Shown: piece after piece, positions 1-207 of the stretch | Numbering within the stretch: position 1 is the stretch's first letter | Layout of the letters: every line of letters starts with the position of its first letter | NCBI RefSeq assembly: GCF_003334335.1 | Contig: NZ_QOWQ01000244.1 | Source: Escherichia coli | Lineage (GTDB): Bacteria > Pseudomonadota > Gammaproteobacteria > Enterobacterales > Enterobacteriaceae | Length of the DNA: 207 bases | Reading direction: 5' to 3' (one strand) | The notes under the pieces: model-generated | Databases searched by the model: none | The model's input: the letters and a program-made list of their open reading frames with translations, nothing else | What the model was told of the DNA's origin: nothing | Translations under genes and position numbers: made by a program

Positions 1-135
1 GCTGGCTCCAAGTGAAAACAGCATCGTGGTGGCAGAAAAACCACCGGCTGCCAGGGCTGAACCCCATAACGCCATCGAGGCTCCGGCCGTGATGAACGAC
101 CCCACGATGGCCGCCGCCCCCAGCACAATCTGCAG
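1..135 (-). other. Predicted membrane-embedded region of the encoded protein (window residues 25-69); about two helix-lengths, possibly a helical hairpin or a helix plus re-entrant segment
   Basis: 45 consecutive residues without D/E/K/R/H: LQIVLGAAAIVGSFITAGASMALWGSALAAGGFSATTMLFSLGAS. Small-residue motifs recur (GAAAIVG, AGASMALWG, AAGGF), and W-G-S at residues 48-50 is a possible turn or interface. Helix boundaries are not computed; this is by-eye hydropathy. Confidence 0.5.
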
Positions 136-207
136 TCCGCCCTTTCCGGCACCGGCCAGTCGCGGCACAATGTGGATGACCGTTCCCTCACCCAGCTGTT
201 CGTGAAG
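1..207 (-). CDS. Partial CDS (internal fragment, truncated at both window edges) encoding an integral membrane protein, probably a transporter/permease; family not resolved
   Basis: Seen in sequence: minus-strand frame (first codon at + 205-207, last at + 1-3) is open for all 69 codons. Translation: LHEQLGEGTVIHIVPRLAGAGKGGLQIVLGAAAIVGSFITAGASMALWGSALAAGGFSATTMLFSLGAS. Residues 25-69 contain no charged residue and are dominated by small and aliphatic residues. Codon usage looks genuine: Leu is CTG in 6 of 9 codons, Ala is GCC in 9 of 13, and third-position GC is about 67% (46/69). The two in-frame Met codons (+ 73-75 and + 22-24) sit inside the hydrophobic stretch and are not plausible starts. 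Inference: membrane protein, likely a transporter, from composition only. Confidence 0.75.
136..207 (-). other. Polar, glycine-rich extramembrane loop of the encoded protein (window residues 1-24)
   Basis: Translation LHEQLGEGTVIHIVPRLAGAGKGG carries all the charged residues in the window (H, E, E, H, R, K) and a Gly-rich stretch, AGAGKGG, immediately before the hydrophobic region. This is consistent with a loop connecting transmembrane helices; which side of the membrane it faces cannot be determined here. Confidence 0.4.

Follow-up and report, generated by a model that had tools for sequence, protein, structure and literature searches.

A 207-nucleotide stretch of Escherichia coli DNA, very probably the central part of gene I of a lambda-like phage or prophage

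The window, by which the whole stretch of 207 nucleotides analysed here is meant, is very probably the central part of gene I in an E. coli siphophage or prophage of the lambda type, and the product of this gene a lambda-like tail-tip protein. The gpI-encoding fragment occupies positions 1-207 on the minus strand and comprises codons 78-146 of 226, as assigned from DNA identity, phmmer and PHROG matches. DNA identical to the window over its full length (100%) is present in Escherichia phage PhiR5_1, within a gene whose annotation reads 'tail tip assembly protein I', and in prophages of the Shiga-toxin genomes E. coli 2012EL-2448 and STEC2018-553. In the PhiR5_1 locus, gene I (L001 7758-8438) has an open reading frame of 226 codons and the window corresponds to 8001-8207. 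It is wholly internal to the gene, in agreement with an earlier sequence-only reading that had placed the window entirely within one minus-strand gene. About 115 Stx-converting and related phages carry sequences 90-96% identical to the window, and close copies were detected in 1,763 of the 5,426 complete E. coli genomes, with up to 11 per genome. On sequence grounds, the allele belongs to the Stx-phage/PhiR5_1 group and not to that of lambda proper.

Minus-strand frame 0 is stop-free across the full window and its translation is LHEQLGEGTVIHIVPRLAGAGKGGLQIVLGAAAIVGSFITAGASMALWGSALAAGGFSATTMLFSLGAS. When this 69-residue translation was searched against the PDB with phmmer, lambda gpI (8IYK chain I) was matched with E=5e-19, window residues 1-69 being aligned to gpI 78-145 at 69% identity; the lambda gpI entries 8IYL, 8K35 and 8XCG were matched as well. 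Full-length BLASTP of the 226-aa protein against lambda gpI (223 aa) gave 67% identity (151/225, E=2e-105). Compared with lambda gpI, the protein is two residues longer in the inter-helix loop and one residue shorter in the linker. The full protein matched PHROG tail families with E=1e-86 and 3e-79, and the Pfam domain PF06805 (Lambda_tail_I) was found at residues 15-97 (E=1.6e-16). With the 69-aa fragment alone, Pfam returned insignificant matches only (DUF4225, E=0.021; PETase, E=0.041); PF06805 was missed because no more than its final 20 residues fall within the window. No NCBIfam model matched the protein. Every defining feature open to testing places the gene product in the lambda gpI family: its sequence, the Pfam domain, the N-terminal fold, the Gly linker, the hydrophobic segment, the C-terminal region and synteny. 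Nothing was found that speaks against this identity. The family, which had been regarded as impossible to name from the sequence, is that of lambda gpI.

The neighbours of the window gene were read from the 100%-identical records of PhiR5_1 and E. coli 2012EL-2448. In PhiR5_1 the gene is part of a complete module of the lambda type, which consists of FI, FII, Z, U, V, G, T, H, M, L, K, I, J, lom and a tail fibre gene, and the L-K-I-J arrangement is identical around the copy in the 2012EL-2448 prophage. Gene K (L001 8339-9079), the upstream neighbour, encodes Prok-JAB (E=7e-15) and NlpC/P60 (E=1e-12) domains. The window gene shares with lambda I its domain order and its position between K and J, and the start of I overlaps the end of K by 103 nt in PhiR5_1 and lambda alike. 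Among distant homologues, a J-type, tail or fibre gene follows I in all 11 annotated loci that show neighbours, and in most of the loci a K-type gene precedes it. The sequence-only reading had left it to the identity of the protein and of its neighbours to decide between an ordinary locus and part of something unusual; the neighbours, being lambda tail genes, make the locus an ordinary one. A phage holin was also considered as the identity of the product and rejected, as only phrog_5847 was matched, at E=0.29, and the gene lies within the tail module and not in a lysis cassette.

Gene I is annotated as a protein of 193 aa both in PhiR5_1 (L001 7758-8438) and in 2012EL-2448 (L007 11758-12339), with a GTG start that overlaps the TGA stop of K. 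The 226-aa open reading frame, with its lambda-like N-terminus MATTNAF...ARICLYGDLQRFGRR, begins at an ATG that is preceded by GGGAGAGG. Since the short form would lose the invariant residues G21, L23 and G27 together with the first part of PF06805, the annotated start is probably wrong. Two further observations were made in these loci. The PhiR5_1 tape-measure gene H is present as two adjacent CDS (L001 10114-10353 and 10353-12686), which could reflect a frameshift, a sequencing error or a split in the annotation. Between M and L, two tail genes of the 2012EL-2448 prophage, lies a gene with the annotation porin OmpC (L007 13985-15148), an odd site for cargo.

Conservation was studied in an alignment of 14 proteins, with homologues from Ralstonia, Burkholderia, Mannheimia, Klebsiella, Pseudomonas, Vibrio, Serratia and E. 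coli phages that are 30-38% identical to the query. A common layout was seen in all 14: an N-terminal domain, a Gly/Lys linker, a charge-free hydrophobic run and a conserved C-terminal region. The N-terminal domain closes with an I-x-I-x-P strand, in which I90 is nearly invariant and P92 invariant. Of the linker glycines, G96 is conserved in at least 90% of the sequences and G101 is invariant. The charge-free run, 48-76 residues long, is present in 14 of 14 homologues; within it G107, G144 and G151 are conserved and the sequence is otherwise variable. The C-terminal region (residues 147-226, outside the window) is 76% identical to that of lambda, and F177, N182, G187, G195 and G200 are invariant in the alignment. 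The gpI of Stx2a_JNE082796 is 11 residues shorter than the window gene's protein; the two are 93-94% identical in residues 1-70 and 147-226, but the identity falls to 25% in the hydrophobic part. The comparison suggests a mosaic protein, in which the middle module may have been swapped by recombination with its charge-free character kept. Given the 25% identity, the exact sequence of the hydrophobic part appears to be weakly constrained.

The homologues of Salmonella phage ES18 and Escherichia phage mEp515 were left out of the alignment, as a stop occurs in the matched frame shortly after the start of the tblastn match (L019 and L020, respectively). In ES18, gp28 (L019 301-855) is annotated as 115 aa and the tblastn match to gpI begins ~200 nt upstream. 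The gene in these two phages may be frameshifted, split or mis-annotated.

Positions 163-207 (minus strand) encode the C-terminal end of a predicted ubiquitin-like (beta-grasp) domain, residues 78-92 (LHEQLGEGTVIHIVP), which includes its last strand, VIHIVP; the assignment is drawn from PF06805, AlphaFold2 and Foldseek. In the AlphaFold2 model, built on the 14-sequence alignment, the N-terminal domain (residues 11-94) had a pLDDT of about 72-76 and the strand at 87-92 of about 70-76. The best Foldseek matches of this domain were SAMP1, CysO and MoaD, with target-normalised TM-scores of 0.69-0.74, a probability of 1.00 and E values of 1e-3 to 1e-2; ubiquitin-like proteins were among its matches too. 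The model thus gives moderate support to a beta-grasp fold, in agreement with the placing of gpI in the ThiS/MoaD-like beta-grasp group in 2006 (PMC1779556). Like the ThiS/MoaD/SAMP proteins, on which the predicted domain superposes, gpI has conserved glycines after the domain. Unlike those proteins, which end at Gly-Gly, the domain of the window gene is fused to further protein, and in place of a sulfur-carrier or conjugation context there is a JAB/NlpC-P60 neighbour.

The Gly-rich linker RLAGAGKGG (residues 93-101; positions 136-162, minus strand) is delimited by conservation and is the predicted site of JAB cleavage (PMC1779556). Iyer and colleagues noted the conserved glycines after the beta-grasp domain of gpI and predicted in 2006 that the JAB peptidase of gpK frees the ubiquitin-like domain by a cut at its C-terminal glycine (PMC1779556). 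The Prok-JAB and NlpC/P60 domains encoded by K fit this prediction. A loose fit with cleavage is also offered by the closed-state model of lambda gpI, which begins at residue 101, at the Gly-Gly (PMC11101478). In the mass-spectrometry table of the virion, gpI is represented by one peptide with 9.87% coverage, the part of the protein being unspecified (PMC10721106). A literature search, the matches of which were dominated by unrelated 'GPI' papers, found no experimental test of the cleavage of gpI by gpK-JAB. To the cleavage idea the window itself contributes glycine conservation only. That the linker is a true processing site, at which the JAB peptidase of gpK removes the ubiquitin-like domain and the virion retains only the helix and plug part for later entry into the host outer membrane, is a tentative proposal that we regard as possible and rather doubtful.

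The remainder of the window (positions 1-135, minus strand) encodes residues 102-146 of an uncharged Gly/Ala-rich segment corresponding to lambda helix H1 and most of H2, as judged from hydropathy, AlphaFold2 and the homologues. The translation has a Gly-rich polar beginning followed by 47 uncharged residues; the sequence-only reading had described the same layout and had counted 45. In the full protein the uncharged run is 59 residues long (100-158) and is the sole hydrophobic run in 226 aa. Its mean Kyte-Doolittle value is 1.35, with a peak 19-residue mean of 1.89 at residue 113. AlphaFold2 predicted helices at 104-127 and 137-151 with low confidence (pLDDT about 40, the value also obtained for residues 95-181 as a whole), the second extending past the edge of the window. 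H1 and H2 of lambda are predicted to be transmembrane by TMHMM (PMC11101478). The membrane-protein character proposed from the window holds in so far as the hydrophobic stretch is long and its lambda counterparts are TMHMM-predicted; the product is a virion tail-tip protein and not a cellular membrane protein.

In cryo-EM structures of lambda, three gpI molecules are located inside the tail-tip cone. Through their C-terminal parts they form a tripod-like plug and beta-sheet augmentations with gpJ, and clasp the coiled coil at the C-terminus of the tape-measure protein (PMC10721106, PMC12617516). Ge and Wang divide gpI into an N-terminal domain that is not resolved, H1, H2, the plug (159-175) and beta-strands; in their maps the protein is resolved from residue 101 in the closed state and from residue 167 in the open, LamB-bound state (PMC11101478). 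Other cryo-EM studies resolve gpI from residue 134/135 only (PMC12617516, PMC10721106). From the 67% identity and the identical gene order, we infer that the product of the window gene has the same tail-tip roles. It would be built of four parts: the ubiquitin-like beta-grasp domain, the Gly-rich linker, helices H1/H2 and a C-terminal plug-and-strand region. Three copies would sit inside the tail-tip cone made by gpJ and gpL, with the C-terminal parts plugging the tube and gripping the tape-measure protein by its C-terminal coiled coil. On binding of gpJ to the receptor, the hub domains would swing out, the plug would open and the hydrophobic helices would leave their position. Two steps are hypothetical: H1/H2 might then insert into the host outer membrane and start the conduit for DNA, and the JAB peptidase of gpK might clip off the ubiquitin-like domain at the Gly linker.

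The membrane step has a competing explanation in which the window gene is likewise a gpI orthologue and the hydrophobic segment stays out of membranes, serving as luminal packing for assembly and for the tape-measure C-terminus and being expelled or disordered on opening. Insertion of H1/H2 into the outer membrane is itself a proposal, and what was observed in lambda is the loss of their density in the open state (PMC11101478), that is, a vanished density and not an insertion. In the closed state the helices lie in the lumen beside gpH (PMC11101478, PMC10721106), and cryo-electron tomography assigns the periplasmic channel mainly to gpH* (PMC12617516). A segment whose sequence is poorly constrained beyond its composition also suits a packing role. 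Against this explanation, a charge-free run of 48-76 residues is kept in every homologue despite turnover of the sequence, which fits a lipid-facing role. The TMHMM prediction for the lambda helices points the same way, as does the open-state chain, which is directed toward the membrane (PMC11101478), and for the T5 pb3 plug, which occupies the equivalent position, an interaction with the outer membrane is reported (PMC10721106). Packing without membrane entry is thus a possibility to be kept in mind, and one that we consider unlikely.

Three other systems bear on the tail-tip reading of the window gene. The pb3 plug of T5 resembles gpI in that its three copies make up a tripod and seal the tube where the gpI tripod does, with the outer-membrane interaction mentioned above (PMC10721106); it differs in being a domain inserted in a large hub protein with no separate gene, and the likeness is one of description. 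[quoted passage not shown] Unlike a phage, the pyocin is a bactericidal particle that delivers no DNA, and THIP too is likened by description. PDB 9L9P chain A, a 'Putative tail assembly protein' of 199 aa, matched window residues 10-52 (E=3.5e-5), a match running from the last strand through the Gly linker to the first hydrophobic helix. It is a more distant member of the gpI family, close in sequence to Klebsiella KpV522-type proteins.

The sequence-only reading had taken the product for a polytopic, transporter-like protein of the cell, as a long stretch of uncharged small and aliphatic residues with Kyte-Doolittle values in the transmembrane range would suggest. The 226-aa protein contains a single hydrophobic run, searches of Pfam and NCBIfam gave no transporter family, and the 67% identity to lambda gpI, the PF06805 domain and the tail-module neighbours identify it as an orthologue of lambda gpI. 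A transporter is therefore extremely improbable.

The same reading had described the minus-strand frame as open edge to edge, which the translation confirms; its coding status is set by homology. Frame openness by itself is weak evidence for coding in this window, which has a G+C content of 63%. The window was shuffled 5,000 times with its dinucleotides preserved: any one frame came out free of stops throughout in 33% of the shuffles, and one or more of the six in 91%, so that the openness is within chance. Minus frame 1 is stop-free too, and plus frame 1 contains one stop, in its last codon. The open reading frame in plus frame 1 runs from 26 to 205 (59 codons; 68 codons in context), the frame span 2-205 having 67 codons. 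In comparison with two relatives that are 95-96% identical, 7 of 8 and 9 of 10 differences fall at the third codon position. The wobble positions of minus frame 0 and plus frame 1 coincide, so that this bias cannot decide between them; the same coincidence accounts for plus frame 1 staying open. The two frames are told apart by homology. The minus frame 0 translation matched the tail families PHROG 4244/4946/32 with E values of 5e-24 to 2e-14, and the plus-frame translation had no PHROG match, so the opposite strand, contrary to a possibility raised earlier, does not give the stronger match. Alternative frames are interrupted by stops across the homologous stretch of lambda and Stx2a_JNE082796. 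On the basis of these stops and the homology matches, minus frame 0 is the coding frame. That plus frame 1 or minus frame 1 is the real frame or an additional one, on the strength of being nearly or fully open within the window, is scarcely credible in view of the chance expectation, the stops in the homologues and the plus product without a PHROG match.

At the DNA and RNA level nothing unusual was seen in the window. An Rfam search of both strands with E values up to 1 gave no match, no promoter-like or terminator-like sites were found, and the repeats were trivial ones of 10 nt only. Folding of the sense-strand RNA was no better than that of shuffled sequences (z=-0.41).

As a discovery the window matters little: its sequence is already deposited at 100% identity and its protein family is known and structurally characterised. 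The lesson lies in its interpretation. A long run of uncharged residues rich in Gly and Ala, when seen in a short window, is not necessarily the mark of a transporter; in this case it is the hairpin of hydrophobic helices in a phage tail-tip protein. The hypotheses of JAB cleavage and of outer-membrane insertion concern lambda itself and not the locus of the window in particular. If the cleavage idea, which dates from 2006, is true, the tail tip would undergo a virus-encoded maturation step of ubiquitin-like and deubiquitinase-like type. Within gpI, the window covers the part about which least is understood, where the ubiquitin-like domain joins the hydrophobic helices.

What the first reader, a model, noticed from the sequence alone, without database searches (positions are those of the whole stretch)
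1..135. Unusually long uncharged Gly/Ala/Ser-rich stretch suggests tightly packed helices or a re-entrant element
Forty-five residues without a single charge is longer than one typical transmembrane helix (about 20-25 residues). Glycines recur at window residues 30, 36, 42, 49, 55 and 56, with Ala/Ser between them. Such small-residue patterns are commonly associated with close helix-helix packing or with re-entrant/discontinuous helices that form substrate sites in secondary transporters. This is a structural inference, not a demonstrated function.
Basis: inference. Interest (0 to 1): 0.3.

Follow-up and report, generated by a model that had tools for sequence, protein, structure and literature searches.

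The report
Hydrophobic helix pair of phage gpI
The window is part of a lambda-like prophage gene for tail-tip protein I, and its long uncharged Gly/Ala/Ser-rich stretch is that protein's already described pair of hydrophobic helices, which plug the tail tip around the tape-measure protein and are thought to enter the host outer membrane at infection, so it is real but ordinary and known.

Summary
In the full protein the run is 59 residues.

The DNA is 100% identical to gene I (tail tip assembly protein I) of Escherichia phage PhiR5_1 and of an E. coli prophage, in the order M-L-K-I-J. The protein is 67% identical to lambda gpI. The stretch is gpI's helix H1, a variable loop and the start of helix H2, preceded by the end of a ubiquitin-like domain and a Gly-rich junction.

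Published cryo-EM places these helices inside the tail-tip lumen around the tape-measure C-terminus. They disappear from the density when the tip opens on LamB, and outer-membrane insertion has been proposed but not observed.

Across 70 homologues the segment has almost no charges. Window G30 and G67 are invariant, G42 and G49 are partly conserved, and G36, G55 and G56 are not. I found no one-sided helical pattern of small residues. The protein is not a transporter and there is no re-entrant loop.

Novelty: already known. Interest: low.

The parts
163..207 (-). C-terminal end of the N-terminal ubiquitin-like (beta-grasp) domain of the gpI homologue: window residues 1-15, protein residues 78-92, LHEQLGEGTVIHIVP, including the last beta-strand
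   Evidence: Pfam PF06805 Lambda_tail_I match. AlphaFold2 gives strand 87-92 and pLDDT above 90 for most of residues 14-92. Foldseek matches this domain to MoaD, SAMP1, ThiS and ubiquitin. P92 is present in 68 of 70 homologues.
136..162 (-). Gly-rich junction RLAGAGKGG (window residues 16-24, protein 93-101) between the ubiquitin-like domain and helix H1. It is the candidate processing site and holds the last charged residue (K99) before the charge-free run.
   Evidence: G96 is 97% and G101 is 89% conserved. Iyer et al. 2006 predicted cleavage by the JAB peptidase of gpK at the conserved C-terminal glycine of the ubiquitin-like domain. Modelled lambda gpI density starts at residue 101 in the closed state. 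[quoted passage not shown]
55..135 (-). Hydrophobic helix H1 (window residues 25-51, protein 102-128): LQIVLGAAAIVGSFITAGASMALWGSA
   Evidence: AlphaFold2 helix 102-128 at pLDDT about 50. Kyte-Doolittle 19-residue maximum is 1.89. Charged fraction is about 0 in 70 homologues and G107 is invariant. It corresponds to lambda gpI H1.
28..54 (-).
   Evidence: AlphaFold2 shows a non-helical gap at 129-137. Columns 129-136 are 40-74% gaps in the alignment. Spacing between the invariant G107 and G151 varies from 26 to 53 residues.
1..27 (-). Start of hydrophobic helix H2 (window residues 61-69, protein 138-146, TMLFSLGAS). The helix continues beyond the window to about residue 155-158.
   Evidence: AlphaFold2 helix 138-155. 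G144 is invariant, and beyond the window G150 is 74% and G151 is 100%. It aligns to lambda gpI 137-GILFSLGASMVLGGVA-152, which is resolved in the virion.

Best explanation
The window is an internal piece of gene I (tail tip assembly / 'insertion' / plug protein gpI) of a lambdoid phage or prophage, read on the minus strand. It encodes the end of the N-terminal ubiquitin-like domain, a Gly-rich junction, hydrophobic helix H1, a variable loop and the start of hydrophobic helix H2. What published structures of lambda, T1 and F-pyocin homologues show: three copies of the C-terminal part sit inside the tail-tip cone. H2, and in one lambda structure also H1, form a tripod around the C-terminal coiled coil of the tape-measure protein. 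The following plug segment closes the channel, and C-terminal strands bind gpJ. When gpJ binds LamB the tip opens and H1 and H2 vanish from the density. What is inferred: the charge-free, small-residue-rich helices stay shielded in the lumen until triggering. They are then released towards the host and probably insert into the outer membrane, helping to open or line the exit route for the tape-measure protein and DNA. The lack of charge and the invariant glycines (G107, G144, G151) would serve both close helix packing in the virion and compatibility with a membrane. The ubiquitin-like domain is probably cut off near the Gly-rich junction during assembly.
For: Identity: the DNA matches PhiR5_1 and E. 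coli 2012EL-2448 at 100% inside 'tail tip assembly protein I', with neighbours M, L, K, I, J. The protein is 67% identical to lambda gpI over its full length, E = 2e-105, and hits lambda gpI PDB chains 8iyk/8iyl/8k35/8xcg and 9e7m, PF06805 and PHROG tail families. Architecture: beta-grasp at 14-92 with high confidence, then helices 102-128 and 138-155, and the N-domain matches MoaD, SAMP and ubiquitin. Conservation: charged fraction is about 0 at columns 104-157 in 70 homologues down to 30% identity, G107, G144 and G151 are invariant, and 59 of 70 keep an unbroken charge-free run. Hydrophobicity: Kyte-Doolittle 1.89 and 1.66, above the usual 1.6 threshold, and Wimley-White octanol sums of -2.6 and -3.9 kcal/mol. 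Literature: gpI trimer 135-223 forms a tripod and plug with a hydrophobic N-terminal end (PMC10721106). H1 and H2 are resolved from residue 101 in the closed state, lost in the open state, predicted transmembrane by TMHMM and proposed to insert into the outer membrane (PMC11101478). The Ur-lambda paper speaks of 'strongly predicted transmembrane domains' (PMC12617516). T1 gp34 forms the same tripod (PMC11945409). The F-pyocin PA0640 plug helices encircle the tape-measure C-terminus and its N-domain is cleaved off.
Against: Membrane insertion has never been observed. The helices simply become invisible in the open state, and in situ tomography could not resolve gpI. The octanol-scale hydrophobicity is only marginally favourable. 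To my knowledge, alpha-helical insertion into a Gram-negative outer membrane is unusual. The AlphaFold2 confidence for the helices is low, pLDDT 40-52. I had no dedicated topology predictor. Everything structural is transferred from homologues, with lambda at 67% identity, and was not measured on this protein.
Confidence: 0.8

Rival explanations
1. The helices have only a structural and assembly role. They clamp the tape-measure C-terminus and plug the tip, and after triggering they are simply released, never entering a membrane. On this view the hydrophobicity reflects burial in the protein lumen.
For: In every solved virion or tailocin structure the helices are protein-packed around the tape-measure coiled coil. 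The octanol-scale hydrophobicity is marginal, -2.6 and -3.9 kcal/mol. No membrane-embedded density has been reported.
Against: More than 50 consecutive columns have essentially no charged residue across homologues of only 30-40% identity. That is stricter than usual for a protein-protein interface. Both segments pass the Kyte-Doolittle transmembrane threshold. In the open state the residues following the helices point at the outer membrane.
Confidence: 0.17
2. The stretch is a flexible glycine-rich low-complexity linker between the ubiquitin-like domain and the C-terminal domain, as first described in 2006, with no defined structure.
For: [quoted passage not shown]
Against: G107, G144 and G151 are invariant, and the hydrophobic positions are conserved (I/V/L at 104-106, 111 and 147-149; M/L at 155-156). 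The helices are resolved by cryo-EM in lambda, T1 and F-pyocin. Only residues 129-137 behave like a linker.
Confidence: 0.02
3. One reading: a re-entrant or discontinuous helix element, or tightly packed transmembrane helices, of a cellular secondary transporter.
For: The composition resembles small-residue-rich transmembrane segments.
Against: The protein is 226 aa and has only these two hydrophobic segments. It lies in a phage tail gene cluster and is a virion component. No transporter family matched in Pfam or NCBIfam.
Confidence: 0.01

Closest known systems
Bacteriophage lambda gpI (tail tip assembly protein I; PDB 8IYK, 8IYL, 8K35, 8XCG, 9E7M)
   Same: 67% identity over the full length. 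Same gene order M-L-K-I-J and the same 103-nt overlap with K. Same ubiquitin-like domain, Gly-rich junction, H1, loop, H2, plug and C-terminal strands.
   Different: The H1-H2 loop is two residues longer and there is one deletion before H1. The neighbouring J protein and downstream fibre genes differ between the carriers. No structure exists of this particular variant.
Phage T1 gp34 'insertion protein' (PDB 9L9P) and P. aeruginosa F-pyocin PA0640 'tip plug protein' (probably the 200-aa chain 25vf)
   Same: Sequence-detectable homologues, E = 3e-19 and 1e-11. Both form trimeric tripods around the tape-measure C-terminus in the tip lumen.
   Different: Much more divergent. For PA0640, removal of the N-terminal domain has been shown experimentally. 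This has not been shown for lambda-type gpI.
Phage T5 pb3 plug domain (functional analogue)
   Same: It closes the tail tip at the same position and is proposed to interact with the outer membrane after triggering.
   Different: It is a domain inserted in the hub protein, not a separate gene product. No sequence homology was reported, and the T1 paper states there is no structural homologue in T5.
Viral class I fusion peptides such as HIV-1 gp41 (analogy from my own knowledge, not tested)
   Same: A Gly/Ala-rich, uncharged, moderately hydrophobic segment kept buried in a metastable assembly and released towards the target membrane on receptor binding.
   Different: Unrelated proteins. gpI has two helices of about 20-27 residues and acts on a bacterial outer membrane, and no fusion is involved.
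MoaD / ThiS / SAMP / ubiquitin beta-grasp proteins (N-terminal domain only)
   Same: Foldseek TM-score up to 0.74 normalised to the target. A conserved glycine lies at the end of the domain (G96, 97%).
   Different: Here the domain is fused to the hydrophobic helices. No E1-like partner is present, only the JAB/NlpC peptidase gpK encoded next door.

Membership tests
Lambda gpI / tail tip assembly protein I | Full-length sequence homology to lambda gpI | tested here: met
   67% identity over 225 aligned positions, E = 2e-105. phmmer E = 1.3e-79 to PDB gpI chains.
Lambda gpI / tail tip assembly protein I | N-terminal ubiquitin-like beta-grasp domain (Pfam PF06805) | tested here: met
   PF06805 at E = 4.8e-9 on the truncated 193-aa version. 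AlphaFold2 pLDDT above 90 for residues 14-92. Foldseek matches MoaD, SAMP1 and ubiquitin.
Lambda gpI / tail tip assembly protein I | Position in the tail-tip gene cluster between K (JAB/NlpC peptidase) and J (central fibre) | tested here: met
   L001 and L002 annotations give M/L/K/I/J, the same as lambda.
Lambda gpI / tail tip assembly protein I | Charge-free segment of two hydrophobic helices (H1, H2) after a Gly-rich junction | tested here: met
   A 59-residue charge-free run, two predicted helices, and conservation in 59 of 70 homologues.
Lambda gpI / tail tip assembly protein I | Trimer in the tail-tip lumen contacting the tape-measure C-terminus and gpJ | not testable with these tools
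   Known only from cryo-EM of homologues. The AlphaFold2 monomer is low-confidence in the C-terminal half.
Alpha-helical transmembrane hairpin | Two segments of at least 19 residues that pass hydropathy thresholds | tested here: met
   Kyte-Doolittle 19-residue maxima are 1.89 and 1.66. Wimley-White octanol sums are -2.6 and -3.9 kcal/mol, which is only marginal.
Alpha-helical transmembrane hairpin | Actual residence in a lipid bilayer | not testable with these tools
   Proposed but not observed in the literature.
GxxxG / glycine-zipper helix-packing motif | Conserved small residues aligned on one helical face (about 100 degrees periodicity) | tested here: not met
   The moment of the small-residue fraction at 100 degrees is not above permutations, p = 0.96 for H1 and 0.54 for H2. 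The conservation moment gives p = 0.10 and 0.36. The many small-xxx-small pairs are expected at 51% Gly/Ala/Ser. Individual glycines G107, G144 and G151 are nonetheless invariant.
Re-entrant loop / discontinuous helix of secondary transporters | Embedded in a polytopic membrane transporter | tested here: not met
   A 226-aa protein with only these two hydrophobic segments, no transporter family hit, and a phage tail context.

The most novel reading that the evidence does not exclude
After receptor triggering, the three H1-loop-H2 hairpins of the gpI trimer insert into the host outer membrane and form or line an alpha-helical pore for exit of the tape-measure protein and DNA. That would be a rare alpha-helical outer-membrane channel. 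The hairpins would be primed by gpK's JAB peptidase cutting off the ubiquitin-like domain at the conserved Gly-rich junction encoded at window nt 136-162. Both steps have been proposed in the literature, and neither has been demonstrated for lambda-type phages.
Probability: 0.3. Interest if true: 0.5.

Novelty: already known. Interest (0 to 1): 0.1.

Why it matters
It matters little as a discovery. The sequence is an exact copy of an annotated lambdoid prophage gene found in about a third of complete E. coli genomes (1,763 of 5,426, up to 11 copies per genome). The hydrophobic helices were described in cryo-EM papers from 2023 to 2025. The general question they touch is still open: how a siphophage tail crosses the outer membrane, and whether gpI's helices enter it. 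The conservation data here name G107, G144 and G151 and the complete absence of charges as the positions to mutate. The window itself adds nothing new to that question.

Tried and rejected
1. Plus-strand coding. The two plus-strand ORFs of 26 and 59 aa are shadows. Substitutions against related phages concentrate on codon position 3 of the minus-strand frame, and only that frame has homologues.

2. Structured RNA. Rfam found no match at E up to 1.

3. One-face small-residue or glycine-zipper periodicity. Not significant.

4. NCBIfam returned no family. Pfam covers only the N-terminal domain, so the hydrophobic segment has no Pfam model of its own. The weak Pfam hits over it (PETase, DUF4225, DUF3693, E from 0.16 to 2.3) are treated as composition-driven noise.

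5. The AlphaFold2 monomer gave the helix boundaries, but at pLDDT 40-52. It therefore cannot show whether H1 and H2 pack as a hairpin. The Foldseek hits concern only the ubiquitin-like domain.

6. The transporter or re-entrant-loop reading was rejected on gene identity.

7. No dedicated topology predictor (TMHMM, DeepTMHMM) was available. I used Kyte-Doolittle and Wimley-White scales, the latter typed in from memory, and cite the TMHMM result reported for lambda gpI.

Full report
**Observation**

That frame is open across all 207 bases and reads LHEQLGEGTVIHIVPRLAGAGKGGLQIVLGAAAIVGSFITAGASMALWGSALAAGGFSATTMLFSLGAS. Glycines are at window residues 30, 36, 42, 49, 55 and 56 as stated, and also at 6, 8, 19, 21, 23, 24 and 67.

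The run without D/E/K/R/H covers window residues 23-69, which is 47 residues. The run is cut by the window end. In the full protein it is 59 residues, 51% Gly/Ala/Ser. In shuffles of the full protein, a run of at least 45 appears in 365 of 50,000 and one of at least 59 in 12 of 50,000.

**What the DNA is**

- The window matches at 100% inside the CDS 'tail tip assembly protein I' of Escherichia phage PhiR5_1, and inside 'tail assembly protein' of a prophage in E. coli 2012EL-2448.
- Related copies at 80-99% identity occur in 1,763 of 5,426 complete E. coli genomes, with up to 11 places per genome, and in many Stx-converting phages.
- The gene order is tape measure (H), M, L, K, I, J, as in lambda.
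- Mismatches to lambda (13/8/33 by codon position) and to phage phi330 (1/0/7) fall on the third position of the minus-strand frame. That frame is the coding one, and the plus-strand ORFs are shadows.
- Rfam finds nothing in the window.

**Gene start**

The annotated CDS is 193 aa from a GTG. An ATG ORF of 226 aa (L001 5770-6450) overlaps the end of K by 103 nt, exactly as lambda I (14773-15444) overlaps K (14276-14875). It aligns to lambda gpI from residue 1 with 67% identity, E = 2e-105. I use this numbering, in which window residue n is protein residue n + 77.

**Anatomy**

- Pfam recognises only the N-terminal domain, PF06805.
- AlphaFold2 on a 70-sequence alignment gives a beta-grasp domain at 14-92 with pLDDT above 90. 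It then gives helices 102-128 and 138-155 at pLDDT 40-52, and a poorly predicted C-terminal part.
- Foldseek matches the N-domain to MoaD, SAMP1, ThiS and ubiquitin. This agrees with Iyer et al. 2006.
- The window therefore holds five pieces:
  - nt 163-207: the last strand of the ubiquitin-like domain.
  - nt 136-162: the Gly-rich junction RLAGAGKGG.
  - nt 55-135: helix H1.
  - nt 28-54: a loop.
  - nt 1-27: the first nine residues of helix H2.

**Conservation**

The HMMER search of 1.84 billion cluster representatives found 3,222 relatives. I aligned 69 of the hits with the query, at 30-91% identity to it.

| Feature | Result |
|---|---|
| Charged residues, columns 104-157 | fraction about 0 |
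| Window G30 (G107) | invariant |
| Window G67 (G144) | invariant |
| G151 (outside window) | invariant |
| G150 (outside window) | 74% Gly |
| Window G42 | 76% Gly |
| Window G49 | 49% Gly, 76% small |
| Window G36 | 13% Gly, 64% small |
| Window G55 / G56 | 16% / 27% Gly, 40% gaps |

G55 and G56 lie in a loop whose length varies. The spacing between G107 and G151 ranges from 26 to 53 residues. 59 of 70 homologues keep one unbroken charge-free run across both helices, median 54.5 residues. At least three of the exceptions look like database artefacts.

I tested whether small residues or conservation follow a 100-degree helical periodicity. They do not do so significantly: p = 0.96 and 0.54 for smallness, and 0.10 and 0.36 for conservation. 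A one-face glycine zipper is therefore not shown.

**Hydrophobicity**

Kyte-Doolittle 19-residue maxima are 1.89 for H1 and 1.66 for H2, both above the customary 1.6. Wimley-White octanol sums are only -2.6 and -3.9 kcal/mol. The segments can plausibly span a membrane, but only marginally.

**What is already known**

- The lambda virion structure modelled a gpI trimer (135-223) as a tripod. It supports the C-terminal coiled coil of the tape-measure protein in the tip lumen and acts as a plug. The authors noted the hydrophobic 137-GILFSLGASMVLGGVA-152 (PMC10721106).
- The LamB-bound structure describes gpI as an unresolved N-domain, helices H1 and H2, a plug (159-175) and beta-strands. Residues from 101 are seen in the closed state and only from 167 in the open state. 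H1 and H2 are predicted transmembrane by TMHMM and are proposed to insert into the outer membrane (PMC11101478).
- The Ur-lambda study resolves residues 134-222, mentions 'strongly predicted transmembrane domains', and could not see gpI in situ (PMC12617516).
- T1 gp34 and F-pyocin PA0640 form the same tripod. For PA0640 the N-terminal domain is removed proteolytically before the tip joins the tube.
- Iyer et al. predicted in 2006 that the JAB peptidase of gpK cleaves at the conserved glycine that ends the ubiquitin-like domain. Here that glycine is G96, 97% conserved, followed by G101 at 89%.

**Mechanism**

Shown in homologues: the helices are packed inside the tip around the tape-measure protein, and they leave that position when the receptor opens the tip.

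Inferred: they then enter the outer membrane. The strict absence of charge and the invariant glycines would serve both tight packing and membrane compatibility. The main rival is a purely structural role without membrane insertion, which I put at about 0.17. The linker reading and the transporter reading are essentially excluded.

**Verdict**

It is wrong in its framing, because this is not a transporter, there is no re-entrant element, and in the virion the helices are not in a membrane. The feature is already known, and interest is low.

Noticed in passing
L001 5770-5868 (upstream of the annotated start of gene I); same region in L002: The PhiR5_1 and RefSeq annotations start gene I at a GTG (193 aa). 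The ATG ORF of 226 aa overlaps K by 103 nt as in lambda, aligns to lambda gpI from residue 1, and restores the first strand and helix of the ubiquitin-like domain. G21, L23 and G27 are nearly invariant in homologues. The annotated start is probably 33 codons too short. Phage phi330 annotates the long form.
   Followed up: yes
L002 3060-4223: In the E. coli 2012EL-2448 prophage, an 'ompC' porin gene sits inside the tail gene cluster between the M-like tail gene and L. PhiR5_1 has no such insert at that place. It may be a prophage-borne porin cargo gene.
   Followed up: no
Protein P0145, aligned in A1: It looks like lambda gpI with every Ala changed to Val and every Thr to Ile across the hydrophobic stretch. 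That is the pattern expected from C-to-T conversion, so it is probably an assembly of bisulfite-treated lambda spike-in DNA, a database artefact. P0125 and P0173 break frame at G107 and look frameshifted.
   Followed up: partly
Proteins P0006, P0007, P0017, P0087, P0092, P0105; phrog_31: Database entries join the gpI sequence to NlpC/P60 (K-like, PF00877) or to minor tail protein L (PF05100). The PHROG profile for central tail fibre J contains a gpI-like stretch at profile positions 149-276. Some may be real K-I or I-J fusions, as noted by Iyer et al., and others may be frameshift errors across the K/I overlap.
   Followed up: no
Window nt 136-171 (protein 90-101, IVPRLAGAGKGG): The end of the ubiquitin-like domain resembles the C-terminal ...FFPPVTGG of E. 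coli MoaD as I recall it (from memory, not checked). The conserved G96 would take the place of MoaD's penultimate glycine, which fits a processing site just before helix H1.
   Followed up: partly
L001 1522-4094: In PhiR5_1 the tape-measure gene H is annotated as two adjacent CDSs (1522-3855 and 3855-4094). This may be a frameshift or a split annotation.
   Followed up: no

Follow-up and report, generated by a model that had tools for sequence, protein, structure and literature searches.

A fragment of tail tip assembly gene I in a lambdoid prophage of Escherichia coli: identity, base composition and GGA codons

Identity of the window and its reading frame

The stretch of DNA analyzed here (207 nucleotides at its full length, hereafter the window) almost certainly represents the middle of gene I, which encodes tail tip assembly protein I (lambda gpI family), in an Escherichia coli lambdoid prophage, with a base composition that comes from a Gly/Ala-rich protein segment plus the codon usage of the phage module, and with GGA codons that are noise. 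The window is 100% identical to positions 306589-306795 of NZ_CP027586.1 (E. coli 2012EL-2448) and to a segment of the STEC2018-553 chromosome, both annotated as "tail assembly protein," and also to positions 40711-40917 of phage PhiR5_1, where the annotation is "tail tip assembly protein I." As judged by this DNA identity, by matches to gpI and PHROG 32, and by its open frame, the window (1-207, minus strand) is an internal fragment of gene I comprising codons (and residues) 78-146 of a 226-residue product, the form to which residue numbers refer throughout. Minus strand frame 1 is the sole frame of the six that is open over all 69 codons, and its translation is LHEQLGEGTVIHIVPRLAGAGKGGLQIVLGAAAIVGSFITAGASMALWGSALAAGGFSATTMLFSLGAS. 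A first-pass annotation had taken this DNA to be coding and proteobacterial, as is borne out by its placement in an E. coli prophage gene with a frame open over 69 codons. The values given there (GC3 of ~67%, Leu mostly CTG, GGA at 5 of 13 Gly codons, 69 codons in all) proved exact, but solely for minus strand frame 1.

The protein-level matches all point to the same family, and no observation runs counter to this identity. A phmmer search of the PDB matched the protein to lambda gpI (UniProt TIPI_LAMBD) in the tail-tip structures 8iyk, 8iyl, 8k35, and 8xcg, in each case chain I; for 8iyk (E = 1.3e-79), residues 2-191 of the annotated 193-residue query aligned to residues 35-223 of the chain. 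Identity to lambda gpI was 70% in an alignment of 11 homologues. The product also matched PHROG 32, "tail assembly protein" (E = 2.9e-69), and the Pfam family Lambda_tail_I (PF06805, E = 2.9e-16), the latter over residues 15-97 of the 226-residue form and model positions 3-83 of 83. Gene I of Stx-converting and other lambdoid prophages in E. coli O157 and other STEC (phage 2851, VT1-Sakai, YYZ-2008, and Stx2 phage 1717) is 95-96% identical to the window at the DNA level. The proteins of 783R2, 2851, Stx1a_2054, and VT1-Sakai are 94-98% identical to that encoded here, nearly all of the nucleotide differences being synonymous changes at the third codon position.

Plus-strand frame 2 also holds an open frame (window positions 1-205, 68 residues), whose ATG starts two bases upstream of base 1. 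We attach almost no weight to the reading of this frame as a genuine gene antisense to, and overlapping, gene I. The frame runs without a stop through nearly all of the window and is open in the four closest relatives as well. A substitution bias toward codon position 3 is not enough to exclude it, nor can such a bias discriminate the sense frame, because plus-strand frame 2 has the same third positions. However, in 6 of 10 homologues, lambda included, the antisense frame is broken by stops in the region equivalent to the window, and all three antisense frames of gene I have stop-free runs of 77-91 codons, as expected of a composition artefact. In addition, the window has no promoter-like site, and the sense product is a known one, lambda gpI having been seen in virions by both cryo-EM and mass spectrometry. 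We rejected the antisense ORF on the basis of its stops in the homologues and as an artefact of composition, and we take minus strand frame 1 to be the coding frame because its product is homologous to a protein known from virions.

We also rejected the possibility that the window is non-coding, the Rfam, signal, repeat, and folding searches all being null. The window gave no Rfam match at E ≤ 1 and contained no promoter- or terminator-like sites; the only repeats in it were two 10-nt chance repeats, and its RNA folded no better than shuffled sequences (z = -0.41).

Prophage context and the start of gene I

The gene order in the E. coli 2012EL-2448 prophage is M-L-K-I-J, with the tail assembly gene lying between the C40 peptidase gene (K) and the gene for gpJ. 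The upstream K homologue has both a Prok-JAB domain (E = 9.7e-16) and an NLPC_P60 domain (E = 2.9e-13). These genes belong to a lambdoid head-tail module that is complete, running from terminase through capsid, portal, tail tube, tape measure, M, L, K, I, and J to the tail fibres, after which the host genes btsSR and yeh follow in the E. coli record. Across 5426 complete E. coli genomes, a gene I match was found in 1763 (32%), at 1-11 places per genome. Gene I is thus accessory and mobile, and the first-pass description of the sequence as a core, native gene gives way to that of a lambdoid prophage gene.

The RefSeq start of gene I in the 2012EL-2448 prophage is a GTG codon (position 19869 of our prophage record, L001), giving a product of 193 residues. 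An ATG 99 nt upstream (L001 position 19770) gives a product of 226 residues and an overlap of 103 nt with K. This overlap equals that in lambda, where gene I occupies positions 14773-15444 and K ends at 14875. The 193-residue form covers only positions 26-83 of the PF06805 model. We consider the RefSeq GTG start of gene I to be probably a mis-call; under the short annotation, the ubiquitin-like domain would lack its first two predicted strands. Several phage records, like RefSeq, use the GTG start (193 residues).

Two further features of this prophage are external to the window. Between M and L (L001 17060-18223) is an inserted gene for an OmpC-like porin, which looks like a moron because its GC content (43.7%, with a GC3 of 0.36) is far below that of the surrounding DNA (~57%). 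The M-porin-L arrangement is present in 92 of the 5426 complete E. coli genomes, and a comparison of the porin gene with the phage collection found no close match, only partial matches of ~73% to P7 nmpC and JL22 ompD. The NZ_CP027586.1 annotation treats the portal gene (L001 7700-10284) as a frameshifted pseudogene, and this copy of the prophage may therefore be defective.

Segments of the protein and their proposed roles

The window starts, in the sense direction, with the last 20 residues (78-97; window positions 148-207, minus strand) of the Lambda_tail_I domain as delimited by the Pfam match, including the conserved strand VIHIVPR, in which V87, I88, H89, V91, and P92 are invariant among the 11 homologues. 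Iyer et al. (2006) described the Lambda_tail_I domain as a ThiS/MoaD-like, ubiquitin-like beta-grasp domain ending in a conserved glycine (PMC1779556). An AF2 model built from the 11-sequence alignment has a low overall confidence (mean pLDDT of 44.6); within that limit, the succession of elements that it predicts (strand 15-19, strand 29-32, helix 37-47, strand 60-64, strand 86-92) would suit a beta-grasp. Gly100 and Gly101 (codons GGC GGA; window positions 136-141, minus strand), at the end of this predicted ubiquitin-like domain, are both invariant in the 11 sequences.

Downstream of the two glycines is a putative hydrophobic, Gly/Ala-rich helix, H1 (residues ~102-124; window positions 67-135, minus strand), assigned from hydropathy, a low-confidence AF2 helix (residues 102-116), and homology to lambda. 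It is followed by a variable Gly/Ala-rich connector between H1 and H2 (residues 125-136; window positions 31-66, minus strand), delimited in the alignment, which is the least conserved part of the protein and carries deletions of 10-12 residues in 4 of 10 homologues. The window ends with the first 10 residues (137-146, TMLFSLGAS...; window positions 1-30, minus strand) of a second hydrophobic helix, H2, as indicated by alignment to lambda, an AF2 helix of similarly low confidence (residues 137-152), and a hydropathy peak. Kyte-Doolittle values in 19-residue windows reach 1.6-1.9 over residues 100-124, with a second peak at residues 139-157, and residues 104-153 form a run of 50 residues that is free of charged and polar residues. 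The two hydropathy peaks are likely to be the counterparts of lambda H1 and H2. The start of H2 aligns with lambda 137-GILFSLGASMVLGGVA-152, a segment resolved in the virion by cryo-EM (PMC10721106). Residues 144-224, which make up the C-terminal domain, are largely invariant across the 11 sequences.

Lambda gpI (PDB 8IYK/8IYL/8K35/8XCG chain I, and 9E7M) is a full-length homologue of the gene I product, with which it shares the Lambda_tail_I (predicted ubiquitin-like) domain, the invariant Gly-Gly, a pair of hydrophobic helices rich in Gly and Ala, and a C-terminal plug domain that is conserved, as well as the L-K-I-J gene order and the overlap of 103 nt with K. The two proteins differ in length (226 residues here, 223 in lambda), in the junction, where AGAGKGG-LQIV here corresponds to AGAKSGGVFQIV in lambda with a gap of one residue, in the H1-H2 connector, which is two residues longer here, and in a C-terminal QG, which is added here.

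Much is known of the lambda protein. Residues 134/135-223 of gpI form a trimeric plug in the lumen of the tail tip, contacting gpJ and the C-terminus of gpH (PMC10721106; PMC12617516). The resolved part of gpI starts at residue 101 in the closed tail tip and not until residue 167 once LamB is bound; the H1 and H2 of gpI are predicted transmembrane segments that, once released, are proposed to enter the outer membrane (PMC11101478). Iyer et al. (2006; PMC1779556) predicted that the JAB domain of K severs the ubiquitin-like domain at the glycine that ends it, and according to a 2025 conference summary gpK does cleave gpI, once gpI has become part of the tip complex and not before (PMC12908700). 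A comparable arrangement has been described in the literature for T5, where the plug domain of pb3 has the position and proposed role of the gpI trimer, closing the tube lumen, with a hydrophobic segment proposed at the outer membrane (PMC10721106). In T5, however, the plug is built as an insertion into a single large hub protein, whereas gpI is a separate product with a ubiquitin-like pro-domain; the likeness between the two is drawn from the literature.

By analogy with lambda, the product of this gene I would be made as an N-terminal ubiquitin-like domain, followed by the hydrophobic H1 and H2 and then by the C-terminal plug domain. The neighboring gpK (a JAB plus NlpC/P60 peptidase) would remove the ubiquitin-like domain at the Gly-Gly after docking of gpI in the tip complex. 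Cleavage of gpI by gpK is taken here from the conference summary, and we infer Gly100-Gly101 to be the exact site at which the JAB peptidase would cut. The remaining gpI would then sit as a trimer in the tail-tip lumen, plugging the tube and holding the C-terminus of the tape measure protein, and upon receptor binding the plug would open and H1/H2 would be released, with their proposed insertion into the outer membrane. Each of these functions is assigned to the present protein through its homology to lambda.

Base composition, codon usage and the GGA codons

The 69 codons of the window have a GC content of 63.3%, a GC3 of 66.7% (46/69), and CTG at six of nine Leu codons (0.667). Their 13 Gly codons comprise five GGA (0.385; residues 85, 98, 101, 119, and 144), five GGT, two GGG, and one GGC. 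For the gene as annotated (193 codons), GC3 is 0.694, CTG makes up 0.733 of Leu codons, and GGA 7 of 28 Gly codons (0.250). The corresponding values are 0.637 (0.52-0.72 per gene), 0.761, and 0.146 in 18 other structural genes of the prophage (5,950 codons), and 0.581 (0.571 ± 0.062 per gene), 0.490, and 0.102 in 50 host core genes (15,759 codons). To compare synonymous codon usage we calculated a leave-one-out log-likelihood ratio for prophage versus host usage, expressed in bits per codon. This ratio was below zero for all 50 host genes (-0.221 to -0.004, mean -0.136) and above zero for 18 of 18 prophage genes (+0.029 to +0.195, mean +0.106), with values of +0.108 for gene I and +0.142 for the window. 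The codon usage of gene I lies outside that of all 50 sampled host genes and at the mean of the prophage structural genes; that is, gene I has the GC-rich, CTG-biased usage of the lambdoid head-tail module, distinct from that of its host. The late genes of PhiR5_1 are GC-rich too, the region from Nu1 to J having a GC content of 56.1% vs. 47.7% in the early/lysis half.

The 63% GC of the window is mostly due to the Gly/Ala-rich segment of protein that it encodes. Gly and Ala account for 38% of its codons, so that the first two codon positions are necessarily rich in G and C (GC1 of 0.67 and GC2 of 0.57). When codons for the same peptide were drawn in simulations from host usage, the GC content was 60.8 ± 2.0% and GC3 was 61.6 ± 5.6%, and prophage usage gave an expected GC content of 62.8 ± 1.9%, vs. 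the 63.3% observed. The GC3 of the window did not differ significantly from that expected for its own peptide under host usage (P = 0.21), whereas the GC3 of the whole gene did (67.7% vs. 60.0 ± 3.1%, P = 0.007). The first-pass annotation had anticipated codon statistics for the full gene like those of the genome background, an expectation contradicted by this difference and by the log-likelihood ratio of gene I (+0.108) compared with values below zero for all 50 host genes. As the GC content of the window is mostly set by the protein segment, it does not permit the inference of a genome of 55-65% GC that had been drawn from it. The sampled host DNA, ~60 kb in all, has a GC content of 52.6% in the prophage flank and 52.4% in a 50-kb core region. 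The overall GC content of E. coli is ~50.8%.

These data bear on an alternative identity for the sequence, namely a native core gene of a proteobacterium of 55-65% GC, with codon usage matching that of its genome. A GC content of 63.3%, a GC3 of 66.7%, and CTG as the main Leu codon would, taken alone, fit such a gene. Yet the sequences that match the window exactly belong to E. coli prophages and to a lambdoid phage, the gene occurs in about a third of complete E. coli genomes (the 32% given above), often in multiple copies, and its position is in the L-K-I-J tail cluster. Together with a host DNA of 52.4-52.6% GC and a codon usage outside that of all 50 sampled host genes, these observations leave a native core gene with hardly any probability.

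We turn to the five GGA codons. Under host usage (10.2% GGA among Gly codons), at least five GGA codons among 13 would occur with P = 0.007, and under prophage usage (14.6%) with P = 0.031. The corresponding probabilities are 0.020 (host) and 0.10 (prophage) for the annotated gene of 193 codons (GGA at 7 of 28) and, by simulation, 0.029 (host) and 0.14 (prophage) for the 226-codon form (GGA at 7 of 30). None of the 29 codon-within-family tests made in the window was significant after correction, in keeping with the first-pass view that the GGA excess is statistically weak and is uninformative alone. Stretches of 69 codons with at least five GGA codons were absent from the 50 host genes (0 of 12,378) and made up 2.3% of those in the prophage genes (107 of 4,726). 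Ala is encoded by GCC at 9 of 13 window codons, with a nominal P of 0.003 vs. both host and prophage usage, also not significant after correction for 29 tests; this skew, which the earlier annotation had not mentioned, exceeds that of GGA.

The homologues provide a direct view of how these codons behave. In a codon alignment of 11 genes, the number of GGA codons in the window-equivalent region was 5, 4, 3, 2, 4, 1, 2, 3, 2, 1, and 1, and at the 13 Gly sites GGA swaps with GGG, GGC, and GGT even among relatives whose proteins are 94-98% identical. The close relatives 783R2, 2851, Stx1a_2054, and VT1-Sakai have GGA at 2-4 of the 13 Gly codons, compared with five here. The window sequence stands at the top of a drifting GGA distribution, and its five GGA codons reflect sampling noise at synonymous sites that drift freely.

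It is conceivable, but in our view very unlikely, that GGA, a rare codon in E. coli, and the GCC skew are functional, with slow codons at the junction of the ubiquitin-like domain and the helix pausing translation and so aiding folding or an ordered processing by gpK. Two of the five GGA codons (residues 98 and 101) flank the Gly-Gly junction, and that at residue 101 is retained in the five closest genes; the nominal P of 0.007 against host usage, and the lack of any 69-codon host window with five GGA codons, also fit a pause. Against this, the GGA positions are kept only among the closest relatives: residue 101 is encoded by GGC or GGT, and residue 98 is Lys, in lambda, 4A7, cdtI, mEp460, and PhiR49_1. 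Moreover, the GGA count drifts between 1 and 5 among the homologues, the whole-gene GGA content is not significant against prophage usage (P = 0.10-0.14), and 2.3% of prophage 69-codon windows match the count seen here. The narrower proposal, that the GGA cluster at the Gly-Gly/H1 junction acts in this lambdoid sub-lineage as a translational pause that coordinates pro-domain folding with docking or with processing by gpK, would similarly be a surprise to us, and sampling noise at synonymous sites is the reading we retain.

Both gene I and the mobile element that carries it were already known, and the fragment presents no novelty. Its value is in part a lesson of method: short Gly/Ala-rich windows look GC-rich in any genome, and to judge the GC content of a host or the "native" status of a gene from 69 codons is misleading, as in this instance, where the gene is actually mobile prophage DNA. 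The biological weight of the finding is small, gene I being well described, the structures of its product solved, and its codon skew noise.

What the first reader, a model, noticed from the sequence alone, without database searches (positions are those of the whole stretch)
136..165. Gly-rich loop PRLAGAGKGG at the membrane boundary
A flexible Gly-rich loop with one Lys and one Arg sits directly before the hydrophobic core. Loops like this at helix ends can act as hinges or contribute to anion or substrate coordination. It is not a Walker A motif (see rejected items). Functional relevance is speculative.
Basis: inference. Interest (0 to 1): 0.2.

Follow-up and report, generated by a model that had tools for sequence, protein, structure and literature searches.

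The report
Ubiquitin-like tail of phage gpI
The Gly-rich stretch is the C-terminal tail and linker of the ubiquitin-like domain of a lambda-type phage tail-tip protein (gpI), most likely where the neighbouring gpK peptidase cuts that domain off during tail assembly; this was predicted in 2006 and reported as shown in a 2025 conference talk, so it is ordinary.

Summary
Window 136-165, minus strand, encodes PRLAGAGKGG, followed by a hydrophobic Gly/Ala-rich segment. The protein is not a transporter-type membrane protein. The window is residues 78-146 of a 226-aa homolog of phage lambda tail tip assembly protein I (gpI), 100% identical to Escherichia phage PhiR5_1. The motif sits between the last strand of gpI's N-terminal ubiquitin-like beta-grasp domain and hydrophobic helix H1. 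P92 is invariant, G96 is 97% conserved and position 97 is small (A/S/G). R93, G98, K99 and G100 vary, and the spacer varies by up to 9 residues. The conserved P-x-x-x-G-[small] aligns with the C-terminal ...G-G of MoaD and ubiquitin. The upstream gene K carries an intact JAMM/JAB metalloprotease motif here and in four other diverse loci. Best reading: a ubiquitin-style tail that the gpK JAB domain cleaves (my inference: after A97), followed by a flexible spacer. This was predicted by Iyer et al. 2006 and reported for lambda in a 2025 Davidson-lab talk. Already known; low interest.

The parts
148..207 (-). C-terminal part (aa 78-97) of the ubiquitin-like beta-grasp domain of the gpI homolog. 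The last beta-strand V87-P92 is window 163-180.
   Evidence: Pfam Lambda_tail_I PF06805 covers aa 15-97, E=1.6e-16. The AF2 model has strand E87-92 and pLDDT 96-98 over aa 11-90. Foldseek best matches are MoaD, SAMP1, CysO, ThiS, Urm1 and ubiquitin.
148..165 (-). Ub-like C-terminal tail P92-R-L-A-G96-A97. The family consensus is P-x-phi-x-G-[A/S/G] at fixed spacing. The predicted gpK (JAB) scissile bond is after A97, between window bases 148 and 147 (inference).
   Evidence: P92 74/74, G96 73/75, position 97 A54/S11/G4. hhalign places G96 on the penultimate Gly of MoaD (G80 of 81) and of ubiquitin (G75 of 76). Weak HMM hits to ThiS/MoaD chains end at residue 89 of 90 and 73 of 74 at this profile position.
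136..147 (-). Variable Gly/basic spacer G98-K-G-G101 between the Ub-like tail and helix H1.
   Evidence: The stretch from after G96 to before the Q103 column is 5-14 residues long, 64/73 contain K or R, and mean Gly fraction is 0.35. Even close enterobacterial homologs vary: GAGKGG, GAKSGG, GAKNGG, GAGGNGG and one deletion.
1..135 (-). Hydrophobic Gly/Ala-rich helices (aa 102-146): H1 and the start of H2 of the gpI structural part. G107 is invariant.
   Evidence: Hydropathy. AF2 helices 97-129 and 134-156 at low pLDDT. Aligns to lambda gpI 102-145. Lambda H1/H2 are described as predicted transmembrane helices that surround the gpH C-terminus in the closed tip.

Best explanation
The window encodes residues 78-146 of a lambda-type tail tip assembly protein I (gpI). 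PRLAGAGKGG (aa 92-101) has two parts. P92-R-L-A-G96-A97 is the extended C-terminal tail of gpI's N-terminal ubiquitin-like (MoaD/ThiS/SAMP-type beta-grasp) domain, equivalent to ubiquitin's L-R-L-R-G-G. G98-K-G-G101 is a flexible spacer of variable length that joins it to the hydrophobic helices H1/H2 and the C-terminal plug domain, which stay in the virion's tail tip. The gene immediately upstream, K, encodes a JAMM/JAB metallopeptidase fused to an NlpC/P60 domain. [quoted passage not shown] That releases the Ub-like domain and leaves mature gpI, starting near G98, in the tail tip. This serves as an assembly checkpoint. Shown here: the identity of the protein, the fold (on a predicted model), the conservation pattern, the alignment register with Ub/MoaD termini, and the intact JAMM motif next door. 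Taken from the literature: that cleavage happens in lambda. Inferred: that it happens in this phage, and that the bond is A97|G98.
For: Identity: 100% DNA match to the phage PhiR5_1 'tail tip assembly protein I' in an M-L-K-I-J gene order. The full-length 226-aa ORF aligns to lambda gpI 1-223 at E=7e-96. Pfam Lambda_tail_I covers aa 15-97. Fold: the AF2 model has a beta-grasp at 14-92 with pLDDT 96-98, the last strand ends at P92, and residues 93-96 are coil. Foldseek top hits are MoaD 6jc0_A (target TM-score 0.73), SAMP1, CysO, ThiS, Urm1 and ubiquitin. Conservation: P92 invariant, G96 73/75, a small residue at 97 in 69/75, fixed P-to-G spacing, and a variable spacer. Register: G96 aligns with the penultimate Gly of MoaD and ubiquitin (consistent with the hit coordinates). 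Peptidase partner: K has Prok-JAB (E=7e-15) and NlpC/P60 domains and an intact H68-S-H-x7-S-x2-D81 motif. The same motif is present in the K genes of all 5 diverse loci whose N-terminus is on the contig. The K JAB region weakly resembles the desampylase model, well below its curated cut-off (28.2 vs 130 bits). Literature: Iyer et al. 2006 predicted JAB cleavage at the C-terminal-most glycine of the gpI Ub domain (PMC1779556). A 2025 Davidson-lab talk reports that gpK cleaves the Ub-like domain from gpI's structural domain after gpI joins the tip complex (PMC12908700). Lambda cryo-EM resolves gpI only from residue 101 or 134/135. The F-pyocin homolog PA0640 is seen only from residue 127 and its authors consider cleavage. 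The single gpI peptide found by mass spectrometry in lambda virions (9.87% coverage) can only be the C-terminal tryptic peptide 202-223, and none of four well-sized N-terminal tryptic peptides was reported.
Against: No cleavage data exist for this phage. The lambda result is known to me only from a conference summary that does not give the cleavage site. An unresolved N-terminus in cryo-EM is equally explained by flexibility. One peptide from a protein present at 3 copies per virion is weak evidence. The hhalign matches are weak (probability 38% for MoaD, 0.8% for ubiquitin). The second tail residue is usually Ala, not Gly, and two homologs lack G96 (A or V) yet keep a JAB-bearing K. I could not model the K-I complex with coordinates.
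Confidence: 0.75

Rival explanations
1. Cleavage occurs at the second Gly pair (after G100, or at G100/G101) rather than after A97. The GKGG spacer would then be part of the released Ub-like tail, making a true ...G-G C-terminus.
For: G101 is conserved in 64/72 homologs. A G-G end is the canonical ubiquitin/SAMP terminus. The lambda closed-state model begins at residue 101.
Against: The G100 column is a gap in 24/75 homologs and the spacer length varies from 5 to 14 residues, so this pair lies at no fixed distance from the last beta-strand. The fixed-distance G96-[small] is what aligns with the MoaD and ubiquitin termini. If residue 101 is modelled in mature tails, cleavage after G101 is excluded.
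Confidence: 0.15
2. There is no proteolysis in this phage. The segment is only a flexible hinge that tethers a chaperone-like Ub-like domain to the plug domain, and that domain stays attached but disordered in the virion.
For: The cryo-EM papers describe the N-terminus as 'unresolved' rather than absent. Gly-rich composition alone is not statistically unusual in this protein.
Against: A pure hinge does not need an invariant Pro and a 97% conserved Gly at fixed spacing. An intact JAMM peptidase is encoded next door in all 5 loci checked. The conference report describes gpK-dependent cleavage in lambda. Only a C-terminal peptide was detected in virions.
Confidence: 0.08
3. One reading: a juxtamembrane loop whose Arg/Lys and Gly residues coordinate an anion or substrate, or set membrane topology (positive-inside), in an integral membrane protein.
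For: A hydrophobic segment follows directly. Lambda H1/H2 are predicted transmembrane helices and are proposed to insert into the host outer membrane on infection. 64/73 homologs have a K or R in the spacer.
Against: R93 is conserved in only 14/75 and K99 in 24/75. There is no Pfam, NCBIfam or PDB similarity to transporters or nucleotide- or anion-binding proteins. In the assembled virion the helices are in the tail lumen, not in a membrane.
Confidence: 0.02

Closest known systems
Bacteriophage lambda tail tip assembly protein I (gpI; Pfam PF06805 Lambda_tail_I; PDB 8IYK/8IYL/8K35/8XCG/9E7M)
   Same: Colinear over the full length at E=7e-96. Same M-L-K-I-J gene order and the same 103-nt K/I overlap. 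The equivalent motif is at the same residue numbers: lambda P92-R-V-A-G-A-K-S-G-G101.
   Different: The spacer is GKGG instead of KSGG, so the Lys is shifted by one position. There is one residue fewer before Q103 and a 2-residue insertion in the H1-H2 loop. No experimental data exist for this phage.
Ubiquitin-like beta-grasp sulfur carriers and modifiers with a C-terminal Gly-Gly (MoaD, ThiS, CysO, archaeal SAMP1, Urm1, ubiquitin) and their JAMM peptidases (HvJAMM1 desampylase, Mec+, Rpn11/AMSH)
   Same: Predicted beta-grasp fold. A tail of the same length after the last strand with Gly at the penultimate position. A JAMM/JAB peptidase with an intact H-x-H-x7-S-x2-D motif encoded next to it.
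   Different: The tail usually ends G-A, not G-G. The domain is an N-terminal fusion to a structural protein, not a free modifier. No E1- or E2-like gene is annotated in the 12.2-kb PhiR5_1 stretch examined, so conjugation or thiocarboxylation is not expected. Sequence similarity to MoaD and ubiquitin is below significance.
gpI homologs of phage T1 (gp34, PDB 9L9P) and the Pseudomonas F-pyocin plug protein PA0640 (PDB 25VF)
   Same: Same architecture and tail motif: IVP-IPTGS-KTGG-LFQVVLG in T1 and IVP-LVIGS-KQSG-LF in PA0640. The N-terminus of PA0640 is absent from the map, and its authors raise cleavage as one explanation.
   Different: More distant relatives (E=1e-20 and 8e-14). The small residue is Ser rather than Ala.

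Membership tests
Lambda gpI / Lambda_tail_I (PF06805) tail tip assembly protein I | Significant match of the N-terminal domain to the Pfam model | tested here: met
   PF06805, E=1.6e-16, residues 15-97, model positions 3-83 of 83.
Lambda gpI / Lambda_tail_I (PF06805) tail tip assembly protein I | Full-length colinearity with lambda gpI, including the hydrophobic helices and the C-terminal plug/beta-strand domain | tested here: met
   phmmer 1-224 vs 8iyk_I 1-223, E=7e-96. Residues 137-223 match 9e7m chains at E=4e-39.
Lambda gpI / Lambda_tail_I (PF06805) tail tip assembly protein I | Position in the tail-tip gene cluster between K (JAB+NlpC/P60) and J | tested here: met
   The PhiR5_1 annotation gives M, L, K, I, J in order. 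The same order is seen in L002 and L009.
Ubiquitin-like beta-grasp (ThiS/MoaD/SAMP/Urm1/Ub) domains | Beta-grasp fold | tested here: met
   Tested on a predicted model only. AF2 pLDDT is 96-98 for residues 11-90. Foldseek vs PDB gives MoaD, SAMP1, CysO, ThiS, Urm1 and ubiquitin at probability 0.96-1.00, with target TM-scores up to 0.74.
Ubiquitin-like beta-grasp (ThiS/MoaD/SAMP/Urm1/Ub) domains | Conserved Gly(-Gly) at the end of an extended tail a fixed distance after the last strand | tested here: met
   G96 73/75, position 97 A/S/G 69/75, and P92-to-G96 spacing invariant. The register with the MoaD and ubiquitin termini comes, which are weak alignments. The terminal residue is mostly Ala, not Gly.
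Ubiquitin-like beta-grasp (ThiS/MoaD/SAMP/Urm1/Ub) domains | A free C-terminus that is adenylated, thiocarboxylated or conjugated by an E1-like enzyme | not tested
   No E1-like gene is annotated in the 12.2-kb PhiR5_1 stretch, but I did not search for one. The chemistry is not testable with these tools. I describe the domain as Ub-like in fold and tail, not as a modifier.
JAMM/JAB peptidase plus Ub-like substrate pair (phage TAPK-TAPI system of Iyer et al. 2006) | Adjacent gene encoding a JAB domain with an intact metal-binding and catalytic motif | tested here: met
   Prok-JAB PF14464, E=7e-15. HSHPGGLPWLSEAD at residues 68-81 with an upstream Glu19. The motif is present in 5/5 K genes with a complete N-terminus.
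JAMM/JAB peptidase plus Ub-like substrate pair (phage TAPK-TAPI system of Iyer et al. 2006) | Actual K-dependent cleavage of I at the Ub-like tail | not testable with these tools
   Only literature is available: the prediction in PMC1779556 and a conference summary of experiments on lambda in PMC12908700.
Walker A / P-loop NTPase | [AG]-x4-G-K-[ST] in a strand-loop-helix of an NTPase fold | tested here: not met
   G98-K99 is followed by G100, and the preceding spacing does not fit (sequence). There is no NTPase family in Pfam or NCBIfam. The fold is a beta-grasp.
Integral membrane protein juxtamembrane loop | Flanks a membrane-embedded helix in the functional state | tested here: inconclusive
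   The hydrophobic segment is real. In the virion it is in the tail lumen. Insertion into the host outer membrane after receptor binding is a published hypothesis.

The most novel reading that the evidence does not exclude
The exact scissile bond is A97|G98 (lambda A97|K98). This would make gpI a natural linear Ub-fusion substrate whose tail ends in Gly-Ala rather than Gly-Gly. The variable Gly/Lys spacer would be a tuned P' tether whose length lets gpK reach the bond only once H1/H2 are docked in the tail tip, acting as a length-encoded assembly checkpoint. The frequent Lys/Arg just after the bond would mimic the isopeptide-linked lysine that JAMM enzymes normally see.
Probability: 0.3. Interest if true: 0.3.

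Novelty: already known. Interest (0 to 1): 0.12.

Why it matters
It matters little beyond correct annotation. The segment is a textbook-sized example of a prokaryotic/viral ubiquitin-like domain with its own deubiquitinase-type peptidase, used as a tail-assembly checkpoint. The conservation table here (invariant Pro, near-invariant Gly, small residue, then a variable spacer) narrows where the cut should be. It could guide mutagenesis in lambda, in Stx-converting prophages and in F-type pyocins. It also flags that many database entries for gene I, and the lambda reference entry for gene K, are truncated in ways that hide the Ub-like and JAB domains.

Tried and rejected
1. Walker A/P-loop: rejected on sequence and fold.
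2. An RNA element in the window on either strand: no Rfam match at E<=1.
3. The plus-strand ORF 26..205 (59 aa): treated as an antisense shadow ORF. Homology and codon-position bias support the minus frame.
4. The search for related loci with the diverse alignment A1 failed because no stretch was conserved enough. I sampled neighbourhoods with the look-up of encoding contigs instead. Three of the seven contigs were too short to show the N-terminus of K.
5. NCBIfam has no model for gpI.
6. I looked for a full paper or preprint on gpK-gpI cleavage and found only the conference summary. One of these searches failed on a term-length limit.
7. I considered modelling a K-I fusion with the second structure job. 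I did not run it because the tool returns no coordinates, so the distance from the zinc site to the bond could not be read.
8. I looked for a locus with a JAB-less K, to test whether the tail motif decays without the peptidase. The one candidate, where only NlpC/P60 was on record (L009), turned out to have an intact JAMM motif.

Full report
**What is in the window**

The minus strand, frame 0, is open across all 207 bases and reads LHEQLGEGTVIHIVPRLAGAGKGGLQIVLGAAAIVGSFITAGASMALWGSALAAGGFSATTMLFSLGAS.

The DNA is 100% identical to Escherichia phage PhiR5_1 (PV340545.1), inside the CDS 'tail tip assembly protein I'. It is 80-96% identical to the remaining 129 phage records, mostly Stx-converting phages. 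It also occurs in 1763 of 5426 complete E. coli genomes, at up to 11 places per genome.

The peptide matches PHROG tail-protein families (best E=5e-24) and lambda gpI in PDB 8IYK at E=5e-19. Against lambda, 41 of 66 nucleotide differences fall on the third codon position of this frame. No Rfam family matches either strand. The 59-aa plus-strand ORF has no support.

**The gene and its neighbours**

In PhiR5_1 the gene order is V-G-T-H-M-L-K-I-J-lom. The ORF containing the window runs from an ATG at L001:5770 to 6450, 226 aa. It aligns with lambda gpI from Met1 to the end: 1-224 vs 1-223, E=7e-96. The window is residues 78-146 and the motif is residues 92-101.

Pfam places the Lambda_tail_I domain at residues 15-97, so the motif straddles the domain's C-terminal edge.

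The upstream gene K (247 aa) has a Prok-JAB domain (residues 3-105) and an NlpC/P60 domain (111-224). It carries an intact JAMM motif, H68-S-H70-x7-S78-x2-D81, and an upstream Glu19.

**Structure**

I ran AlphaFold2 with 73 homologs. It gives a confident beta-grasp domain (residues 14-92, pLDDT 96-98) whose last strand is V87-P92. Residues R93-G96 are coil. Two long helices follow (97-129 and 134-156) with pLDDT of only 50-70.

Foldseek against the PDB returns MoaD (6jc0_A, target TM-score 0.73), SAMP1, CysO, ThiS, Urm1 and many ubiquitin chains. The N-terminal domain is therefore ubiquitin-like on a predicted model. This agrees with Iyer, Burroughs and Aravind 2006 (PMC1779556).

A search of 1.8 billion cluster representatives found 3222 relatives. 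I aligned 74 near-full-length ones that are 31-56% identical to the query.

| Position | Result in homologs |
|---|---|
| P92 | 74/74 |
| R93 | 14/75 (Val is commonest) |
| G96 | 73/75 |
| 97 | A54, S11, G4, R5 |
| G98 | G37, K26 |
| K99 | K24, R14, S10, N8 |
| G100 | 26, with 24 gaps |
| G101 | 64/72 |
| G107 | 75/75 |

- The distance from P92 to G96 never varies.
- The span from P92 to G107 ranges from 15 to 24 residues.
- 64/73 spacers contain a K or R.
- Close enterobacterial homologs also keep P-R-x-x-G-A/S but change the spacer: GAGKGG, GAKSGG, GAKNGG, GAGGNGG, and one deletion.

The first half is a fixed motif, phi-H-phi-phi-P-x-phi-x-G-[small]. The second half is a variable Gly/basic spacer.

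**What the fixed half corresponds to**

- Profile-profile alignment of the N-terminal domain alignment (A2) with E. coli MoaD puts 'hIvPvv~G' on MoaD 73-AFFPPVTG-80 of 81.
- With ubiquitin it falls on 68-HLVLRLRG-75 of 76.
- Weak HMM hits to ThiS/MoaD chains in the PDB end at residue 89 of 90 and 73 of 74 at the same profile position.

All three still give one register: G96 is the penultimate Gly and residue 97 is the terminal Gly of the Ub/MoaD tail. So P-R-L-A-G-A is the counterpart of ubiquitin's L-R-L-R-G-G.

**Mechanism**

Iyer et al. 2006 noted the conserved C-terminal glycine of the gpI Ub-like domain, the Gly-rich linker and the adjacent JAB peptidase. They proposed that the JAB domain releases the Ub-like domain by cutting at that glycine.

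[quoted passage not shown] It also states that this occurs only after gpI has engaged other tail-tip proteins (PMC12908700). I found no full paper.

Several observations fit this:

- Lambda gpI is resolved only from residue 101 (PMC11101478), residue 135 (PMC10721106) or residue 134 (PMC12617516).
- The F-pyocin homolog PA0640 is visible only from residue 127, and its authors raise cleavage.
- Mass spectrometry of lambda virions found one gpI peptide at 9.87% coverage. By in-silico digestion this can only be the C-terminal peptide 202-223.
- In five diverse loci, including two whose gpI lacks G96, the K gene retains the JAMM motif.

I therefore read the motif as the gpK-JAB recognition tail and cleavage site plus a flexible P'-side spacer. 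From the alignment register I infer that the bond is A97|G98. The alternative, a cut at the second Gly pair, is less likely because that pair is at no fixed distance from the domain and is often absent.

**The 'membrane boundary' idea**

The following segment is indeed very hydrophobic. It corresponds to lambda helices H1/H2, which are predicted transmembrane helices. In the closed virion they line the tail-tip lumen around the tape-measure C-terminus. They are hypothesised to enter the host outer membrane after LamB binding. Nothing supports anion or substrate coordination.

**Novelty and verdict**

The protein family, the Ub-like domain, the conserved glycine, the Gly-rich linker and the JAB-mediated cleavage are all in the literature. 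This window is an ordinary member, with the motif at the same residue numbers as lambda's. The only increments here are the per-position conservation table, the register argument for the exact bond, and some annotation errors noticed on the way. I rate it already known, with low interest.

Noticed in passing
L001:5770-5872 (PhiR5_1, PV340545.1 40480-40582); outside the window: Gene I is annotated from a GTG at L001:5869 (193 aa). The ORF from the ATG at 5770 (226 aa) aligns with lambda gpI from Met1. The annotated start removes 33 residues, including the first strand of the Ub-like domain. Many RefSeq E. coli 'tail assembly protein' clusters are likewise 190-210 aa.
   Followed up: yes
L006:1134-1280 (lambda NC_001416 about 14133-14279): In the lambda reference (J02459/NC_001416), K is annotated as 199 aa. 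The first 48 or so residues of its JAB domain (MTQTESAIL...GEPEA) lie upstream in another frame, separated by a 1-nt gap (GAGGC-TAT vs GAGGCGTAT). Most re-sequenced lambda derivatives (KT232076, LC730321, DE3, imm21, imm434, HK629/630) match 202 bases for the 201-base query, so they carry one extra base. That points to an error or strain-specific deletion in the reference that hides the JAB domain.
   Followed up: partly
L001:5770-5872 and L006:1774-1876: Genes K and I overlap by 103 nt in different frames in both PhiR5_1 and lambda. That is an unusually long, conserved overlap. The databases also hold NlpC/P60-gpI fusion proteins (P0007, P0017, P0077, P0087, P0092) and L-I fusions (P0006, P0105), which may be frameshift artefacts within such overlaps or real fusions as noted by Iyer et al..
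   Followed up: no
L001:1522-4094: The tape measure gene H of PhiR5_1 is annotated as two adjacent CDSs (1522-3855 and 3855-4094). This suggests a stop or frameshift near the C-terminal region. In lambda that region is cleaved off as gpHC and binds the gpI trimer.
   Followed up: no
gpI homolog residues 208-224 (L001 about 6391-6441); outside the window: A second Gly run, DEGGGGKVVVIGR, lies near the C-terminus (lambda: DEGDGGQVVVIGR). It is the only other cluster of at least 4 Gly per 10 residues in the protein.
   Followed up: no
literature, PMC11101478 discussion: Ge et al. 2024 speculate that the unresolved N-terminal part of gpI might be the missing peptidoglycan-cleaving enzyme. The predicted fold of that part is a ubiquitin-like beta-grasp with no hydrolase similarity. 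The NlpC/P60 domain is in gpK.
   Followed up: partly
window 1-207 in E. coli genomes: The segment occurs at up to 11 places per genome (median 1) in 1763 of 5426 complete E. coli genomes. This reflects multiple lambdoid prophages per strain, especially in O157:H7.
   Followed up: no
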